A stretch of DNA of 64,000 nucleotides from a virus: IMG/VR virus record IMGVR_UViG_3300045988_107814, positions 128,001 through 192,000 of that record; one strand, 5' to 3'. Under the pieces are notes generated by a model that saw only the letters and a program-made list of their open reading frames with translations, was not told the DNA's origin and made no database searches. Each line of letters starts with the position of its first letter. The first letter of the stretch is position 1. Positions 1 through 64,000 of this stretch are shown piece after piece. A program made the translations under genes and the position numbers.

Positions 1-304
1 CTCTGGAAAGATCCATTGTCAGTCTTACAGAGAAGATATCTGCAAAGATCTGATTCAAAATACCGAACACTGCGTTCTGAAGCTCAGACTGCTCCTTGAA
101 GTAAACGATGCTATACGGCTCGGTGAGAATAGCATCTTCATCGGTTACTGCGATATCTTTGTAATCAGTGTCATTATCTTCCTTGTCCCCTTCGACCTGG
201 ATAGAATGATTGTGAATCAAAGAATCATTGATTGCTTTCATTTTTGCCAGCAAATCTTCCTGAGAATCGATGGCGAGGTTGGCGTTTGCGTTGAAATTAC
301 TCAT
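1..304 (-). CDS. hypothetical protein, partial (N-terminal part; ORF runs off the window start)
   Basis: ATG at 304 preceded by AAAGGAGG (rc of 311-318). My translation MSNFNANANLAIDSQEDLL... stays open to position 1. Visibly GC-richer than its neighbours. Confidence 0.55.
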   Translation of the reverse strand, partial: MSNFNANANLAIDSQEDLLAKMKAINDSLIHNHSIQVEGDKEDNDTDYKDIAVTDEDAILTEPYSIVYFKEQSELQNAVFGILNQIFADIFSVRLTMDLSR

Positions 305-333
305 TTGTAATTTCCTCCTTTAAAATAATATTT

Positions 334-373
334 GATAACAGATTTCTTCTGTTTATCGCTATAATTATATATA
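334..373 (-). promoter_or_regulatory. TATAATTATAGCGA promoter-like motif plus downstream hairpin (GATAAACAG/CTGTTATC)
   Basis: Minus-strand read: TATATATAATTATAGCGATAAACAGAAGAAATCTGTTATC, then the RBS of CDS 1..304. Member of the recurrent motif family described in findings. Confidence 0.4.
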
Positions 374-386
374 ACTATTAGATCAT

Positions 387-1232
387 TTACTTGAGCATAA
401 AGTTAACCAAGTCAATATGATCCTCTAGATTTTGACGAGTTTTGATAGAATCCCTGAACTCGTCTATTACATACAGAATAAGATAATACTTATCTACATT
501 ATGATCATATGCAATATAATGTTTCATATTTACTTTTTCCAAATCAATGCTTGGGTCGAGTTCATATACATCATAGCATCTAATGCTGGTATTAAGAATC
601 TCTTCTGTATCATCTAAAACAACATCTGGGATTTTTGCTTTACCATCAGCAACATCACTAAGATTTACGATATTACTGAATTGTTCGTAGTCTATTACTT
701 CATTGTTATTTACTTCATGAATGAAATATTTATACCATATATAATCAATGTCTTTTTCATTAAAGTTAGAAATCTTATTTAGATTTATAATATGTTTCAT
801 CATATTCTTAAAAACAGATTTCTTATTATACTTATAGATATTGAATCCAAAGAAATTTGTTACATTATGACTATCTTTATAATAGTTGTTTATATAATAA
901 TTGCAGATAACAAATTTCTTGTTATTTTTATCATTATTAATCCATTTATAGCCAGATGATTCGTATAAAATTTCCCAATCATAAGAAGGTACTTTTAAAA
1001 AAGAATAATTATCTTTAAGAGAATACTGAATCAAAATATCTTGTCTGTATCCAATCATAAGGGTGTATTTATCATTAAGAACAGACTCAGTAATTGTTTC
1101 AGTTTCAAAAGATTCTTCATCCATGAATATTCCAGAATCTTCATTTTTCTTAACAAGATACTTTATTCTAAATTCATCTTCAGATATAAAAGTATAGAAC
1201 TTTGTTCCGAGTTCAAATTTACTAATTTTCAT
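387..1232 (-). CDS. hypothetical protein
   Basis: 281-aa ORF with AAGGAG upstream of the ATG at 1232. No motif recognised. Confidence 0.7.
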   Translation of the reverse strand: MKISKFELGTKFYTFISEDEFRIKYLVKKNEDSGIFMDEESFETETITESVLNDKYTLMIGYRQDILIQYSLKDNYSFLKVPSYDWEILYESSGYKWINNDKNNKKFVICNYYINNYYKDSHNVTNFFGFNIYKYNKKSVFKNMMKHIINLNKISNFNEKDIDYIWYKYFIHEVNNNEVIDYEQFSNIVNLSDVADGKAKIPDVVLDDTEEILNTSIRCYDVYELDPSIDLEKVNMKHYIAYDHNVDKYYLILYVIDEFRDSIKTRQNLEDHIDLVNFMLK

Positions 1233-1246
1233 AACTCCAAATCTCC

Positions 1247-1798
1247 TTATTTGTTATAATGATAACCATTATATCTATCAGTTCTTGTAAAAGACTTTGA
1301 TGTTGTTGGTCCTTCTTGATTCTGATATCTACCATGATATAAGAAATCAACTTCTCCGTCAGGCTTTTCAAAATATACCTGTGCAACCTCGAAATTAGGA
1401 TATACAATTAACGGTACAACTACAGTAATCTCAAGTGTATATTTACCAGAAAATCCAATGTCACCAAATCCAGCTGTTAAATGTACTTGCATTCCTAATC
1501 TACCAATAGAACTTCTACCATCAATAGCAGAAATAAACTTATCAGAAGATACAGTTTCTTTAATAGATCCAATATACAAAGTATTAGGATATAAAGTTAG
1601 GCCAGATTCAGGGATAATCTTTTTTGTATATCTATTATCCTTCTTCTTCATATCTAATACAATATGCTTATCATATTGAATAATCTCATCGGCTAGATGT
1701 ACATTGTATGAATTGGGGTTTAGACAGTTGATATCGAATGGGTCAATGCCAATATTACCAAGTTTAATTTGCTTCAAAATTTCATTTGCAGTGAGCAT
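1247..1798 (-). CDS. dcd: dCTP deaminase (dUTPase superfamily)
   Basis: DGRSSIGRLGMQVHLTAGFGDIGFSGKYTLEI matches the Dcd core DGRSSLARLG..H.TA..IDPG..G. Start moved to ATG 1798 (MLTANEIL), 9 nt after AAGGAGG. Confidence 0.85.
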   Translation of the reverse strand: MLTANEILKQIKLGNIGIDPFDINCLNPNSYNVHLADEIIQYDKHIVLDMKKKDNRYTKKIIPESGLTLYPNTLYIGSIKETVSSDKFISAIDGRSSIGRLGMQVHLTAGFGDIGFSGKYTLEITVVVPLIVYPNFEVAQVYFEKPDGEVDFLYHGRYQNQEGPTTSKSFTRTDRYNGYHYNK

Positions 1799-1894
1799 AA
1801 CTCTCAGCCTCCTTAATACGTTCATTTATATTATAGTTTGAAAAAGTGTATTTTGTAAAAATTAACCAGAGAGATAATACTCTCTGGTTAAAAT

Positions 1895-4800
1895 TTATAG
1901 CAATCCTTTAATAGCTTTCATAGTATACTTTAATGTATTAGAAGTTATCTTAATAGAACTGTCAGAAAATGGTGTAGAATTATAGTAATCTGAGAAGTTA
2001 AATCCTTTTTCAGCTTTCATTACAAAATCTAAATTAAGTTTAAATACATTTAAGCAAACAGCTCTAGTATCTATTAAATCTTTATATTGTTCATTCTTTA
2101 AACGTTTCTTAAGTTCCTTTTCAATACAATCATTAATATACCATAATTTAGCAAGTTCATATTTAATACCTTCTATATTAGATTGATTTCTGTATGTTTC
2201 TAATAACTGTACTGAATCATCAATTTCATCCCCATATGATAATGATCCTGTACGAGCTTTATAAATAATAAGATTACCATCTTTATCAAACTCTATTGGA
2301 AATTGTTTTACTTCATTAAGAATAGAAGCTGATTCTTTTATTGATTTTGGAAATCTTACAACGCCAAAATATTTTTTACATTTTTTATTCGTGCATCTAT
2401 AAATTGGTTCACCCTCAAAAAATATGCCAACATCGGATCCACATTCTGTACATTTTTTAGGAACGTTTTGTCCTTTATCATTAACAAAAGATGCTTCATT
2501 TTGTACTTCTTTTTTCTTATTACTATGATCTTTAATCTTATGGAACCAGTGCCATTTATAATCATATTTGATAATGGTTTTCTTTTTATTATTAGCAAAC
2601 TTTCTTACATGTTCACCATTAACTTTATCTACTACAATACTACCTACATATTTTAATTGTACTGGTTCAAGAATCCACATTTCATTTGTAATATTTGCAT
2701 CGAAGATATCACCATCTTTGATAATTTGTTTATTAGATTTACATTTATAAGAACTGATAGGTTTTTCTGGTGTATATACATATAAAGTTTTACCAGCTAA
2801 CTTTAATCTACCAGTATCATTAATTATAGCATTTAAACATCCTTCTATAGAATTTGAGAAGCATACTCTAGGAGTTTTATATTCTTCAAAACCAAATCCA
2901 GAAGAGTCTTTTGCTAATTTTAGTTTCTCTAATGCTTGAATAAAGTTCTTGTCTTTCTTTAATTCATTAGTAATCCATGTAGGGACTCTTGGTTTTAAAG
3001 GTCCATGTTCATCTAAATCGGAGTCAAAAGAAATATGATAGAATCTCTTTTTAGAATACGGATTAACGCCATTCTTTATATCATTAAGATTCATACCAGT
3101 AATAGACTCTTCGATACTTTCTATACCAGTCTTTAATAAAGAATTAATCTTTTTCTTTGTCTTTTTACCATCGTACTTTGTAGCAACATCATTAAATACT
3201 TCAATGATCTTATTTGGAATTGCTTTAGCATGATCATATAATTGACCAGGATCAGGAATTTCAATATCTCCAACAAGATTGATATTTCCAGATTTCAATA
3301 CTGTATCTACAAAAGTAGAGCATACTTGATGGTATTCGTTTTTACTTACCTTATGATCAATCTTTAAAATCTTATTAAAGAAGATTCTTAGATCGAATGT
3401 AGTTTTATTATTTTCAAAATCTTTAACTTTATCTTTTAATTGTTTCACTATTTTAGTAGGAGCAAAGAAAGCCATTACAGAAATTATATTATCTTTGAAA
3501 GAGTCTAAATTTTCTTTAATAAATCCTGCTTTTTCTCTTATATTAAAACTATACACTTCTTTTAATTCTGGATCAAAAGAAATACTAGCATGAGAATAAG
3601 AGCTTCCAGTTACTAGTTTAATACCTTGAGAAACAATAGGTGTGTGTCCTTGTGTAAAGATTAATAATACTGGTTTATGTGTACTTTTATTTGCAGCTTC
3701 ACTTAACAATTCGTCATCATCACTTTCTGGAATATTATCTAGATTTATAAATATGTCTTTTGGAATTGTCTTGTCTAATATATCAGATACTCGTTTAGAT
3801 GCTTTTAGTCTATTCTTTCTATTAAATGGTATCTCTGGGTTCCATCCTAGATTTAGGATGGATTGTTTTCTTGCAAGGATCTTGTCTTCATTCCCAGACG
3901 ATTTAATATCTTCAAAATCAGAATATAATAAATCTAATGTATCTATCCAATCATTTCTATAATCTTCAAAAATATGATCCATGCTCATATCTTTATACGA
4001 TGCAAACCATGTAGGAATTTTTATATTTGTAATTAATCCATCATTATCTGCATCTTTACAATAAAAATTATGGTTACCATGAACCCCCATATCTATCATT
4101 TCAGAAGGAGTAAAGTATGGACAGTCGTTAAATCTTCTATGTTGTTTAGATTTAGTTGATTCTGCTTCATTTACAACTTTCATATTATTGTACACTTGAG
4201 AAACGAATTCTCCTAAAGTTTGTACAACAGAAGAAGTTTCTAATCCATCTTCTACTGGTGAAACAGATTTCTTTGTTTTAACAGTCATGGCATCCAATAA
4301 TTTCTTTTTAATATAATTATATCTATCTATGTTATTCATACCATATATAGCCATAGATTCATCATCAGATTGAACTTTATGATCATGAGATTGACCATTG
4401 TATTTGATAAATTGTTGTTCTAGGTCTTTTAATTTTTCTTCGTTTGTAATACCTTTAATACTACTGATAATAAATATATTTGAATCTATTTGAAATTGAT
4501 CAGCTATAGTATTCTTTTTAATATCATAGACAAGTTTACAGAATAAATCATCGTCATATAAATGAATTTTATTACAATCAGTTTCTGTATTAACAGGAAT
4601 CTCTGTTTCCTCATGTACTGTATCAGTTATATCATTCTCATTATCTGGAATGTCTTCATTGTCAGTATCTAATCCAATAAGATTATCAAATTCATCATCA
4701 TTAAAATTATCCTCATCTTCTTCGGGATCATAATAAACTGACTCATTATCATCTTCTTCAGAGTCTCCATATTTAGAATCTATATCAGACATAAGCTTAT

Positions 4801-5011
4801 CTCTAAGAGATTCATAATGCTCTTGATTTGTCATGTTCCAAATTTCTATAGATCTATCGTCACTTAATCTTTGTTGTCTCCTAGTCATTTGTGTCTCAAA
4901 TAATTCCCATTGACGTTGGAGTTCTTCTAGGTCATCTGTATCTTTGATAATGATATAGTTAGTATCTCGCATAAATTTATTAGCAAGAATGTTTTTATAA
5001 TTCTCTAACAT
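1895..5011 (-). CDS. large multidomain protein: acidic N-terminal region, putative permuted papain-fold (YiiX/C92-like) domain, C-terminal zinc ribbon
   Basis: ORF 1895..5029 with start moved to ATG 5011 after AAAGGAGAGGAG. GSSYSHASISF...HQVCSTFVD resembles the His-then-Cys order of permuted NlpC/P60-type amidases. CTECGS...C..KKC looks like a zinc ribbon. The domain calls are weak. Confidence 0.7.
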   Translation of the reverse strand: MLENYKNILANKFMRDTNYIIIKDTDDLEELQRQWELFETQMTRRQQRLSDDRSIEIWNMTNQEHYESLRDKLMSDIDSKYGDSEEDDNESVYYDPEEDEDNFNDDEFDNLIGLDTDNEDIPDNENDITDTVHEETEIPVNTETDCNKIHLYDDDLFCKLVYDIKKNTIADQFQIDSNIFIISSIKGITNEEKLKDLEQQFIKYNGQSHDHKVQSDDESMAIYGMNNIDRYNYIKKKLLDAMTVKTKKSVSPVEDGLETSSVVQTLGEFVSQVYNNMKVVNEAESTKSKQHRRFNDCPYFTPSEMIDMGVHGNHNFYCKDADNDGLITNIKIPTWFASYKDMSMDHIFEDYRNDWIDTLDLLYSDFEDIKSSGNEDKILARKQSILNLGWNPEIPFNRKNRLKASKRVSDILDKTIPKDIFINLDNIPESDDDELLSEAANKSTHKPVLLIFTQGHTPIVSQGIKLVTGSSYSHASISFDPELKEVYSFNIREKAGFIKENLDSFKDNIISVMAFFAPTKIVKQLKDKVKDFENNKTTFDLRIFFNKILKIDHKVSKNEYHQVCSTFVDTVLKSGNINLVGDIEIPDPGQLYDHAKAIPNKIIEVFNDVATKYDGKKTKKKINSLLKTGIESIEESITGMNLNDIKNGVNPYSKKRFYHISFDSDLDEHGPLKPRVPTWITNELKKDKNFIQALEKLKLAKDSSGFGFEEYKTPRVCFSNSIEGCLNAIINDTGRLKLAGKTLYVYTPEKPISSYKCKSNKQIIKDGDIFDANITNEMWILEPVQLKYVGSIVVDKVNGEHVRKFANNKKKTIIKYDYKWHWFHKIKDHSNKKKEVQNEASFVNDKGQNVPKKCTECGSDVGIFFEGEPIYRCTNKKCKKYFGVVRFPKSIKESASILNEVKQFPIEFDKDGNLIIYKARTGSLSYGDEIDDSVQLLETYRNQSNIEGIKYELAKLWYINDCIEKELKKRLKNEQYKDLIDTRAVCLNVFKLNLDFVMKAEKGFNFSDYYNSTPFSDSSIKITSNTLKYTMKAIKGLL

Positions 5012-5055
5012 AAACTCCTCTCCTTTCATAGAATATTATTATAAAGTTCAAATAG

Positions 5056-5089
5056 CAAAAATTTGTCCACATCCATTACAGATGTGGAC
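5056..5089 (-). terminator. intrinsic terminator downstream of thyX
   Basis: GTCCACATC/GATGTGGAC stem (5065-5073 and 5081-5089) followed on the minus strand by AAATTTTTG. Confidence 0.5.
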
Positions 5090-5187
5090 GGAGACTTTCT
5101 TATTACTTTACGGAGTTTGAAATTAGTAATGAACAACAAAGGTGTAATCAACACCCATATACACCTTTACTATATAGTTGCTTCAAT

Positions 5188-6348
5188 TTAAAAAGTTAAT
5201 AACTTATCAAATTTTTCTTTAATAGTTTGTGCATATTGTCTAATTTCATATTGTGCATGAGGATCAGTTCTAAGTTCAAGGAATTTTAATAATGAAAATA
5301 CTGTGAATGTCATATATAATTTTCCACAGTTTACATTAGAAGGTAAGAATGCTCTTGCTTCTTCTTTTTTGAGTCCAGCCTGCATTAGTTGAGGATATAC
5401 AGACATTAGATCATCTGCGATAGTATCAAGTGATCCATTATTAATAATATCCCCAATTTTTACTGAATATTGCTTATTTTTATCATAATCCTTAAGAGGA
5501 ATAGTAAATGATGCATCAGAGTAATTTACATATCTTTGGGATTCTTGTGTAATTGCATTTCTATGTCTTACTAACTGATGAGTGGCAGTTCTAGAAATAT
5601 TTTTGAATACTACTGTAACTGGCATCATTAAATTAGCTTCTTGCTCAAAATCTACATTATTAAGAAGTTTACGATACATTTCACGATCAAATCCAATATC
5701 AACACTTTTAATTGCTTTATCACCAGCAACTGGAACATTATTTACTTTTGCATTTTTGATAACGATGCCATAATGTAAGCCTTCATATGGATTTGTTACA
5801 TATCTATTAAAGTCATTTTCATTATTATCATTAAAGATTTCAATATCATTAAATTTAAAAGTGAAATCAGGATCTTCTTCATTAATCTTAAATGTTTTAC
5901 CAAATAAACATTTAGGAAGATTAGTTTGTAATGTATTACATAAATTTAGAATGATGTTACTGCATAGATCATGTGATCCAATATTTGTAATGAATTCTTT
6001 GTATGCTCTTACATCACCGTTAATAATAAGATTATATGTTTTCTTCGTTTTTCTAAGTTTCTTAAACGGATTTCTATTTTCAGTATAATTACAAGTAGAA
6101 TAGAACTGTAAAAATCTTGCATGTGGATTTGTAATTAAACTAATGATATCGAATTCATTTTCAATACCAGTAATTTCAATAACTACTCTCCCATGCTCAA
6201 GAATAGAATCATGACCAGCATTTATTCTCTTTTCAATATACTTTGTCTTTTCTAAGTAATCAATAGCCTTATTGTTATTATAACAACAAGAACAAGCTGC
6301 ATAAATATTGGTTACAAGATCATTCTTATAAATAATTTTAGATTCCAT
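5188..6348 (-). CDS. thyX: flavin-dependent thymidylate synthase ThyX with extra N-terminal module
   Basis: HDSILEH near the N-terminus. ThyX signature QLVRHRNAITQESQRY (RHR..S..SQRY). C-terminal LELRTDPHAQYEIRQYA. Confidence 0.85.
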   Translation of the reverse strand: MESKIIYKNDLVTNIYAACSCCYNNNKAIDYLEKTKYIEKRINAGHDSILEHGRVVIEITGIENEFDIISLITNPHARFLQFYSTCNYTENRNPFKKLRKTKKTYNLIINGDVRAYKEFITNIGSHDLCSNIILNLCNTLQTNLPKCLFGKTFKINEEDPDFTFKFNDIEIFNDNNENDFNRYVTNPYEGLHYGIVIKNAKVNNVPVAGDKAIKSVDIGFDREMYRKLLNNVDFEQEANLMMPVTVVFKNISRTATHQLVRHRNAITQESQRYVNYSDASFTIPLKDYDKNKQYSVKIGDIINNGSLDTIADDLMSVYPQLMQAGLKKEEARAFLPSNVNCGKLYMTFTVFSLLKFLELRTDPHAQYEIRQYAQTIKEKFDKLLTF

Positions 6349-7130
6349 TACTTATCCTCCTCATTCATCTTTGAATTATCGTAGTTAGATGTGATTATAT
6401 TCTCAATTTCATCACAAATATCTTCTGTTGATTTTCTTTCTTTGTTAAGATTAGAATTGTTAGATGGTCCAATATCAATTGTATAAAAATTAAAATTACC
6501 GATAGAGTATTGATCTTTGTCAGATTTTATAAGATCCTTGATGGTATTAATATCAGTTTTAATTCTATCTTGTAATTTTTGGTTATTGTCATATTCAGTT
6601 TTATATTTAATAGTTTCTGTATTATCTTTTGGTAGTTCTATATTATGCTCATTAGTTATAATGATAATGTTTCTATTGATAACCAATGGAATTTTACTAT
6701 TATCATCAGATAATACTACATTATAGAAGAAATTGTGTAAGTTAACTTCTTCTGGTAAATCAATTCCCATAACTTCACAATAATGTTTATATTGATATAG
6801 ATACGTAGATAATGGTCCTCTGTCACAGATACTAATTTCAGCTCGATCTAAAATACTGTGATTACTAAATGTATATTTCATATCATTGATTAATACATCC
6901 ATTGTCACTTCAATAAGTTTTCCAATATCTGTTTTTGAAACTCTGTTATTAAATTTCATATCATTGATTAGATTATTAAAGAGTGTCATATAGTTTGTCA
7001 TTTTATGAGTTGGGAATCTATGATAGTCTACAGTTGTTTTAGGACTTATTAATTCTCTTTTCTTTAGTTCTTTAATAACAGTACTTTTACCAATGTTATC
7101 TTGACCTTCAATATAATAGACATATTTCAT
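6348..7130 (-). CDS. thymidylate kinase-like P-loop nucleotide kinase
   Basis: YIEGQDNIGKST (Tmk-like P-loop, compare FEG.DG.GKST) and DRGPLSTYLYQ (compare DR...S..AYQ). TAATG overlap with the thyX start. Confidence 0.7.
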   Translation of the reverse strand: MKYVYYIEGQDNIGKSTVIKELKKRELISPKTTVDYHRFPTHKMTNYMTLFNNLINDMKFNNRVSKTDIGKLIEVTMDVLINDMKYTFSNHSILDRAEISICDRGPLSTYLYQYKHYCEVMGIDLPEEVNLHNFFYNVVLSDDNSKIPLVINRNIIIITNEHNIELPKDNTETIKYKTEYDNNQKLQDRIKTDINTIKDLIKSDKDQYSIGNFNFYTIDIGPSNNSNLNKERKSTEDICDEIENIITSNYDNSKMNEEDK

Positions 7131-7286
7131 TATATTGTACCTCCTTTAAAATATTATTAGTAAGTTTTTGAATATGTATTCTTTGACATTGAAATGTCTT
7201 GTAATTTTTTACAAACGAATTAACGTTATTAATAAAAACATCCTCGCCAAAACAAAGACTGAAAGACCTTATCCAAATACTAGAAG

Positions 7287-7330
7287 GACCAACCTTTCAG
7301 GTTGGTCATCTTTATTATTATTTTTATTAT
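7287..7330 (+). terminator. terminator-like hairpin in the leader of CDS 7372 (attenuator or sRNA end)
   Basis: GACCAACCT-TTC-AGGTTGGTC 9-bp stem followed by ATCTTTATTATTATTTTTATT. Confidence 0.4.
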
Positions 7331-7371
7331 TCTTAAGGATTATATTATTATTAATTAAAGGAGTTATTAGT

Positions 7372-7767
7372 ATGAATACGAGTAAATATGATCATAAAGG
7401 GAATGTAATATATTCAGAATCTTTAGATCTTGAAGGAATGATAGTGCGTCATTTTTATAAATATGATCAAAATAATAAAAGAATATACTATAAAGCACAA
7501 ACAGATACAAGTATATTTGAAGAATATACTACATATAATAATCATGGTACAAAGGTTTCTGTTACTACATATAAATATCCAGAATACCTATATTGTAAAC
7601 GAATCTTTAATTCTATGGGAAGAGTTATAAATGAAACTATTATAGATAGTCTTACTGGACAAATATCTTATAAGAAATATGATGCTTTTAGAGACAAGTA
7701 TATTATAACAAAGACAATTTCACCTTTTGTTATATATAATAATAGTGATAGACAAGATCTATCATAA
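7372..7767 (+). CDS. hypothetical protein with YD/MORN-like repeats
   Basis: Start at ATG 7372, 8 nt after AAAGGAG. Repeated Y.YD..G.. patterns (YDHKGNVIY, YKYDQNNKRIYY). The upstream part of ORF 7168.. crosses a terminator hairpin. Confidence 0.6.
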   Translation: MNTSKYDHKGNVIYSESLDLEGMIVRHFYKYDQNNKRIYYKAQTDTSIFEEYTTYNNHGTKVSVTTYKYPEYLYCKRIFNSMGRVINETIIDSLTGQISYKKYDAFRDKYIITKTISPFVIYNNSDRQDLS

Positions 7768-7792
7768 ACTTATTTTATTGGAGGAATTTATA

Positions 7793-8533
7793 ATGAACAA
7801 GAAATTCGAAAAGATGGTTAGTAAAGAAGAGTTATCAGCATCACAAGGTTATTATACACGATTCTGTGATGCAGCATTCTCTAAATTTGTATCTAGTAGA
7901 GGAGAAGTCTATATAACTAACGAAGATTTATATGTCATTAATCCTGGAAGACAAACCAAGGACATTTCAAAATTGAAAGTTCTCTATTGCATTAATAATG
8001 AGATAGTAAAAATAGACCTTCTTATCTATGATCTGGTTAAAGTATTAAATGAACAAGGTATTACTACATTATACTCTTGCTCTGGACATGAAGATGATGC
8101 GTTCGAAGGATTTTATATTCGTTTTGACAAATTATCTATGACTCAGTCAAATATGTACCTTATTAAAAAGGTATGTGATGAATTGGGACTGGTATTCGAG
8201 CATGTGCTCGTTATTAATACAAATGAAAACGATGTATATAAAGAATCAACAATAAGTATCCTCAATCCAACAGATAAAGATATTAAACAAGCAAAAAGTC
8301 TAGTTTTAAAAGATCCTATTAATTCATCATTTAATCCAGATTATTATGATGTAGATTATAATGAATTTATTGATGTAAGATTATATGGAAATAATGAAAG
8401 AACAACAGAGCAAATAGATCATGATTATATTATTAACAACAGATCTATTGCAATTACTATGATCAGTAAGTTTACAAGAATGCTGGAATCTGAATTTAAT
8501 AAAATTAAAATGCCGAACAAAATCGAATTCTAA
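7793..8533 (+). CDS. hypothetical protein
   Basis: ATG 7793 follows GGAGGAATTTATA. 246 aa, no motif recognised. Confidence 0.7.
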   Translation: MNKKFEKMVSKEELSASQGYYTRFCDAAFSKFVSSRGEVYITNEDLYVINPGRQTKDISKLKVLYCINNEIVKIDLLIYDLVKVLNEQGITTLYSCSGHEDDAFEGFYIRFDKLSMTQSNMYLIKKVCDELGLVFEHVLVINTNENDVYKESTISILNPTDKDIKQAKSLVLKDPINSSFNPDYYDVDYNEFIDVRLYGNNERTTEQIDHDYIINNRSIAITMISKFTRMLESEFNKIKMPNKIEF

Positions 8534-8552
8534 GTTTATAACCTTAATCTAG

Positions 8553-8592
8553 AAAAAATAACCAGGGATTTTGGTCCCTGGTTTTATTTTTT
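8553..8592. terminator. bidirectional intrinsic terminator between convergent genes
   Basis: ACCAGGGA/TCCCTGGT stem flanked by an A-run (5') and TTTTATTTTTT (3'). Confidence 0.6.
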
Positions 8593-8611
8593 GTCCAGTT
8601 AGTTTTCTATG

Positions 8612-10180
8612 TTACTGATGATGACTATAGGTTACTGTATTGCCATTTCTTATAACGTAAATATTATCTGTGATAAGATCAGAATTTTTATAATCTGACT
8701 TATTACTTACATACAAAAGTGTATTTCCAAGTCTCTTAAACTCGGATGCAAGATAATTTATACAGTTAATACTAGTTATTTCATCGAGTGCAGATGTTAC
8801 CTCATCCAATGCAATTAAAGCATCAGGATGTCTTCTTGCATACACAATAACTCTAGCAAGATTGATTCTTTGAATCTGACCTGTAGAAAGTTTATCACCT
8901 TTTTCTCCAACAGAATCATTTTCAATATCAAGATCTACATCGACTTCTAAATGTTCAAGAATATCTTTTACTTCAGAAACAGATATAGAATCATCTCCCA
9001 AAGCTATATTATCATAGATTGACATGTTGAACATTTCACTTTCGGCAAACATATAGATGCAATCGATGTTATCTATATGATTTGACGCTGCACAAGGTTC
9101 GATTGTATTTGTGATTAACTTAATAAAAGTAGACTTTCCAAATCCACTTTTACCAGTAATACAATAACGTTTACCCTTTTCGATCTTAATATCATCAATT
9201 CTAAAGGTTACATCTGACTCTGGATAATTATAGAAAACACCATTGATATTTAAACCAGAAGATTCCAATGTTATCTTCTTTAATCTATCAGGTTCAAGTT
9301 CTCCAATTAACTTAAGACTAGCTTTCTTATCACTATACAATTCAAATATACCAGAAATTGTACCAGCAATATTCTCAATGATATAATCAGACATCAGCAA
9401 GAATAATACTGTTCCTTTATCATCCCAGCATAGATATGAGTTAATTATAGCACTAGCCCATCCAAGAATAACAAATACATTACAAAATATTTGCTTTCTA
9501 AAATTGATTCTATCGATGAATAATTTCTTTTGGCCATTGCTCTGCCTATCTATACTCCAAGATTCTTTCTGGAAATATTTGACTGTCTTACTATTATGAA
9601 TACAGTCGACTGTAACGCTAGAAATTGTTGCTACAGCTTTTGCCGCTAGTTTGTTTGTCTTCATATTTACTACTACTCCGACATTGAGAATAATAAATAC
9701 TAAGATAATAGATACGTTTACTATAACTGGCAATATACCAGCAGTTTTATATTCTTTATGACAAACCATTGCAAAAGGTACAATATATGGCAATAATTGT
9801 ACTACATACATAATAATCTGCTTATTGCACTGAACAATGTTATTGATTGTGCTATTAATACCGCCTGTACCCATACTAGTTATACTACTAATTTTAGAAT
9901 AAGTTAATTTCCTGATCCATTTCATATAATTAGTATCTATAATTTTGATATTGGTTATCTTATTAATTACAGAAGTCATAGCCCTAATCAATGTCCAAAT
10001 TAGAACAAGCATAATAAGTGTCTTAGCAAATTCTTCTCTGTATTTATAGTCTCCTACATTACTATAGAGAAGATTGATGTTAGACATGACTGTACCAAGC
10101 CAATAGTTAGCAATTGCCATAGCGATAATAAATACTGGTGTTGGCATAATCCAAAGAAATTGTTTTAATTTTTCTTTCAT
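8612..10180 (-). CDS. ABC transporter, fused permease and ATP-binding protein (exporter type)
   Basis: Hydrophobic N-terminal half. Walker A GKSGFGKST, signature LSTGQIQR, Walker B LIALDEVTSALD. Start moved to ATG 10180 after AAGGAGG. Confidence 0.85.
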   Translation of the reverse strand: MKEKLKQFLWIMPTPVFIIAMAIANYWLGTVMSNINLLYSNVGDYKYREEFAKTLIMLVLIWTLIRAMTSVINKITNIKIIDTNYMKWIRKLTYSKISSITSMGTGGINSTINNIVQCNKQIIMYVVQLLPYIVPFAMVCHKEYKTAGILPVIVNVSIILVFIILNVGVVVNMKTNKLAAKAVATISSVTVDCIHNSKTVKYFQKESWSIDRQSNGQKKLFIDRINFRKQIFCNVFVILGWASAIINSYLCWDDKGTVLFLLMSDYIIENIAGTISGIFELYSDKKASLKLIGELEPDRLKKITLESSGLNINGVFYNYPESDVTFRIDDIKIEKGKRYCITGKSGFGKSTFIKLITNTIEPCAASNHIDNIDCIYMFAESEMFNMSIYDNIALGDDSISVSEVKDILEHLEVDVDLDIENDSVGEKGDKLSTGQIQRINLARVIVYARRHPDALIALDEVTSALDEITSINCINYLASEFKRLGNTLLYVSNKSDYKNSDLITDNIYVIRNGNTVTYSHHQ

Positions 10181-10204
10181 ATGTGTTACCTCCTTAATAT
10201 ACAC

Positions 10205-10240
10205 ATCTTAATCACTGGACACTATAATAATATGTAATAA
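10205..10240 (-). promoter_or_regulatory. TATTATAGTG promoter-like motif upstream of the ABC transporter gene
   Basis: Minus-strand read: TACATATTATTATAGTGTCCAGTGATTAAG, then AAGGAGG and ATG. Confidence 0.35.
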
Positions 10241-10254
10241 AATTAATTTTTACA

Positions 10255-10280
10255 CTTCTCTAACATATAAGTAATTAAAT
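10255..10280 (+). promoter_or_regulatory. TAACATATAAGTAA promoter-like motif upstream of the tRNA cluster
   Basis: TAACATATAAGTAATTAAAT ends about 12 nt before tRNA-Leu position 1. The same 14-mer recurs on the minus strand at 34796-34812 and 36397-36415. Confidence 0.35.
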
Positions 10281-10286
10281 ATATTT

Positions 10287-10369
10287 GCGGATGTGGTGAA
10301 ATAGGCAGACACGATAGTCTTAGGAACTATTGCTTTAGCGTGCAGGTTCGATCCCTGTCATCCGCACCA
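10287..10369 (+). tRNA. tRNA-Leu (anticodon UAG), type II with long variable arm, CCA encoded
   Basis: Acceptor GCGGATG/CATCCGC. Anticodon stem ATAGT/ACTAT with loop CTTAGGA. 13-nt variable arm. T-loop TTCGATC. 3' ACCA. Confidence 0.9.
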
Positions 10370-10377
10370 TTATTTAT

Positions 10378-10754
10378 GCTGCTGTGGTGAAATAGGCAGA
10401 CACGAGGGACTTTAACGAAAATTCTATAAGAAAATATTTTTATTTTCAAAGTCTAATGAAGAGAGTTTGGGTATATCATTAGAACCATTTTATATGGTAG
10501 ACAAGAGCAGCTTGGGAGGGATCCCTTGGCTGAATGTGGACTAAACGGTGAAACCTAACCCAATGGTAATACCGTGCCAAATAACAAGTAATTGTTATGT
10601 GCGTAGAGAATATACATCCACCATCTAGAACAGATGAAGATTGATTCCAGACTATCAAACTACAATTTAATTAAATTGTAGGTAGTGAAAACTATAGTAG
10701 TACGAAAATCCCTTTCTTAATTGAGTGCGGGTTCAAGTCCCGCCAGCAGCACCA
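10378..10754 (+). tRNA. tRNA-Leu (anticodon UAA) interrupted by a group I intron in the anticodon loop
   Basis: Exon 10378-10412 (GCTGCTG acceptor, D-arm identical to the neighbouring tRNA-Leu, AGGGA-CTT) joins exon 10705-10754 (AAAA-TCCCT, variable arm, GCGGG-TTCAAGT-CCCGC, CAGCAGC-ACCA). The joined product is a complete cloverleaf with loop CUUAAAA. Confidence 0.8.
10413..10704 (+). ncRNA. group I intron (ORF-less, 292 nt) at U34/A35 of tRNA-Leu(UAA)
   Basis: 5' exon ends in U and the intron ends in G (..AGTACG|AAAATCC). TTCCAGACTATCAAAC and AACTATAGTAG resemble the Tetrahymena P7 strands CAGACUA/UAUAGUC. CTACAATTTAATTAAATTGTAG forms a P9-like hairpin. GAGTTT (10463-10468) can pair with the exon end, giving a U.G at the splice site. 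Confidence 0.7.
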
Positions 10755-10760
10755 TTTTTA

Positions 10761-10837
10761 GGGCCGTTGGCTTAATTGGTTAAAGCTACCGGCTCATAAC
10801 CGGTTGATTACAGGTTCGAGTCCTGTACGGCCCACCA
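10761..10837 (+). tRNA. tRNA with CAU anticodon (elongator Met or Ile2, not resolvable by eye)
   Basis: Acceptor GGGCCGT/ACGGCCC with a paired 1:72, so not a bacterial initiator. Anticodon stem ACCGG/CCGGT with loop CTCATAA. T-loop TTCGAGT. ACCA. Confidence 0.9.
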
Positions 10838-10881
10838 CCATTATGTGTCTCCAAAATATAATACTTTTATTCTCTATCTTG

Positions 10882-10916
10882 CTCTACAGGTTAATTCCTG
10901 TAGAGTCTCTCTTTTG
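10882..10916 (+). terminator. intrinsic terminator after the tRNA cluster
   Basis: CTCTACAGG-TTAATT-CCTGTAGAG followed by TCTCTCTTTTG. Confidence 0.6.
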
Positions 10917-10935
10917 TAAAACTTCTTATTTTCGC

Positions 10936-10988
10936 ATATATATAATTATAGTGAATAAGAGATAATATTATACATATTAATCTCTTAT
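10936..10988 (+). promoter_or_regulatory. TATAATTATAGTGA promoter-like motif plus 9-bp hairpin
   Basis: ATATATATAATTATAGTGA followed by ATAAGAGAT (10955-10963) / ATCTCTTAT (10980-10988). Confidence 0.45.
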
Positions 10989-11039
10989 ATCAAAAACATG
11001 GAGGTCTGCATATTACTCCATACGTCACAAGGCAGACAT

Positions 11040-11080
11040 TCATAAGTGTCAAAAGCTTATGATCCTAGACGTTAAAAGGG
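11040..11080 (+). promoter_or_regulatory. conserved 5' leader element (hairpin TCATAAG/CTTATGA, then ATCC..GACGTTAAAAGGG)
   Basis: Near-identical copy at 16892-16932 and a diverged copy at 38300-38346, each just before the RBS of a GC-richer plus-strand gene. Confidence 0.45.
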
Positions 11081-11091
11081 AAAGGAACATT

Positions 11092-11463
11092 ATGAATATA
11101 ACTACAATGATTAACGCAAACTCCGTTGCTGAAATTGCTGAGTCCATTATTATGAATGCAATCATCGCTGCTGAAAAATTTAATGATGAAAGGCAGAATG
11201 CATTCATGAGACAGAGGATCACATTTGAGTGCAGCTCCAAGCTCAATCTGTTCTTTTCAATTGAGTTTTTGAAATCTATTAAGAATGGAGATGAATTGAG
11301 CTGTCATGCATTGGCATCTAGATTCGAAGAAGAATGCAATGATATCGATATTGCATGCGAAATGTATTATGATCAGATTAAAAGCAGTCTGACACTTATG
11401 AATGCATTGATAAACTATGCGAATGCATTGGATAAACTTAAGAAATTTTATCTCTGCGACTAA
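11092..11463 (+). CDS. hypothetical protein
   Basis: ATG 11092 (MNITTMINAN..) after GGGAAAGGA. The upstream ATG at 11059 lies inside the conserved leader element and is probably not used. Confidence 0.6.
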   Translation: MNITTMINANSVAEIAESIIMNAIIAAEKFNDERQNAFMRQRITFECSSKLNLFFSIEFLKSIKNGDELSCHALASRFEEECNDIDIACEMYYDQIKSSLTLMNALINYANALDKLKKFYLCD

Positions 11464-11494
11464 TTCTACGATGTTACCAAACGGCAAAAATAAT

Positions 11495-11526
11495 AAACTG
11501 GGCTTGGCAACCCAGTTTATTTTTTA
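11495..11526. terminator. bidirectional terminator between convergent genes
   Basis: AAACTGGG-CTTGGCAA-CCCAGTTT flanked by an A-run and ATTTTTTATT. Confidence 0.6.
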
Positions 11527-14500
11527 TTAAAATTTATGTCTGATAGTATAGTCTTGTTTTATTCCCATTATATCTTTAACTTGTCTATCTAGTTCTACTA
11601 ATCCTTTACCAGCTAATGTATACTGTAATGGAGCACAGCACATACGTTTATCAAACGATACCATAGATGCAATAGCATCGATAGGTTCATTAGGTCTATA
11701 GGATGATGTAGGTTCGTATCCTTTTTGAACAACTTCTTTAGCTACACCTTTTTGAGCACCTAGAAAAATTAGTTTATCACCAACAGAGAAGTCATCTTTA
11801 TAAGATACATATATTTCAATTAATACGCCATCTTCTATATTTTTTAGTTTTCCTTCTTGAGGAAGTTTCTGACAAGTATATTGTTTTGCTAGATTCTCAT
11901 CATATTTAGCAATTTGTTTTGCCTTAGCATTACGTTTTCTTTCATATTCAGATACTATCTTCTTTAATGACGGAGACATTTCATCTAGTTCACAAGTTCT
12001 ATAGATATTAATATCTTCTATAACACCTGTATTATTAGACTTAATTGGAATACGTCCAAGAGATGTTACTGTGTCTTCATCATCAACTAAGTTCTTTAAC
12101 AATACGTTTACATCATTATCTTCGAATGTATTCTGAATAATTAATAATGGATCTCCTTCTTGCACTTGATCTCCAACTTTAATCATATTGAATATATTTG
12201 TATTTTTAGATAATGTAACTGGTACTTCCATTATTACATTAGATGATAATGCGTCAGAAATATAACTAGATACAATACAGGAGTCTTCGAATCCTTTATC
12301 AGAAGTAATAATTGCTACTTTTGCTAATGTACCTTGATTATAAGTAGCACTATTATCATAACCACAATTAACACTATATGACATAGGATCATAAGCAATT
12401 AACTGACCTTTCTTTACTTTAGTACCGAGACCTTTATCTACTTCTAGTTTAACTGATGTATAAAAACCACCATCAGAGTTTTTATATACTTTATTATTAA
12501 GATCAACAAAATCAATACTACCATCATTATATTGAATAACAACATGATCATCATCACGTTCAACAACAGTACCATTGTCTTTAGCGTTAAAAGAGAATAC
12601 ATCTGGTGTGAACATTGTAAGAGCGTCATCCATACCATTTGTGATAAGTAATGGATCACCACCTGCAACTCTCATATCATGCTTACTTCTCTGTACATAT
12701 GACATTGCTAAACGGAATGGGTCATCATGAGTAGTACACATAGGAGTAAGATTTTCTGCTGTGGTCATTGTATTTACATCATTCATCTTAGATTTTTCAT
12801 TTGACTTATCAGAGATATATCCACGTTTACCGTTTATATTTGCATTAGTAGTCATAATACGGTCAACACCAACTGTAGCAGCGAAACCTGTAGACATTCC
12901 TAGAATATTTGTCATAGATTCGTCATAGGTACGCTTTTCTAGTGAATAAGATCTATCACTGTTAAGACCAGATAGTCCTTTAAATGAAGCCATACTATTA
13001 CTATTAGCATAGTTTAATTCATTAATTGTAGATAAGTCTGAACATGTATTATCCATCATTATTGCATCAATAATAGCAGATTGTTTTACTGTCATTGTAG
13101 CTTTACCGGTTTTCTTTAACTTTGTTCTATAATCAGCATAAGCCTTAGATAAAACTTTGTAAGCATAACCGGCTACAATTTCATTAGTTCTAAATCTATT
13201 ACCAGAAATATCTACATGCTTATTATATTTAGTATCTGATAATAAATTAGATGCATAGATTAATGCTTCACAAAAATCTTGTGGAAGATCATACATATTA
13301 CAAACACGTTGAGAGATAGGATCAAACATAAGATCGTAGAAGTTATCAAGACCATCTGCTTTAATCCTGCCACCAAAGTTATCTAACATTTCTGTCCACA
13401 TTGTCTTAGAGTTTACATCCTTAATAGAATAATCTATTGTATCGCATTCCTTTAATCCATTCATGAACAAAGAAGAATTATAATCAATTCTATATAATAA
13501 GAATGCATCCTTAAATTTAATAAGATCATGTGTAGTATAATCTATCTTGCTAGGACGTTTATCAGTAATTTCATAAGAAATAGCAGCTTTGTTAAGTGTT
13601 TTAATAAGGCCTTCACAATATGCACAAATAACAATTACTGGCATCTTGGTATTAAGAATAGATGCTTGAGAATATGCATATTTAACAGATGGCTTTGCTT
13701 CGTTATAATAAGTAGCGAATTCTTCATCTTTACACAATTCAGCAGCGATAATATTAGAGCATAAAATAGCTCCATCGCTATAGATAATCTTCTTTTCACT
13801 GGCATCATATCCAATAGGCAATCCTTTAGACAAGTCAATAATGTCTTGATATTTTTCTCTGATATCATCTTGATCAAAATAGAATGTAACGTTTTTATAT
13901 TTAATATAAGAATATGCTTTACCAATATCCATATAATCCATTGGGATTTCATATTTAAGAGCAGTTATAGCATTATTACCAGACATATTTGTAATAGATT
14001 TACCAGTATATTTAGACAATGCTTTTATAATTTTACCAGACACTACATTTGATTTACCAACAGCACTACCAAATGTACGGAAGAAAATCTTGTTATAATT
14101 TGTAGTAATTTGTGCTGTATCAAATTCTGTTTTTATAATAGGAAGATTTATTAACTGAGCATTAATTGTCTTATCATTACCTCTTAGTCTCATAAATCTA
14201 TTATTCTTGAACAAAGGAATATCGAATTTCAATTGGAATCTAGTACCGCCGATATCTTCACATTGTACAGTCCAAGTTTCTTTCAAATCTTCAGATGTAG
14301 TTGTATTTTCAACATCAACATTTCTGATACCAACTGGAACAGTTCTTGTAGAAAAGAAATCTAAGATAGCCATTATATCTTCGTCTACATTATATTCTTT
14401 ATTAAAATTAATGTATTGAAGATTATCCCATTGATCATTATTAATACTATTAATATTAGCAGAAGATACTGGTAATGGATCTTCACCTGTATCTTGGGAA

Positions 14501-16734
14501 TCTTCTAGCATTTGACTAATAGATTCACCTTTAACTTTTTTCTTTTTAAGATCATCACTAAGAGAATTTATTCTTGCTTTACGAGTTGCAGAAGCTTTAA
14601 TCTCTGTAGATTCTTCATCAGAAATATCTTGAATCAGATTAGCAATATAATCGTTATCAAGTTTTTCTAATGCTTCGTCTGTAGAAGTAGAATTTTGTGC
14701 AGCATCTTTAATACTCTCAACAAGTTCTTCTTTCTTTTTCTCTGTTACTTCCTTAGCTACTTCTTTCTCAGATTTTTCTACATTATTTTTATCTTTTACA
14801 GTTACTTTCTTTTGAGATACCTTTTCTATCTTCTCATCACTATTAGAAGAAGATGTAATTTCTTTTGATACTTTACCTAATGCTCCATATAGATTAACTT
14901 TTTTAGAATTCTCGATCTTATCTACAATATCAGTAACAATTGCATTAGGAGTATCTTTTACCATATCTTCATCATTAGGTACAATCTTATTAAAGATATT
15001 ATTTATATTAGATATAAATCTTTGTAGTTCGGATTTCTTAAATTCAGAAAAGTTAATCTTAAAATAAGAGTTTTTACCAAAGAAGAAAACGTTGTTATTT
15101 CCAAATATCTTCTTAAGTTCATCAAAATCATTACGCTTAACTAAACGTGTTATGAGACTTACAGGATTTAAAGATTTGGTATAATCTATTACATTTACAT
15201 CATCACTGTAGTAGTCTAAAACAGGAATAAAAATTGATTTAGTCTTATATTCTCTATCTATAGTAGAATTGTTCAGAAAACGTCTCAATGTTTCAGAATA
15301 TAACTTAATACCCTGTTCGCCCATCTTTTTATTATTCTCTATAAAGAGTTTATTGTAATAAGATACATCTACAAAAAGATTCATCTTATTATATGCTTCT
15401 ATATTTACTTTGGTAAATTGAATTGCAGGGCATTGAGCTTTGACAACTTTATATACGTCAAATAATTCTTTTTGATTTCTGATTCGTTCATTATACATAT
15501 ATTGACGTAGTCTATTATCAATGGCATCTTCAGTAAATATTTCATCACCAAAGAATACAGCATTATCGCCATATCTAAATCCTTCTGAATTAATTTCAGA
15601 TTCAGGAATTTGTGGAGATTTTTCTTTTTCTATATTAACCTTTATTAGATCAATATATACAACTGGATATTTATCTTTATTCTTACTGGTTTTACCAATA
15701 AACTTTAATGCCGTTGCTCTATCAATAAAATTACCATCTTGAATAATAGAAGTCTTGATATTTTGGATCAATAGTTTATCTCTATTTAAAGAATATACTG
15801 GAACAATTCTATTACCCTTAGATGCAATTTGTTTATTGATATCTCTATTATACATAACATCTCTAAATGTATAGATTAAATACATAGAGATTTCTTCTTT
15901 TTCATCATCGTCATCAAAATATGAATCTTCTAGATAAATTCCGAATTCATTACCATATATAGGATTCTTATGAGAAACACCAAAACCTGCAAGATTATCA
16001 TTTGTATCATAACATAGGGCTAGGAAATTAGCATTGGTTAACATTTCACATACATTTTTATAATCTCTTATATCTTTAATAAGTTTTTGACATTCTTTTA
16101 TATACTTATTAATATCCTTACCAGTATAGTATTCGAATCTATAATCTGTTAGAATTTTTAATGGAATACCACCAGAAGTTTTAACAGTAACTTCTTTCAA
16201 GCTTCTATAATATTTAGAGAATCTATTCTCTTCACCAACTTCAATATCAGTAATATTAAAGTGCTTTAGCTTTTTAATGATATTCTTAGCTAATGTTTTC
16301 TCATATTCTTTTGGACAATGATTAAACATTCTTATCGCTGCTCTAACATGTTCTTCATCATTGATAGGGTATGATCTAGTTTGAGGAATGCCAAATTCAC
16401 TATCAGATAACTCTTTTCTATCTTTAGTAGATAATTTAGATTCATTAATAAAAGAACTAATAAAATCGTCCTTATACTCAACAAATTCTTTTATCTGATT
16501 AGTATCTGCTTTGATAATAGCATCAATAGATTTATCAATATAATATGATCTAAACCATTTACGATTGTTTATAATTATATCACTATTAATCATTCTAATA
16601 GAAGATGATATATCAGATGTTAGTAGATAGATTAAACTTCCATGTTTATCATCATCTGGATTTAAAGGTATAAAAAGTCTGTTGTTCTTATTATACAGCT
16701 TTAAATTTTTCATATCTTTAATGTGTATAGACAT
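11527..16734 (-). CDS. multisubunit RNA polymerase beta-like protein, unsplit, with a roughly 800-aa N-terminal extension
   Basis: Beta-type motifs in order: FKGLSGLNSDRSYSLEKRTYDESMTNILGMS (compare ALGPGGL..R..RDVH.SHYGR.CP.ETPEG), HDDPFRLAMSYVQRSKH (compare NDANRALMG.NMQRQA), GDKLIFLGAQKGVAKEV (compare GDK..GRHGNKGV.SK), PIDAIASMVSFDKRM (compare PVDIVLNPLGVPSRMN). AAAGGAG RBS. Confidence 0.75.
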   Translation of the reverse strand: MSIHIKDMKNLKLYNKNNRLFIPLNPDDDKHGSLIYLLTSDISSSIRMINSDIIINNRKWFRSYYIDKSIDAIIKADTNQIKEFVEYKDDFISSFINESKLSTKDRKELSDSEFGIPQTRSYPINDEEHVRAAIRMFNHCPKEYEKTLAKNIIKKLKHFNITDIEVGEENRFSKYYRSLKEVTVKTSGGIPLKILTDYRFEYYTGKDINKYIKECQKLIKDIRDYKNVCEMLTNANFLALCYDTNDNLAGFGVSHKNPIYGNEFGIYLEDSYFDDDDEKEEISMYLIYTFRDVMYNRDINKQIASKGNRIVPVYSLNRDKLLIQNIKTSIIQDGNFIDRATALKFIGKTSKNKDKYPVVYIDLIKVNIEKEKSPQIPESEINSEGFRYGDNAVFFGDEIFTEDAIDNRLRQYMYNERIRNQKELFDVYKVVKAQCPAIQFTKVNIEAYNKMNLFVDVSYYNKLFIENNKKMGEQGIKLYSETLRRFLNNSTIDREYKTKSIFIPVLDYYSDDVNVIDYTKSLNPVSLITRLVKRNDFDELKKIFGNNNVFFFGKNSYFKINFSEFKKSELQRFISNINNIFNKIVPNDEDMVKDTPNAIVTDIVDKIENSKKVNLYGALGKVSKEITSSSNSDEKIEKVSQKKVTVKDKNNVEKSEKEVAKEVTEKKKEELVESIKDAAQNSTSTDEALEKLDNDYIANLIQDISDEESTEIKASATRKARINSLSDDLKKKKVKGESISQMLEDSQDTGEDPLPVSSANINSINNDQWDNLQYINFNKEYNVDEDIMAILDFFSTRTVPVGIRNVDVENTTTSEDLKETWTVQCEDIGGTRFQLKFDIPLFKNNRFMRLRGNDKTINAQLINLPIIKTEFDTAQITTNYNKIFFRTFGSAVGKSNVVSGKIIKALSKYTGKSITNMSGNNAITALKYEIPMDYMDIGKAYSYIKYKNVTFYFDQDDIREKYQDIIDLSKGLPIGYDASEKKIIYSDGAILCSNIIAAELCKDEEFATYYNEAKPSVKYAYSQASILNTKMPVIVICAYCEGLIKTLNKAAISYEITDKRPSKIDYTTHDLIKFKDAFLLYRIDYNSSLFMNGLKECDTIDYSIKDVNSKTMWTEMLDNFGGRIKADGLDNFYDLMFDPISQRVCNMYDLPQDFCEALIYASNLLSDTKYNKHVDISGNRFRTNEIVAGYAYKVLSKAYADYRTKLKKTGKATMTVKQSAIIDAIMMDNTCSDLSTINELNYANSNSMASFKGLSGLNSDRSYSLEKRTYDESMTNILGMSTGFAATVGVDRIMTTNANINGKRGYISDKSNEKSKMNDVNTMTTAENLTPMCTTHDDPFRLAMSYVQRSKHDMRVAGGDPLLITNGMDDALTMFTPDVFSFNAKDNGTVVERDDDHVVIQYNDGSIDFVDLNNKVYKNSDGGFYTSVKLEVDKGLGTKVKKGQLIAYDPMSYSVNCGYDNSATYNQGTLAKVAIITSDKGFEDSCIVSSYISDALSSNVIMEVPVTLSKNTNIFNMIKVGDQVQEGDPLLIIQNTFEDNDVNVLLKNLVDDEDTVTSLGRIPIKSNNTGVIEDINIYRTCELDEMSPSLKKIVSEYERKRNAKAKQIAKYDENLAKQYTCQKLPQEGKLKNIEDGVLIEIYVSYKDDFSVGDKLIFLGAQKGVAKEVVQKGYEPTSSYRPNEPIDAIASMVSFDKRMCCAPLQYTLAGKGLVELDRQVKDIMGIKQDYTIRHKF

Positions 16735-16801
16735 ACTATTTACTCCTTTCGCAAGTTATTATAAGAATGTTTTCGTACGTGAAATACTAAAGAATAATAT
16801 C

Positions 16802-16842
16802 TATATATTATTATAGTGAATAGGAGACATAAATCTACCTAT
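16802..16842 (+). promoter_or_regulatory. TATTATAGTGA promoter-like motif plus hairpin
   Basis: TATATATTATTATAGTGA, then ATAGG (16820-16824) / CCTAT (16838-16842). Confidence 0.45.
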
Positions 16843-16891
16843 ATCAATAACTGGAGACTTACAATTACTCCAGTCGTCAAAAGGTAAGTAA

Positions 16892-16932
16892 TCATAAGTG
16901 TCAAAAACTTATGATCCCAGACGTTAAAGGGG
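16892..16932 (+). promoter_or_regulatory. conserved 5' leader element, copy 2
   Basis: TCATAAGTGTCAAAAACTTATGATCCCAGACGTTAAAGGGG. Its internal ATG (16911) is out of frame with the CDS at 16945, so conservation is at nucleotide level. Confidence 0.45.
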
Positions 16933-16944
16933 AAAGGTATTATC

Positions 16945-17496
16945 ATGGCAACAATTATTATCAATACTATCACTTGCACATTTTCATCTATCATCAATAC
17001 AATCAAAAATGTATGGTCTAAGATCATGCACTTTTTATTTGTATATGAAGACGATGAAGAAGCTGTAAGAGAAAGAGAGGATTGCGAATTCGCAATCAAA
17101 TTTGGCAAGATTGCTGTTAGCATCTTACTTGTTATTGCATTGTTTGTTACTGGTGTAAATATATATAAAACATATTTGCGTAAAAATGGTAAACTAACAA
17201 TAACAGTATACTGCACATCCAATACCGAACATTATGACACCGATCCTGGTTGGGCAGATTGTCGTTTCACAGATAAATTGGTAGAGAAGATCGAAAGCCA
17301 TGAGATTGATCTCTGCGGAACAAAATTATCTTCTGTATATAAAGGAGATGATTACGAAATTTCTAATTCCGTAGAAGTTTACTTCGACGGAAAGGAAGCA
17401 TCTGATCCTACAGCAGTGGATCATTTGGAATTTGTTGGTCTTGAAGAATATGATGGAACTACTGATAAGAGGTGGGTCGTTGATTACAAAGACTAA
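16945..17496 (+). CDS. hypothetical membrane protein
   Basis: 183-aa ORF with one clear hydrophobic helix (IAVSILLVIALFVTGVNIY). GC-richer than its surroundings. Confidence 0.6.
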   Translation: MATIIINTITCTFSSIINTIKNVWSKIMHFLFVYEDDEEAVREREDCEFAIKFGKIAVSILLVIALFVTGVNIYKTYLRKNGKLTITVYCTSNTEHYDTDPGWADCRFTDKLVEKIESHEIDLCGTKLSSVYKGDDYEISNSVEVYFDGKEASDPTAVDHLEFVGLEEYDGTTDKRWVVDYKD

Positions 17497-17522
17497 TCAA
17501 ATCTTACATGGTAAAAAGAACG

Positions 17523-17552
17523 AGGGACCGTTTAAAACGGTCCCTTATTTTT
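17523..17552. terminator. bidirectional terminator between convergent genes
   Basis: AGGGACCG-TTTAAAA-CGGTCCCT followed by TATTTTTTATTT, with an A-run upstream. Confidence 0.6.
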
Positions 17553-20197
17553 TATTTATACGACCAGATTACATTACCATCAGAGATAATATCATTATCA
17601 TTTTTTAGAAGAATTACATCGCATTCATTCATAGGAATTTCAGAGTTATGACTAATCAATACACATTGAGATGATTTTACTAATGACATGAGTTGATTTA
17701 GAATATCGATAAACTCTCTTCTATTCTGTGAATCAAATGGAGCATCAATTTCATCGCCTACAATAATATTAAGTTTAGTAGATGTTTGACTTAATAGTGA
17801 AATAGATATAATCATAGAAATTAAAGCTATTTGTGCTGAAGACATACTTGTAATATCATCATGATTAATTCCGCCATTTACAGCTACAGGAATTCTAAAT
17901 TCACTTTCTGTAATAACCAGAGGAAGCAAAGCAAATGTTCCGTTAAACAATCTACTCAAGATATTATTAGCATTCTCCATAATCTTATTCAAATACATAT
18001 TAGCAAATAGTAATTGAATACCTGTTGTCGGAGAACAATAATATTTAAGAGTTTCTATTTTAGTATAAGCAGAGTTATATTGATCATATTCTTTAGAATA
18101 TTCAACACTCATTGTAAGCTTATATTTGATAGATTCAGCTTTACTTCTCATAGGAGATAACTGAGATTTGAGTTCAGAAATATTCACACCAAGTTTCTCA
18201 ATATCAGAATTAAGTTTTTCAATCTTATCAATACTAGATTTATCTTTCTCAATTTCATCATTTAAGATCTTTAATGCTTCATTGTACTCATTTAAGTTAG
18301 CCTTTAGATTATAGATATTTTCCAGATTAACGCAAAGTGTACACATATCATTATATTTTTTTGTTAATGAAGAAATCTGATTACTATAATTATTGATAGT
18401 TTCAGTATCTTGATTGATACTATTGTTAAGACGCTCGATACTATCTGTAATCAAATCAATAAGATTCTTTTGAGAATTGATAGAGTTATATTTATTTGTT
18501 ATATCACTAAGATCCTTGTTGATAGATTTGTATTCTTTCAGATCATTAGTATATTCCATAACTCCATTCAACAATGCAATTATCTTCATGCCATCTCTGG
18601 ACAAGAAAGTTACACACTCATTGTAGTTTCTAAATCCTAATTGAAGTTTGTTTATGATATACTTATTAGCATTATATATACTGAGAAGTTGTTTATTCTT
18701 TTCAATATTTTTTAAAGTTTGCTCATATGATTCCTTTTCTTTATTTAACTCAGCTACAGAATTTATACAGTTTTGTCTTTCTGCTAACAATCTATCTATA
18801 GTTACTTTTGCCTTTAAAGCATCTGCAATAAAAGGACAAGTATCATCTTTACAACTAGACGGTCTTTTTTCAAGTATATCTAGTTTATATTCGTTAGCTT
18901 CTACTTTATTTCTAAAAGATACAGCTTCTTCAATTTCAGTATCAATTCTAGATATATTATCATTAGCAAGTATATATTCTCTATTAATAGAATCTTCTGG
19001 AATTACATTAACAATACTTGATAAAAGTTCCATCATCTGCTTGATAATGTCATAAGCCATCATGAATTCATCATATGTGATAGTATCAAGATCTACAATA
19101 TCACCCCAACGATTTTTAATATTGTTTTTTCTGTTAGTGAGATTATCCTTAATAGATTCTATTTCTATAATAGAAGTACCAGAATTGATAGATTTAAGTT
19201 TTGCTGTTTCATCTTCTAATCTAGATGCTTCTTGTTCTCTTTCTTTAACAAGACTTTCAATCTTTTCTTTCAAAGAATCAATCATATACTTTGTATCTAA
19301 GATATCCTTATTGAGTTTATCTAGTATTTCTTGATTTATTACAGCAGTCATAAGTGCTGGGTTTACAGAATATATCTTATTAAGACGTTTGTTACATTCA
19401 TCTATCTTAGCTGTATATACAGATGTATTTTCTGTAAATGATTTGATTCTATTTGAGAGTTCATTGTTAGGATCTATAGATAATAGCATGCCTTTTTCTT
19501 TATTGATAATTTCAGTATGCTGTTCAATCATATCTTCAATATCTTTTACCTTCGCTTCTACAGATTTAAGTTCTTCTTGCAATTGTGTTACATTACCAAC
19601 ACTATCAATCTTTGAAGAAATGCTAGTCATTAAAGCTTTATATGTAGATGCTTTCTTGGATAGATTCTTATACATAGTATTATATACGTCAGTAGAAGAA
19701 AGAATAGCATTTACATATCTTTTTCTTTCAGCAGGTCTTAAATCAGCAATGCCTCTCTTAGTACTAGATAACTGTGTAAGTGTAATATAATTAGCGTCTA
19801 GTTCTAGCTCTTCATTGACCATTTCTTTACAGCTAGAAATATTTCCAGAAGCATTAAGGTTAATAACATTTCCATCTGGCATTATCTTCATAAAGTATCC
19901 TTTAGAAGTTCTTGAGTTGTTCTTACATTCATGAATATATTTGATACTATATATAATACCAGTAAGCTCATCAAGATATTCTATTTCTTTACTAGCATCC
20001 ATTCCAGAAATGAAACTAGAATTGTCATCAGGTAGTGGTTTTAAAGCACTTTCAATTGTACTTTTACCAGAACCATTATCACCTTTAATCAATACTATTC
20101 TGTGCATACATCTAGTAAAGTCTATTTCGATTTCATATAAACCCATACCATTGTATATACCACCGTAGTTTATTAGCTTTAAACGTTTTAATAGCAT
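17552..20197 (-). CDS. sbcC: Rad50/SbcC-like (T4 gp46-like) SMC-type ATPase
   Basis: N-terminal LKLINYGGIY...GDNGSGKST Walker A. Roughly 600 aa of coiled-coil-like sequence with a central CKDDTCP hook-like motif. C-terminal MSSAQIALISMI and Walker B IIVGDEIDAPFD. Confidence 0.85.
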   Translation of the reverse strand: MLLKRLKLINYGGIYNGMGLYEIEIDFTRCMHRIVLIKGDNGSGKSTIESALKPLPDDNSSFISGMDASKEIEYLDELTGIIYSIKYIHECKNNSRTSKGYFMKIMPDGNVINLNASGNISSCKEMVNEELELDANYITLTQLSSTKRGIADLRPAERKRYVNAILSSTDVYNTMYKNLSKKASTYKALMTSISSKIDSVGNVTQLQEELKSVEAKVKDIEDMIEQHTEIINKEKGMLLSIDPNNELSNRIKSFTENTSVYTAKIDECNKRLNKIYSVNPALMTAVINQEILDKLNKDILDTKYMIDSLKEKIESLVKEREQEASRLEDETAKLKSINSGTSIIEIESIKDNLTNRKNNIKNRWGDIVDLDTITYDEFMMAYDIIKQMMELLSSIVNVIPEDSINREYILANDNISRIDTEIEEAVSFRNKVEANEYKLDILEKRPSSCKDDTCPFIADALKAKVTIDRLLAERQNCINSVAELNKEKESYEQTLKNIEKNKQLLSIYNANKYIINKLQLGFRNYNECVTFLSRDGMKIIALLNGVMEYTNDLKEYKSINKDLSDITNKYNSINSQKNLIDLITDSIERLNNSINQDTETINNYSNQISSLTKKYNDMCTLCVNLENIYNLKANLNEYNEALKILNDEIEKDKSSIDKIEKLNSDIEKLGVNISELKSQLSPMRSKAESIKYKLTMSVEYSKEYDQYNSAYTKIETLKYYCSPTTGIQLLFANMYLNKIMENANNILSRLFNGTFALLPLVITESEFRIPVAVNGGINHDDITSMSSAQIALISMIISISLLSQTSTKLNIIVGDEIDAPFDSQNRREFIDILNQLMSLVKSSQCVLISHNSEIPMNECDVILLKNDNDIISDGNVIWSYK

Positions 20198-20251
20198 CGT
20201 AATTCCTCCTTATTGCGTACGCTGACATTATATATAAGTTTTAATATCTAT

Positions 20252-20292
20252 AAAAAACAAAAGGTTGTCTGTAGAGATTTCTCTCTACAGAC
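20252..20292 (-). terminator. intrinsic terminator downstream of tRNA-Pro
   Basis: GTCTGTAGAGA-GAAA-TCTCTACAGAC on the minus strand, followed by AACCTTTTGTTTTTTA. Confidence 0.6.
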
Positions 20293-20362
20293 TTAGACTA
20301 GGCAATCAATTTTGAATTCAAATAGGTTTATATGAGAATATTTGTAGGATGGAGAAACCTAC

Positions 20363-20439
20363 TGGTCGAGGCAACAGGACTCGAACCTGCGGCATCTTGG
20401 TCCCAAACCAAGCACTCTACCAAACTGAGCTATACCTCG
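20363..20439 (-). tRNA. tRNA-Pro (anticodon UGG), CCA encoded
   Basis: rc: CGAGGTA-TA-GCTCAGTTTGGTAGAGT-G-CTTGG-TTTGGGA-CCAAG-ATGCC-GCAGG-TTCGAGT-CCTGT-TGCCTCG-ACCA. Confidence 0.9.
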
Positions 20440-20559
20440 TTAATCTCTCCTGAAAGATACGACCCTGAGGTACAATACGATACAATTCCACTACATACAA
20501 TACAATTTTCAGGAGAGTATTAAAATAATGATTATGTGAGCAAAGAAAGGAAGTAACAA

Positions 20560-22875
20560 TTACATCATATTAGATACATAATAATCAGTATCATAAGCTG
20601 TAACAAATCTCACACTATCATTATCTTCAATAATATGTTGGTCATTTGAAAAAATAATATCAGCCGTTTTTGGATCAGATACTAGATTACCTCTTGCACA
20701 AGCATTGAGAACAATAAGATCATACAAGTTAGGTCTGCCAATATCAATAATGGCTTTTACAATTTCAATGACTTTATTAGAACCGTTTTCAATTGTATTA
20801 GTAATATTAGCAAGAATATCATATGTCATATCACACCAGATAAACTCTCTATTAATACAATCGAAGATAACGGGCACACAAGTAGTAGATTCAGCATTAA
20901 CATCGATTCTATCTTGGACAGTAGACGGTTCAAAGATTTCTCCGCTATTCATATCGTTTCTGTACATCCATCCAAAACAACAATTCTTCATAGAACTGAA
21001 ATGTTCTCTAGAGTAGTTATGAACAGAGAGGATTACATATCTACCTCCAGTTTTGATAACCTTGTTAATATCTATATCAATAAACTCTGCTACACCAGCA
21101 CCATCTTCTGGACCACCATTTGTGATATCTCCAGAATGGCAACCGATATCAGACTTTAGATTAGTAAATGAAATATGGGATATAGATTTAAAATCTTCGC
21201 TAAATACACCAGCAGACAAATCTACATCTACATTACCGGTCCACCAAATAAAACTTCTTAGAATATTGGTACTATCGGAAATACTAATATGACTTCCTCT
21301 CGTAATATTCTTGGAAGATGGACTTGCACTTCTAAGATTAAATGGAACAATAAAGTTCTTAAAATCTTTGTCTACATAAACATTTCCTAACTTGTCTAGA
21401 TTAGATTGTTTACTAATAATAGCCTTAGCACAAACACCTGCTACTTCAGTACAAATATCAGACTCCAGATCTTTTAGGTTATAAGGGATAACTTTAATCT
21501 TAGCAGTAGATCCTTTGAGGAAAAATACTCTACTAGTCTTTTCATCACCAGAAGCTCTATGAGAGAAATATTGGAAAAGTTGAATTAGAATCGGAACAGG
21601 AATTTTATCAGCAACCTTTTTAAATTCTCTAATAACAAGCTTGCTATCATTAGGATTTTTACAAGCACTTAGAATTCTGTTTAGATTTCTTGCAAACTCA
21701 CCTGGACGAGTAGAACACATACCACAAATAGAAACAATAAGATTTTGATTATTATGACTAAAATCATCAATAAGTTTAGTCAAATGACCGTTAAACGATC
21801 TTATAGGACACTTACTGTAGTTTCTTAAGATGAAAAACATCTTAACTGCATTTGGGTATTGTTTACTGTATGTGTAAGGATGAACTCTCTCACCAACTCT
21901 TAACCATCTTTCTCTATATCTATACATATCTTCAATCATTCTCGGATTTAAACCACTGATGTCAACCGAAGGATTGTGAGAAGTAAAATAATCAAGTTCT
22001 TCATTCTGAATAGCAATATTATCAAGAACACTCATTAGAATTTTTCTATGTTTTCTTGGAATATTTCTATAATGACAAGGTTTAGATAATGAAGAATCAC
22101 TAGTATTAACATATGCTAGATATCTTAAGATATCTGTAGCTGTTTTATACTTACTTTTAATAAAGTCAATTCCTTTTGTATAGAAAAGTAACAAAGATAA
22201 ACTTGCTAAATTTTCCTTGTTAGGAATTTCAATATCGTTTGGAATGATAAAATCACCAAAGTATTTGAGTACTTTATATGCATCAATATTTCTCTCATAA
22301 TAGGTATTCGAACTAAATGTATTGATATCATTTTTATCAATAACGGATAGCGAAACCTTACTAGACATTAAGTTAGTAGTGATCTCTTTTACCATTTGAA
22401 TTGCTTCATATGGTGTGATGATTGAAATAGTCTTAAGCTTTTCAAGTTTATCTATTTCAATTAACGGAGTTCTTTGTTTTGTTTCATAATACGGAACTAA
22501 TCTTCCATCAGACATATAGTGAATAATTGCATTGATATATAATTCAGCATTACTCATATCCATTACTTGTTGAGGGAAATTAGGATACATACAATTGTAT
22601 TCAACATCGTCCCCTAAGTATTGCTTAATTGAAATAAGCAATACTTTATTATACCAATCTACAATATCTTCTTTATTGAATTTTAGAGCCAAAATATTAA
22701 ATGATTTTTCATCAAGTTTGAATCCATAATCATATAGATTCTTACAGATAGTAGCAACCATTTCTTTGGTCTCTGGATTAAATTCACAAGGATAAGGTAA
22801 TTTGCTATCATTATAAGGGCTGATAACACAGCCCTTTCTTCTGAAGAGTACGATTGATAAACTTGTTTTGTTCAT
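20560..22875 (-). CDS. large protein with C-terminal TerD-like (Ca-binding, tellurite-resistance family) domain
   Basis: VDVDLSAGVFSED...HSGDITNGGPEDGAGVAEFIDIDINKV...YVILSVHNYS matches the TerD pattern DLD.sa..l....H.GDN.tG.GeGDDE.I.vdL.......f.v.iY. About 530 N-terminal aa are unrecognised. Confidence 0.7.
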   Translation of the reverse strand: MNKTSLSIVLFRRKGCVISPYNDSKLPYPCEFNPETKEMVATICKNLYDYGFKLDEKSFNILALKFNKEDIVDWYNKVLLISIKQYLGDDVEYNCMYPNFPQQVMDMSNAELYINAIIHYMSDGRLVPYYETKQRTPLIEIDKLEKLKTISIITPYEAIQMVKEITTNLMSSKVSLSVIDKNDINTFSSNTYYERNIDAYKVLKYFGDFIIPNDIEIPNKENLASLSLLLFYTKGIDFIKSKYKTATDILRYLAYVNTSDSSLSKPCHYRNIPRKHRKILMSVLDNIAIQNEELDYFTSHNPSVDISGLNPRMIEDMYRYRERWLRVGERVHPYTYSKQYPNAVKMFFILRNYSKCPIRSFNGHLTKLIDDFSHNNQNLIVSICGMCSTRPGEFARNLNRILSACKNPNDSKLVIREFKKVADKIPVPILIQLFQYFSHRASGDEKTSRVFFLKGSTAKIKVIPYNLKDLESDICTEVAGVCAKAIISKQSNLDKLGNVYVDKDFKNFIVPFNLRSASPSSKNITRGSHISISDSTNILRSFIWWTGNVDVDLSAGVFSEDFKSISHISFTNLKSDIGCHSGDITNGGPEDGAGVAEFIDIDINKVIKTGGRYVILSVHNYSREHFSSMKNCCFGWMYRNDMNSGEIFEPSTVQDRIDVNAESTTCVPVIFDCINREFIWCDMTYDILANITNTIENGSNKVIEIVKAIIDIGRPNLYDLIVLNACARGNLVSDPKTADIIFSNDQHIIEDNDSVRFVTAYDTDYYVSNMM

Positions 22876-22938
22876 AACTATTAACTCCTTTATATAAAAT
22901 TTATTGGGTGAATAAATTTAAATTTCGGAAACGGAAAT

Positions 22939-22989
22939 CATGATATCTGTATTCAAACCAAAATTATTTTAAAGAAGGAAGATATCACA
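22939..22989. repeat. hairpin module 1 (TGATATCT ... AAGAAGGA-AGATATCA)
   Basis: Arms at 22941-22948 and 22980-22987. AGAAGGAAGATATCA abuts the 3' arm. Confidence 0.6.
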
Positions 22990-23050
22990 TAGCCGGAATT
23001 TAAATTAATAGAGTTCTTTGTATATGTATAATCAATAAATTTTGTCCAAT

Positions 23051-23110
23051 CTTGATATCTATTTTCATAGGCTATAAGCCTAAACACTTAATAAGAAGGA
23101 AGATATCAAA
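23051..23110. repeat. hairpin module 2 (TTGATATCT ... AAGAAGGA-AGATATCAA)
   Basis: Arms at 23052-23060 and 23101-23109. The loop contains an inner TAGGC/GCCTA hairpin. Confidence 0.6.
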
Positions 23111-23156
23111 TATAACATTTAAAATCATATACAAAGAACAAGAGGCTCAGCTCAAT

Positions 23157-23208
23157 CGTATATTCTAAATAAGGCTTTTATTATAAAATGAAGAAGGAAG
23201 AATATACA
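23157..23208. repeat. hairpin module 3 (GTATATTCT ... GAAGAAGGA-AGAATATAC)
   Basis: Arms at 23158-23166 and 23199-23207. The arm sequence differs from modules 1 and 2 but pairing is preserved. Confidence 0.6.
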
Positions 23209-23541
23209 TATAGCTGAATAAGCACTTATATTACAACAAAAAGTTCGCAAGATAACTTTTTGGTGTAAACAAATAGAAGACTGGTGTAGAGATAATAAAT
23301 CGGGGAAGTGAGTTATGTCGTAGTTCTTCTCTACACCAGCCAATTTAGTGAGGAAATTGGAAATTTGATAGAAGAAAAATAAGGGAGTACTCTTAAGGGA
23401 GTTACCCTCTTGAGTACATATAGATGGGATATAAGGACTGAAACTTATATCCCTGAAGTAAAAAATTAGGAGGTCGCTAGTTTCCATGCATGTACAATAA
23501 AAACTAACTATGTCAACGCAAATCGTTGCGTGGAAAGTGTC

Positions 23542-23871
23542 TTATAGTCTATCACAGATATCTTTAATATGCTTATCACAATTATAGATTCTGTTTTCAA
23601 TTTTAGCAATCTGGCCTTCTGTCTCTGATACTAATTCCTTAAGCATCTCAAGCTTTTCTTTATAGAAACGCTTAGAAGCCTTGTAGTATCTACGTTCCAT
23701 CTTAGCTTCGGCAATACGAGTAGCTTCCAGTTCATTACTAATATCACCTTCCTTCAAGGTTGCTACACCTTCGAATACTTCATCTCTACCACAAACTTTC
23801 ATGTTGATAGATGCGATGATTTTTCCATCTTCGACCTTAATAGTCTTATTGTCTTCCAAAAACTTAATCAT
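23542..23871 (-). CDS. hypothetical protein (C-terminal coiled-coil-like)
   Basis: ORF 23542..23880; ATG 23871 is preferred over the TTG at 23880 (AAAGGAA upstream). Confidence 0.6.
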   Translation of the reverse strand: MIKFLEDNKTIKVEDGKIIASINMKVCGRDEVFEGVATLKEGDISNELEATRIAEAKMERRYYKASKRFYKEKLEMLKELVSETEGQIAKIENRIYNCDKHIKDICDRL

Positions 23872-23900
23872 AATAAACAATTCCTTTCTTTAATTTGGAA

Positions 23901-23976
23901 TGGTGAGATATAAGAGGCTTGAACTCTTGACCCTCACATTAAAAGTGTGATGCTCTACCAACTGAGCTAATATCTC
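23901..23976 (-). tRNA. tRNA-Lys (anticodon UUU), CCA encoded
   Basis: rc: GAGATAT-TA-GCTCAGTTGGTAGAGC-A-TCACA-CTTTTAA-TGTGA-GGGTC-AAGAG-TTCAAGC-CTCTT-ATATCTC-ACCA. Confidence 0.9.
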
Positions 23977-24145
23977 AATTGACATATATATTTTACATAT
24001 ATGTTAGGGTTAAGTAATTTTTAACAATTTAAAAGAAGAAGCCACTGAGCTAATGCCCAGTGACTTAAACCTTAAACTAAGAACAACCAATAGATTTGCA
24101 ATTTCAGCAATATTTATATTTGTGTAAATTTATAATAAATAAAAG

Positions 24146-24556
24146 TTACTGTTCTTCTATATCACTAGTATTATCTTTGTTTTCTTGAGGTACATCCTCT
24201 TGTGTTTGACTAGAAGATTCGCTTTTATTTATAATATTGTTGTATATCTGTTTAAGATCTATACTAAATCTATTCTTTACAATAATACAAATTGCTTCAT
24301 ACATACCAGTAGATGACAATCCAAGAAAGATAAGTACAATGATCTTAGCAATAATATTTTCATTATCATAAGTACCTGGAATAGCAAAACCAAGGATAAC
24401 AGAAACAACAGAGTTGATATAAGGAATATATTTATTGGGTAGTTTCTTAATAGTACCTTTCAAAATAGTACCAATAACAAAACAACCGATAACAATGATA
24501 ATACCATTACCAACAAATAAATCAGAAACGTTAGTTAAAATGTCTTCCATATTCAT
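24146..24556 (-). CDS. putative holin (Hol44-like) or small membrane protein
   Basis: Three hydrophobic helices and a charged acidic tail. KYIPYINSVVSVILGFAI...LGLSSTGMYEA resembles the Hol44-type pattern IP.i..vlG....G.aatGlY. AAGGAGG RBS. Confidence 0.5.
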   Translation of the reverse strand: MNMEDILTNVSDLFVGNGIIIVIGCFVIGTILKGTIKKLPNKYIPYINSVVSVILGFAIPGTYDNENIIAKIIVLIFLGLSSTGMYEAICIIVKNRFSIDLKQIYNNIINKSESSSQTQEDVPQENKDNTSDIEEQ

Positions 24557-24585
24557 AATAACTACCTCCTTTTTAATGATATGTT

Positions 24586-24622
24586 AAAAAATAAAGGCGT
24601 GGGTAGGATAACTCCTACCCAC
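24586..24622 (-). terminator. intrinsic terminator
   Basis: GTGGGTAGG/CCTACCCAC stem followed on the minus strand by GCCTTTATTTTTT. Confidence 0.6.
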
Positions 24623-24634
24623 AACCTCTATTAA

Positions 24635-25066
24635 TTAAAACGGAATATCATCTTCTAATAACTTATCACAAACTGCAACTACATTCTTTGACTCATCATC
24701 TTCTAATAACTTATCCATAGTTGTCGTTATAGTCTGCGATGGTTCATTTGTATTTACAAATGGATTTGTCTCATCACATTTAAGAAGTTTAGCACTTACA
24801 AGTGCAGCACTTTCTTTTCTATTTGGATCAAGAACAAATTCAGCATCGATAAAAGTAGGATAGATCATATACTTTCCAAAGTGAGGAATTGCCATAAGTT
24901 GAATATTACAATGCTGACAGTATGCTGCTACTTTATACATTAAATGATTCAGTTTATTAGGAAATCCATCCTTATCAAGTGTATAATCATACAATGAACT
25001 TTCTATTATATCTACTTGTCCTCTACAATAGGGACAAGTCCCGTCAATTTTAGTAAATAGATCCAT
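24635..25066 (-). CDS. zinc-ribbon protein, hypothetical
   Basis: CPYC...(about 40 aa)...CQHC four-cysteine arrangement. 143 aa. Confidence 0.65.
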   Translation of the reverse strand: MDLFTKIDGTCPYCRGQVDIIESSLYDYTLDKDGFPNKLNHLMYKVAAYCQHCNIQLMAIPHFGKYMIYPTFIDAEFVLDPNRKESAALVSAKLLKCDETNPFVNTNEPSQTITTTMDKLLEDDESKNVVAVCDKLLEDDIPF

Positions 25067-25069
25067 ATT

Positions 25070-25312
25070 TTAATCCCCCGATTCATATACAATTTTTCTG
25101 ATATCGCCAGATACAACTATTCTAGCATCAGAATAACGTTTACTATAACTTTCTGGATCATTAGTTAACATAGTATACTTCTTAAAGTTACCAGCAACCA
25201 ATACTTTACCAAGCTTAGGATTCATATTTCCGTTCTTAATACTAAGCTCCTTAATCTTATTAAGATGCTCATGTGAGAACATGAAATATCTAGTATATAA
25301 ACTAGAAGCCAT
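25070..25312 (-). CDS. hypothetical protein
   Basis: Start moved to ATG 25312 (MASSLY..), 8 nt after GGAGG. Confidence 0.55.
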   Translation of the reverse strand: MASSLYTRYFMFSHEHLNKIKELSIKNGNMNPKLGKVLVAGNFKKYTMLTNDPESYSKRYSDARIVVSGDIRKIVYESGD

Positions 25313-25327
25313 TATATTCACCTCCAA

Positions 25328-27058
25328 TCACTTATACTCTACATCTTGTTTGATTGTAAAGTTAGAAAGATTATCAAGTTTTCCAAGAATAGATTCAAGA
25401 AATTCTTTACCATTCTCAGTACCAAGTAATTCTTCTTTAGTTTGAAAGATAGAAGACATACTATAGATTTTTCTATAATCATCAATAAGTCTGTCTTGAA
25501 TATCTCTCCAATTACAAGGTTCTTGATAATCACTTAGATACATTCCGTCATATACCTTTGCATATGGACAAAGTAATCCAGTCATACCAGGATCACCAGC
25601 AGACGAGGTATCACAATCAACTTTTCCAATATGACTAGGATTAGCAAGTCTATACTTTACAGGAACTGCACTAGCTTTGTTTTCACCAATACCAGATGAT
25701 CCTTTAAAAGTATACTTTAATACACTGAATGTATCATCATCATTAACATTGTTTTTATAGCTTACTAGATTGTTTTTCTTAAGACAATCAAGAATAAACA
25801 TGTGATCAATATTCAATGTCTTAAAGAACTTTTCGATAGTAAGACTATTAATTCCGTTTGCCGCATTGATAAGAACTTTAGATAACTTAGCAGCATAAAA
25901 CCCTGCAATATATACAGCTATCTTAAGTTTCTTGAAAGACATATCGTAATTATCTTTATTGTATAATGCATCGAAATTGTACATCATCCAACGAAGAATA
26001 GCGATAAGATCTTCTTTATCTTCTTCTGGCAGTCTGAGTGTTTCTTTCATCATAATAGAGTAGTTCTTCTTTGTAGATTCAAGCATAGCCTGACCCTTTT
26101 CAACACTCTTATTTTTGAAATCTTGACCCAGAACACAAAGCCAATAATCTTTAGAATATAACTTCTCAAGACTAATAGCTTTCTTTGGACAATTCATAAG
26201 AATAGTTGCAATAAATGACTGAGTTACAGGTGCCTGATCCCAAATCATATATGGAACTGAGATATATACATTGTCCTTTTCATTAACAAATGCTACAAAC
26301 GATTCATTTGGCATATACGGTTCATCTTGAGTAATATATACTTCTTTAATACACAGATATTCCATTGCTTTTACAAGACCATATTTGGCCAAGAAATATT
26401 TACAAACCGGAATATCTACACCAAATAGATTTGTAGTGTAATTAATACACTGAACAATCTCTGTACTTTTTGTTCCATCTGAATTGAAGATTACATGATT
26501 AAGTTTATATTTCTTTTCAGATACAGTATGCTTTTGGAATACTTGTCTGAAATTAACACAACGCATCTTCTTCTTGTTAGAATTGTTGTTATAAGTCGAA
26601 GCATCTGCAATTTGATATAAAGTACTATACATAGTACCGCTAATTCTAAAGTAGTATTTATCTACAACCTTAGGAATATCAATGAATACAGATTTATCTG
26701 CAACTTCTCCATTGACTTCGATATGATAATTTACTTCAAGAAGTATAATATCACTATCTTTCAAGTCAATATAATCGTGAATATTATACATGATTCGTTT
26801 ATTTCTTCTCTTACCATCAGATTCAAGATCATAAACGATTCTCATTACATCTCTATAGTCATCAATTACTCTAAAGTAATTAACTCCAATAAAGAGTCGC
26901 TTACCCTCTACATTTACATTAGATGGTTCTGCGACAGACATGATAACTTTCTTGATAGCATCTACGATATCATACTCGCTTCTTATATAAAGCTTTTCAT
27001 TAAACGGTTCTCTGAAAAGTCTAGAATATTCAGCGAGCATAACTTTTGGGTTAATCAT
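25328..27058 (-). CDS. multisubunit RNA polymerase beta-like subunit, N-terminal half (split gene)
   Basis: C-terminal region FKGSSGIGENKASAVPVKYRLANPSHIGKVDCDTSSAGDPGMTGLLCP aligns with RpoB [39 protein letters not shown]. The start could be ATG 27058, 27064 or 27067. Confidence 0.8.
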   Translation of the reverse strand: MINPKVMLAEYSRLFREPFNEKLYIRSEYDIVDAIKKVIMSVAEPSNVNVEGKRLFIGVNYFRVIDDYRDVMRIVYDLESDGKRRNKRIMYNIHDYIDLKDSDIILLEVNYHIEVNGEVADKSVFIDIPKVVDKYYFRISGTMYSTLYQIADASTYNNNSNKKKMRCVNFRQVFQKHTVSEKKYKLNHVIFNSDGTKSTEIVQCINYTTNLFGVDIPVCKYFLAKYGLVKAMEYLCIKEVYITQDEPYMPNESFVAFVNEKDNVYISVPYMIWDQAPVTQSFIATILMNCPKKAISLEKLYSKDYWLCVLGQDFKNKSVEKGQAMLESTKKNYSIMMKETLRLPEEDKEDLIAILRWMMYNFDALYNKDNYDMSFKKLKIAVYIAGFYAAKLSKVLINAANGINSLTIEKFFKTLNIDHMFILDCLKKNNLVSYKNNVNDDDTFSVLKYTFKGSSGIGENKASAVPVKYRLANPSHIGKVDCDTSSAGDPGMTGLLCPYAKVYDGMYLSDYQEPCNWRDIQDRLIDDYRKIYSMSSIFQTKEELLGTENGKEFLESILGKLDNLSNFTIKQDVEYK

Positions 27059-27779
27059 TATCATCATCTCCTAACTTTATCGGTCCTTCCTTAGAGAGAG
27101 CGTTGTTGATATAATCTACATATTTATTATCATTAACACCATCTCCAATCCAAGGAAATACTAATGTCTTTCCAATAGGATTAGCTACATTAGGATTCAT
27201 ATCTTGAATTACTAGTGTAGCTCTTATATCCAATTTACCACAGATAGCTTCAGCCTTACCAGCAGTAATACTGTTACCTGAAAACTTTCTTTTATCATTA
27301 TTAAAGTCAGGACCAAATCTTTCAGCATAATTATTGATATTACAATGTTTAGCAGCAACGGCAGATTTAACTGCAAACATCAATGCTGTGTCATTAGTCT
27401 GATCAATATTAGGTGTGAATGCTTCATCACTAGATACAAGATGATTATATTCATCTTTAGATATCTTTTCTTTTGCATCCAATATATCCTGGAACGTAGA
27501 TGCTGAACCAAAATATGCTAAATGAGAATCTGAATAATTTTGTTTATCTTCTTCTGTAATTGGATAAACCATTGTCATAAAGATAGCACCATTAATATAA
27601 ACACCAGGCTTACTATAATCAATACCTGTGTTTGAATAGAATGGTAAAATATATCCATTGATATGAAGAGCTGTATTACAATCAATACAACAATTCATAT
27701 AGTCTTTAGAAAACATGTCACTCTGTTCTATTACTTCATAAATCTTACCATTTATAAAGGCTTTATTTTTTGCAACCAT
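27051..27779 (-). CDS. hypothetical protein
   Basis: Start moved to ATG 27779 (MVAKNK) after AAAGGAGAAATCTAAA. No motif recognised. Confidence 0.65.
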   Translation of the reverse strand: MVAKNKAFINGKIYEVIEQSDMFSKDYMNCCIDCNTALHINGYILPFYSNTGIDYSKPGVYINGAIFMTMVYPITEEDKQNYSDSHLAYFGSASTFQDILDAKEKISKDEYNHLVSSDEAFTPNIDQTNDTALMFAVKSAVAAKHCNINNYAERFGPDFNNDKRKFSGNSITAGKAEAICGKLDIRATLVIQDMNPNVANPIGKTLVFPWIGDGVNDNKYVDYINNALSKEGPIKLGDDDND

Positions 27780-27801
27780 TTTAGATTTCTCCTTTTTTAT
27801 T

Positions 27802-27840
27802 AAAAATAAAGCACCTGCCGACATGAAATCGACAGGTGCT
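27802..27840 (-). terminator. intrinsic terminator
   Basis: GCACCTGTCGA/TCGGCAGGTGC stem (one mismatch) followed on the minus strand by TTTATTTTTAAT. Confidence 0.6.
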
Positions 27841-27868
27841 ATTATTTTATCAAGCTATGTTAAAGGTT

Positions 27869-28609
27869 TTAGCTATTCATATCATTGCTACCCTTTGCGA
27901 TAGCTTTCATTTCTTCGCCGAACTGAATAGAAATGTTCTTGACATCCTTTACAACTTCGACAGAACCAGTTGCTACAACAACCAAAGAATTGCTATATTC
28001 TTCGTCACTCATCTGATCATTGTAAACTCCGATATAACCATCAATGATCAGTTCAACGATCTCATCGGTCTTTGCGTTAACATCAAACCAATGGTACAAA
28101 GTTTCAAATGCCTGCATAGTCAGCGTATAGATCATCTTCTCGTCGCTGATTGCATAGTTGTATGTCTTACAGAGAGTATTGTTGAAAATCTCCCAATAAG
28201 TCATGTTGCGTTCTTCGTCTTTAAAGTCGGTATAGTTTATCAACTTATCCTTGCTAATGTTCTTGATGTCAGCCGGATCGAAAGTGATATTATAGAAATA
28301 ATTCTCACCATCGGCATCGTAATCACTGACACAAGCTGCGATAAATTCACCTGTTTCTTTCTGAAATACAAGTGCTGCTTTTGCCTTGCACTTGAAGAAA
28401 GATGTGCTCATGATATCAGCACAAGTCTTGATTACATTTGCAAAGCAGTCAACGCTGCTATTGAAATGTGAACGTGGTGCAGGATTCAGACTAAGCTGAA
28501 CTTTGATTTCTTCTCCTGTGATTTTGTTTACAAAGCTAGGTGCTGCTGTTTCTACAGCACATTTATAGCTCTGTGGAATTGTTGATTCTCTCAAATAAAT
28601 AGTACTCAT
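27869..28609 (-). CDS. hypothetical protein (GC-richer gene)
   Basis: 246-aa ORF with GAGGAGG RBS, its own promoter-like motif and terminator. Composition is visibly GC-richer than neighbours. Confidence 0.7.
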   Translation of the reverse strand: MSTIYLRESTIPQSYKCAVETAAPSFVNKITGEEIKVQLSLNPAPRSHFNSSVDCFANVIKTCADIMSTSFFKCKAKAALVFQKETGEFIAACVSDYDADGENYFYNITFDPADIKNISKDKLINYTDFKDEERNMTYWEIFNNTLCKTYNYAISDEKMIYTLTMQAFETLYHWFDVNAKTDEIVELIIDGYIGVYNDQMSDEEYSNSLVVVATGSVEVVKDVKNISIQFGEEMKAIAKGSNDMNS

Positions 28610-28642
28610 CGTTAAAGTACCTCCTCAAAAATATTTTATATT

Positions 28643-28686
28643 GATAGAGACATGTGTGTCTCTTATCGTTTATATGATATATATTT
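28643..28686 (-). promoter_or_regulatory. promoter-like motif variant (TATATATCATATAAACGA) plus hairpin
   Basis: Minus-strand read: TATATATCATATAAACGATAAGAGACACACATGTCTCTATC (AGAGACA/TGTCTCT stem). Confidence 0.4.
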
Positions 28687-28713
28687 ATATCTTTGTTTAA
28701 CATGTGTTAAAAT

Positions 28714-31035
28714 TTAAACTTCACTAAGGTATGAAGACTCATTAAGTCTGAACTCATCAAGAGTAAGAATCTTAACTCCATACTTATTAGCTTTATCCAC
28801 CTTTGATGAAGTATAACCAACAAATGGAATCAACAAGAAGTCTGTTGTTTTTGTAACAGAACCTTCAGAACAATCATGACCTTGAATACTCAATCTGTTC
28901 TCAAGTTCCTTATCTCTTACACCAGAGAATCTGATAGTCTTACATAAAGTTACCTTATCATTCTCTAGTCCTTTACTTGTAATAACATTTGGCATATTGT
29001 TACAAATATATACTAGATCTTTGATAAAGAACTGTCGCTCTTTGATAATAGTAGTGGCTGTTTTAGGACCGATACCCCTACCGCTATTCTCAAGTTTATA
29101 ATATAATGACATATCACTATCTGTTGCAAGTTCATGCAATGACACTTTCTTCAAGATTAGTTTCCATTTCTTGTCTCCAATATCAGAGAAACCAAGAGAA
29201 CCAAGCAGAATATAATCTGGTACTTTAGAATCATATAAATGATCAATAGCCTTGATTAGATTTTCTGCATTTGTAGGACCAAGTGCCTTTGCTCTTTCTT
29301 CAGTCATTGACATAAGATCGTTAAATGATGTTAAATTAAGGGTCTTAATAGTTTCTTCAGAGAATCCTTTAAATCCTAATTTATTAACCATATTAACTAC
29401 TCTTGCCCTTGTTCTACCTGGACAACCAATATTACTACAGAATACACTTTTACTTGTATCTGATACAGATAACGGTTGACCACATTCTGGACAATTAGTA
29501 ATAAATCCAAAAGGTTTCAATGGATTGAAATCATTCTCAGGTACATTAGCTTTGTGGACATATGCCATTACATCATTAGTAAATTCAATTTCCAAGATAT
29601 CATTAGGTCTTAGATTTAACTTCATGAATCTAGCATAACTATGACCAGAACTCTTTGTGTTGATCATACCATAAAACTCTACTGGATCATAATGAATCAT
29701 CGGTGTTATATCGCCAGTAGCACCAACAGTATAACTAATTCCTCTACAACGAGTAAGTTTCTTTTTGGTTTGAAACTTAATTGCAATAGAATACTCATTA
29801 ATTGAATTAGATCTACCAAGAGTTTTTCTAATTTGAGGATCTAGATAAGATACAACTACTCCATCATACATAAATGGAAGAACATCTCTTACTGCTTGTG
29901 CTTCTTCTACGAATTTCTTTACTAAGAATAATACCTTGTTATAATCTCCACGAACAACTGTATATCTACAAGGTTCACCAGTAGCATAATATTTGTTCAT
30001 GAATTCAAGCTCTACATCTCTAGTCATATTATCATGACTTGTCTGCAATGGAACTAAAGTAATATACTTAGCATATTTTGAAGCCTTAGAATTACCAAGA
30101 ATACCAATAATAGCATTTCTTGCATTTGCATACGTTTTACCACATTCTGCATTGAGCTGTCTGATAGCATTATACGAAATAACTGCTTCAAACTTCATAC
30201 CAAATGGTTTAATATCAAATTTACCTACAGACTTAGTAAAGGTATATCCTTGAAGAATAGATGTCAGATCAGATGCTTTATCCATTTGGGTTTCACCTCT
30301 GGTTCTAGCACTTAATACTTTATCTGTTACTTCAGCTTCGATACTAACACCATCATATTTAAGCTCTAACACAAGCTCAATATAGTTTGGATTTATGATT
30401 CCTGCTTGTACATGTTTTCTCAAGAAATCTCTTTCAAATACACGTACATTGGGGTCATTATAAACTCCACAATTAATAGCTTCGCTATCCAATACAAACT
30501 TAGCTTTGTGAAGTGTTCCAACCAATTGAGGATACTTATGACTAGTATTTCTCAATCTCTTGGAAATAGTTTTATTCTCTTGAGAATCTACAAATTTAGA
30601 TTGACCATAAGAATTACGTTTAGTAAGTTCATTACCGAATAAAAATCCATTTGTATTCATATAAGGTTGAAACTCAAACAATGATCCTTTAGGTTCTTCA
30701 TCAACAAACTCTACATCAGACGTAGAGAAGTTTGTTAATTCTACTGGTTCTGCACCTACTTGAAAATTTGGATTATATCTCTTATACTTTTCAAGAAGCA
30801 TATCATAAACACCATCTTCAAGAACGAGAATACTTCTATCAGTGTTGTTATAGATAATATTAGAGATATGCAAGATATCATCTACAATACCTTGCTCAAC
30901 TTCTGTCAGTGGTTCTTTGTTTAATAGATATACAATATAGCTATTAATATTAGCGATGACATCTTGTGTTAAACAAGATGCATCACCAGCTAACAGTTTT
31001 TCCACAATTGAATGCATAGGTGAAATGTTGTTCAT
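28714..31035 (-). CDS. ligA: NAD-dependent DNA ligase
   Basis: Adenylation motif LELKYDGVSIE (K.DG). Zn finger CPECGQPL...C.N.GCP. HhH-like region and a BRCT-like C-terminus. ATGA overlap with the upstream stop. Confidence 0.9.
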   Translation of the reverse strand: MNNISPMHSIVEKLLAGDASCLTQDVIANINSYIVYLLNKEPLTEVEQGIVDDILHISNIIYNNTDRSILVLEDGVYDMLLEKYKRYNPNFQVGAEPVELTNFSTSDVEFVDEEPKGSLFEFQPYMNTNGFLFGNELTKRNSYGQSKFVDSQENKTISKRLRNTSHKYPQLVGTLHKAKFVLDSEAINCGVYNDPNVRVFERDFLRKHVQAGIINPNYIELVLELKYDGVSIEAEVTDKVLSARTRGETQMDKASDLTSILQGYTFTKSVGKFDIKPFGMKFEAVISYNAIRQLNAECGKTYANARNAIIGILGNSKASKYAKYITLVPLQTSHDNMTRDVELEFMNKYYATGEPCRYTVVRGDYNKVLFLVKKFVEEAQAVRDVLPFMYDGVVVSYLDPQIRKTLGRSNSINEYSIAIKFQTKKKLTRCRGISYTVGATGDITPMIHYDPVEFYGMINTKSSGHSYARFMKLNLRPNDILEIEFTNDVMAYVHKANVPENDFNPLKPFGFITNCPECGQPLSVSDTSKSVFCSNIGCPGRTRARVVNMVNKLGFKGFSEETIKTLNLTSFNDLMSMTEERAKALGPTNAENLIKAIDHLYDSKVPDYILLGSLGFSDIGDKKWKLILKKVSLHELATDSDMSLYYKLENSGRGIGPKTATTIIKERQFFIKDLVYICNNMPNVITSKGLENDKVTLCKTIRFSGVRDKELENRLSIQGHDCSEGSVTKTTDFLLIPFVGYTSSKVDKANKYGVKILTLDEFRLNESSYLSEV

Positions 31036-33281
31036 TTATTTTCATCTCCCATAAATTTAAACAATTGTCCTTGTACTTTGTTTACTGGGACGAACAAAGC
31101 GTCGATATCTGGATTGTTATCATAAGGTACAAACAATTTAGATTGTGCCTCATTAACATCAGTAAACAGACCATTTGAATCCCAGCCAACAAAATAGAAC
31201 AATGTGTCTTGTTGTTCTGTCGCAATGTCATTATACTTAATAGGAACTTTCTTAAATTCACAAGCAACACCCATGACTTTAAGAGTTGCATTAAGAATTT
31301 CTGCACTGCGAGACTTACCATCCTCATCCAATACTACATTGAATTCATATGATTCAAGCATATTCTTACTACCTCTTCTTGCTTGAGGAGAAGTACTATA
31401 AATCATAAGAACTGTAACATTGACTTCAGGCCCCATAAGCATATAGATATTTTGCTCCATCTCACCATTTCTAATAGGTGTATTAGATGTAACACGCATA
31501 AACATCTTTGCTGCTTTTGATTTAGAGTTTAGACCTCTTACATTGGTTGCAGACATAGAAGTAGCAGAATGTTTTTCTTCCGAATTCTGCTTCATTCTAT
31601 ATATATACTGCTTTGCAACAATACTAGGTTTATTACTCTTTACCCATCTAGTATTTCCTCTAGAATCTTTGATAGGCACAATTGTAAATACAGGTTTGAT
31701 CCATGGGAATGTATTATATAATTCCACCAAAGTATCAAATGACACTGCATCTGAAATAGGTTCAAGAGGAATATATAATCCATCTGAATCTTCTGTTAAA
31801 CAACTTACAACATTAAAACAAGCTTCTTGATCATTAATACTACTATCGATAGCATCCATAAAATATCTATCCCAATCATCTGATAAAATGCTAAAATACT
31901 CGTGCAATAATCCAACACACATTTCAACATCAAATGACATAGTAGCCATATATCTGATGATATTCTCAGATATAAAGTTAAGCGATACCTCGTTCAACTG
32001 ACCATTATTAAGTCGGTTTACACAAGTTGCCAAATTCCAAATGACATCAACAGGTTTACCTATATCTCCATCATCTACTCTTGGCATTTCGTTATCTTCT
32101 CTTACTTTTGAAATTACACCTTTACCGCCATATCTAGAAGTGATTTTATCACCTTCTTTTACAGGAAGACTTTCATATACAACCACTTCTACATAGATAT
32201 TAGAGAATACATTGTCTTTAAAATACAATTTACCAGATAATACATCCTCACAAGTAGTATATAATTTGCTAAGTCTATGACTTTTCTTATACATAGAATT
32301 GTCAATATAATTCTTAAGAAGATTACAAACTTCCGTACAAAATCTCTTGTTGTCCTTTACATAGAATTCTAATTGACCTTCATAGATTCCATTTGGAGTT
32401 TCTGAAATATCCTTATTACAATACACATTGATATCAATTACTTTACCTTTAGCTTTGTAAGTAATATCATTAATCAATGTAGTCTTGAGTCTTTCTGCGG
32501 CTTGAGAGAAGAATATTTCATCATTTCTTTCTGTTCTCACACCACAAACAATACCTTTCTTGATATCCTCACCAATGTCTGGAATGATCTTATAAATATT
32601 ATCATCGCCATATAAGTTAAGAGGAATATCGTTATCGTTAATCAGAAATGCTATTTTCTTTATTTCTGGTCTTGATAATTTTTGAGATGCTGATCTAGAA
32701 ATCTCAATAGCGTCTTCTGTAGTCTCTGCATCAGAAACATACATAACTCTAAGATTTCTACCAGCCATATAGTTATCAGCATCGTCAAATGATTTAGATT
32801 TCTTGACAGTTTTCCCTAAAGGGATAACATCATTGACATTCAAACTATCAAGATAGTCGTTGTTATACAAGAATCCATAAGATTCTGTATTATGACAATA
32901 TGATACTCTTTCAATAACGTCCATATTATTATTCTCGTCTATTACAAACAGATAATAATGGTGTCCAGGACGATTAGAGAATTTTTCAATCTTCGCAATC
33001 ACAGACCAAGCTCTGTCCGCTTTAATAAACGAAGATGAATGTTGTCCAAATAAGTTTTCGTATCCAGTACTGATATACGGTACTTCTGCATTTTCTAAGC
33101 AAACATGTTGCTGATAATGTTGAGAAAACATAGCTTTTCTTGATGCAGAGTTAGCGGCTTCAAACGGCATGTTCAAGCCTATACCCAACATTTTTTCCAT
33201 GTTTCCATCATCATACTTTTCTGACGCTGCCATTATATGCTTATCAATATTGGCATCATCATATAACTTTTGATACTCCAT
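31032..33281 (-). CDS. multisubunit RNA polymerase beta-like subunit, C-terminal half (split gene)
   Basis: NSASRKAMFSQHYQQHV (compare NDANRALMG.NMQRQAV), GDKITSRYGGKGVISKV (compare GDK.AGRHGNKGV.SK), MPRVDDGDIGKPVDVIWNLATCVNRLNNGQ (compare MP...DG.PVDI.LNPLGVPSRMN.GQ). Confidence 0.85.
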   Translation of the reverse strand: MEYQKLYDDANIDKHIMAASEKYDDGNMEKMLGIGLNMPFEAANSASRKAMFSQHYQQHVCLENAEVPYISTGYENLFGQHSSSFIKADRAWSVIAKIEKFSNRPGHHYYLFVIDENNNMDVIERVSYCHNTESYGFLYNNDYLDSLNVNDVIPLGKTVKKSKSFDDADNYMAGRNLRVMYVSDAETTEDAIEISRSASQKLSRPEIKKIAFLINDNDIPLNLYGDDNIYKIIPDIGEDIKKGIVCGVRTERNDEIFFSQAAERLKTTLINDITYKAKGKVIDINVYCNKDISETPNGIYEGQLEFYVKDNKRFCTEVCNLLKNYIDNSMYKKSHRLSKLYTTCEDVLSGKLYFKDNVFSNIYVEVVVYESLPVKEGDKITSRYGGKGVISKVREDNEMPRVDDGDIGKPVDVIWNLATCVNRLNNGQLNEVSLNFISENIIRYMATMSFDVEMCVGLLHEYFSILSDDWDRYFMDAIDSSINDQEACFNVVSCLTEDSDGLYIPLEPISDAVSFDTLVELYNTFPWIKPVFTIVPIKDSRGNTRWVKSNKPSIVAKQYIYRMKQNSEEKHSATSMSATNVRGLNSKSKAAKMFMRVTSNTPIRNGEMEQNIYMLMGPEVNVTVLMIYSTSPQARRGSKNMLESYEFNVVLDEDGKSRSAEILNATLKVMGVACEFKKVPIKYNDIATEQQDTLFYFVGWDSNGLFTDVNEAQSKLFVPYDNNPDIDALFVPVNKVQGQLFKFMGDENK

Positions 33282-33314
33282 GAAATTTCAACTCCTTAAA
33301 TTTAATATGATTTA

Positions 33315-33358
33315 GTATGAAGATGATTGCTCATCTTCATACTTATAATATACACTTT
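33315..33358 (-). promoter_or_regulatory. TATATTATAAGT promoter-like motif plus 11-bp hairpin upstream of the beta-C gene
   Basis: Minus-strand read: GTGTATATTATAAGTATGAAGATG-AGCAAT-CATCTTCATAC, then AAGGAG and ATG 33281. Confidence 0.4.
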
Positions 33359-33361
33359 ATA

Positions 33362-34645
33362 TTAGTTTTGATTAGAATTCATCTGTCTGATCTTATCCAT
33401 AATAGAAGTAGTAGCCGTAGAAGATTGAAGTCTAGATGCTTCTTCCAGATACGACAATTCATTATACAGATAAGTTACACATTCAGTTTCAAAGATATCT
33501 AAGAATTCTGGATCTGTAATAAGCTTATTTTTAAACTGCTTTTGAGAGAATTTCTTATCATCTCTTTCACCAAAATACAGATATGCACCAGCACCTTTAA
33601 CTCTTCCTGCATTCTTAAGCATCATATACAATGACAAGTCAGGATCAAATCCAGTTTTATAATTAAGAACAAGATCAACAGCAGAACTCATTCCACTTGC
33701 ACCAGCTCTAGACTTTACATTTGATACAATTACATGAGCACCATCAATACCGAATTCCTTATCTGCCGTAAGTTTATCACTATCATCAATTCTAAATACA
33801 TTATTAGCGAGATAGAGAGGAGTTACACCACCAGGAATAGTTTCGTCTTGCTTCAGGAATGCTGTCTGAGATTTAGTATGCTTAAATACATTAATTTCTA
33901 CCTTTTGTGTAATATGGTTTACACTAAGGATAATGATATTTGCTTCTTTGATAAGCTGATTACATCTTCTAAACAACTGAGCCAATGCTTTAGCTGTAGC
34001 AGTTGTAGACATTTGACCACTAAGTTGTTCTTCTTCAGATAATTTAGCAGATACAAGCAAAGGAATAGAATCAATAATATAAACAGTCGGCTGGAACTTA
34101 GTAATTGACTGTCCATAATCATCAACCATACCAGTATCATATCTGAACTTATCTTCGTTAGCAAGCTTTACATCATGAATAGCTTTGATTTGAAGATAAA
34201 CAGATTCAATTGTAATACCAGAGTTTCTTACTTTTACTTTAGATTTATACTGTTCTCTAGTGAATCCAGTAAGAGCACTACCTCTTTCATCAAGCATACC
34301 ACCCTCAAGCAAATCAATAAACATAAGCCCATGATCAAAGTTTCTAATAATATTGGCACCAATCTGATATACAAAAGTAGACTTACCACATCCAGATCTA
34401 CCAATAAACATATTAGAAGTGCCGTCAAGAATACCTACAGAATCATACTTAACTACACGACCATCACTCAACTTAACAGTTCTTCTGTATCCATTTTTAT
34501 AATCAAGAGAAAGAAATCCTGTTGAGTACATTACATCGCTTTCTGCCGTTCTCATAACAGAAATATTTTTGGTTTTAGCTAGACTATCTTGAATTTCTAG
34601 CATTAATTCATCAGCATTATTAGTTAAAACATTTGTATTTGACAT
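33362..34645 (-). CDS. uvsX: UvsX/RecA-like recombinase
   Basis: STGFLSLDYKNG (compare RecA STGSLSLD), Walker A GRSGCGKST, Walker B YIIDSIPLL, SVNHITQK...IPGGVTPLY (compare T4 UvsX AINHTYE...GGGTGPMY). Confidence 0.85.
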   Translation of the reverse strand: MSNTNVLTNNADELMLEIQDSLAKTKNISVMRTAESDVMYSTGFLSLDYKNGYRRTVKLSDGRVVKYDSVGILDGTSNMFIGRSGCGKSTFVYQIGANIIRNFDHGLMFIDLLEGGMLDERGSALTGFTREQYKSKVKVRNSGITIESVYLQIKAIHDVKLANEDKFRYDTGMVDDYGQSITKFQPTVYIIDSIPLLVSAKLSEEEQLSGQMSTTATAKALAQLFRRCNQLIKEANIIILSVNHITQKVEINVFKHTKSQTAFLKQDETIPGGVTPLYLANNVFRIDDSDKLTADKEFGIDGAHVIVSNVKSRAGASGMSSAVDLVLNYKTGFDPDLSLYMMLKNAGRVKGAGAYLYFGERDDKKFSQKQFKNKLITDPEFLDIFETECVTYLYNELSYLEEASRLQSSTATTSIMDKIRQMNSNQN

Positions 34646-34701
34646 AAATAAACCTCCTCAACGTACCTATTGAGTACTTTTATTAAATAGTTTAAATACA
34701 T

Positions 34702-34742
34702 GTAAAAAGTAATCCCTCTACATCACTTGGATGTAGAGGGAT
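34702..34742 (-). terminator. 13-bp hairpin with weak U-tract (terminator of the tubulin operon and/or 5' structure of the recombinase mRNA)
   Basis: ATCCCTCTACATC/GATGTAGAGGGAT followed on the minus strand by TACTTTTTAC. Confidence 0.45.
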
Positions 34743-34795
34743 AGCAGCTTTACAAATAAAATAGAAAGGACTGTCAAAAATTTATTCAGAAACTT

Positions 34796-34822
34796 GATTT
34801 ACTTATATGTTAGTATTATTTT
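34796..34822 (-). promoter_or_regulatory. TAACATATAAGTAAATC promoter-like motif just after the tubulin stop codon
   Basis: Same motif as upstream of the tRNA cluster and at 36397-36415. Confidence 0.35.
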
Positions 34823-34826
34823 ATTT

Positions 34827-36116
34827 TTAAAAACCGTTCATATCATCTTCAGAATAAGGTTTCTTTTCATCAGACTTCTTTGCTGTGAAACCTTTTTTCT
34901 TTTCATAACCACCAGAGACACCAGATGTATTGACACGGTTTGTTCTAGATGTAGATGATCTTCTTCTACCAGAACCAGAAGATGTTTCTCCTTCGAAATT
35001 AGCAAAGAAATCATTTGTATCATCATCTTCAGATTTTTCTTCTTCATGATGTGTTTCTGTTACCATATTAGAAATAGAATCGAAGAAGTCATCCTGCTTT
35101 TCAATCTCTTTTCTATTCTGGTACTTAGTATAGATATCATTAAGTTCATCCTTAGGAAGATTGATACCAGATGCAATAATTCTTACATATTCAGGAAGAT
35201 CAGATTCACACTGACGATGAATAAAGAACTCCTCAATATCTGTATTACCACAAAGCTTCTTTTTAATAGAAGTAAAGTTAGTATCTACAACATCTAGATT
35301 ATCATCAGAGATATTCATATATACACCGATCTTTGTAGCAGATGGTTCGAAATCGAGAGAAGTATTATAGTCAATTGCATCAGATACGATCTGTTCAAAC
35401 TGAGAAGAATTCTTTAATCTCTTATCGATATTAACTTCTGTTACAAACATCATACCTGGATTAGTGATTAACTTATAATGGTCTTCATCATCAATATTCT
35501 GCTCAGAGTCTACAACATCATAAGCACTAATAATCTTAAATGCTTTAGAGATATCATCATTAGCCATCTTTTCAGCAGTAAATGTATTATTAGTTTTATC
35601 AAGATACTTCTTATTGGATACAGTTCTGATTACAAAATCTCCACCATTAAGATCCTTGAAATATTCAATAGTATTCTGTAATCCTCTTGTATCAGTTTCA
35701 AATCCAGTAATCAATGTAATAATTACTGGAACTCTCAAATGTTTAGGAATAGCAGTCTTGATAAACTTAGCAAGAATAACGGATGCACCACTACCAGAAG
35801 CACCTTCTGTTGTAGCAATGATATTTACATATTGATATTTACCTTCAGGAAGTAGGCTAGGAATAGAATTAGGATTCTCTCTAAGATAGTCTAACATAAG
35901 ACTTTTAGCATATCCTCTATCCTTACCGCAGCCAGCATTAGGATCTGGATTAATAATAATAGTATTAATATTATTATTACGATATTCATAAGGAATATCT
36001 TTCTGTGTGGAGTTTACAATACAACAGTCATCAATCTTCAATGTACCTTCTTCAATACAATGAATCATAGCTTTTGTTGCACCTTGACCACAAGCAAAAG
36101 TATAAGAGTTGTTCAT
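34827..36116 (-). CDS. phuZ: phage tubulin/FtsZ-superfamily GTPase (PhuZ/TubZ-like)
   Basis: FACGQGATKAM (T1-like), CGKDRGYAKS (compare PhuZ TRGAGGNRK), TTEGASGSGASVILAKF (tubulin signature GGGSGSG), ITGFETDTRGLQNTIEYFK (compare VGAMESTDNLGNDIDTMK). Disordered basic C-terminal region ending in an acidic tail (EDDMNGF). Confidence 0.8.
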   Translation of the reverse strand: MNNSYTFACGQGATKAMIHCIEEGTLKIDDCCIVNSTQKDIPYEYRNNNINTIIINPDPNAGCGKDRGYAKSLMLDYLRENPNSIPSLLPEGKYQYVNIIATTEGASGSGASVILAKFIKTAIPKHLRVPVIITLITGFETDTRGLQNTIEYFKDLNGGDFVIRTVSNKKYLDKTNNTFTAEKMANDDISKAFKIISAYDVVDSEQNIDDEDHYKLITNPGMMFVTEVNIDKRLKNSSQFEQIVSDAIDYNTSLDFEPSATKIGVYMNISDDNLDVVDTNFTSIKKKLCGNTDIEEFFIHRQCESDLPEYVRIIASGINLPKDELNDIYTKYQNRKEIEKQDDFFDSISNMVTETHHEEEKSEDDDTNDFFANFEGETSSGSGRRRSSTSRTNRVNTSGVSGGYEKKKGFTAKKSDEKKPYSEDDMNGF

Positions 36117-36122
36117 ATAAAA

Positions 36123-36266
36123 TTACTCCTTTTCTTTTTTGTCAGATTCTTTTTTCTTATCAGAATCTTCAATATTTTTCTGTTCACTTTCATTAACGGG
36201 TGTAAAACCAAACTGACCAGCTGGATAACCTTGTTCGTTAATTACACCGAATTTGGATTCAGACAT
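36123..36266 (-). CDS. small protein (47 aa) translationally coupled upstream of the tubulin gene
   Basis: Below the ORF-track cutoff. ATG 36266 lies 8 nt after AAAAGGAGG. Sequence MSESKFGVINEQGYPAGQFGFTPVNESEQKNIEDSDKKKESDKKEKE. The stop is 7 nt before the tubulin ATG and contains its RBS. Confidence 0.5.
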   Translation of the reverse strand: MSESKFGVINEQGYPAGQFGFTPVNESEQKNIEDSDKKKESDKKEKE

Positions 36267-36316
36267 TTTTAGTACCTCCTTTTTATTAATTTATATATTA
36301 GTTATGATGACAGTAA

Positions 36317-36348
36317 ATATCCGTATGTGATTTAACACATACGGATAT
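36317..36348 (-). terminator. 13-bp hairpin (terminator and/or 5' UTR structure)
   Basis: ATATCCGTATGTG/CACATACGGATAT. Weak U-tract (TTTACTGTC) on the minus strand. Confidence 0.4.
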
Positions 36349-36396
36349 AGAGAATAAAAATGAAAATGTTTAAACTTTACAGGAGAAATCCTTTTT

Positions 36397-36421
36397 GGAT
36401 TTACTTATATGTTAATACTTT
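36397..36421 (-). promoter_or_regulatory. TAACATATAAGTAAATC promoter-like motif just after the stop of CDS 36422
   Basis: Minus-strand read: AAAAAGTATTAACATATAAGTAAATCC. Paralogous to 34796-34822. Confidence 0.35.
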
Positions 36422-37141
36422 TTATTTTTCTATTCTCTTCTTTTTCATACTTAATGTGTAAGGAGTCATATAATCCTCTTCTAATAAGTTAGTCATAATA
36501 CCAGATCCAATCAAATAAACATCAACTGTGTTTCTTGCAACTTGATTAGATTTATCAGATGTAAGATCTTTTAAAGATACTTGACCAGTTGCATTAATTT
36601 GGTTATACATCTTATTCTTAGCTTCCATATCATCTGCTTTAGCACGAGTAAACTCTTTTATTGTAGCATCCATATTCTGTAATACAAGAGACTCTAGTTC
36701 TCTATCGGATTCAACACCTTTAGAGTTACCTACAATAGCACCAGTCTTCGGGTTTCTAACAGTAATATCTGTATTATATCCAGATTTCTTAGTAACTAAC
36801 TGTTTAAGTTTTTTAAGATTGAGATATCCAATCATAGCTTCGTTATTAGAGTTTACAGCAACTCCATCACTATTAGTATAAATACTTGGAAGTTTAATTT
36901 TCTCTAGTACTGGTACATTAATAGCTTTAAGAGCATTAATACATTTAGTAGGATTAAGTTCTCTATCAAATGCAGTAGTCTGTAATCTGAAAGGTAATCT
37001 TCTTTTACAGAATTCCATAAATTGATTGTCAGACATTTTAGAAAACATTTCTTTATAGAAGTTAGAATTAGCTTTTGTAGGGTCCATTGCATCAAAAAAT
37101 TTATATATAAGTGCTTCAGCCTTTTTTCTTTGTGCTGTCAT
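36422..37141 (-). CDS. hypothetical protein
   Basis: 239-aa ORF with AAAGGAGGG RBS. Confidence 0.7.
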   Translation of the reverse strand: MTAQRKKAEALIYKFFDAMDPTKANSNFYKEMFSKMSDNQFMEFCKRRLPFRLQTTAFDRELNPTKCINALKAINVPVLEKIKLPSIYTNSDGVAVNSNNEAMIGYLNLKKLKQLVTKKSGYNTDITVRNPKTGAIVGNSKGVESDRELESLVLQNMDATIKEFTRAKADDMEAKNKMYNQINATGQVSLKDLTSDKSNQVARNTVDVYLIGSGIMTNLLEEDYMTPYTLSMKKKRIEK

Positions 37142-37245
37142 TCTATTACCCTCCTTTGAGTATATTATAAATATGTTTTAGAATACAAAAAAGAAGGATA
37201 AAGAGATCAACCCTTTATCCTTCCGCACAAGCTACAGTTAGAGTT

Positions 37246-38106
37246 TTATTCTTCTACTGCGGCAAGACAAATTGATGTGATTTCATAATTAGCGTTATAT
37301 GACACATTATAATACGCCGTCTTACCAGTTCCGTGCAACAAATTCGATATATCCATAATCCAATTATAAACAGCAATTTTATTATAATCGTTTTTAGTAC
37401 GATTAATCATTACTTTATCATAAGTCTTATTAGGATTAATAAGTCTATTATCCAACATTACTCCTACAATTTTTTCAAGATCTGTATTAAATTGTGTCAG
37501 GCTGTTGTTAAGACTTGTAATATTATCGTTGATTGTAGCATCTTCAATATCTTTATTTATTTTGACATTTGGTTCATTCATATTAAAATTACGATTTTCT
37601 ATCTCTTTCAACAAGTCCATAGTAGGAACGTTTTTAATTGTAATACTATGATTAAACGTTATCGATAAAGATTCGGTAATATCTAAAACATTATCATCTG
37701 TTTCATATTCTCCATAATTATGATCTGTAAAATATTCAATTACTTGATTAAACGAATCATCAATATGTTGAATAAGTTCGTTTACCCCAAATTCAGCATC
37801 TTTGATAGATACATTAAACAGAGGAATATTTTCAATTGTGTCTGTTTCATTATCGAAATAAGGCTGTTCAGTTTCAAGCTTATTGAATGAAACTTCGCAA
37901 GTTACGTTATCTTTGAATCGATTAATATAATCAATAATTTCAGTGAAATCTTTAACAAATTTGCTGTTTTCTAATACGTTTTTAATATACTCTGTGTATG
38001 ATGATACATCACACTTATCGAGAATTCCCACTTTATCAAAGACCGATTGACTCGGACCATAGCAAAGTGTAAAATACAGGTTTACATTTCTTTTTAAAGT
38101 TTTCAT
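37246..38106 (-). CDS. hypothetical protein
   Basis: 286-aa ORF with AAAAGGAG RBS. Confidence 0.7.
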   Translation of the reverse strand: MKTLKRNVNLYFTLCYGPSQSVFDKVGILDKCDVSSYTEYIKNVLENSKFVKDFTEIIDYINRFKDNVTCEVSFNKLETEQPYFDNETDTIENIPLFNVSIKDAEFGVNELIQHIDDSFNQVIEYFTDHNYGEYETDDNVLDITESLSITFNHSITIKNVPTMDLLKEIENRNFNMNEPNVKINKDIEDATINDNITSLNNSLTQFNTDLEKIVGVMLDNRLINPNKTYDKVMINRTKNDYNKIAVYNWIMDISNLLHGTGKTAYYNVSYNANYEITSICLAAVEE

Positions 38107-38202
38107 AATTTTAAACTCCTTTTAAATAAAATTATTTTGTATACACATAAATTATATATAAATGTAATACATATTGAATTTGTAAAACTTTATATTATTA
38201 TC

Positions 38203-38246
38203 TATATATAATTATAGTGAATAGAGATAGACATTAGAGACTATCT
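38203..38246 (+). promoter_or_regulatory. TATAATTATAGTGA promoter-like motif plus hairpin
   Basis: TATATATAATTATAGTGA, then AGATAG (38225-38230) / CTATCT (38241-38246). Confidence 0.45.
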
Positions 38247-38299
38247 TGTGAGAAGCTATTCGGTCTGGATGCTCGGAGACCTTAAACTGAGCAAGGACG

Positions 38300-38346
38300 A
38301 ACATAAACTTTGGATCTTTATTATGATCCGCGATGTATAAAAATGG
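38300..38346 (+). promoter_or_regulatory. conserved 5' leader element, diverged copy 3
   Basis: ACATAAACTTTGGATCTTTATTATGATCCGCGATGTATAAAAATGG shares TTATGATCC-nn-GAYGT-A-rich with copies 1 and 2. Confidence 0.35.
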
Positions 38347-38357
38347 AGGAATTCATC

Positions 38358-38858
38358 ATGAAAAAGAATATCAAGTTAACTGTATCTGCAACTGTAAGCA
38401 AGGCTATTCGTACATTGTTAACAAACGAAGAATTGGACTGGGAAACCAGATACCGCATCGAAAAATTCATTGAAAGGAGGATTGTAAAGGAAGACGGCTA
38501 TATAGAATTGATTGAGATCAATTCTAAAATTTATGGCAAGAATATTCTTGCCGTAAAAGATGGAAGATATGATGACCAGGATTTTGATCCTGGTCATTAC
38601 GAGTATAGATATGTATATACGTATTTTCTGTATATTAATAAGGAAGGAAAATTGAAGGCAAGAGCCTTTTATACCTTCCGCAAATATAGGGATTTATATT
38701 CAGCAGAAGTACAAAGATATCCTATCAATGAAATATCAATCTTTAACATCGCAGAAATGGAATTGGAATTAGACCATGATCAAACCATAGAAGAAAAAGA
38801 AGAAATAGACTATGAGTTCAATAATGAATATCGTAAATATTTAGGCTGCGAAGACTAA
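38358..38858 (+). CDS. hypothetical protein (GC-richer gene)
   Basis: ATG 38358, 8 nt after GGAGG. 166 aa. Confidence 0.65.
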   Translation: MKKNIKLTVSATVSKAIRTLLTNEELDWETRYRIEKFIERRIVKEDGYIELIEINSKIYGKNILAVKDGRYDDQDFDPGHYEYRYVYTYFLYINKEGKLKARAFYTFRKYRDLYSAEVQRYPINEISIFNIAEMELELDHDQTIEEKEEIDYEFNNEYRKYLGCED

Positions 38859-38890
38859 AAATCAATATATATATATACATACAATGCCTA

Positions 38891-38951
38891 AGAAACGTGT
38901 TATTGCCAAGCACGTTTCTTTTTTGACTTATTATGGTTAACTTTAATATAA
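38891..38951 (+). promoter_or_regulatory. terminator plus sigma70/sigmaA-like promoter cassette, copy 1
   Basis: AGAAACGTG-TTATTGCCAAG-CACGTTTCT plus TTTTT. TTGACT (38923-38928), 17-nt spacer, TATAAA (38946-38951). Confidence 0.55.
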
Positions 38952-38974
38952 AAGAACCGTAAGGAGGTATATAA

Positions 38975-39796
38975 ATGAATAATCAAGTTATTGGTAGTAT
39001 TATTCTTGAGTCTGCTAATGAAGCTGCTGAAGTTAATATTATTTCTGAGCATAATGGTAAACCCGAAGCTACTGGTATTATTCAGACTTTAGGCGATGAA
39101 AATAGAAATGGACGTATTTATGAAGTTAAAGATATGAAACCTGAGATTTACTCCGATAGAATTCAGAAGGAACTTATTCCTACTGGTAATATGAGAGGAC
39201 ATGATGGTCACCCTTCTTCTAGTGAATTATCTATTCAATCTGTAATCGATCCTAAAATTTGTTCTGTACAATATACTAAGATTTGGCTCGAAGGAACAGA
39301 GATTCATGCAAATTTCAAAGGTACTAATAACCAATATGGTAAGGCATTTACTGAAGATCTGTTAGAAGGATGTAGACCTTCATTCTCTTTAAGAGCATTG
39401 GGCTCTGTTGATAGAGAAAGAAATTGTAAGTGTTATGTAAGAAATATTAGAATCATTACTTGGGATAGAGTTATTTTCCCTTCTCATAAACGTGCATATA
39501 CTACTGGAATTATTGGTCCTAAGAATGAAGTACATGAACAAGCAATGATTACTGAATCTGCTGCTATTAATGGTATTGTAATTCCTATTATGAACCAGCA
39601 AGTAGTAAGTTATATTAAAGAAGAATCTGCTAATTTACAGAGTGTATTAAATACATTTGATACTCTATATGAATCTGCTATCATTTGTAATGGTGGAAAG
39701 AATGTCCAGTTAAATACAAGAGATGGTAATAAGATCTTAGTAAATCTTGAACAGTATATTCAAGATGAGATCCTAAACTACTGCTATAATAATTAA
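38975..39796 (+). CDS. prohead core protease (T4 gp21-like)
   Basis: ENRNGRIYEV (compare gp21 VNRNKRLYP), GHDGHP (compare GELNHP), PSFSLRALGSV (compare GVSSRGLGSL). The spacing of the three motifs matches gp21. Confidence 0.8.
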   Translation: MNNQVIGSIILESANEAAEVNIISEHNGKPEATGIIQTLGDENRNGRIYEVKDMKPEIYSDRIQKELIPTGNMRGHDGHPSSSELSIQSVIDPKICSVQYTKIWLEGTEIHANFKGTNNQYGKAFTEDLLEGCRPSFSLRALGSVDRERNCKCYVRNIRIITWDRVIFPSHKRAYTTGIIGPKNEVHEQAMITESAAINGIVIPIMNQQVVSYIKEESANLQSVLNTFDTLYESAIICNGGKNVQLNTRDGNKILVNLEQYIQDEILNYCYNN

Positions 39797-39800
39797 AACA

Positions 39801-39840
39801 ATAGAGAGGACATTTAAGTCCTCTCTATATTTTTCTTTTT
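39801..39840 (+). terminator. intrinsic terminator
   Basis: ATAGAGAGGAC-ATTTAA-GTCCTCTCTAT followed by ATTTTTCTTTTT. Confidence 0.6.
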
Positions 39841-39843
39841 ATT

Positions 39844-39905
39844 TATATATTATTATAGTGATAATATAGGATACGGAAATCGTTATAAAGTAACTCGTCC
39901 TATAT
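39844..39905 (+). promoter_or_regulatory. TATTATAGTGA promoter-like motif plus conserved 42-nt leader hairpin
   Basis: TATATATTATTATAGTGA, then ATATAGGA (39864-39871) / TCCTATAT (39898-39905). Near-identical inverted copy at 62261-62321. Confidence 0.5.
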
Positions 39906-39918
39906 ATTGGAGGTATAT

Positions 39919-40689
39919 ATGAACAACAATAGACAGACACTTATCAATGAAGTAAATGATATCCTTAAATTCATGCAATACAGAAAATCAGTATTAGATG
40001 AAAAGCCAGAATATATAATTTATCCAGACACAAATGAAAAAGCAATTGATTTGTTAGCAAGAAGAATGTTTATTTTAAACGAGTTCTTTAATGAATCTAT
40101 CGAATCGTTGGTTGATATCTTAATTAAATATCATCCTCAACTTTTTCTTAGTGATGAAAAAGACGAGCTTACAGGTATAGTTAATGGTTTCTTAAAGCAT
40201 GGTAAAAAGTTAGCTATTGGTGGTACGCCATTGCAATATGAACCAGAGGAATCTAAAGATGTCGAAAAACATATTTCTTCTGATGATATTATTGTTTATA
40301 CAATAAAAGATGATAAGGTTGTAATTGCCTGGAAAACCAGACGAATCGATCAAGATTTTGATACTGTATCGTTTATCAAGCAAAATAGAATCATCAATAA
40401 CTATTTCTCAGTTTATGCTTCAACACTTGATTATTTTATTAATACTTCGACTGAACCTGATAATGCTAAATATATTGCTATCAGTCCAAATGGAGCAAAA
40501 GCATATCAGATTAAAGATGGCATGAATATTTTAGATCTTACTGTCTTTGCTATGAATAATCTTAATACAGCTCAGATTGTTCTGATTAAAATTGATAATA
40601 ATATCTCCATCAAGGATGTACCTAATATTGAATTCAATCAAATCATTTTTAGTAATGATTCAGTCCTTAATACAATGACTACTGAGTAA
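39919..40689 (+). CDS. hypothetical protein
   Basis: ATG 39919, 6 nt after GGAGG. 256 aa. Confidence 0.7.
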   Translation: MNNNRQTLINEVNDILKFMQYRKSVLDEKPEYIIYPDTNEKAIDLLARRMFILNEFFNESIESLVDILIKYHPQLFLSDEKDELTGIVNGFLKHGKKLAIGGTPLQYEPEESKDVEKHISSDDIIVYTIKDDKVVIAWKTRRIDQDFDTVSFIKQNRIINNYFSVYASTLDYFINTSTEPDNAKYIAISPNGAKAYQIKDGMNILDLTVFAMNNLNTAQIVLIKIDNNISIKDVPNIEFNQIIFSNDSVLNTMTTE

Positions 40690-40697
40690 TTATTACT

Positions 40698-40758
40698 AGA
40701 AACGTACTATTGCCAAGTACGTTTCTTTTTTGTCTTATAGCTTGAACTTTAATATAAT
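40698..40758 (+). promoter_or_regulatory. terminator plus sigma70/sigmaA-like promoter cassette, copy 2
   Basis: AGAAACGTAC-TATTGCCAA-GTACGTTTCT plus TTTTT. TTGTCT (40730-40735), 17-nt spacer, TATAAT (40753-40758). The stem carries a compensatory change relative to copy 1. Confidence 0.55.
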
Positions 40759-40774
40759 GAGAGGAGATGATAAT

Positions 40775-41971
40775 ATGGCTAATGGTAATAATAATATGAA
40801 TATTACTTCTGTTATAGATAAAGAGATATATCCTATTGTTTCAAATGTGCTATCTAAATCACTTACTAAATATAAATCGTTAATGAGTAAGTTTATGAAT
40901 ACAAGATCTACTTCTCTTTATGATACTTTTCCAGCTACACGTTGTACTTATGGTCAACAAGATGCTGATGAATTATATGCTGTTTTTGGAAAGAAAGAAA
41001 AAGAACTGCAAGAGATAATTAATAAGACATACTATTCACAGATTCCAAACTTTAACCCTAGAACTGCGAAGAATCCGGTAACTGTATTGTCTATTTGCAT
41101 TATCAAATATTTTTTGTCTAAGAATGATAAAAAGAATCTTGATATAGCAATTATTTATATGTCATTCTCTGGTGGATTTTATCCATCTATTCACTATGGA
41201 TCTTATCCTACTGCTGTGCCTGCTGATTATAGATGGGTATGTGACTATGTAGTAAACAATGAATTGTCTAATAAGTTTGACTTAAAGAAAACTGGTTCTG
41301 TTATAGGAACTATCAAATCCATTGGTGCTACTTGGGTAGATGCTTATAAAGATAGATTAAAAGGTAAGACCGATGATGAAGAATATGTTTATGTAATTCA
41401 GCAGTTACATATGCGTATTAAATCATTTATTCAGAATACAGCAGAAATCTATTATAAGTGTTATCAAAATCGTGAGTATCTTACTTATGATAGTGATGAT
41501 ATGTCTGAAGAAAACTTTAGACTTACTGAAAATGACAGTACAAAAATAGAAGCTATTACATCTCGTGCAATGACATGGATTACTACGCATGATGTAGATT
41601 ATCGTCTATGTAAGATGTGTTCTGACTCTAATGTAAAAACAGAAGAGATCAAATCTATTATAGAATCTATAGTAAAGAATACTGATAATATAGATACTGT
41701 GCGAGAACTTATATCTCTTATTACAGCTAACTATTTTAGATCCAGTAGAAATAAGGATGTACGTGATATAGAGTTTATTTCTTTTTCTGTTAAAGCCAAA
41801 CCAAATACAAAAGATAAAGATATACTAAGACAGAATACTATTATAGATACTTTTCTATGTGAAAATAGTATAGCATATAATAGACGTAAGAGTCGTGAAG
41901 CAACTAAGAATAGTTATAACAGAGCTGTATTGACATATTTCGTTTTAATTATAAATCAATCTAATAAATAA
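40775..41971 (+). CDS. hypothetical protein
   Basis: ATG 40775 after GAGAGGAG. 398 aa. Confidence 0.7.
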   Translation: MANGNNNMNITSVIDKEIYPIVSNVLSKSLTKYKSLMSKFMNTRSTSLYDTFPATRCTYGQQDADELYAVFGKKEKELQEIINKTYYSQIPNFNPRTAKNPVTVLSICIIKYFLSKNDKKNLDIAIIYMSFSGGFYPSIHYGSYPTAVPADYRWVCDYVVNNELSNKFDLKKTGSVIGTIKSIGATWVDAYKDRLKGKTDDEEYVYVIQQLHMRIKSFIQNTAEIYYKCYQNREYLTYDSDDMSEENFRLTENDSTKIEAITSRAMTWITTHDVDYRLCKMCSDSNVKTEEIKSIIESIVKNTDNIDTVRELISLITANYFRSSRNKDVRDIEFISFSVKAKPNTKDKDILRQNTIIDTFLCENSIAYNRRKSREATKNSYNRAVLTYFVLIINQSNK

Positions 41972-41985
41972 AGGAGGTTAAATCA

Positions 41986-43374
41986 TTGTCTATTTTTGCA
42001 AATGAACAAGCCTTAGATTCATATCAAGATAAGCAAATGCTTCAAGTAGTAAATGAAGCTTATTTTGGTCGTACTCCAGGAATTAATAAAGTATATAATG
42101 CTTTTTGTGATTGGAGAGATAAATATAAAAATAATAGAATTATCGGAAAAGGTAATGTATGTGCAATGAATGACAAACTTCTAAGATACTTTAGAAAAAC
42201 AGTAGAAGAACAATTTGGATTTAGTACTGTTACCATATGGCTTTGTCAATCTGACAGTAGAAATATGATGTTTACTATTCCAGCTTTTGGTGTTGGACCG
42301 GATAAAGTAATCGTAACAAAAGAAGGATATAAATATAAAGAAGATGCACAAGCAGCTGGTATATTTATTATGAATGCTGGACTTATATTTGATTCTAGTT
42401 TTTCTAACGAAGAATGTTTTGGTATATTTTTACATGAAGTTGGACATGCATTTCAGAATTCTTTAAATGGAATGATGATATCTATAAGATGGGCTACTAA
42501 TTTATTTACTATAGGTAAATTGATATTATCTGCTTTAAATATGAAGATTTTAAAAGTAGGGATGTATTCATTAAGTATATTAATGTCATCTAGTGGAATT
42601 AATAGAGCCACTTCATATTTAGTAAATTCAGTTATTATTGATAATAAAGTATTATCCTATATAGTTTCATCTTATTCTTATTTAGCATCTATAGTTAGCT
42701 CTATTATAAATACTGCTAAACTTATTCCTTCATTTATGATATTACCATTTGTATTTATGATTGAAGGGTTAAAATCTTTAACTAATCTTGTGATAAATCC
42801 TGTAGGATCATTTTATGGTTATTACGGAGAAAGATTTGCTGATGGATTTCCGGCATCATATGGATTTTCTTCACAAGCTGCAATAGCCATAGATAAGTTG
42901 GACTCTACTCAACTTGGCCTTTTTGGAGAGGCTTTAAATCAATTTCCCATATTAGCTAATATATATAATGCTATGTGTTTACCAGGTATTATGCTAATGT
43001 CTGTTGGAGATGAGCATCCATTACCACCAACAAGAGCTTATTCTATTTTAAATGATTTAAAAGAAGATTTAAATGATCCATCATTAGATCCTAAACTTAA
43101 AACTAAATTAAAAAATGAAATTTATGAATATGAAAAAGCTATGAATTTATATTTTGAAGAAGAATCTAAAATAGGAAATTCTCAAATTGCTAGATCTATT
43201 GTGTATAGATTTATTTATGAAAAATGTAAGGGTGGACTTAAATTTAAAGTTTTTTCTGGATTTGGTAAGATTAACTTTAGACGGATTACAAATAATACAG
43301 CTAATAAAATTAGAAATTCCAATAGATCTTATAAAGAATCTGCTGATTTTATTAATAATACTAAAATTATATAA
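41986..43374 (+). CDS. HExxH zinc metallopeptidase-like protein with hydrophobic segments
   Basis: TTG start 8 nt after AAGGAGG. FLHEVGHAFQ motif followed by several long hydrophobic stretches. Confidence 0.7.
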   Translation: MSIFANEQALDSYQDKQMLQVVNEAYFGRTPGINKVYNAFCDWRDKYKNNRIIGKGNVCAMNDKLLRYFRKTVEEQFGFSTVTIWLCQSDSRNMMFTIPAFGVGPDKVIVTKEGYKYKEDAQAAGIFIMNAGLIFDSSFSNEECFGIFLHEVGHAFQNSLNGMMISIRWATNLFTIGKLILSALNMKILKVGMYSLSILMSSSGINRATSYLVNSVIIDNKVLSYIVSSYSYLASIVSSIINTAKLIPSFMILPFVFMIEGLKSLTNLVINPVGSFYGYYGERFADGFPASYGFSSQAAIAIDKLDSTQLGLFGEALNQFPILANIYNAMCLPGIMLMSVGDEHPLPPTRAYSILNDLKEDLNDPSLDPKLKTKLKNEIYEYEKAMNLYFEEESKIGNSQIARSIVYRFIYEKCKGGLKFKVFSGFGKINFRRITNNTANKIRNSNRSYKESADFINNTKII

Positions 43375-43385
43375 GGAGGGCTATT

Positions 43386-44225
43386 ATGTTTGAATATAAT
43401 GATTTATTCTCTTACTTTAATGAAGCCGATGATGAAGAAGAGAAAAAAAAGAACGGTGATAAAGATACTGAAGATGACAAGAAAGAAGATAAGAAATCTG
43501 AGGATAAAAAAGAAGATAAAGATGATGACTCCGATTACAATGATCTGATGGATAGTGACAAAGATACAGAAGATGATGAATCTGAAGATTATAATGATTT
43601 AATGTCTGATGATTCAGAAGAGGATATTTCTACAGATGATGTAGCAACAGATAGTTCTGATGATAGTGATTATAATGATTTAATAGGTGATTCTAGCGAT
43701 TCCAATAGTAGTTGCTGCAATGTATACGAAAAAGCTTTAAAAGCTGCATATGCTTCGACTGTTGTAGTCTCTAACTTAAATTATATTTCTTTCAAAGTTA
43801 TTGGTCAAGGCCTCGATAGTACAAAACGTATTATTGAAAGTCTTGTATGGAATATTGATAATGTTTCAAGAACATTTTATCATTTTGCATCAGAATCTCC
43901 TTTATGTGAAATTGATAATCCTATTAGAGCTAAGGAACATTGTGAAGATGTTTCTGTTGCAATTGAAAATGAATATGAATGGAGAGAAGCACTAGAATTT
44001 ATTGATAAGAATATTAATGAATTACTTGTATATATTAAGTGCTTAAATGATATGCCAGGATTAAGAAAAGATATAGCTGACGTATGTGGTTGCTGTATTG
44101 GAACTATAGAAAGAGTTTCTAACAATGATATACGAAAGACTTTAGCAGGTAAGTCTTCAGACACTTCAACAGCAGTAATTGCAGTTAAGTCTGAATCTTG
44201 TGATTATTATAACGACATATTTTAA
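43386..44225 (+). CDS. highly acidic protein with repeated (S)DYNDL(M/I) motifs
   Basis: AAGGAGGG RBS. N-terminal 110 aa rich in D/E/K, with DYNDLM, DYNDLM and DYNDLI repeats. The C-terminal half looks folded. Confidence 0.7.
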   Translation: MFEYNDLFSYFNEADDEEEKKKNGDKDTEDDKKEDKKSEDKKEDKDDDSDYNDLMDSDKDTEDDESEDYNDLMSDDSEEDISTDDVATDSSDDSDYNDLIGDSSDSNSSCCNVYEKALKAAYASTVVVSNLNYISFKVIGQGLDSTKRIIESLVWNIDNVSRTFYHFASESPLCEIDNPIRAKEHCEDVSVAIENEYEWREALEFIDKNINELLVYIKCLNDMPGLRKDIADVCGCCIGTIERVSNNDIRKTLAGKSSDTSTAVIAVKSESCDYYNDIF

Positions 44226-44235
44226 GAAAATACAA

Positions 44236-44265
44236 TCTCCAGAGGATACTTAAATCCTCTGGAGA
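44236..44265. terminator. bidirectional terminator between convergent genes
   Basis: TCTCCAGAGGA-TACTTAAA-TCCTCTGGAGA with T-rich flanks on both strands. Confidence 0.6.
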
Positions 44266-44275
44266 CTTACTTTAT

Positions 44276-44629
44276 TTATACTACATATGGATCTCTACCA
44301 AATATTCTCGTTGCTGTCTCAAGCTCTTTATTAAGATCCTCAATGCATCTAAGAGCTTTTAATTTATTTTCCTCTTTATCGTAATAGATTGTAAGATTAG
44401 ATACGTAAGCAGTACTTAAACCATTTCCAGTCCAAATTAATGATGTTCTGAATCTAATATCATATTCAAAATTATATTTCTTATATACTGTCTCATAAAC
44501 AGTCATTTCCAGAATAGAACTTTGACCTTTAGCTGGAATAAAAAAGTTTATACCATTAACTTTGAAGTTAGCTTCTTTTTTCAGTACTGTTACTTTACAT
44601 TTAACTTGTTCTCTTTCTCTCTTTTTCAT
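44276..44629 (-). CDS. hypothetical protein
   Basis: Start moved to ATG 44629, 9 nt after GAGGTG. Confidence 0.6.
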   Translation of the reverse strand: MKKREREQVKCKVTVLKKEANFKVNGINFFIPAKGQSSILEMTVYETVYKKYNFEYDIRFRTSLIWTGNGLSTAYVSNLTIYYDKEENKLKALRCIEDLNKELETATRIFGRDPYVV

Positions 44630-44642
44630 TTCATATATCACC

Positions 44643-45176
44643 TCAATCAAGATTAGTCCACTTCGGGCAAGGAGAACTTACCTTAAGACCTTCATGTGCA
44701 GGAATTGTAGTTTCGTTCTTCTCATAACGAGGAGATCCATCTTCATTAACACCTGTCTTCATTGGGAACTTCTTCTGGGTCTCTGGAATTTCCTTAAGCT
44801 GAATAGAAATATCGGACTTCTCAGTAGCACCGAGATTAATCTTTCTACCTGTTCTCAAAGCACTATTAACAAAGTCCTTAGAAAGAGTTACCATTGTAGA
44901 TGCATCAGACTTCTTTACCTCATAACTATCTACAATACTACAAGCTTCTACCTTAGGCATCTTTGTCGTAGATGCAATGATACCAGCAACCATTTCTCTA
45001 TATTCAGTTGCAGGACAATGAGTTTCTTGAGATGACCAATCCTTTACAACAAAGTTTCTGTCATTAAGCATTGCACGCATAACAGCTTCTTCATCACGTC
45101 TAGATGCAGATTTCTGTTTCAAATTTTCTCTGATGTCATTGATTAGCTCCTGTACACTTACGTTGTTGTTTTCCAT
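44643..45176 (-). CDS. hypothetical protein, possibly a divergent HU/IHF-like DNA-binding fold (GC-richer gene)
   Basis: ATG 45176 after AAGGAGG. ELINDIRENL..KSASRRDEEAVMRAM and TTIPAHEGLKVSS loosely resemble the HU helix 1-2 and the ..IPA...P.FK.G arm. Weak. Confidence 0.6.
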   Translation of the reverse strand: MENNNVSVQELINDIRENLKQKSASRRDEEAVMRAMLNDRNFVVKDWSSQETHCPATEYREMVAGIIASTTKMPKVEACSIVDSYEVKKSDASTMVTLSKDFVNSALRTGRKINLGATEKSDISIQLKEIPETQKKFPMKTGVNEDGSPRYEKNETTIPAHEGLKVSSPCPKWTNLD

Positions 45177-45238
45177 TTTATTTTCCTCCTTAATGGAATT
45201 TAATTTATTATTAAACGTTTTCATTTGAAAACGAATAA

Positions 45239-45682
45239 TTACATATAACAAACTACAATTTTGACATTTATATCATTAAAAGTATATTTGATAAGATTTC
45301 TGACTAAATTCCAGTTCATCTTATCTAAGCCAGAACCAATTTTAGGCATTGCTAATAGTCTGATTCTTTGTTTTAAAACTTGTTTCCTTAGATCTACTAA
45401 AGAATTTAAGATAGTTTTCTTGGTAGGTTTTTGATAATAGTTTCGTTTTGTTACTAAGTTAAACACTTTTCCATCTTGAACACAAAATCCTTTTGCTAGG
45501 GATTTGTCCCATTCAGATAACATATTGTAATGACTTCTTCTTAAATTTTCTCTTGTATTAAAATGCTCATTAAATTGGACTGCGATTCCAGCACCCATTG
45601 CAAAATCAGCACTAATGCATTGTACCAGATAATAATCATCAGATACACTAAATAAATCTCTTTGTTCCTCACTATAAACCAT
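45239..45682 (-). CDS. macrodomain protein, TARG1/OARD1/DarG-like ADP-ribosyl hydrolase
   Basis: LVQCISADFAMGAGIAVQF (TARG1 LAHCISEDCRMGAGIAVLF), AMPKIGSGLDKMNWNLV (SMPRIGCGLDRLQWENV), VKIVVCYM (IKITVYTL). Confidence 0.8.
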   Translation of the reverse strand: MVYSEEQRDLFSVSDDYYLVQCISADFAMGAGIAVQFNEHFNTRENLRRSHYNMLSEWDKSLAKGFCVQDGKVFNLVTKRNYYQKPTKKTILNSLVDLRKQVLKQRIRLLAMPKIGSGLDKMNWNLVRNLIKYTFNDINVKIVVCYM

Positions 45683-45684
45683 AA

Positions 45685-45858
45685 TTACACCTTTTTCTTT
45701 CTAGGATTGATATTGTCCCATTGAAATACAAACAATCCATTATTTGAATTGTTTTTACCGTTTCTTTTTATATATTCTTGAATGTCTTCATCAGTCATTG
45801 TCATCAATTTATCGATGAACTTTTCTTTCTTATCTTCTTTCAATTTTATTACCTCCAT
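45685..45858 (-). CDS. small hypothetical protein (57 aa, or 52 aa from TTG 45843)
   Basis: Below the ORF-track cutoff. GGAGG precedes TTG 45843. The stop lies 2 nt before the macrodomain ATG (GTGTAATTATG). Confidence 0.45.
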   Translation of the reverse strand: MEVIKLKEDKKEKFIDKLMTMTDEDIQEYIKRNGKNNSNNGLFVFQWDNINPRKKKV

Positions 45859-45957
45859 CATTCATTTATAGATATGTTTAAGAGGTAGTAAAAACATACG
45901 CAATGCGTTCATTAATCAACATTAAAATAAAAGAATGAAATTAAAGGAGGTCGTTTT

Positions 45958-46731
45958 ATGATTAATGAAAGTTCTTTAATAGGAGTACAACCTAATGAAG
46001 TCGATGTTATAAAAATTCCAAAAGATATTCCAGCTATGGATATTGAAGATTATGATTTATTTGATGACAAAGATAGAGAAAAATATATTAAAGATTTAGA
46101 AAGAACAATTAGATCGTCTTATGAGTATAGAAATATGATTCAATATCTAAGAGAATATATGAATATGAATTCTTGTGCATTTATGCCTAATGTAACAAAT
46201 GATGTCAATAGAAGAATTAAGATTGAAATACATCATTCTCCATTTACTTTAAGAGATGTATGCGTTACGATTATAAATAAGAGAATGAAAAATAATGAAC
46301 CTCTTACTATAGAATCTGTAGCATATGAAGTAATGTATGTACATTATTGTTTAATGGTAGGATTGATTCCTTTGTCTGAAACAGTACACCAATTAGTGCA
46401 TACACAATATATTTTTATCCCTGTAGATAAAGTATATGGATATTATAAGAATTTCGTGAAATCTTATTATGATTATATTGATCCAGAATTATTAGATAAA
46501 CTTGATGAGTTAGAAAAACTTACTATCGCTGGTACATATAATGACTCTTATAAAGAAGTACTTGAAAAGAAATATGTTACTGTTGATATGGAAGGCAATA
46601 ATCAAATTGAAAAATTACATGATCTGCAAGAAACATTAAAACAAAGATTGAGTGAACTTAGAGGAGATTCTCAAGAAACTCCAAATAAGGATTATTCTAA
46701 TTCTCCTTTATTACATCCTCAAAATATGTAA
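45958..46731 (+). CDS. hypothetical protein
   Basis: AAAGGAGG RBS. 257 aa with His-rich segment EIHHSPF...LVHTQ. Confidence 0.7.
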   Translation: MINESSLIGVQPNEVDVIKIPKDIPAMDIEDYDLFDDKDREKYIKDLERTIRSSYEYRNMIQYLREYMNMNSCAFMPNVTNDVNRRIKIEIHHSPFTLRDVCVTIINKRMKNNEPLTIESVAYEVMYVHYCLMVGLIPLSETVHQLVHTQYIFIPVDKVYGYYKNFVKSYYDYIDPELLDKLDELEKLTIAGTYNDSYKEVLEKKYVTVDMEGNNQIEKLHDLQETLKQRLSELRGDSQETPNKDYSNSPLLHPQNM

Positions 46732-46745
46732 ATGACAAAGAAATC

Positions 46746-46775
46746 CCCGTAGGAATTTTGTTCCTACGGGTTTTT
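46746..46775 (+). terminator. intrinsic terminator
   Basis: CCCGTAGGAA-TTTTG-TTCCTACGGG followed by TTTTT. Confidence 0.65.
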
Positions 46776-46829
46776 CATTCAGTATATCTTTTGGAGTATA
46801 TTACCAGTGTGTCTGACATTACATCAGAC

Positions 46830-46906
46830 TTGGTTGGGATAGCTGGATTTGAACCAGCGGAATGACGGAGTCAAAGTCCGTTGCCTTACCACTTGGCTAT
46901 ATCCCA
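46830..46906 (-). tRNA. tRNA-Gln (anticodon UUG), CCA encoded
   Basis: rc: TGGGATA...anticodon stem ACGGA/TCCGT with loop CTTTGAC, T-arm GCTGG-TTCAAAT-CCAGC, TATCCCA-ACCA. Confidence 0.9.
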
Positions 46907-46939
46907 TCATTCATATTTACTTATAAGTTAGTGTGGTTA

Positions 46940-46970
46940 TAAAAAATAACAGGTGGTATTAACCACCTGT
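46940..46970 (-). terminator. intrinsic terminator (A/T runs on both sides)
   Basis: ACAGGTGGT/ACCACCTGT stem. On the minus strand it is followed by TATTTTTTAT. Confidence 0.55.
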
Positions 46971-47005
46971 CAAAATTTTCCAGCATGACGCTAAAGAAAT
47001 ACATG

Positions 47006-47428
47006 TTAGCAATTTCTATTTGCTAACGTCAATCTAGAAATTTCTTTAATCTTAAATTCTCCATTTTCTAGTTCATAGTAACCATTCATTTTAATTACTG
47101 GTTGATCTAGCTTAGAATAATATAAAGAATTAATAACTTCAATCTCTAATGAGTCTTCTCCATTTTCTTCATCTCTAATATACCTAAGTACTTTAGCAAC
47201 AATATTATCACCATCATCTGGATATTCGGAATTATGACATATTTGCATATTGCCTTCTCTAAAGTTAACCCTATTATTAGGATGATTAGGATCACTCACT
47301 CTAGGTTCATAGATAAATATCATTCCATTATTATTATTAGAAATACTTTTGAAAAGATTATTTCTAACCTCATCAAAATTAGTTATCTTATTACCTTTGA
47401 GTAAATAACTCATATTCTTTTTTGTCAT
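47006..47428 (-). CDS. hypothetical protein, ATGA-coupled to the RelE/ParE-like gene
   Basis: Start placed at ATG 47428, which overlaps the upstream TGA (ATGA). Confidence 0.6.
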   Translation of the reverse strand: MTKKNMSYLLKGNKITNFDEVRNNLFKSISNNNNGMIFIYEPRVSDPNHPNNRVNFREGNMQICHNSEYPDDGDNIVAKVLRYIRDEENGEDSLEIEVINSLYYSKLDQPVIKMNGYYELENGEFKIKEISRLTLANRNC

Positions 47429-47862
47429 GAAGAAATTAACGATAGCTTTTGATTCTTTGGTTGATAGCATGTAAATTCATTCTCCTTTCGTTTGTACAAC
47501 TCTACATAATTTTTGAATAACTGCAAATACTTAGTTTGTCTATGAGGATTAGACTTGTTACTTTTAATGTTAACAAGATTATTTCCATTCTTTACATAGA
47601 AATAAACTACATTGATTTTATTATTACTATCTACCTTATATAGTAATCTAACTTGAATTTTGTTGAATTGTGATTTATAAACGTAGAAACCGTCATCTAC
47701 AATATCATGAATAATATTACCATCTCCAAATACATTGGAGATGGCAATATTTTGTTCTTGATAATACTTATAACGATTTTCTAGTTTACTAATACACTTA
47801 TCAACTGCTTTACGAATACTTGGATCTAATTTCTTGTATTCTTTACACGAGTTAATAATCAT
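47425..47862 (-). CDS. RelE/ParE-superfamily-like protein (Gp49/HigB-like)
   Basis: KEYKKLDPSIRKAVDKCISKLE, then FYVYKSQFNKIQVRLLYKVDSNNKINVVYFYVKNG, parallels RelE LKEWRKL..VREQLKKKL.E...CYKIKLRSSGYRLVYQVIDEKVVVFVISVGKR. Pattern-level similarity only. Confidence 0.5.
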   Translation of the reverse strand: MIINSCKEYKKLDPSIRKAVDKCISKLENRYKYYQEQNIAISNVFGDGNIIHDIVDDGFYVYKSQFNKIQVRLLYKVDSNNKINVVYFYVKNGNNLVNIKSNKSNPHRQTKYLQLFKNYVELYKRKENEFTCYQPKNQKLSLISS

Positions 47863-47867
47863 ATTAA

Positions 47868-50282
47868 TTAAACCTTCTTTACTCTCATTTTTACAACTTC
47901 TCCACCTTTAATCATTTTAATTCCAGTACTAATACTTGTACCAGACGGAATACTAGATACAGGAATTTCAATAATTTCTCCAGTAGGTGCAATAGTTGCC
48001 TCTAGAATTTCATTTTGATTTACACCGCACATAGCTACGATGTTGTCTGTCTTACTAAGTTTAATCACATTACTACCAGCTTTACTTCTTCCCTTTTGTA
48101 CACAATCTGGAATAATTCTGTTAACATAACCATTCTTAGTAACTACTACAATATCCTTAAATCCCTTACAAATAACAGACATACCTTCAACGTTAGTTGT
48201 TTTACTAGACATTGAGATACAGCCTCTTGAATTTCGTTTAAGAATAGGAATCTCATTAATATCGATTCTCAAAGCTTTCTTACTACCATATACTACGATC
48301 TCTGCATTATTGTTAAACATAAGCATATCGATAATTTTATCATTACCATCAAGCTTACAATACACAAGACCACTAGTGGGAACATTAAGAAAATCAGTAG
48401 TTGTCATTCTCTTAATAAATCCATCCTTTGTAAGGGTAACAACAAATCCTTTACTATATTGCTCCATTACTACATCATATACTACAGATGTGATTTGAGA
48501 ATTAATATACTTATTAATCAATCGAATATCAATACCACTTGAGTTTTTATCTGCAAATGGAATTTTAGCAATTGGAATGTTATAAACTTTACCAAACTCA
48601 TCAAACAACAAAATGTTTCTGCTGTTATCACCAGCTACAACAAATTTTACATTATCATTCTTAGGTTTAGTAATAGGATCATTTACTCCAATCTTTTTAA
48701 TGAAGTTATTTTCAGTAATAACAACTTTAAATGTTCCAGCTGCTACACCATTAACTTCAGATTCTGAAATGAGTTTGCATTTTCTAGGCATACCATATTT
48801 TGCTTTAATTTCAAGAAGCTCATTGATAATATTCTGCTCGATAGCACCATCTGTAACAATGACATCTGTACAAGCTTTAATATCTTGATTCAATTTAACT
48901 TCTTCTTGTTTAAAGATATTATAATATCCCTTTGAAAGTTTCTTCAGTTCACAATTGATAAAGAACTTAGCTTGAATATCAGTAATCTTACATTTCTTGA
49001 TCAGCATTTCAATCAATACATTATCATCTGTAGATTTATTACTTTTAATCATATTGATAATGTCGTCAGAAATACCTCTCTCAATTGCCATAATATACAT
49101 ACTGATAACATGCTTTCTTGTCATAAGCTTCTGAATACGATTATCAAAGTATCTTAACTTGGTAAGCTTTCTAAACTCAATCCAAGCTTTTAGATACCCA
49201 GTATAAGATAATCTCTTTACAGGATACGCTCTATCTCCAGTATCCATAACTTTAAGATTAACTCTTGCCGTCTGGAGAAGATTAGTATTCTTATAAATTT
49301 CATTACGAATATAATTTGGATCCGTACCAGGTTTAAGAACAATTACAAATCTCATATGATCAAGATCAGACTTATGCTTTTTACCAGTTCTGTCTTTCTC
49401 AATAAAAGATTGTTCTTCCATATCAATGATACCAATAATCTTGTTCTTTTTAACCATTTCTGTTAACTTAAGAATTGCAGTTTCTAGAAACGTTTGATTA
49501 GGACAAGACTTAATAACAAGTGTTTGACAATCCCTATATTTGTTATTATCACCTTTATAAGGTTCAATATCAATTACACTTCTTACTTTATAATTACCAT
49601 ATCCTTTAGCACTAATATCGGCCCAGTCAGTATCTACGATTTCACATGCTTGACAATGATCTGGAACTAATGCAATCTTTGCTTTTGGATTTTGAATCAA
49701 AGTAATAGTAGCATCTATTACTTCATTGATATTATGTGATGGGATATCTACTTTATCACCAACACTAATACCTGTACAACCGTTAATCAATAACAGTGGT
49801 ACTTTACAAGGTAGAAAATTAGGTTCAGGTTTAGATTCATCATAATTCCTTCCCCAATCTACAACTTCTTTAAATGATACCAACTCATCAAGAATACATT
49901 CCTGAGCAAACTTACTTAACTTTACTTCAGTATAACGATAAGATGCAGGAACGTTTTGATACGTGTTACCAAAGTTACCTTGTCCTTCAAACAACGGAAT
50001 CTTTGTTTGAAACCAATTTGTCATTGTACACAGTGCTCCATAAATACTAGAGTCACCATGAGGGTGATAACCACCCATTGTAGAACCTACAATGTCTGCA
50101 CATTTTCTATTATCTAGTGCATTAGATACAAATCTTGCTGTATACAAGATTCTTCTTTGAACAGGCTTTAAACCATCTCTAAGTTCAGGAGTAGTTCTAT
50201 GTCTTTCTACATATAGAGCATACTCTTTATAGTCTTTGGTATACTGTTCATTAGCTTTTGTGTCTACGATAGTTTGTGGCAT
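47868..50282 (-). CDS. gyrA: type IIA DNA topoisomerase subunit A (GyrA/ParC-like)
   Basis: GLKPVQRRILY, YHPHGDSSIYGAL, catalytic-Tyr segment PASYRYTEVKL (compare AAMRYTEARL). Confidence 0.9.
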   Translation of the reverse strand: MPQTIVDTKANEQYTKDYKEYALYVERHRTTPELRDGLKPVQRRILYTARFVSNALDNRKCADIVGSTMGGYHPHGDSSIYGALCTMTNWFQTKIPLFEGQGNFGNTYQNVPASYRYTEVKLSKFAQECILDELVSFKEVVDWGRNYDESKPEPNFLPCKVPLLLINGCTGISVGDKVDIPSHNINEVIDATITLIQNPKAKIALVPDHCQACEIVDTDWADISAKGYGNYKVRSVIDIEPYKGDNNKYRDCQTLVIKSCPNQTFLETAILKLTEMVKKNKIIGIIDMEEQSFIEKDRTGKKHKSDLDHMRFVIVLKPGTDPNYIRNEIYKNTNLLQTARVNLKVMDTGDRAYPVKRLSYTGYLKAWIEFRKLTKLRYFDNRIQKLMTRKHVISMYIMAIERGISDDIINMIKSNKSTDDNVLIEMLIKKCKITDIQAKFFINCELKKLSKGYYNIFKQEEVKLNQDIKACTDVIVTDGAIEQNIINELLEIKAKYGMPRKCKLISESEVNGVAAGTFKVVITENNFIKKIGVNDPITKPKNDNVKFVVAGDNSRNILLFDEFGKVYNIPIAKIPFADKNSSGIDIRLINKYINSQITSVVYDVVMEQYSKGFVVTLTKDGFIKRMTTTDFLNVPTSGLVYCKLDGNDKIIDMLMFNNNAEIVVYGSKKALRIDINEIPILKRNSRGCISMSSKTTNVEGMSVICKGFKDIVVVTKNGYVNRIIPDCVQKGRSKAGSNVIKLSKTDNIVAMCGVNQNEILEATIAPTGEIIEIPVSSIPSGTSISTGIKMIKGGEVVKMRVKKV

Positions 50283-50413
50283 ATAAATACCTCCAATTAT
50301 TTTATTTATTAAGCTGTTGTTGCTTAATCATTTTTATAATATATAGACATATCAAAATTTCCTCTCTACGAGACTTGCCCGTAGAGAGGATTGGAGATTA
50401 TCTCATGTATCTA

Positions 50414-50902
50414 TTATTCAGAAACTTCTGCCTTAGCATAGTCTTCGGAATCTGTAACTTCATCCATCATATCCTTTTCGAGGTCTGCATAGTTTTCCTT
50501 AACAGACTTGCCCTTAACGATAGAGAAGGAATTTACATATGTGATTTCGCCAGTTTCATAGTCCTTATGACAACGAATACCCATTACATGCTTATCAGCA
50601 TTGAATTTACCTGCATAGGATTCTTGAACAGAAACTGTAAAGGTGTTATCAGTGTTGAACTTAATGATTGTACCGAACTGTGCATAACCCTTGAGCTGGT
50701 CGTTGTCAAACAGTTCTGCCTTGCTCATGTTTACAGGGATAGCAACCTTGTCGAAGGAAATAGAACAGAGAAGATTGTATAGAGAATCGATGTTTCCAGC
50801 ATAGAAATCAGAATCAGCGATCTCAACCTTGATCTTAGTAAACTTCGGCTTTGCCTTCTTGAACTTGTTGTCACCTTTGTTGTTGTTTTTAAAATTAGCC
50901 AT
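50414..50902 (-). CDS. hypothetical protein with basic N-terminus and acidic C-terminal tail (GC-richer gene)
   Basis: AAAGGAG RBS, own terminator. Lies between gyrB-like and gyrA-like genes. Confidence 0.7.
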   Translation of the reverse strand: MANFKNNNKGDNKFKKAKPKFTKIKVEIADSDFYAGNIDSLYNLLCSISFDKVAIPVNMSKAELFDNDQLKGYAQFGTIIKFNTDNTFTVSVQESYAGKFNADKHVMGIRCHKDYETGEITYVNSFSIVKGKSVKENYADLEKDMMDEVTDSEDYAKAEVSE

Positions 50903-50982
50903 TTTTAATTTCTCCTTTGAATAGAATTTTAAGATTTTAGATTTATTTTGTTAAATCTTTACATATTAGTTAGGTCATTAGT

Positions 50983-51012
50983 AAAAAACAACGGGCTGAT
51001 GAAACCCGTTGT
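50983..51012 (-). terminator. intrinsic terminator downstream of the gyrB-like gene
   Basis: ACAACGGG-TTTCATCAG-CCCGTTGT followed on the minus strand by TTTTTT. Confidence 0.65.
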
Positions 51013-51039
51013 CTACTAGTTTGGAATATCTTTTCTAAC

Positions 51040-53337
51040 TTATTCTTTAAGCAAAAGATCTTTGTTAGAATTGATATATCTCATTTCTTGTAACTCCTTC
51101 TCAATATCTTCGACTGTATATCTTACAAGTTTTCTATCACCATCAGGTTTTAGAGTAGACTCAGCAAGCATAACTGGATTCATTTCACCAAGTCCCTTAA
51201 ATCTCTTCAATCTAGCAGGTTTGAAACTCTCAAAGATTGTCATAAGATCATACAATGTCATTCTAGTATCGTTAACAATATATTCTGAATCAGAACTATC
51301 AATGAATGAGATTACTTCTTTACATTCTTTGATAAGCATATCATTAAAGAATACTTTATGATATTTGTCATTAGCTACACCTTCAATTATGATCATACCA
51401 TTTACTTGAGTAACTTCGATAAATCTGTACAGTTTCTTGATAATGGATTTAAACTTATTAAACGGTAATTTTCTATTGACAAGAATATGTTCTAACAACT
51501 TCGGATCAATTGCGTGATTAAACGATACTTTGTTAAGCTCACTAATATAATCTTCATTGTTATATAGGATTCTTGTAATTTCAGCAGGTTTAAGTTCTTT
51601 TCCACTAACAGATTTAATCTTATACTGTTTACTAAATTCACTCTGTACATACTTAACAAAGTCAAGCATATTAGAGAAATATTTGTAATCATTGTTACCC
51701 TTAGGAATTGCAAATAGAGGCGGTAGAGCTGCAAATAATCTTCCAGCTTCTACAAAAGGTGCACAATATAACATAAAGAATCTCAACCATAGAGTTCTAA
51801 TATGTGCACCATCTGGATCGGCATCTGCCATGATAATTACTCTAGATATCTTGCATTTAGATAAGTTAAAGTTCTTACCATATCCAGCTCCCATGATAGT
51901 CAATACACCAGAGAGTTCGTCATTTTTCAAAATCTCTGCTTTTGACTTTTCAAATGCATTTGGAATTTTACCTCTTGAAGGAAGAATACCTTGATGTGCC
52001 TGATCTCTTACGTTTCTTGCTGAACCATACGCAGAATCACCCTCAACAATTATGAGTTCGTTATCGTGCTTACTATTCGGTCTCAGATATTTTTCTGGAA
52101 GACCCGAAAACGGCGACGCTTCGAACATCGAAGACAGTTTAATTTTATCTTTGTCTTGTTTATTTCTCATCTCGATAACTTCTTTGAAATATTTACAAAG
52201 TTTCTGAAGTTCCGAAGAATGAGATTTAGACCATTCATTTAAACCGGCAATAATTGTCTGAGAAACAAAAGGTTTCATATCTTCATTACTAAGCAATTCC
52301 TTAGCTTGACCATTATATAATGCTCTAAGATGGAAAGTACTGATAGCAAGTTTAAGTCCTTGTCTAATATCTTGTACAGTACAAGTTAGTTTATTCTTTG
52401 CTTTAGAGTTCTTAAGATAAATCTTATTCATATAATCCCTAAAGTATCTAGTGATACCATCAAGAGCACCGTCTACATGAGTACCACCATCAGTAGGACA
52501 AGTGTTATTCAAGGAAATAATCTCCTCGTCGCTACCAGTATCATAGGTAAAAGCAACTTCCATCTTATGAGTACCATCATCATTTCTAATAATGATAGGT
52601 TCAATAAATGGATTTTGAGTCATATTAATAAGATGAGTTATAATACCATCTCTGTTTTCAATAGATTCAATATGCTTTTTACCACCAATATCAATGCCTG
52701 TATATTCTACATGAGTACCAATTGGAGTTGATGGTACAATGATAGAAATAAGATCATAAATATCTTTCCAAGTAGTAGTTACAGTACCAATTACTGTTTC
52801 ATTAGGAATAAACGAGATTGTAGAACCTTGTCTATCACCACATTTAATATCTACTTCACCCTTCTTCCAAATATGACCTTCGATAAATTCTACATGCTTA
52901 GCTTTACCCAGCACATAGCTATCTACAGTAAATTTACTAGAAAGGGCATTTGTAGTAGAACCACCACAACCATTCTTACCAGCAGAATATTTATATGGTT
53001 CTTTTACATAGTTAGATGAAGTATGGCTAGTACCAAAGATAATACCAATTTTACCATGAGGAATACCTCTACCATTATCACTAACTGTAACTTTATGAGT
53101 TCTTTCATCATATTCTACAAAGATATTTTGAGAAAATGCATTTCCTTTAAGAATTTCATCAATAGAGTTTTGAAAAATCTCTCTTACCATTGTAATAAAT
53201 GCAGCATTATCTTTTACTTTTCCTATATATACGTCAGGTGTTTGTCTTACCTGTTCTACAAAGTCTGAGATTTGTTTTATTTCGTCTCCATAATTCTTGG
53301 CTCTATCTTCTAATGAAGATGTTTTTATTTTCTTCAT
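51040..53337 (-). CDS. gyrB: type IIA DNA topoisomerase subunit B (GyrB/ParE-like)
   Basis: GHKL motifs EIFQNSIDE, DNGRGIP, GKNGCGGS. TOPRIM motifs VEGDSAYGSA and IMADADPDGAHI. Start moved to ATG 53337 after AAGGAGG. Confidence 0.9.
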   Translation of the reverse strand: MKKIKTSSLEDRAKNYGDEIKQISDFVEQVRQTPDVYIGKVKDNAAFITMVREIFQNSIDEILKGNAFSQNIFVEYDERTHKVTVSDNGRGIPHGKIGIIFGTSHTSSNYVKEPYKYSAGKNGCGGSTTNALSSKFTVDSYVLGKAKHVEFIEGHIWKKGEVDIKCGDRQGSTISFIPNETVIGTVTTTWKDIYDLISIIVPSTPIGTHVEYTGIDIGGKKHIESIENRDGIITHLINMTQNPFIEPIIIRNDDGTHKMEVAFTYDTGSDEEIISLNNTCPTDGGTHVDGALDGITRYFRDYMNKIYLKNSKAKNKLTCTVQDIRQGLKLAISTFHLRALYNGQAKELLSNEDMKPFVSQTIIAGLNEWSKSHSSELQKLCKYFKEVIEMRNKQDKDKIKLSSMFEASPFSGLPEKYLRPNSKHDNELIIVEGDSAYGSARNVRDQAHQGILPSRGKIPNAFEKSKAEILKNDELSGVLTIMGAGYGKNFNLSKCKISRVIIMADADPDGAHIRTLWLRFFMLYCAPFVEAGRLFAALPPLFAIPKGNNDYKYFSNMLDFVKYVQSEFSKQYKIKSVSGKELKPAEITRILYNNEDYISELNKVSFNHAIDPKLLEHILVNRKLPFNKFKSIIKKLYRFIEVTQVNGMIIIEGVANDKYHKVFFNDMLIKECKEVISFIDSSDSEYIVNDTRMTLYDLMTIFESFKPARLKRFKGLGEMNPVMLAESTLKPDGDRKLVRYTVEDIEKELQEMRYINSNKDLLLKE

Positions 53338-53472
53338 TATTGACCTCCTTAACAAAAAAGGTAGCAATTTTCAACTACCCTTTTTATAAATTTAATGTAC
53401 ACTCTACACAAAGGTAGAGTGTACACCAAACTTATGTTATATTATTGCTTATATCCTTATGAACAACTACTA

Positions 53473-54423
53473 TTATACCTTAGTAGTAGCAGTAGTTGTA
53501 TTATTCTGACCTCCCATAGCCGGATTAGCTGTAGGTGCAACAGGTGCTCCAGGCATAGGAATATTCTGAAGCTGAGGTGTTGCTGTCTGCGGCTGAGGAG
53601 TCATCTGAGGCTGCTGCTGTGGCTGGCCATTCTGAACGAAAGGATTACCACCCATCATTGTACCACCCATTGGCATAGGTGCACCCATCATTTGCTGCTG
53701 AGGATACTGTGTCGGCTGCTGCTGATATCCCATAGGCTGCTGATACGGCATCTGCTGAGGCATCATCTGCGGCTGTGTCGGCTGCTGATATGCACCTGGC
53801 ATAGGCTGCTGATAGCCCATATTGCCATTCGGAATGAAATAATTCGGAACTGCACCAATAGTACCGTTAAAGTATCCATTGTTCCAATTACCCTGATAGC
53901 CGATGCCGGATACCATATTGCTGGAATTCTTCATATCGTTCTTTAAATTAGTAATTGCATCATTGTAATATTGCGGGAACAAATTTCGTACAATGCCGAT
54001 AGCTTTGTTGATTTCATTTACGTTATCTCCACATTCTTTTGTAGTGGCTTTTGCTGTCATGCCAGCATTTGTCAGAAACGTAATCATTTGCTCTACAACT
54101 TCTTTAGATGCTACAACCATGTTAAAAGTAACATTTGTACCTTTGACTCTAACAAGATTTGTTGCCGGATCAATCACTTCAAGAGCGAGAGTTCCATCAG
54201 CATTTCTAAAATTCCATTCTTCTAGGAGCAACTGTTCCTGTGTAAGAGTCAGACCATTCTGATTTTTCTTACGGATGATATCAAGCTGTTCATTAGTAAG
54301 ATTAGATCTTACAGACTGTGGAGTATTACCAAAGACTACTCCATTGTTCTGTGCAAAGCCCATAGGCTGTGCAAATGCGTTTGCGGGCTGATTGTTCTGC
54401 TGCTGAAAAATACTTCCATACAT
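53473..54423 (-). CDS. protein with folded N-terminal domain and about 130-aa Q/P/M/G-rich low-complexity C-terminus
   Basis: AAAAGGAGG RBS. C-terminus reads ..GYQQPMPGAYQQPTQPQMMPQQMPYQQPMGYQQQPTQYPQQQMMGAPMPMGG... Strongly GC-richer, using CAG/CCG/GGC codons. Confidence 0.7.
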   Translation of the reverse strand: MYGSIFQQQNNQPANAFAQPMGFAQNNGVVFGNTPQSVRSNLTNEQLDIIRKKNQNGLTLTQEQLLLEEWNFRNADGTLALEVIDPATNLVRVKGTNVTFNMVVASKEVVEQMITFLTNAGMTAKATTKECGDNVNEINKAIGIVRNLFPQYYNDAITNLKNDMKNSSNMVSGIGYQGNWNNGYFNGTIGAVPNYFIPNGNMGYQQPMPGAYQQPTQPQMMPQQMPYQQPMGYQQQPTQYPQQQMMGAPMPMGGTMMGGNPFVQNGQPQQQPQMTPQPQTATPQLQNIPMPGAPVAPTANPAMGGQNNTTTATTKV

Positions 54424-54455
54424 GGTGTATTTTCCTCCTTTTATAAAATTTATTT

Positions 54456-54492
54456 GATTGAGATTTCTCTCTAATCATCAATATGATATATA
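54456..54492 (-). promoter_or_regulatory. promoter-like motif variant (TATATATCATATTGATGA) plus hairpin
   Basis: Minus-strand read: TATATATCATATTGATGATTAGAGAGAAATCTCAATC, upstream of the Q/P-rich gene. Confidence 0.4.
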
Positions 54493-54530
54493 ATCATTTA
54501 CTTTTTTGTTAAGTTCATTGTAAATGATTA

Positions 54531-55010
54531 TTACAGAAACTTAGTTGCGTCGATATTGATAATCTCATCGTCTGGACGCAAACCACGTTTTTCTGTAGTT
54601 GTACTATTCTGACCCATAAAGTATGTTCTTTCATCCTGTAATTGAGTCATTTGCATAAAGTAACGCTTTCTAGTTTCTTCATTAGTTAGTCCTTCATCTA
54701 CTTTTGCTTTAAGCAAATTATCTAAACATAATCTGTCTAAGACTGTACCAATAAATTCAATACTACCATAATCCATTACTTTAACACACATTGGATAAAG
54801 ACGAGAATCTAAAGTCTTAGTTTCTACAGTATTTGGGAAAATGAAATAAACTAGTTCATTTGTATCATCCCAAAGCATACAAACATCAGCTTCTGAAAAA
54901 CATTCATTGCCATCTCCACCCATTACTTTTAATGGAAGAGCTACTCCTCTTTCTTTGCCTGGAAGATTGTGTAGCTCTTTTCTTATTCTAATAACTTGTT
55001 CTTTGGTCAT
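54531..55010 (-). CDS. hypothetical protein
   Basis: AAAGGAGG RBS. 159 aa. Confidence 0.7.
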   Translation of the reverse strand: MTKEQVIRIRKELHNLPGKERGVALPLKVMGGDGNECFSEADVCMLWDDTNELVYFIFPNTVETKTLDSRLYPMCVKVMDYGSIEFIGTVLDRLCLDNLLKAKVDEGLTNEETRKRYFMQMTQLQDERTYFMGQNSTTTEKRGLRPDDEIINIDATKFL

Positions 55011-55053
55011 AGTATCAACCTCCTTTGATTTATATGAAAGTTGATACTATTAT

Positions 55054-55587
55054 TTAGATAAATCTGACCGAAGGGTTACCCCATTTATTATTAGTTTTAT
55101 AAATCAATCTACACAGATTAACCATGAAAGTATAATCTGAAAAGTTTGAATTAATAAAACCGCTGAGCATAGCATACGCATTATAATAGTATGCATATGT
55201 CTCATCAATAAAATGAATAGCTGGAATATTATTGATCTCTTCATTAATCTTTTCCAGTTGTTCTTGTCTATACTCTTCAGCAACAGAATTAACAGAGTTT
55301 ACTCTATTCTGCTTCCACTGCTGTACAATGTTATACAACGGCAAGATATTCGTGATCTTAGTAGCATAGTAATTATACAATGCCGTTGCTATAGAATAAG
55401 AACACAAATCTTTAAAATCTGGATTTGTGTTAATATTTGTTTCACCCATGTTTCCGAAATACAGATCCTTTACTACATTTTCAATGAATCTGTTAAGAGT
55501 ATCTGGATGAATCCTCGTAGTCCAATCAGGTCCAAGAGATTGTCTCTGGTTACTCATCCATGACTTTCTTTCTTTAAACTGTGCCAT
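55054..55587 (-). CDS. hypothetical protein
   Basis: AAAGGAGG RBS embedded in the end of the upstream ORF. 177 aa. Confidence 0.7.
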   Translation of the reverse strand: MAQFKERKSWMSNQRQSLGPDWTTRIHPDTLNRFIENVVKDLYFGNMGETNINTNPDFKDLCSYSIATALYNYYATKITNILPLYNIVQQWKQNRVNSVNSVAEEYRQEQLEKINEEINNIPAIHFIDETYAYYYNAYAMLSGFINSNFSDYTFMVNLCRLIYKTNNKWGNPSVRFI

Positions 55588-55591
55588 TTTA

Positions 55592-56071
55592 TTAGTCCTC
55601 CTTTAAAAATGTACCTCCAAACAATGCATTACCTGTAGTACTTGTATTGTTTGGCACTGGGTTTACTACTTCTTCTTCGATATAACTGTTAAGTTCATCG
55701 AATTCTTCATTTGGATATGACTTATTGCATAAACCAATGAATCTATAAAGAGACACTGCTTTGCCAGCATCTACTCCTTCTACCATTACGATAGACTTCT
55801 TGATGTCGATGATCTTTTCTGCTTCCATATCAGCAATAAGATAATTCTTAATTGTATTGAATACATTATATCGACCATCTACAATGATAGCTTCGTTAAC
55901 TTCAACACCCTCTGCAATCTGACTTTCCAGAGTATCGGTTGTAACGAAAATAACTGTATATCTTTTTTCTTCGGGCGATTTTGCATCAGACGGAACGATA
56001 CCTGATTTATTCATTCTGTCCAATTGTTCCTGTGTGACATGTCCATTCAATTCTGTGAACAATCCTGCCAT
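55592..56071 (-). CDS. hypothetical protein
   Basis: TAGGAGG RBS. 159 aa. Confidence 0.7.
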   Translation of the reverse strand: MAGLFTELNGHVTQEQLDRMNKSGIVPSDAKSPEEKRYTVIFVTTDTLESQIAEGVEVNEAIIVDGRYNVFNTIKNYLIADMEAEKIIDIKKSIVMVEGVDAGKAVSLYRFIGLCNKSYPNEEFDELNSYIEEEVVNPVPNNTSTTGNALFGGTFLKED

Positions 56072-56149
56072 TTTAATTTCCTCCTAAAATTTTATAAAAT
56101 GTGGATATTCTTATATATCCACATTAATAGTATATACTTAAGTGTATAT

Positions 56150-57358
56150 TTACCAAAATTTTTTAGGTCTCTTCTTTACATAGATACAATGTTGTCTAAA
56201 ACGAGTTATACCTACATAATGAAGATTATTGTTTATATTCCTATTTAGATATTCTTCAAAGTAAATTCCGTTATTAAATTCAGATCCTTGACTCATATGA
56301 GTAGTAATAGCATATCCGAATTCAAATTTATTACCTTTAGAAAAATGAGTTTGAAGAATAGAATCTCTACCTTTTTTATCTGCGACCATATATCTATAAT
56401 CTACATCTATATCTTTGAAATAAGTATTGATTATATCTGGTTTAAAAGACATCTTAAAGGTATGATCTGTATTGTTAAAACTAGATGGTGTAATCATAGA
56501 TACACAGTTACCTACAAGTCCATTAGTTAAGTTTATACCACTAGATTCTTCTTGCCAATTATTCTTTCTACAAACTAATCTCTCACCAAGATTAGGTATA
56601 GAATTAGTAAATCCAAACATATCATGTCTAACATGATTGTTTATATTATCTCGTGTTATATTCTTACTACAAATAACAATATCTGATTTAGAAATCATAT
56701 CATCATTTACTTCATCTTCGTATAACACAGTTACATTCTTGAATTTACCATGTGGTAGAGGAATTCCTTTAATAAGCATTTGAGAAAACTTAATGATTGT
56801 ATTGTCATTAGCTTGTCTCATAATCTCTGTTAGCTTATGAATTTTCCATGGTTCTGTAAGATATCCAGCTTTACCTACGACTGGTGGTAATTGATCTATA
56901 TCACCTGCGGCTATTACTGGAATACCCATCTTATCTATAACAGCACGCATTTCAATAGGAACCATGCCGGCTTCGTCTATAATAATAAGATCAAATCCAT
57001 ATAAACATTCTTTAGGAATGAATACCATTTTGTACTTTGGTTTATTGAATACTGGATCTAATATAGGACTTCCTTTATCATCAATAATAGGAACCTCTTT
57101 AAAGTCATACAACCAAGAAAAAATGGTTCCAGCATTATGTATTCCTTTTGTACGCATGTTAATAGCCGCAGACCCAGTATAAGCCATGGGTGCGATTCTA
57201 TTAACATCTATTCCAAGTGCGTTTACAATTGTATTAATAAGAAATGTTTTGCCAGAACCAGGCGGACCAGATATCTCAAATGTCTGCTCTGATCCATTAC
57301 GCCACCAATCTATAGCTTCATTAAAAACTTTTTTTTGAGATTCGTTTAATTCAATCAT
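56150..57358 (-). CDS. dda: SF1B DNA helicase (Dda/RecD-like)
   Basis: LNESQKKVFNEAI..ISGPPGSGKTF (Walker A), IIIDEAGMV (Walker B), GDIDQLPPV, ITTHMSQGSEF, YVGITRFR. The order matches T4 Dda. Confidence 0.85.
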   Translation of the reverse strand: MIELNESQKKVFNEAIDWWRNGSEQTFEISGPPGSGKTFLINTIVNALGIDVNRIAPMAYTGSAAINMRTKGIHNAGTIFSWLYDFKEVPIIDDKGSPILDPVFNKPKYKMVFIPKECLYGFDLIIIDEAGMVPIEMRAVIDKMGIPVIAAGDIDQLPPVVGKAGYLTEPWKIHKLTEIMRQANDNTIIKFSQMLIKGIPLPHGKFKNVTVLYEDEVNDDMISKSDIVICSKNITRDNINNHVRHDMFGFTNSIPNLGERLVCRKNNWQEESSGINLTNGLVGNCVSMITPSSFNNTDHTFKMSFKPDIINTYFKDIDVDYRYMVADKKGRDSILQTHFSKGNKFEFGYAITTHMSQGSEFNNGIYFEEYLNRNINNNLHYVGITRFRQHCIYVKKRPKKFW

Positions 57359-57867
57359 TTCTTTTTAACTCCTTTTATAGATTGCTGTAGGCTTCTTTCC
57401 AAATTAATCTGAGAGTCAAATAATCCCATATCTTCAATCTGATAGTTATCCATAATATAAATAAGGTCGATCCAACAAACAGATTCATTTGTAAAAGCAT
57501 GAGATACAAAGTCACCTTTATTAGTTCTACAAGTAGCATATAACATATTTGGATTATTTATATACTTAGAGATGAAAAACGAATTAACTCTAAAACTTGG
57601 ATCTTCTTTCATACGAACAATTGCATATTTGTTAAACAAGAAATATGCAATCTTTCTATTATTGAAAGGATCATAATTAATAGAATACTTATCTGGGATT
57701 TCTGACTGCACTTTGGGATAACTAATTGTCTTTCCATCAATAGTGATCGGAACTCCATTTTCAATAAAGATACCATTACTGATATTGATTTCGAGCATCA
57801 TTACGAGTTCTTGCTCGATTTGTTCCATTCTTTCCTTTACATCTGATACGTTATAACCAATTTCCAT
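57355..57867 (-). CDS. hypothetical protein
   Basis: AAAGGAG RBS. ATGA overlap with the helicase start. Confidence 0.7.
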   Translation of the reverse strand: MEIGYNVSDVKERMEQIEQELVMMLEINISNGIFIENGVPITIDGKTISYPKVQSEIPDKYSINYDPFNNRKIAYFLFNKYAIVRMKEDPSFRVNSFFISKYINNPNMLYATCRTNKGDFVSHAFTNESVCWIDLIYIMDNYQIEDMGLFDSQINLERSLQQSIKGVKKK

Positions 57868-57951
57868 AATAATTTGTTCTCCTTTACGAATTTAGTTTGA
57901 GATATGCTCTCTCAACACTTTTATAATATATAAATTGAAAGGGGTTTGAAT

Positions 57952-58302
57952 ATGAAGGATTATTCTAATTACAATTTTATCCATGAAGCAGTACTATATG
58001 AAACTGTGGATAAGTATGAAGAACAAGGATTACGACATCCATTCTTCATAAAAGCTTTAGTTCCATTAGAGACAGAAGCTGGTCAAACTATAAATATTGA
58101 TAAATCTAATATTTATAATAAAGACCTTACTTGGTTGTCTACTTATACAATGACTAGTGAAAGAACAATAGATCTATTTATACCTAAATATATTATGCTA
58201 GATTATCCAGACAAATATATTCCAAAAGGTACCAAGTTCTTAGTTGCTTTCATTGGTGGTAACTTGAATAATTGTCAAATAATTGGGAGGTGTTATGAAT
58301 GA
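57952..58302 (+). CDS. hypothetical protein (weak resemblance to small baseplate-spike OB-fold proteins)
   Basis: ATG 57952 after GAAAGGGG. C-terminal IPKGTKFLVAFIGGNLNNCQIIG resembles the gpV/gp5-type pattern G..V.V.F..GD...P.I.G. Weak. Confidence 0.55.
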   Translation: MKDYSNYNFIHEAVLYETVDKYEEQGLRHPFFIKALVPLETEAGQTINIDKSNIYNKDLTWLSTYTMTSERTIDLFIPKYIMLDYPDKYIPKGTKFLVAFIGGNLNNCQIIGRCYE

Positions 58303-58730
58303 GTACTAAAACTAGTACTACTTTTACTTTAGATCAATTTGCAGATAGTAAGTCTTCTAATGATATATCATACTATAGTATGAGTTTATTAGAAAGAGAT
58401 CCTAATACCAATATAGAATATGATGTATTTAATGTTGTATCTGATTATATGAATGAATTGAAAGAAATGTCTCATTCTGTTACTTTGACTGATACTGAAT
58501 ACTATACTTATAGATTTAAACCAAAGTTATTAGCTAAGTTCTTATATGGTAATACGGAACTTTACTTCATAATCTTATGGTTAAATGATATGTGGTCTGT
58601 TAAGGATTTCAATCTAAGAACTATAAAGCTTATAAAAAATACAGAACTCGCTGAGGCATTAAGCAAAATCAATGCCTCAGAAAAGTCCTTTATCAAAGCT
58701 TATAATGAATCTGCTTTAGCTAATTATTAA
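58299..58730 (+). CDS. hypothetical protein
   Basis: ATGA overlap with the upstream stop. GGGAGG upstream. Confidence 0.6.
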   Translation: MSTKTSTTFTLDQFADSKSSNDISYYSMSLLERDPNTNIEYDVFNVVSDYMNELKEMSHSVTLTDTEYYTYRFKPKLLAKFLYGNTELYFIILWLNDMWSVKDFNLRTIKLIKNTELAEALSKINASEKSFIKAYNESALANY

Positions 58731-60880
58731 GATGCATTTACTTTACGTAAATACTTCATATATGCATCTTGATCAATTGTAGGAACTCTTACAAACAAAC
58801 CATTGGATGAACAATCATCTTCCTGAACATAAGTCTTTGTAGGTTTTACGAACTTATCCATATCAGGCATTTCTCCATTTTTCATCATCATAAAGTGAGA
58901 GTATAACATTCCGAAGTCTTTTTCTGTAAATAGATCTTCTCCAGAATGACCATACTTTATATTATAATCATGTGCAAGTCTTTCTTCTTTACTACCAGTA
59001 GGATCGTAAAGTCTAGTATATTCATCAGAATATCTAGAAATACCATTTAAAGAATTTATAGTTGAACTCATAATATTACTCATTCCCTTTCCAAGAGACT
59101 TTCTAAGTTTCTGTTCTGGACTTTCAGCGTTTAAATTTGGTAAACCATTAATTAACTTAGGCTCTAATCTCCAATAAACACTATATATTGGCTTTGTTCC
59201 ATCACTGTTAAGAGCAATGGGGTTCTGCAATTGCGGAGCCTCATTTTCTCCTAAAATTGACGGTTTACGATCATCATTGTTAGGAATTTCAATAGTTTCG
59301 TCTACTTCACATTCCACATTCTTACAACTCAAATCAAGCATATATACAGGTTCTTTCATATTGACATCACATACAAGATTGATGCTGTCAATATCTTTAT
59401 ATGGTTGATAAATACCTGTACTATAATCTAACGGTTTTGTATAAGGATCAAATCTATGTTTTACCAACTTAAACGACAAATATTTCTCCTTTGTATTCTT
59501 AATCTTAGAAGGAGTAATGATAAATGCACCGTCCAAATTATTAAGGATAAGCATAGACTCACCCATATTACTTCTGTCAATACAAGAAAGCAAATTAAGC
59601 ATACCCTTTTCTCTTGCTTCATCAACTTTCTTATTTGCTTCTCTATTCAACTGGCCTGCTGTTATAATCGGAATATCCATATCTGATGCAATAGTTTTAA
59701 ATTCATTGATAATTGCACCAAGTCTTAGTCTTTCTTCTGAAGCACTAAATCTATCAATAGACTTAATTACATTGATATAGTCTACTATATAACAGATTAC
59801 TTCATAATTACTTTCAGCCAAAGTATCTGAAAAATCATAAAGATATCCAGTATCAATTGAATTGCTAGGTTCATATTTAATAATAAGGTCAATAGGATTC
59901 TCGTCATTAACTACCAATCCATTCTCTCTCATCAACTGAACTACTTTATCACTATCACCAATATCACTCATTCTCTGACCAGTTACCATAGAACATAGAC
60001 GAGTAAAAGTTTCTCTCTTAGTATTCTCAAGAGTAAGATATACGATAGCAGGTTTCTTAGTAGGATCTTTTGTCTTGTAATTTTTATTAAACATCTTCAT
60101 CTGAAGACCAAGGTTAAGAAGTGTCAATGATTTACCCTCACCTTGTAATCCAAAAAATCCATATACTCTAGTACTTTCAAATCCACCACCAAGAAGATAA
60201 TTCACACCAACCATACCAGTAGATAATTTGCTAGATGTATTGGTCACATATGAATAAGTATCTTTTGCGTATTCCTCGAATATACCAGGTCTAAGAGATA
60301 CAAACTCCTGTTCTGAGTTTATAACCTTATTATTTCTGATATGATTATTACAATCAGAAACCATAGTCTTCCAATTGTTTACAATAGCAGATTTCTCATA
60401 TGCTGTAGCACTATCAAAATCTCTACTGATTTCTGCAAATTTATGAATATATGAAGAAAATGTTGCACTATCTAACAAACTAGTTGCCATAGTGTTTACA
60501 TATTCTACATCTTGATTTGACATCTCTTGAAAATTAATATTATAATTTCCAGCATGAATTGTATCTTTAGAAACGATATAATCCATTACTTTCTTAGAAT
60601 CAATCAAACCATACTTTAGCCTTGCATCTAATGCAAATCTAATAAAATCTATTCTTTCAATATCAGCATCACTTTTATAATCACTAGGATTAATAATACT
60701 GAATAATTCTTTGATTGTTTTATAACCTCTTGTCTTGATATTTCTATTTTCAGATACAAGATAAGAACAAATCAAATCCAAAATAACATAACTTAATTTC
60801 TGAGTTAATTCTCTTACTGGTTCAGACGATCTACCTCTTGCATTACTTTTTCCATACTTTTGTGAGATCTTAATTGCCAT
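58727..60880 (-). CDS. dnaB: DnaB-like replicative DNA helicase with long N- and C-terminal extensions
   Basis: Walker A GLQGEGKS, Walker B CYIVDYINVI, ITAGQLNREANKK (DnaB QLNR motif). Start moved to ATG 60880 after GGAGG. Confidence 0.8.
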   Translation of the reverse strand: MAIKISQKYGKSNARGRSSEPVRELTQKLSYVILDLICSYLVSENRNIKTRGYKTIKELFSIINPSDYKSDADIERIDFIRFALDARLKYGLIDSKKVMDYIVSKDTIHAGNYNINFQEMSNQDVEYVNTMATSLLDSATFSSYIHKFAEISRDFDSATAYEKSAIVNNWKTMVSDCNNHIRNNKVINSEQEFVSLRPGIFEEYAKDTYSYVTNTSSKLSTGMVGVNYLLGGGFESTRVYGFFGLQGEGKSLTLLNLGLQMKMFNKNYKTKDPTKKPAIVYLTLENTKRETFTRLCSMVTGQRMSDIGDSDKVVQLMRENGLVVNDENPIDLIIKYEPSNSIDTGYLYDFSDTLAESNYEVICYIVDYINVIKSIDRFSASEERLRLGAIINEFKTIASDMDIPIITAGQLNREANKKVDEAREKGMLNLLSCIDRSNMGESMLILNNLDGAFIITPSKIKNTKEKYLSFKLVKHRFDPYTKPLDYSTGIYQPYKDIDSINLVCDVNMKEPVYMLDLSCKNVECEVDETIEIPNNDDRKPSILGENEAPQLQNPIALNSDGTKPIYSVYWRLEPKLINGLPNLNAESPEQKLRKSLGKGMSNIMSSTINSLNGISRYSDEYTRLYDPTGSKEERLAHDYNIKYGHSGEDLFTEKDFGMLYSHFMMMKNGEMPDMDKFVKPTKTYVQEDDCSSNGLFVRVPTIDQDAYMKYLRKVNAS

Positions 60881-60903
60881 TATAACAACCTCCAATACTT
60901 TAA

Positions 60904-60925
60904 TTTCTCTATCTATATTAATTTA
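60904..60925 (-). promoter_or_regulatory. promoter-like motif variant (TTAATATAGATAGAGAAA) upstream of the DnaB-like gene
   Basis: Minus-strand read: AAATTAATATAGATAGAGAAATTAAAG, then GGAGG and ATG. Confidence 0.3.
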
Positions 60926-60987
60926 TTGTTTGTAGTGTGGTATTTTAATACAAAAAATAATCGTCAGATTACCCATTACGTTAGAAT

Positions 60988-61027
60988 ACGAAAAAATAAA
61001 GGAGGTGAATAAAATCACCTCCTTTAT
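60988..61027 (-). terminator. intrinsic terminator
   Basis: ATAAAGGAGGTGA/TCACCTCCTTTAT 13-bp stem followed on the minus strand by TTTTTTCG. Confidence 0.65.
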
Positions 61028-61057
61028 TCTGTTATTTGATTAAAATGTCACGTTTAA

Positions 61058-61630
61058 TCAGTCTTTAGTAGATTCTTTTTTGTTTTTATTACACGAACAA
61101 GTATGATCAACATAAATATTTTTATATAACTTATCACAAATATAATAATCTGTATTGACCATGACAATATTATTTTCAAGGGATATTAATTTATCAGCCA
61201 CTTCAAAATTAAGATCAAAGTAAAGATCTGTCATCCATTTTCTAACCATCTCATGTTCACGATCAAATATAATAAATACCGGAGGAGTATTTTTAAATTT
61301 ACGTGACACAATATATTCCTTGACTAGTTCACACACAAGGCTGATCGGAACATAGTCATTCCATTGTTTGACAATGATAAATTTTTTTACAACTCCGTGG
61401 CAAGCATTATAAATATTTCCTCGAATAGTTCTGAGAATGATAAGTTCTTTTACAACTTCGTAGCAAGCATCATAAGAATCTTCTCGAATAATTCCGAAAT
61501 AGTTTTCAAATGCTTTGTCGTCTTCTCGATTTTTAGTAGTATCAATAATTTCGATATCTACATTGTGAGAATCTTTAGTGATTCTCACATTTTCAATACC
61601 ACTACAAGGGTATGTTGTAGTAAATTCCAT
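61058..61630 (-). CDS. hypothetical protein with internal tandem repeats
   Basis: Repeats DACYEVVKELIILRT / NACHGVVKKFIIVKQ / LVCELVKEYIVSRK. AAGGAGG RBS. Confidence 0.65.
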   Translation of the reverse strand: MEFTTTYPCSGIENVRITKDSHNVDIEIIDTTKNREDDKAFENYFGIIREDSYDACYEVVKELIILRTIRGNIYNACHGVVKKFIIVKQWNDYVPISLVCELVKEYIVSRKFKNTPPVFIIFDREHEMVRKWMTDLYFDLNFEVADKLISLENNIVMVNTDYYICDKLYKNIYVDHTCSCNKNKKESTKD

Positions 61631-61635
61631 GATAA

Positions 61636-62247
61636 TTAGTCCTCCTTATTATTACCGAAAATCTTCTTGCATATTTTAATAAATGTTTCTTCTGTTGTCA
61701 AAAGTCTAGTGTCAAGATCTGACAACTTTACAAAGTAATCCACTGAATCGAAATCAGGAGTATCTGTTACCCATAATCTTTTGTTGATATGATTTTTATA
61801 ATAACAGATAAATATCGGTAATTTATTTAATTCATAACCGTTGTTTCTATAATATTCGAGTACAGTTTCAATGCTGCCTTGAAGATTATAATCGTTCCAG
61901 TTTGTAATCAGAATAAATCCATCTGTGATATCTTTACACAGATTATAAAGTTCATTTAATACTTCATCTGATTTAATGTACTGTATCATGTTTTCATTAT
62001 TTGTAAAATTTATTTTAGTAAATCTTACAGTTTCTTTGCTGACTCTTCTCATAATATTTGAGTCGTTAATACCAAGGTTTAAATTGACATTTTCTGTTTT
62101 GTTTGGTGAAATAACGATATCACATAAACCGTTAAATTCACTTTTTTCCATGACAAAACTACTGTATGAATTAATAGTAGTAATATCATTGTTGGTGTAC
62201 TTGGTTGCCCCATATGGGACCTGAATATAGTTGTTATTAGTGTTCAT
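61636..62247 (-). CDS. hypothetical protein (C-terminus loosely similar to CDS 61058..61630)
   Basis: Start moved to ATG 62247, 5 nt after GGAGG. Confidence 0.65.
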   Translation of the reverse strand: MNTNNNYIQVPYGATKYTNNDITTINSYSSFVMEKSEFNGLCDIVISPNKTENVNLNLGINDSNIMRRVSKETVRFTKINFTNNENMIQYIKSDEVLNELYNLCKDITDGFILITNWNDYNLQGSIETVLEYYRNNGYELNKLPIFICYYKNHINKRLWVTDTPDFDSVDYFVKLSDLDTRLLTTEETFIKICKKIFGNNKED

Positions 62248-62260
62248 ACTAACCTCCATA

Positions 62261-62321
62261 TATAGGATGAGTTACTTTATAACGATTTCCGTATCCTATA
62301 TTATCACCGTAATAATATATA
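62261..62321 (-). promoter_or_regulatory. inverted near-identical copy of the 39844-39905 promoter/leader
   Basis: Minus-strand read: TATATATTATTACGGTGATAATATAGGATACGGAAATCGTTATAAAGTAACTCATCCTATAT. Three substitutions relative to the plus-strand copy. Confidence 0.5.
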
Positions 62322-62329
62322 AGTTTAAA

Positions 62330-63469
62330 TTACATTATCTCTGTTAAAATCTTTATTAGTTCATCAGATGTAATAAACTCTTCGCCTTTACTTTGATTAA
62401 CATATTTAGCAAAGATTTCGTATTCAGATAAGTTGGGATCAAATATATAATCATACTTAGCAAACTTATTATTATTCTTTTGATTCTCTTTCATCGATTC
62501 TATAAAACCAGAATCTTGAACGTCGATTATAATATTATGATTCTTTGTACTAAAATACTGTTTAACTGCATCTGTAGAAGTTGTAGCATTTTTGAATCTT
62601 ACCTTAATAAAATCTATACCACTATTCTTTAGATTCATAATATGATTTATAATAGTTTTTGGATCAGCATTTATCATTTCATCCAAATTGATAGTATCAT
62701 ATCTAAATGATTTTACTGGTTGAAATTGTACAGAATACTGATGTGTAGGTTTATCATATAATAGAACAAGGAATCCTTTTTCTTGTTCTTCTCCAAACTT
62801 CCATCTCAATGGACTACCAGAATAATATATATGATTTTGAAAACAACCTTGAACGTGTACATGTCCACATAAAATAGGACCGTTACATCTAGCAAAGCTA
62901 TTAATATCAAATACTGGACTCTTTGGAGAATCTAGATTTTCTTTATCCATTCCATATATAGCACCTTTAATATTACCATGTAAAACAGCCATATCATAAT
63001 CCTGTGTATAATAAAGTAACTGTTCATAATAATCTCTACCCTTACCATACTCTTCTGGAATGCATAAAACCTTTGTTCCCTTGATGTCTTGGAACTGCAT
63101 ATATTCTACAATTCTAATATCTACACCAGAGTTGATATATCTATAAAATAATTTCAACTGATCAGCATCGTGAGAAAATGTACCATGTAGTAATACTAAT
63201 GTAGCATTATTTCTAATACATAATTTTACAACTTCATCTACAAATAACAAAGCATACATAATTACATCGGAATTAGACATAAACTTATGATGAAATAAAT
63301 CACCATTAATAAAAAATGCATCGAAATGAATCTTACTAACTTCATTTATCATTTGATCCATTAAAATATCATATTGTGTCTTTGGATCCATAGCACCGAA
63401 ATGAATATCTGCCGTATGAATTTCTACAAGAGTTCTATTATTAGAATACATAATCGCACCATCTTTCAT
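62330..63469 (-). CDS. sbcD: Mre11/SbcD-like (T4 gp47-like) nuclease
   Basis: Phosphoesterase motifs DIHFG, NGDLFHH, HGTFSHD, VLHGN, CGHVHVQG. The start is either ATG 63469 (no SD, 6 nt after TATAAT, possibly leaderless) or ATG 63451. Confidence 0.85.
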   Translation of the reverse strand: MKDGAIMYSNNRTLVEIHTADIHFGAMDPKTQYDILMDQMINEVSKIHFDAFFINGDLFHHKFMSNSDVIMYALLFVDEVVKLCIRNNATLVLLHGTFSHDADQLKLFYRYINSGVDIRIVEYMQFQDIKGTKVLCIPEEYGKGRDYYEQLLYYTQDYDMAVLHGNIKGAIYGMDKENLDSPKSPVFDINSFARCNGPILCGHVHVQGCFQNHIYYSGSPLRWKFGEEQEKGFLVLLYDKPTHQYSVQFQPVKSFRYDTINLDEMINADPKTIINHIMNLKNSGIDFIKVRFKNATTSTDAVKQYFSTKNHNIIIDVQDSGFIESMKENQKNNNKFAKYDYIFDPNLSEYEIFAKYVNQSKGEEFITSDELIKILTEIM

Positions 63470-63519
63470 AAGAATATTATAAGTAAGTTTTTGAAGTAGT
63501 AATTATAAAAACTTTGGAT

Positions 63520-63575
63520 TGTATAATATTATAGTGAGTAGAGAAGAAAGAAAGCTGCTCAGTACGTATATTATT
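63520..63575 (+). promoter_or_regulatory. TATTATAGTGA promoter-like motif
   Basis: TGTATAATATTATAGTGAGTAGAGAAG about 60 nt upstream of ATG 63597. Confidence 0.4.
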
Positions 63576-63596
63576 CAATTTCTAGGAGGAAATAAA

Positions 63597-64000
63597 AATG
63601 AAGGAACAAAAGTATACCAGTAACCGTATGGTCACAGCGAATGTAATTCGTGGTTACAAAAATCATATTGAAGAGCTGAAAGAAAAAATGGAACAGTATG
63701 ATCAAGAAATCAGCAGGATTTCCAATCTTGTTGAAAATCTTGAAGGCTTGGTGGACATGGATGAAAAACATGAAATAACAATTGAAGATGTTATTAAGTT
63801 CATTTCCACTTCTACAAATCATGATAAGAATATCATTAAATCTGCACTCGGAGTAAGTAATATGGAAGATGACGGATTTTATGACAATGTCGATTGGGCG
63901 GTATTTTATAAACATATTTCTCAAATTACGCAACACAATACTGTTCCAAATATAAATATTTTGAAAAGGCTAGTCGAAGCGTGCCAAGGACTCACGCAAC
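63597..64000 (+). CDS. hypothetical protein, partial (runs off the window end; GC-richer gene)
   Basis: ATG 63597, 7 nt after TAGGAGG. My translation MKEQKYTSNRMVTANVIRGYKNHIEELKEK... has no stop through position 64000. It displaces the antisense track ORF 63571..63936. Confidence 0.6.

Follow-up and report, generated by a model that had tools for sequence, protein, structure and literature searches.

The group I intron of the tRNA-Leu(UAA) gene is the textbook "ancient" bacterial intron. Its cyanobacterial copies are described as ORF-less and are not known to carry a mobility gene. Whether this intron moves horizontally is an old debate (Paquin 1997 and Rudi 2002, as cited in PMC3984707). 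In Azoarcus sp. BH72 the tRNA-Ile(CAU) gene hosts a 205-nt intron of group IC3, according to the title of Ikawa 2000 cited in PMC3984707, and structures of the Azoarcus intron are described in PMC13168695. In a review of 2014 no phage tRNA intron was then known, in spite of the many tRNA genes carried by phages, and all known phage introns resided in protein-coding genes (PMC3984707). A full-text search of the openly accessible literature yielded no report of group I introns within the tRNA genes of phages.

The window analyzed here is a 64-kb stretch of viral DNA (positions 128,001 to 192,000 of IMG/VR record IMGVR_UViG_3300045988_107814). It carries three clustered tRNA genes, the second of which, a tRNA-Leu(UAA), is split between U34 and A35, the insertion point known from cyanobacteria and plastids, as the initial annotation had recognized. 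The headline claim of that annotation, a phage tRNA-Leu(UAA) split at this site by an ORF-less group I intron, is supported on every point. The region is organized as follows.

10200-10243, plus strand: two overlapping sigma-70-like promoter matches (TACACA-17-TATAAT and TGGACA-16-TAAAAT), weak, upstream of the tRNA cluster
10287-10369, plus strand: tRNA-Leu(UAG), uninterrupted, first in the cluster (Rfam tRNA, 55.5 bits)
10378-10412, plus strand: 5' exon of tRNA-Leu(UAA), ending ...GGGACTT, last base U10412 (ARAGORN, intron-less allele of contig L254)
10413-10704, plus strand: group I intron, 292 nt, compact bacterial tRNA type (IC3-like), TAACG...GTACG, missing from the syntenic L254
10705-10754, plus strand: 3' exon of tRNA-Leu(UAA), AAAATCCCT...CACCA (ARAGORN, L254 allele)
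10761-10837, plus strand: tRNA-Met(CAU), third in the cluster (Rfam tRNA, 71.6 bits)
10881-10906, plus strand: terminator-like hairpin followed by a T-rich tail (sequence pattern)

Around the cluster, sigma-70-like promoter matches are no more numerous than expected from shuffled sequences; the tRNA transcription unit probably ends at the hairpin with its T-rich tail. Excision of the 292-nt insert leaves an 85-nt type II tRNA-Leu(UAA), as recognized by ARAGORN; its anticodon loop is CUUAAAA, its variable arm is long, and the gene itself encodes the CCA that follows A73. The 5' exon provides the acceptor 5' strand, the D arm, the 5' strand of the anticodon stem and residues C32, U33 and U34; the 3' exon provides A35, A36, A37 and A38, the 3' strand of the anticodon stem, the variable and T arms, the acceptor 3' strand, A73 and CCA. 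Ligated exons would read ...GGGACUU followed by AAAAUCCCU. The two tRNA-Leu genes are identical at positions 8-27 (TGGTGAAATAGGCAGACACG, D arm included), as the initial annotation had noted for the D arm. Together, UUA and UUG account for 504 of the 1059 Leu codons (48%) found in the long ORFs of the window.

The exon-intron boundaries are set by an empty site. L254 is a 215-kb viral contig, syntenic with the window, which hosts tRNA-Leu(UAG), an uninterrupted tRNA-Leu(UAA) and tRNA-Met; identity to the window is 69% in an ABC-like gene and 82% in the RNA polymerase gene. Its sequence, ...GGGACTT followed by AAAATCCCT, corresponds to the window minus 10413-10704 with an exact junction (intron-less junction sequence: GGCATACACGAGGGACTTAAAATCCCT). 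The joining of the exons into a tRNA-Leu with a CUUAAAA loop, claimed from the start, is confirmed by this allele as by ARAGORN. Run in intron mode, ARAGORN returns the same gene (10378-10754, intron of 292 nt) as the only intron-bearing tRNA of the 64-kb window, and makes no such call in 20 first-order Markov shuffles. The label assigned by the program (Phe GAA) is wrong, because the intron is set 1 nt too far to the left. This register, as another yielding the anticodon UUA, was rejected; both are at odds with the rule of an exon-terminal U and an intron-terminal G, and with the empty site of L254. The two terminal residues named in the initial annotation, U10412 and G10704, are found in the sequence. 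The split gene is undetected by ARAGORN with default settings and by the Rfam tRNA model.

The class of the insert was assessed by a covariance model, R1, made from 43 non-redundant phage tRNA introns; the window and its relatives were left out of it, as was the P9 motif. Since the P9 domain is not part of R1, there is no circularity with the motif used for the family search. R1 matches the window over its full length at 10503-10650 with 70.9 bits, the runner-up in the 64 kb reaching 14.9 bits. Few of the 106 matches score as low, and the core is 55-62% identical to any member outside the lineage. The Rfam model RF00028 finds no match in the window at the gathering threshold, nor at E<=10 on 701 nt. 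It scores above the gathering cut-off of 50 in 5 of 10 related loci (57.5-75.6 bits), and is also silent on three further introns, two with an ORF (L001, in dnaB; L004) and one without (L002, in a capsid gene). The missing match was not taken as a negative, since Rfam also misses the dnaB and capsid introns, and reflects the sensitivity of the model, not the absence of an intron. The initial annotation had regarded the lack of a group I model hit as disproof; that test misleads here, because RF00028 is silent on an intron which the custom covariance model places in group I. A blastn search of GenBank phages with the intron gave two weak matches only, at the 3' end, which pointed to the family described below.

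Covariation supports the family structure, P7 included: 97.3% of the cells are paired, versus 33-45% when the partners are slid, double changes are seen in 30 of 46 pairs, and the covariation score is 0.508 versus 0.06-0.09 with slid partners. About 43 of the 46 family pairs form in the window, by manual count from the R1 alignment and mapping; the MAFFT-based mapping alone places 38, and the R1 alignment shifts P3 by one base and adds 5. The single-sequence MFE fold recovers P2, P3, P4, P5, P6, P8, P9a and P9b (z = -3.99). All 15 differences between the window and L004 in the 202-nt core either preserve pairing or fall in terminal loops (for example, U-A to C-G in P3, C-G to U-A in P9a), and compensatory changes relative to L004 are also found in the acceptor and T stems of the tRNA. 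This pattern of changes suggests that the intron structure is under selection within the lineage. The elements of the intron are the following.

10410-10413, plus strand: P1 5' strand, CUU plus U, pairing with 10504-10507; 5' splice site after U10412
10414-10503, plus strand: loop L1, remnant of an HNH homing-endonuclease gene (aligned with the 620-622-nt and 409-nt versions)
10504-10507, plus strand: internal guide AGAG, aligned to the family consensus uuGAG, model positions 1-5
10508-10532, plus strand: P2 hairpin, CAGC..GGGA/UCCC..GCUG, with GNRA tetraloop GGGA at 10518-10521 (covariance model, MFE)
10536-10540, plus strand: P3 5' strand GUGGA, pairing with 10617-10621; U10537-A10620 is C-G in L004
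10545-10575, plus strand: P4 (10545-10550/10570-10575) around P5 (10553-10555/10565-10567), with A-rich J4/5 and J5/4 (model, MFE)
10576-10602, plus strand: P6 (G10576, C10577/G10601, C10602) and P6a (10581-10587/10592-10598) with a GUAA loop (MFE, family mapping)
10606-10612, plus strand: P7 5' strand (G, bulged A, G A A U A; family alignment mapping)
10617-10621, plus strand: P3 3' strand UCCAC (covariance model, L004 comparison, MFE)
10622-10636, plus strand: P8 hairpin CAUCU-AGAAC-AGAUG (model, family mapping, MFE)
10637-10648, plus strand: J8/7 AAGAUUG and P7 3' strand AUUCC at 10644-10648 (model, family mapping)
10651-10701, plus strand: P9 domain, a three-way junction, with P9 at 10651-10655/10697-10701 (family alignment, MFE)
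10660-10668/10673-10681, plus strand: P9a, within the P9 domain
10682-10686/10691-10695, plus strand: P9b, within the P9 domain, with a GAAA loop at 10687-10690
10704, plus strand: terminal guanosine (omega-G), 3' splice site after it; the family ends in ...GUGGU-A, then A, C or U, then G

P1 consists of 4 pairs only, which enclose a 90-nt loop. U10412 forms a U·G wobble with G10505 at the 5' splice site, and the pair beside the wobble covaries, being U-A in the window, U·G in L246, L249 and L252, and C-G in L247. The last also features a different P2 sequence in which pairing is compensated. The initial annotation had proposed GAGTTT as the internal guide. The hexamer does reside at 10463-10468; it falls in the endonuclease remnant, its counterpart encoding E-S-L in relatives with an intact ORF, and was rejected in favour of AGAG (10504-10507), located directly 5' of P2. 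A reading of GUGGA/UCCAC as P4 was similarly discarded, the pairing being P3. Changes in P6 and P6a relative to L004 keep pairing. In P7, G10606 and G10608-U10611 pair with A10644-C10648. All 43 family members agree in the columns of G10606-C10648, bulged A10607 and G10608-C10647, and G10608-C10647 is the predicted guanosine-binding pair; A10610-U10645 takes the place of a family C-G. P9 covaries across the family (ACCAC/GUGGU, ACUAC/GUAGU), P9b is CGGC/GCCG in bacterial relatives, and the terminal G is conserved throughout the family alignment. The architecture is compact: P5abc is missing, P5 is a simple hairpin, and P2 and P9b are capped by GNRA-type loops (L2 GGGA, L9b GAAA).

The strings TTCCAGACTATCAAAC and AACTATAGTAG, likened in the initial annotation to the P7 strands of the Tetrahymena intron, are present on either side of a perfect 9-bp hairpin, and belong chiefly to P9 and P9b. 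TTCC (10645-10648) is the 3' end of P7, AGACUAU the 5' strand of P9, and AACUAUAGUAG the 3' strands of P9b and P9. The intervening hairpin had been correctly described as P9-like, and corresponds to P9a; the other two of the three structural arguments (P7 strands and guide) were wrong. A first manual fold, in which CCAGACUAU and CUAUAGU were taken as R and S, placed a G x A at the guanosine-binding pair and left no P9. It was dropped because the pelagiphage intron L002 has its canonical R...S pair upstream, a location confirmed by the R1 match.

Two mismatches are found in the window: A10612 x G10643 at the last position of P7, and C10578 x U10600 in P6. Both are common to relatives with an intact ORF, and are thus traits of the lineage rather than recent damage. 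A P10 pairing cannot form. The missing RF00028 match, the divergent core with its low R1 score, the 4-pair P1 with its long loop, the two mismatches and the lack of P10 were counted against the explanation favoured below.

The size of the intron varies among alleles. Versions of 620-622 nt host in L1 an intact ORF of about 150-160 aa with an HNH motif, which matches HNH_3 with E = 5e-5, narrowly below the Pfam cut-off; an undamaged ORF is found in L004, L246, L249 and L251. Decayed versions measure 409, 361 and, in the window, 292 nt. In the window L1 the endonuclease gene has a mutated ribosome-binding site, has lost the catalytic HH...N...H region to deletion and persists as fragments in two frames, the HNH motif being gone; L1 has no significant structure of its own (10414-10503, z -1.5). 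The intron is therefore ORF-less because its endonuclease gene has decayed and, no intact ORF being left, the window copy is an immobile derivative. The allele series at the site includes the empty L254, L249 (620 nt), L252 (409 nt) and the window (292 nt). L249 and L254 are syntenic with the window; L252, a 1.5-kb contig, has only the tRNA cluster in common. No relatives were found by the neighbouring ABC-like protein in the related-locus search.

The insert is very probably an IC3-like group I intron lodged at the U34/A35 site of a tRNA-Leu(UAA) gene in a jumbo phage, a selfish element ending its homing cycle; the subgroup label IC3 is taken from the literature. By analogy with its class, the tRNA cluster would be transcribed as a single precursor, in which the ribozyme would fold into P2, the P3/P7 pseudoknot, P4-P6, P8 and the three-way P9 domain, L2 and L9b being GNRA loops. 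The exon end CUU would pair with the guide AGAG, which sets the U10412·G10505 wobble where cleavage is to occur. The first attack, after U10412, would come from an exogenous guanosine occupying G10608-C10647. G10704 would then take the same site, and the free 3'-OH of U10412 attack after G10704. The exons to be ligated would be kept together by the 5-bp anticodon stem AGGGA/UCCCU, not by P10, and the product would be a tRNA reading UUA and UUG. Judging from sequence, the window intron can be expected to splice. Its ancestor was presumably mobile by virtue of an HNH homing endonuclease encoded in L1, a gene which would have been lost through two deletions.

Introns of this kind are widespread in viral DNA. 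The family P9b motif marks at least 119 IMG/VR contigs. Copies total 126 when the window and loci L001-L005 are included, and 107 of the 126 are found in tRNA anticodon loops, 67 of these in tRNA-Leu(UAA) at 34/35. Compact members measure 194-213 nt. Four intron-bearing tRNA genes reside in L081, a contig of 10 kb; L077 and L078 encode PF11645 PD-(D/E)XK proteins (63.7 bits); and the cultured Agrobacterium phage Atu_ph07 has an unannotated split tRNA-Leu(UAA) at about 112890-113251 of MF403008.1, where the intron to be excised measures 278 nt. The initial annotation had called the finding unusual, which holds for the literature (PMC3984707), not for sequence databases, as the arrangement is common in viral contigs.

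An intron so frequent, four times on L081 alone, might splice and also be kept because it benefits the phage, rather than as a merely selfish element. Splicing may control when, or whether, the UUA/UUG decoder is supplied; alternatively, with the anticodon loop absent from the precursor or the gene, host anticodon nucleases or the endonuclease of a competitor would find nothing to cut. Immunity of an intron-occupied site to the cognate homing endonuclease is a general property of homing. The persistence of an ORF-less intron with an intact core fits this hypothesis, as does the role of the tRNA in decoding 48% of the Leu codons. In contrast, empty, ORF-intact, part-deleted and remnant alleles in one lineage are what a neutral homing cycle predicts, at least 120 viral contigs have the same tRNA junction and no intron, and the mature tRNA would still be a target for nucleases. 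A benefit to the phage is on balance rather unlikely.

It is improbable that the insert is a genuine group I relic which no longer splices, the locus being a pseudo-tRNA and the phage relying on the host tRNA-Leu(UAA). The dead endonuclease gene, a ribozyme unrecognized by Rfam, the short P1 with its 90-nt L1, the single mismatches in P7 and P6, and an R1 score low within the family would all suit a relic. However, relatives whose endonuclease gene is intact have the same mismatches and an equally short P1, and core changes since L004 are all compensatory or in loops, none in junctions. The exons still make a perfect tRNA, in which stem changes are compensated, whereas random damage is expected for a dead intron in a dispensable gene.

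An insert other than group I (IS, MITE, group II fragment, assembly chimera or chance split), for which only the absent Rfam match speaks, is in practice refuted by the full-length R1 match with every core helix present, the family covariation, the same insert at the same nucleotide in 10 independent contigs, the exact L254 junction free of terminal repeats and target duplication, and the lack of intron-bearing calls in shuffles.

The window locus and more than 100 viral contigs contradict the view of phage tRNA genes as intron-free (PMC3984707). These genes hold a reservoir of such introns. It was probably overlooked for technical reasons, as tRNAscan-SE is not designed for introns of this type (PMC8450103) and many of them escape Rfam. 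The tRNA repertoires of phages are underestimated. We tentatively suggest that the reservoir, large and apparently unrecognized, consists of mobile IC3-type introns with HNH and PD-(D/E)XK endonucleases aimed at anticodon regions, and that phages are possibly the vehicles by which the tRNA-Leu(UAA) intron, like its counterparts in tRNA-Ile, -Met, -Arg and -Asn, spreads from one bacterial phylum to another. If so, the "ancient, immobile" intron of cyanobacteria and plastids would be one frozen offshoot of a still-mobile family. Since endonuclease-bearing, decaying and empty alleles coexist at one site in one phage lineage, mobility is directly testable.

The introns of phage protein-coding genes (T4 td/nrdB/nrdD, SPO1 and Bastille DNA polymerase, Twort) are likewise phage-borne and associated with endonucleases of the HNH or other types. 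Those of T4, SPO1 and Twort belong to subgroup IA, and not to the tRNA type found in the window. Phage introns in protein-coding genes share with the window lineage presence/absence polymorphism and derivatives with deleted endonuclease ORFs, three deletion derivatives being known for the S. thermophilus phage lysin intron (Foley 2000, as cited in PMC4177764), but interrupt protein-coding genes rather than a tRNA gene. Known mobile group I introns with a homing endonuclease in tRNA anticodon loops find their like in the PF11645-bearing L077 and L078; the window lineage instead features an HNH-type enzyme, now dead, in a phage tRNA-Leu gene. The Azoarcus tRNA-Ile(CAU) intron resembles the phage family in being compact (about 200 nt) and in interrupting a tRNA anticodon loop. 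Its core presumably follows the consensus of the phage family (AAAUUCGG.GAAACCU...CCGAGCCAAGC...GAAGGUGUAGAGACUAGACGG) almost throughout, a likeness to be taken as a lead only. It differs from the window intron in tRNA, insertion point and size, the L1 remnant bringing the window copy to 292 nt; the window R and S elements (GAGAAUAU/GAUUCC) have also diverged.

Another close system is the tRNA-Leu(UAA) intron of cyanobacteria and plastids, which resides in the same gene at the same U34/A35 point, uses a ...GAG guide directly 5' of P2 to recognize the same three nucleotides of the exon, has the same compact P2-P9, and relies on the anticodon stem to hold the exons. R1 matches 63 bacterial tRNA-Leu introns, cyanobacteria included, with 72-137 bits, and cyanobacterial copies (Nostocaceae L155, Nodularia L158, Calothrix L163, Oscillatoria L132) with 82-99 bits. 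In contrast to these, the window intron is hosted by a jumbo phage, not by a cell or organelle, and the cores are only about 55-60% identical. Its P9 domain (ACCAC, a hairpin, then GGUAGUGAAAACUAUA-GUGGU) is of the type found in non-cyanobacterial bacteria, the cyanobacterial form being AAUUCUC...GAGAAU, and its L1 holds the remnant of a homing-endonuclease gene, whereas cyanobacterial tRNA-Leu introns are described as ORF-less.

The tRNA-Leu(UAA) gene at 10378-10754, the middle gene of a three-tRNA cluster, is split by an insert:

10378-10412, + strand: 5' exon, ending in ...GAGGGACTT
10413-10704, + strand: insert of 292 nt, starting with TAACG and ending with GTACG
10705-10754, + strand: 3' exon, starting with AAAATCCCT

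Once joined, the exons form an 85-nt tRNA-Leu(UAA) whose anticodon loop is CUUAAAA; it has A73, its variable arm is long and its CCA is encoded. In the window, the split gene is missed by ARAGORN at default settings, as by the Rfam tRNA model. In intron mode, ARAGORN reports 10378-10754 with a 292-nt intron; no second intron-bearing gene is called in the window, nor any in 20 Markov shuffles of it; the label Phe GAA given to the gene was rejected, because the intron is set one base too far left. The strongest check on the intron boundaries is a natural empty site. L254, a 215-kb viral contig syntenic with the window (69% identity in an ABC-like gene, 82% in an RNA polymerase gene), carries the same cluster of tRNA-Leu(UAG), tRNA-Leu(UAA) and tRNA-Met, and its tRNA-Leu(UAA) gene has no insert, the junction reading ...GGGACTT/AAAATCCCT... 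The feature is real, and its main interpretation in the initial annotation, a tRNA-Leu(UAA) split by a group I intron, is correct. From these sequences we infer that the intron splices and that its lineage has homed.

The Rfam group I model (RF00028), proposed in that annotation as a check, has zero matches on the window, a search of 701 nt at E<=10 included. It reaches its gathering score (50 bits) on compact family members, at 57.5-75.6 bits, in 5 of 10 related loci. By blastn, the intron 3' end gave two weak matches, both in unannotated gaps of interrupted genes, one being dnaB in a crAss-like Kolpuevirus, the other encoding the capsid of Pelagibacter phage HTVC120P. The 18-mer GGTAGTGAAAACTATAGT (10681-10698), shared with both targets, is found in at least 119 IMG/VR contigs. 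Together with the window and the related loci L001-L005, 126 motif copies were examined, and 107 lie in tRNA genes split in the anticodon loop: tRNA-Leu(UAA) interrupted at 34/35 accounts for 67, and CAU, UCU, GUU and other tRNAs for the remainder. Insertion points were assigned by requiring a U at the exon end and a G at the intron end. Family intron lengths fall in two clusters, 194-213 nt for ORF-less introns and 590-710 nt for those carrying an ORF.

With 43 compact, non-redundant introns aligned, RNAalifold returns P2, P3, P4, P5, P6, P8, P9, P9a and P9b; the P7 pseudoknot was added by hand before pairs were counted.

Pairing in the 43-intron alignment, structure as given versus 3' partners slid 1-3 columns
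Cells with a standard pair: 97.3% as given; 33-45% slid
Pairs changed on both sides: 30/46 as given; 13-18/46 slid
Covariation score: 0.508 as given; 0.06-0.09 slid

To avoid circularity, R1, a covariance model of 43 other phage tRNA introns, was built from a new alignment that left out the window, its relatives and the P9 domain with the fishing motif. It matches the window at 10503-10650 from first to last model position with 70.9 bits; the runner-up in the 64 kb scores 14.9 bits. The latter (55221-55390, minus strand, E ~0.16), located within a 177-aa ORF (55054-55587), is most likely a chance match. The single-sequence MFE fold of 10503-10704 contains P2, P3, P4, P5, P6, P8, P9a and P9b of the family structure (z = -3.99).

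Anatomy of the window intron, from the R1 alignment, family-structure mapping and the MFE fold (all on the + strand)
P1: C10410 U U / U10413 with A10504 G A G10507; wobble U10412·G10505, splice after U10412
L1: 10414-10503
P2: 10508-10532, loop GGGA
P3: GUGGA 10536-10540 / UCCAC 10617-10621
P4: 10545-10550 / 10570-10575
P5: 10553-10555 / 10565-10567
P6 and P6a: 10576-10602, loop GUAA
P7: G10606, bulged A10607, G10608-U10611 / A10644-C10648
P8: 10622-10636
P9: ACUAU 10651-10655 / GUAGU 10697-10701
P9a: 10660-10681
P9b: UAGU-GAAA-ACUA within 10682-10695
Intron 3' end: A C, then G10704

The guide sequence proposed earlier, GAGTTT at 10463-10468, falls in L1, outside the P1 guide strand A10504-G10507; the strands presumed to be P7 correspond to its end together with P9 and P9b. 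No P10 helix can form in the window intron. The exons are probably aligned by the anticodon stem, by analogy with the Anabaena intron (Zaug 1993, as cited in PMC3984707).

Introns of the same lineage, inserted at the identical nucleotide, reside in L003-L005 (IMG/VR) and L246-L252 (metagenomes). Those of L004, L246, L249 and L251 measure 620-622 nt, and carry in L1, extending into P2-P5, an ORF of ~150-160 aa with a ribosome-binding site, an HH...N...H motif (HNH_3, E = 5e-5) and a treble-clef zinc finger; L249 is syntenic with the window. The 409-nt intron of L252 has an internal deletion; that of L247 is decayed, 361 nt long, and interrupts a tRNA-Leu(UAA) with a different body. All that the window retains of the ORF is ...EESLGISLEP... 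and, in a second frame, its 20 final codons, GRQEQLGRDPLAECGLNGET and stop; the ribosome-binding site is mutated. Judged by sequence, ORF-bearing, deleted, decayed and empty (L254) alleles would make up a full homing cycle in one phage lineage. Other enzymes in the wider family are PF01844 HNH or PF11645 PD-(D/E)XK.

Window and L004 differ at 15 positions of the 202-nt core, all pair-preserving or in terminal loops and none in junctions; examples are U10537-A10620 to C-G (P3) and C10663-G10678 to U-A (P9a). Beside the wobble, P1 has U-A in the window; the corresponding pair is U·G in L246 and C-G in L247. The window mismatches A10612 x G10643 and C10578 x U10600 are common to relatives with an intact ORF. 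In the exons, the acceptor and T stems of window and L004 differ by compensated changes. Since the cores are 96.5% identical (consensus columns) and the variable arms unrelated, the intron is better conserved than its host gene, as would be expected for an element moved between tRNA-Leu genes. L247 (Ga0247610_10236926, about 73-517 of the extracted region) carries the R/S variant GAGAAUAU / GAUUCC of the window lineage, in a tRNA-Leu(UAA) with D, variable and T arms all different from the window's. Comparison of L247, window and L004 evidently points to intron transfer between tRNA-Leu genes.

The window (30% G+C) covers the part of a large phage genome that serves replication and nucleotide metabolism. 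PHROG and Pfam matches include split multisubunit RNA polymerase beta and beta'-like genes, NAD-dependent ligase, topoisomerase II, UvsX-like recombinase, Dda-like and DnaB-like helicases, SbcC and ThyX. The nearest cultured relatives of the RNA polymerase subunit are in AR9/PBS1 and staphylococcal jumbo phages (~31% amino-acid identity). The ThyX-like ORF (5188-6348, minus strand; 386 aa) has either a long N-terminal part or a second divergent repeat, as its best Thy1 match covers only residues 241-382. The three tRNA genes, spaced by 8 and 6 nt, are flanked on either side by:

10200-10243, + strand: promoter-like matches
10881-10906, + strand: terminator-like hairpin

UUA and UUG make up 504 of the 1059 Leu codons in 27 long ORFs of the window. 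The supply of phage tRNA-Leu(UAA) hangs on splicing, if the phage tRNA matters at all; nothing points to a regulatory role for this dependence over an incidental one.

Unnoticed cases are found in other phages. Agrobacterium jumbo phage Atu_ph07, which is cultured, has an unannotated tRNA-Leu(UAA) (L124 1083-1444; MF403008.1 about 112890-113251, minus strand) with a 278-nt family intron at 34/35 (R1 124.5 bits); a 'hypothetical protein' CDS (AUZ94936.1) is annotated over part of the gene. Three GenBank 'huge phage' records are further cases. The 286-nt 'tRNA-Arg' of Microcoleus phage My-WqHQDG (OR578706.1; L125 613-898) is in fact tRNA-Arg(CCU), interrupted by a 213-nt family intron (R1 96.3 bits); its P9b, GGUAGGGAAACCUAUAGU, differs from the phage 18-mer by changes that keep the pairing.

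Some contigs host multiple copies. L081 (IMGVR_UViG_3300031998_003058), a 10-kb viral contig, has R1 matches at 1219-1378, 2523-2677, 3905-4050 and 5576-5723; the three with the P9b motif fall inside tRNA genes (ARAGORN), 2523-2677 being outside that comparison. Two R1 matches each are found in L099, L121, L060 and L141. The two protein-coding hosts are one gene each, annotated as separate CDSs and holding introns of the same family, neither detected by Rfam: the HTVC120P capsid gene (L002 1372-1519; gp29 and gp30) has an ORF-less intron of ~190 nt (R1 128 bits), and Kolpuevirus 'frurule' dnaB (L001 1374-1518; R1 52.7 bits) is divided into two parts that flank a GIY endonuclease. In L040 (IMGVR_UViG_3300043465_001492), a full-length tmRNA (1260-1586, minus strand; RF00023, 82.3 bits) lies a few kb from a tRNA cluster including an intron-bearing tRNA.

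Group I introns at U34/A35 of tRNA-Leu(UAA) are of a textbook kind. The window intron is of interest for its setting in a phage tRNA, for a series of alleles that would complete a homing cycle and for how tRNA-Leu introns spread. That setting, not the intron kind, is absent from the literature within reach of full-text search, by which phage tRNA introns were not found. According to a 2014 review (PMC3984707), every phage intron known by then interrupted a protein-coding gene, even though phage tRNA genes are numerous; tRNAscan-SE 2.0 (PMC8450103) is not designed for group I intron detection, and one methods paper remarks, as an aside, that invasion of bacterial tRNAs is frequent.

The sequence GGTGYAGAGACTNGACGG was scanned against one genome per bacterial species. 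Among the 120 matches listed (L126-L245), at least 63 are tRNA-Leu(UAA) genes split at 34/35, in Cyanobacteria, Acidobacteriota, Proteobacteria (Alpha-, Beta-), Bacteroidota, Chloroflexota, Eremiobacterota and others; outside Cyanobacteria, tRNA-Leu(UAA) genes split there by this intron type are widespread. Some other listed matches are CAU, CCU, GGU and GUA tRNAs. L245 and L219, filed as bacterial genomes, hold phage-like AT-rich copies, that of L245 (687 nt, ORF-sized) with the exact phage P9b 18-mer; they may represent prophages, recent transfers or phage contigs that were binned into MAGs.

R1 scores
Phage training set: 97-173 bits
Bacterial tRNA-Leu(UAA) copies, cyanobacteria included: 72-137 bits
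Cyanobacterial copies: 82-99 bits
Window: 70.9 bits
L004: 70.1 bits

These scores, and a core identity of 55-62% to everything else, place the window lineage in one superfamily with these sets, as a divergent branch. The P9 domain of the lineage is of the type seen in phage and non-cyanobacterial copies; the P9b stem is UAGU/ACUA in the window, in contrast to CGGC/GCCG in GC-rich bacteria.

What the first reader, a model, noticed from the sequence alone, without database searches (positions are those of the whole stretch)
22876..23541. Gene-free 660-bp helix-dense locus with three paralogous hairpins carrying an invariant AAGAAGGA / UCCUUCUU motif
This is by far the longest non-coding gap in an otherwise tightly packed genome.

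Three modules (22939-22989, 23051-23110, 23157-23208) each form an 8-9 bp hairpin. The 3' arm is directly preceded by (A)AGAAGGA, which reads as UCCUUCUU at the 5' side of the loop on the minus strand. Module 3 has different arm sequences (GTATATTCT/AGAATATAC versus TGATATCT/AGATATCA) but the same pairing, so the arms covary.

Module 2 sits inside a perfect 14-bp long-range helix (23013-23026 with 23126-23139). Downstream are further 9-12 bp helices: 23237-23245 with 23254-23262, 23281-23292 with 23328-23339, 23340-23346 with 23354-23360, 23387-23417, and 23426-23435 with 23444-23453.

In all three modules the pair flanking the stem is C.A on the plus strand, which becomes G.U on the minus strand. 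That hints at minus-strand transcription, the same sense as the flanking tRNA-Lys and TerD genes.

Possible readings:
- A large structured phage RNA. Large ornate RNAs such as ROOL and GOLLD are known to sit in phages next to tRNA genes.
- A multi-loop anti-Shine-Dalgarno regulatory RNA, since CU-rich loops would pair with AAGGA-type RBSs.
- In plus sense, a GGA-motif (CsrA-type) protein sponge.
- A DNA-level origin or partition site with iteron-like repeats.

I cannot tell these apart from sequence alone.
Basis: partly seen in the sequence, partly recalled or inferred. Interest (0 to 1): 0.8.

Follow-up and report, generated by a model that had tools for sequence, protein, structure and literature searches.

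The report
New small RNA family beside TerD-domain gene
The gene-free gap holds three tandem copies of a small structured RNA that I found in no RNA database or searchable paper, that sits next to one uncharacterised protein family in hundreds of phages and bacteria, and that is built like the Y RNAs that partner the Ro60 protein.

Summary

They are not a window-specific oddity or one giant RNA. They are three copies, all on the minus strand, of a widespread two-helix RNA module:
P1(..GG) CUAU P2(8 bp) UUCCUUCUA variable-loop P2' RAUUU (CC..)P1'

A covariance model built from relatives hits the 64-kb window only at these three sites. It gave 232 hits in 70 phage loci, all on the strand of, and flanking, homologues of the adjacent 771-aa gene (helical-repeat N-terminus plus TerD-like domain).

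An RNA-first scan of bacterial genomes recovered the same gene next to the RNA in 26 of 29 positive loci; the other three are cut off. Both helices covary strongly. G.U outnumbers A.C 35 to 6, so it acts as RNA in gene sense.

In bacteria, promoters abut P1 and terminators follow it. Some loops carry a permuted tRNA-like domain that matches Rfam YrlA below threshold.

Best reading: a Y-RNA-like partner RNA of this protein. It is not a Y RNA: no Ro60 homology and no Ro-binding motif. Binding and function are inferred. Neither Rfam 15 nor the searchable literature describes it.

The parts
22927..23000 (-). Module 1, the canonical copy nearest the gene. In minus sense: P1 includes GG 22993-22994 paired with CC 22933-22934 and is extended by the 17-nt, 88% helix 22912-22928 / 22993-23009. 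CUAU is at 22989-22992, the P2 5' arm at 22981-22988, UUCCUUCU at 22973-22980, the P2 3' arm at 22940-22947 and GAUUU at 22935-22939.
   Evidence: R1 hit of 60.4 bits, E = 3.5e-13, covering the full model. Helix I2. Fold.
23042..23118 (-). Module 2. P2 is 23102-23109 with 23052-23059, and UUCCUUCU is at 23094-23101. The loop carries its own small hairpin (UAGGCUUAUAGCCUA). The GG/CC and CUAU/AUUUCC consensus is degenerate here.
   Evidence: R1 hit of 30.6 bits, E = 1.7e-5. This copy was not in the model's seed. Fold z = -4.7.
23013..23139 (-). Outer closing stem of module 2: the perfect 14-bp helix 23013-23026 with 23126-23139.
   Evidence: Inverted repeat I5, 100% complementary. It is in the minimum-energy fold.
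23145..23219 (-). Module 3. P1 is UCAGC/GCUGA (23213-23217 with 23147-23151). P2 is 23200-23207 with 23158-23165. UUCCUUCU is at 23192-23199.
   Evidence: R1 hit of 38.2 bits, E = 1.8e-7. Not in the seed. Fold z = -4.0.
23220..23541 (-). Upstream part of the gap ('region A'). It holds hairpins conserved only in the roughly 215-kb phage clade. H1 is 23476-23509 and is followed, in minus sense, by GACCUCCUA (23467-23475). H2 is 23426-23453. H3 is 23387-23417, with an invariant UAACU loop. Its role is unresolved: array leader, promoter region or a further small RNA.
   Evidence: Alignment A3 of eight relatives. H2 and H3 keep their pairing with different stem sequences in L005/L012 and L006. No Rfam match. 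No sigma-70-like promoter above chance.
20560..22875 (-). The 771-aa partner gene. The product has a helical-repeat N-terminal region (about residues 1-445), a TerD-like beta-sandwich (about 530-690) and a small C-terminal domain.
   Evidence: PHROG 33734, function unknown. Pfam TerD in 9 of 30 homologues. Foldseek match to TerD structure 2qz7, E = 5e-4. NCBIfam NF041916, E = 1.4e-81, below that model's cut-off. Homologues flank the RNA in phages and bacteria.
23901..23976 (-). tRNA-Lys(UUU), upstream of the array on the same strand. Given as context.
   Evidence: In 8 related loci a tRNA-Lys(UUU) ends 0-3 nt before the first module.
23542..23880 (-). The 112-aa ORF between tRNA-Lys and the gap. 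It is a syntenic neighbour, not part of the RNA-protein pair.
   Evidence: 42% identical to the neighbour in L005. No similarity to the gene at the same position in L009, which still has the RNA and the big gene.

Best explanation
The gap encodes, on the minus strand, a tandem array of three small structured RNAs of one conserved family.

**Anatomy.** Each unit is closed by a stem made from its own 5' and 3' ends (P1, usually ending GG/CC). Next comes a conserved asymmetric internal loop (CUAU opposite RAUUU), then an 8-bp stem of free sequence (P2). The large loop always begins UUCCUUCUA and is otherwise variable. It may be empty, hold a small hairpin, or in some relatives hold a permuted tRNA-like domain in the order T arm, closed acceptor stem, D arm.

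**Proposed mechanism.** The RNAs are trans-acting partners, most likely direct ligands, of the protein encoded next to them. The invariant internal loop and the UUCCUUCUA strand would form the protein-binding site. The variable loop would be the cargo or effector part. This is how Y RNAs work with Ro60/Rsr.

**Proposed biogenesis in phages.** The array is probably co-transcribed with neighbouring tRNA genes and cut into units by the tRNA-processing enzymes.

**Shown.** The RNA family, its structure, its strand, its exclusive genetic linkage to this protein family, and discrete transcription signals in the bacterial versions.

**Inferred.** Physical binding, processing, and a role in RNA or tRNA surveillance or in phage-host conflict.
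For: **Structure.**
- In 62 modules from phage loci, P1 was not used to pick the sequences, yet it pairs in 61/62, 56/62 and 45/62 sequences at its three variable inner positions, with four pair types each.
- Over the whole structure, covariation is 0.845 against 0.19 in shuffles and 0.15-0.21 in slid controls.
- An independent set of 43 bacterial hits is 95.7% paired, with covariation 0.971 against 0.19.

**Strand.**
- With modules anchored by Watson-Crick P1 pairs only, the non-Watson-Crick cells of P2 are G.U 35 against A.C 6.
- U.G is the commonest pair at one P2 position in bacteria, 19 of 43.
- All 232 phage hits and all 43 bacterial hits lie on the strand of the protein gene.

**Linkage.**
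- Protein-first: about 70 of 78 IMG/VR loci whose protein is only 27-40% identical carry the exact 8-mer beside the gene.
- The RNA stays with the gene in L009, where all other neighbours differ.
- RNA-first: 29 bacterial loci are model-positive. 26 have the homologue adjacent on the same strand and 3 are cut by contig or locus ends. None of the 51 model-negative loci has it.

**Discrete RNA.**
- Sigma-70-like promoters end 6-8 nt before P1 in Brevibacillus, Pyrinomonadaceae and Stenotrophomonas.
- Intrinsic terminators, or P1 followed by a U-run, come after the module.
- In Bacteroidota the module lies downstream of the gene.
- In Brevibacillus it stands 1.8 kb away from the gene.

**Y-RNA likeness.**
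- Rfam YrlA matches the modules that carry inserts, below threshold and over the full model length: L050 at 43 bits, L074 at 40 bits, L072 at 34 bits.
- The T arm, acceptor hairpin, D arm order was seen in 4 of 96 strictly defined modules.

**Window.** The model hits only the three modules in 64 kb.
Against: - No experiment shows a transcript or any binding.
- The protein shows no homology to Ro60/TROVE. There is no Pfam TROVE hit, no PDB sequence hit and no Ro60 among the Foldseek matches for the full model or for the N-terminal model. hhalign against the Ro60-like gp165 of Listeria phage P100 gives probability 0.1.
- Known bacterial Y RNAs carry GNCGAAN0-1G (PMC4201824). These modules do not.
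- In most bacterial loci the module sits 15-90 nt upstream of the gene, often with a terminator in between. That also fits a cis-acting leader.
- Window modules 2 and 3 depart from the GG..CUAU / AUUUCC consensus.
- P2 helped pick the phage seed set (at least 7 of 8 pairs required), and alignment A6 is fitted to the model. The unbiased parts of the structural evidence are therefore P1 and the anchored count.
Confidence: 0.6

Rival explanations
1. A cis-regulatory leader. The modules are operators, or a riboswitch-like sensor, in the 5' UTR of the TerD-domain gene. They would be bound by the gene's own product or by a ligand and would control read-through of a downstream terminator or translation.
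For: In the window, module 1 ends about 50 nt before the start codon. In bacteria 1-2 modules lie 15-90 nt upstream of the gene. In Pseudomonas antarctica, Metapseudomonas otitidis and a Symbiobacteriaceae MAG an intrinsic terminator lies between module and gene. That is the layout of an attenuator.
Against: - Modules also lie downstream of the gene: in L009, in many IMG/VR loci, and in Bacteroidota L115, L134 and L150.
- Arrays reach about 8 copies.
- In Brevibacillus the module has its own promoter and U-run and lies 1.8 kb from the gene.
- Some loops hold tRNA-like domains.
- In some loci the terminator stem is P1 itself, so no alternative fold is evident.
Confidence: 0.2
2. A base-pairing regulatory RNA. 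The exposed UUCCUUCUA strand, and GACCUCCUA in the upstream part of the gap, would act as seeds. They would pair with purine-rich targets such as ribosome-binding sites (an anti-Shine-Dalgarno action) or with a conserved host RNA.
For: The motif is single-stranded in every predicted fold and is invariant. The window's clade adds further CU-rich single-stranded motifs. The genes in these loci have strong GGAGG-type ribosome-binding sites.
Against: - An mRNA seed would not be expected to stay identical from 21% to 67% G+C elements in Bacillota, Pseudomonadota, Bacteroidota, Acidobacteriota and Melainabacteria.
- From general knowledge, Bacteroidota make little use of Shine-Dalgarno pairing.
- The tight linkage to a single protein family would be left unexplained.
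- I identified no universal complementary target. None was searched for.
Confidence: 0.1
3. A DNA-level element: a replication origin, partition site or iterons with extruded hairpins, bound by the adjacent protein.
For: There are direct repeats roughly 100-120 bp apart and dense inverted repeats, next to genes of the replication and repair module: SbcC-like, polymerase, ligase. Folding z-scores are strong on both strands.
Against: - G.U outnumbers A.C 35 to 6, and one pair is most often U.G.
- Orientation relative to the gene is strict in 275 of 275 hits.
- Promoters and terminators frame single units in bacterial chromosomes.
- Units abut tRNA genes and contain tRNA-like domains.
Confidence: 0.03
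4. One large structured RNA covering the whole 660-nt gap (ROOL/GOLLD class), or a plus-strand GGA-motif sponge for CsrA.
For: The gap as a whole is unusually well folded. It lies near tRNA genes, as ROOL and GOLLD often do (from general knowledge).
Against: - No Rfam match even at E up to 10.
- Copy number and spacing of the modules vary freely between relatives, and single modules occur alone in bacteria.
- The upstream part of the gap is conserved only within one phage clade.
- One of the proposed long helices is broken in L003.
- The plus strand is excluded by the strand evidence.
Confidence: 0.04

Closest known systems
Bacterial and phage Y RNAs (YrlA, YrlB, Yrn1) with the Ro60/Rsr protein
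   Same: - Small RNAs closed by a stem made from their own 5' and 3' ends, with a conserved protein-side module and a variable large loop.
- Encoded next to, and on the strand of, their protein partner, often in two or more copies (PMC4201824).
- Some copies carry a permuted tRNA-like domain in the order T arm, closed acceptor stem, D arm. Rfam YrlA matches those copies at 30-43 bits.
- Found in phages near tRNA genes.
- The partner is a helical-repeat protein with a second domain of a family annotated as metal-binding.
   Different: - The partner is not a TROVE/Ro60 protein. It has a TerD-like domain where Ro60 has a vWA domain, and no homology was detectable.
- The Ro-binding motif GNCGAAN0-1G is absent.
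- Instead there are GGCUAU / RAUUUCC and the invariant UUCCUUCUA, which Y RNAs lack.
- All YrlA scores are below the gathering score of 69 bits, and short modules give no YrlA match at all.
Type III toxin-antitoxin loci (ToxIN, CptIN, TenpIN). Compared from general knowledge only.
   Same: RNA repeats lie directly upstream of a protein gene, with a terminator between them in several bacterial loci. The RNA is presumed to bind the adjacent protein.
   Different: - The repeats here are not near-identical tandem units. They have diverged stems with compensatory changes.
- The protein is about 700 aa with no recognised nuclease domain.
- The RNA can lie downstream of the gene.
- No PADLOC match.
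NCBIfam NF041916, 'MXAN_6230/SCO0854 family RING domain-containing protein', and stand-alone TerD proteins
   Same: The window protein matches NF041916 at E = 1.4e-81, and the bacterial homologues at 1e-150 and 5e-138. The central beta-sandwich matches TerD structures.
   Different: All scores are below that model's cut-off of 600 bits. No N-terminal RING-like cysteine/histidine pattern appears among the invariant columns of alignment A1. No paper on either locus tag was found. No ter operon genes lie nearby.
Ro60-like gp165 of Listeria phage P100 (counterpart of CKA15_055, discussed in PMC12282133 together with abundant unannotated RNAs near tRNA genes)
   Same: A phage protein downstream of a tRNA cluster, proposed to pair with abundant small RNAs.
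   Different: It belongs to a different protein family (DUF2828 + DUF7788, vWA-like). hhalign probability against this family is 0.1. The RNA model finds nothing significant in the P100 stretch scanned, record positions 90000-131384, which holds gp165 and the tRNA cluster.

Membership tests
Y RNA (YrlA type, Rfam RF02553) | Encoded within a few kb of, and on the strand of, a Ro60/Rsr (TROVE-domain) gene, and bound by it | tested here: not met
   The adjacent protein has no TROVE hit in Pfam, no PDB sequence hit, no Ro60 among the Foldseek matches, and hhalign probability 0.1 against a phage Ro60-like protein.
Y RNA (YrlA type, Rfam RF02553) | Ro-binding motif GNCGAAN0-1G in the 5' strand of the closing stem (PMC4201824) | tested here: not met
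   The consensus of 62 modules reads GGCUAU at that place.
Y RNA (YrlA type, Rfam RF02553) | tRNA-like domain in the order T arm, acceptor-like stem-loop, D arm | tested here: inconclusive
   Present in a minority of relatives: 4 of 96 strictly defined modules, with YrlA hits of 30-43 bits. Absent from the three window modules.
Y RNA (YrlA type, Rfam RF02553) | Score at or above the Rfam gathering score (69 bits) | tested here: not met
   Best score is 43.2 bits. There is no hit at all in the window gap.
Y RNA (general architecture) | RNA of 80-130 nt with a long stem from the paired 5' and 3' ends and a large loop | tested here: met
   P1 and P2 covary. Units are 62-156 nt. Promoter and terminator signals frame single units.
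Large ornate RNAs (ROOL, GOLLD, HEARO, OLE, raiA) | Match to the Rfam covariance model | tested here: not met
   No such match at gathering score over the window, or at E up to 10 over 22600-23900.
CsrB/RsmZ-type CsrA sponge | Transcribed strand carries repeated GGA motifs in hairpin loops | tested here: not met
   GGA is on the plus strand. Strand evidence puts the RNA on the minus strand. No Rfam CsrB or Rsm hit.
TerD family (Pfam PF02342), for the partner protein | TerD beta-sandwich domain | tested here: met
   Pfam TerD in 9 of 30 homologues, best E = 3.1e-7. Foldseek 2qz7 at E = 5e-4, TM-score 0.64 over the target. The window protein itself is below Pfam detection.
NCBIfam NF041916 (RING_SCO0854 equivalog), for the partner protein | Whole-protein score of at least 600 bits, including the N-terminal RING domain | tested here: not met
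   275 bits for the window protein, 504 and 462 bits for bacterial homologues. The best-scoring stretch covers profile positions of about 314 to 765 only.
Known anti-phage defence systems (PADLOC 2.0) | Match to a PADLOC protein model | tested here: not met
   No hit for the window protein or for two bacterial homologues.

The most novel reading that the evidence does not exclude
A widespread, unrecognised class of ribonucleoprotein. A helical-repeat/TerD-domain protein (about 2,000 clusters at 50% identity) would be loaded with modular small RNAs through an invariant GGCUAU...UUCCUUCUA...AUUUCC core. Their variable loops, up to whole tRNA-like domains, would act as bait or adaptor for tRNA-handling enzymes or nucleases. 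Large phages would have expanded the RNA into arrays fused to their tRNA clusters, often directly behind tRNA-Lys(UUU). That would suggest a role in tRNA surveillance, or in countering host defences that cut tRNAs.
Probability: 0.45. Interest if true: 0.85.

Novelty: new variant of a known kind. Interest (0 to 1): 0.78.

Why it matters
**What it adds.** Very few bacterial small RNAs are known to work as dedicated partners of one protein; Y RNA with Ro60, 6S RNA, and CsrB with CsrA are examples. This would add a second Y-RNA-like system with a non-homologous protein. It would be an apparent case of convergence on 'stem for the protein, tRNA-like loop for the cargo'.

**A handle on an orphan family.** The protein family is large: 1,986 representative clusters at E up to 1e-30. 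I found no paper on it.

**Explains other gaps.** It accounts for conspicuous gene-free gaps beside tRNA clusters in many large phages.

**Testable now.** Cultured carriers exist:
- Pseudomonas antarctica CAM17-5
- Metapseudomonas otitidis DSM 17224
- Paenibacillus amylolyticus NBRC 15957
- Xanthomonas phage Xoo-sp13
- Lactobacillus phage LpeD

**Limit.** My literature search covers only open-access full text and bioRxiv, so an earlier description elsewhere cannot be excluded.

Tried and rejected
**Searches that found nothing.**
- blastn of the gap and megablast of a 7-kb stretch against 50,697 phage records: no match.
- The search for related loci with the single protein against viral contigs: nothing. 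It worked with the alignment.
- Literature searches for TerD with Y RNA, TerD with TROVE, SCO0854 or MXAN_6230, and the motif itself: nothing relevant.

**Weak Rfam hits in the gap.** mir-8196, ylbH, Ocean-VII and a group II intron piece, at E = 0.5 to 7. Treated as chance.

**The 111-aa ORF in the gap.** Rejected as a gene.

**Ro60 homology of the partner protein.**
- Tested by Pfam, PDB sequence search, Foldseek on two models, and hhalign against P100 gp165. All negative.
It was redone with an allowed alignment.

**Other candidates tested and dropped.**
- Listeria phage P100/CKA15 'Y RNA' locus: a different protein family, with no model hit.
- orf112 as a third component: rejected.
- A sigma-70 promoter inside the window gap: no more sites than in shuffles.

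**Limits of the genome scan.**
- About 1,100 chance matches are expected for 15 specified bases in 596 Gb (my arithmetic).
- Only the model-positive loci were therefore used.
Full report
**1. What is in the window**

The window is a stretch of a roughly 30% G+C phage; its close relatives sit on contigs of 213-220 kb. In the direction of transcription (minus strand) the order is:
- tRNA-Lys(UUU), 23901-23976
- a 112-aa ORF, 23542-23880
- the 666-bp gap, 22876-23541
- a 771-aa gene, 20560-22875
- tRNA-Pro, then an SbcC-like gene

The gap is the longest ORF- and tRNA-free stretch of the window; the next is 391 bp. The 111-aa ORF inside it has no family. It is cut to 40 aa in L003 and is missing in L005 and L006.

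Both strands fold far better than shuffles (z = -5.4 and -8.0). Rfam has nothing for the gap, even at E up to 10.

**2. The gap travels with the gene**

Homologues of the 771-aa protein are numerous. In close relatives and in relatives only 37-40% identical, a gap of 620-810 bp again precedes the gene. This holds in L009, where every other neighbour differs.

Reading those gaps showed the same exact 8-mer, TTCCTTCT, several times per locus and always in gene sense.

In 78 IMG/VR loci found with the protein alignment (27-40% identity), about 70 carry the 8-mer 1-7 times. It lies within a few hundred bases upstream or just downstream of the gene.

**3. The unit**

Lining up the occurrences gives one module, written in RNA sense:

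P1 5' strand (4-6 variable nt, then GG) - CUAU - P2 5' strand (8 nt, free sequence) - UUCCUUCUA - variable loop (13 to more than 100 nt, usually ending UA) - P2 3' strand - RAUUU or GCUUU - CC and the P1 3' strand.

*Covariation in the phage set.* Across 62 phage modules the named structure is 85.7% paired against 52% in shuffles. Covariation is 0.845 against 0.19, and slid controls give 0.15-0.21. P2 pairing helped pick those sequences, so the clean test is P1. Its three variable inner pairs hold in 61, 56 and 45 of 62 sequences, with four pair types each.

*Covariation in an independent set.* The 43 bacterial hits are 95.7% paired with covariation 0.971. That alignment is fitted to the model, which favours the structure.

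*Strand.* When modules are anchored only by Watson-Crick P1 pairs, the non-Watson-Crick cells in P2 are G.U 35 against A.C 6. In bacteria one P2 position is most often U.G. This points to an RNA read in gene sense.

**4. Model search**

A covariance model (R1) hits the 64-kb window three times only, all on the minus strand:
- 22927-23000, 60.4 bits
- 23145-23219, 38.2 bits
- 23042-23118, 30.6 bits

Module 1 is canonical. Modules 2 and 3 keep P2 and the loop motif but have a degenerate inner P1 and internal loop. Module 1's P1 is extended by a 17-nt helix.

In 70 related loci (502 kb) the model gives 232 hits at E up to 0.01. All are on the gene strand, none is inside the gene, and there are 1 to about 8 per locus. 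Cultured phages are included: Xanthomonas phage Xoo-sp13 and Lactobacillus phage LpeD.

**5. The link holds from the RNA side**

I scanned one genome per bacterial species for GGCTAT-N8-TTCCTTCTA. The scan returned a mix of chance and real sites.
- The model is positive in 29 of the 80 loci held.
- tblastn finds the protein homologue (31-54% identity) in 26 loci. All 26 are model-positive, adjacent and on the same strand.
- The other 3 positive loci are cut off by a contig or locus end.
- None of the 51 negative loci has the gene.

Carriers span Bacillota (Paenibacillus, Brevibacillus, Cohnella, Gottfriedia), Pseudomonadota (Pseudomonas antarctica, Metapseudomonas otitidis, Stenotrophomonas), Bacteroidota, Acidobacteriota, Melainabacteria and others.

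The other neighbours looked at are not shared between loci: an AraC regulator and an MqsRA-like pair in Paenibacillus, guaBA in Pseudomonas. The conserved unit is therefore the RNA plus this one gene.

**6. Signs of a discrete RNA**

In bacterial loci sigma-70-like promoters end 6-8 nt before P1:
- Brevibacillus: TTGCAA-17-TATGAT
- Pyrinomonadaceae: TTTACA-17-TATCTT
- Stenotrophomonas: TTGAAA, then TAAGCT before P1 (spacing not counted)

The module is followed by an intrinsic terminator or by a U-run directly after P1. In Bacteroidota the module lies after the gene's stop codon. In Brevibacillus it is 1.8 kb from the gene. These are readings of the sequence, not transcript data.

In phages the modules mix with tRNA genes on the same strand: 41 of 60 loci have a tRNA within about 2.5 kb of the gene (up to 6 kb in three loci fetched with wider flanks). 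In eight loci a tRNA-Lys(UUU) ends 0-3 nt before the first module. That suggests co-transcription and release by the tRNA-processing enzymes.

**7. Likeness to Y RNAs**

Some loops hold a T arm, a closed acceptor-like stem and a D arm in that permuted order. P2, or an inner stem, stands where the anticodon stem would be.

Rfam's YrlA model matches exactly those modules at 30-43 bits (E down to about 1e-7), three of them over the full model length. This is the topology described for bacterial YrlA RNAs, which lie beside the Ro60/Rsr gene on the same strand (PMC4201824).

The likeness stops there:
- The Ro-binding motif is absent.
- All scores are below the gathering score.
- The short modules, including all three in the window, give no YrlA match.

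**8. The protein**

*Structure prediction.* The AlphaFold model (mean pLDDT 77) shows a helical-repeat N-terminal region, a beta-sandwich and a small C-terminal domain. The sandwich matches TerD structures, and Pfam TerD hits 9 of 30 homologues. The N-terminal region, modelled alone, matches only generic ARM/HEAT-like repeats; the best E is 0.02.

*Ro60 relationship.* No Ro60 relationship is detectable by any route tried.

*Family assignment.* NCBIfam places the family near NF041916, below that model's cut-off. PADLOC has nothing.

*Family size.* The family has 1,986 representative clusters at E up to 1e-30.

**9. The rest of the gap**

23220-23541 holds hairpins conserved only in the roughly 215-kb phage clade:
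- H1, followed by GACCUCCUA.
- H2, which keeps its pairing with a different stem sequence.
- H3, with an invariant UAACU loop and compensatory stems.

I could not assign this region. It may be the leader or promoter region of the array, or another small RNA.

**10. Verdict**

The gap is an array of a conserved small RNA that goes with the neighbouring TerD-domain gene in phages and bacteria.

The best mechanistic reading is a Y-RNA-like ribonucleoprotein. The main rival is a cis-acting leader.

I found no description in Rfam 15 or in the searchable literature.

Confidence that this is a conserved structured RNA functionally tied to the gene is about 0.9. Confidence that it acts in trans as a bound partner of the protein is about 0.6.

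Noticed in passing
L013, L015, L016, L020, L021, L023, L027, L067; window 23901-23976: A tRNA-Lys(UUU) gene ends 0-3 nt before the first RNA module in eight related phage loci. Another clade (L028, L049, L059, L089) has tRNA-Gln(UUG) about 45-140 nt upstream of the first module. In the window, tRNA-Lys(UUU) is 360 nt upstream with a small ORF in between. All tRNAs near the gene are on its strand.
   Followed up: partly
L006-L008, L014, L022, L052 (for example L006 5690-5960): One phage clade carries the loop motif as UUACUUCUA instead of UUCCUUCUA, with different closing pairs. The covariance model misses these copies. This could be a case of RNA-protein co-variation.
   Followed up: partly
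window 23387-23510: Clade-specific conserved elements lie upstream of the modules. One is a hairpin followed by GACCUCCUA, which shares ACCUCCU with the anti-Shine-Dalgarno end of 16S rRNA (as recalled). Another is a hairpin with an invariant UAACU loop whose stems change in a compensatory way between L005, L012 and L006.
   Followed up: partly
L072 2080-2214: One module holds in its loop a tRNA-like sequence in normal, not permuted, order. Rfam tRNA scores it 47 bits and ARAGORN finds no proper anticodon. Processing by RNase P and RNase Z would split that module into two base-paired halves.
   Followed up: no
L102 about 3233-3275; L140 about 336-380; L132, L171, L151: Paenibacillaceae loci share a box, CGTAATACTT(C/T)CGCC(C/A)TGTT, followed about 20 nt later by (T)ATGGGATGAT or ATAGGATGAT. 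The box lies roughly 60-100 nt upstream of the first module. It may be a promoter for an alternative sigma factor or a regulator site.
   Followed up: no
L050, L065, L071, L080; L023, L061: Several related phage contigs carry tRNAs with a CUA anticodon (amber-suppressor type, called 'Pyl' by ARAGORN), and two carry a tmRNA gene. That hints at stop-codon recoding in some of these phages.
   Followed up: no
L009 10804-12320: An IS200/IS605-type pair (a Y1 transposase and a TnpB/Cas12f-like gene) lies a few kb downstream of the RNA-protein locus in one phage contig. A Mom-like gene and an N6/N4 methyltransferase gene are close by.
   Followed up: no
window 11527-16734: A 1,735-aa ORF. Its counterpart in the close relative L001 carries only a weak DUF6582 hit. 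It is conserved in synteny with the locus in L001, L005 and L006. Not examined further.
   Followed up: no
L094 31571-33091 (Listeria phage P100 gp165): The Ro60-like protein discussed for Listeria phage CKA15 (PMC12282133) corresponds to a DUF2828 + DUF7788 (vWA-like) protein downstream of the P100 tRNA cluster. That is a separate candidate phage Y-RNA system, unrelated to the one described here.
   Followed up: partly
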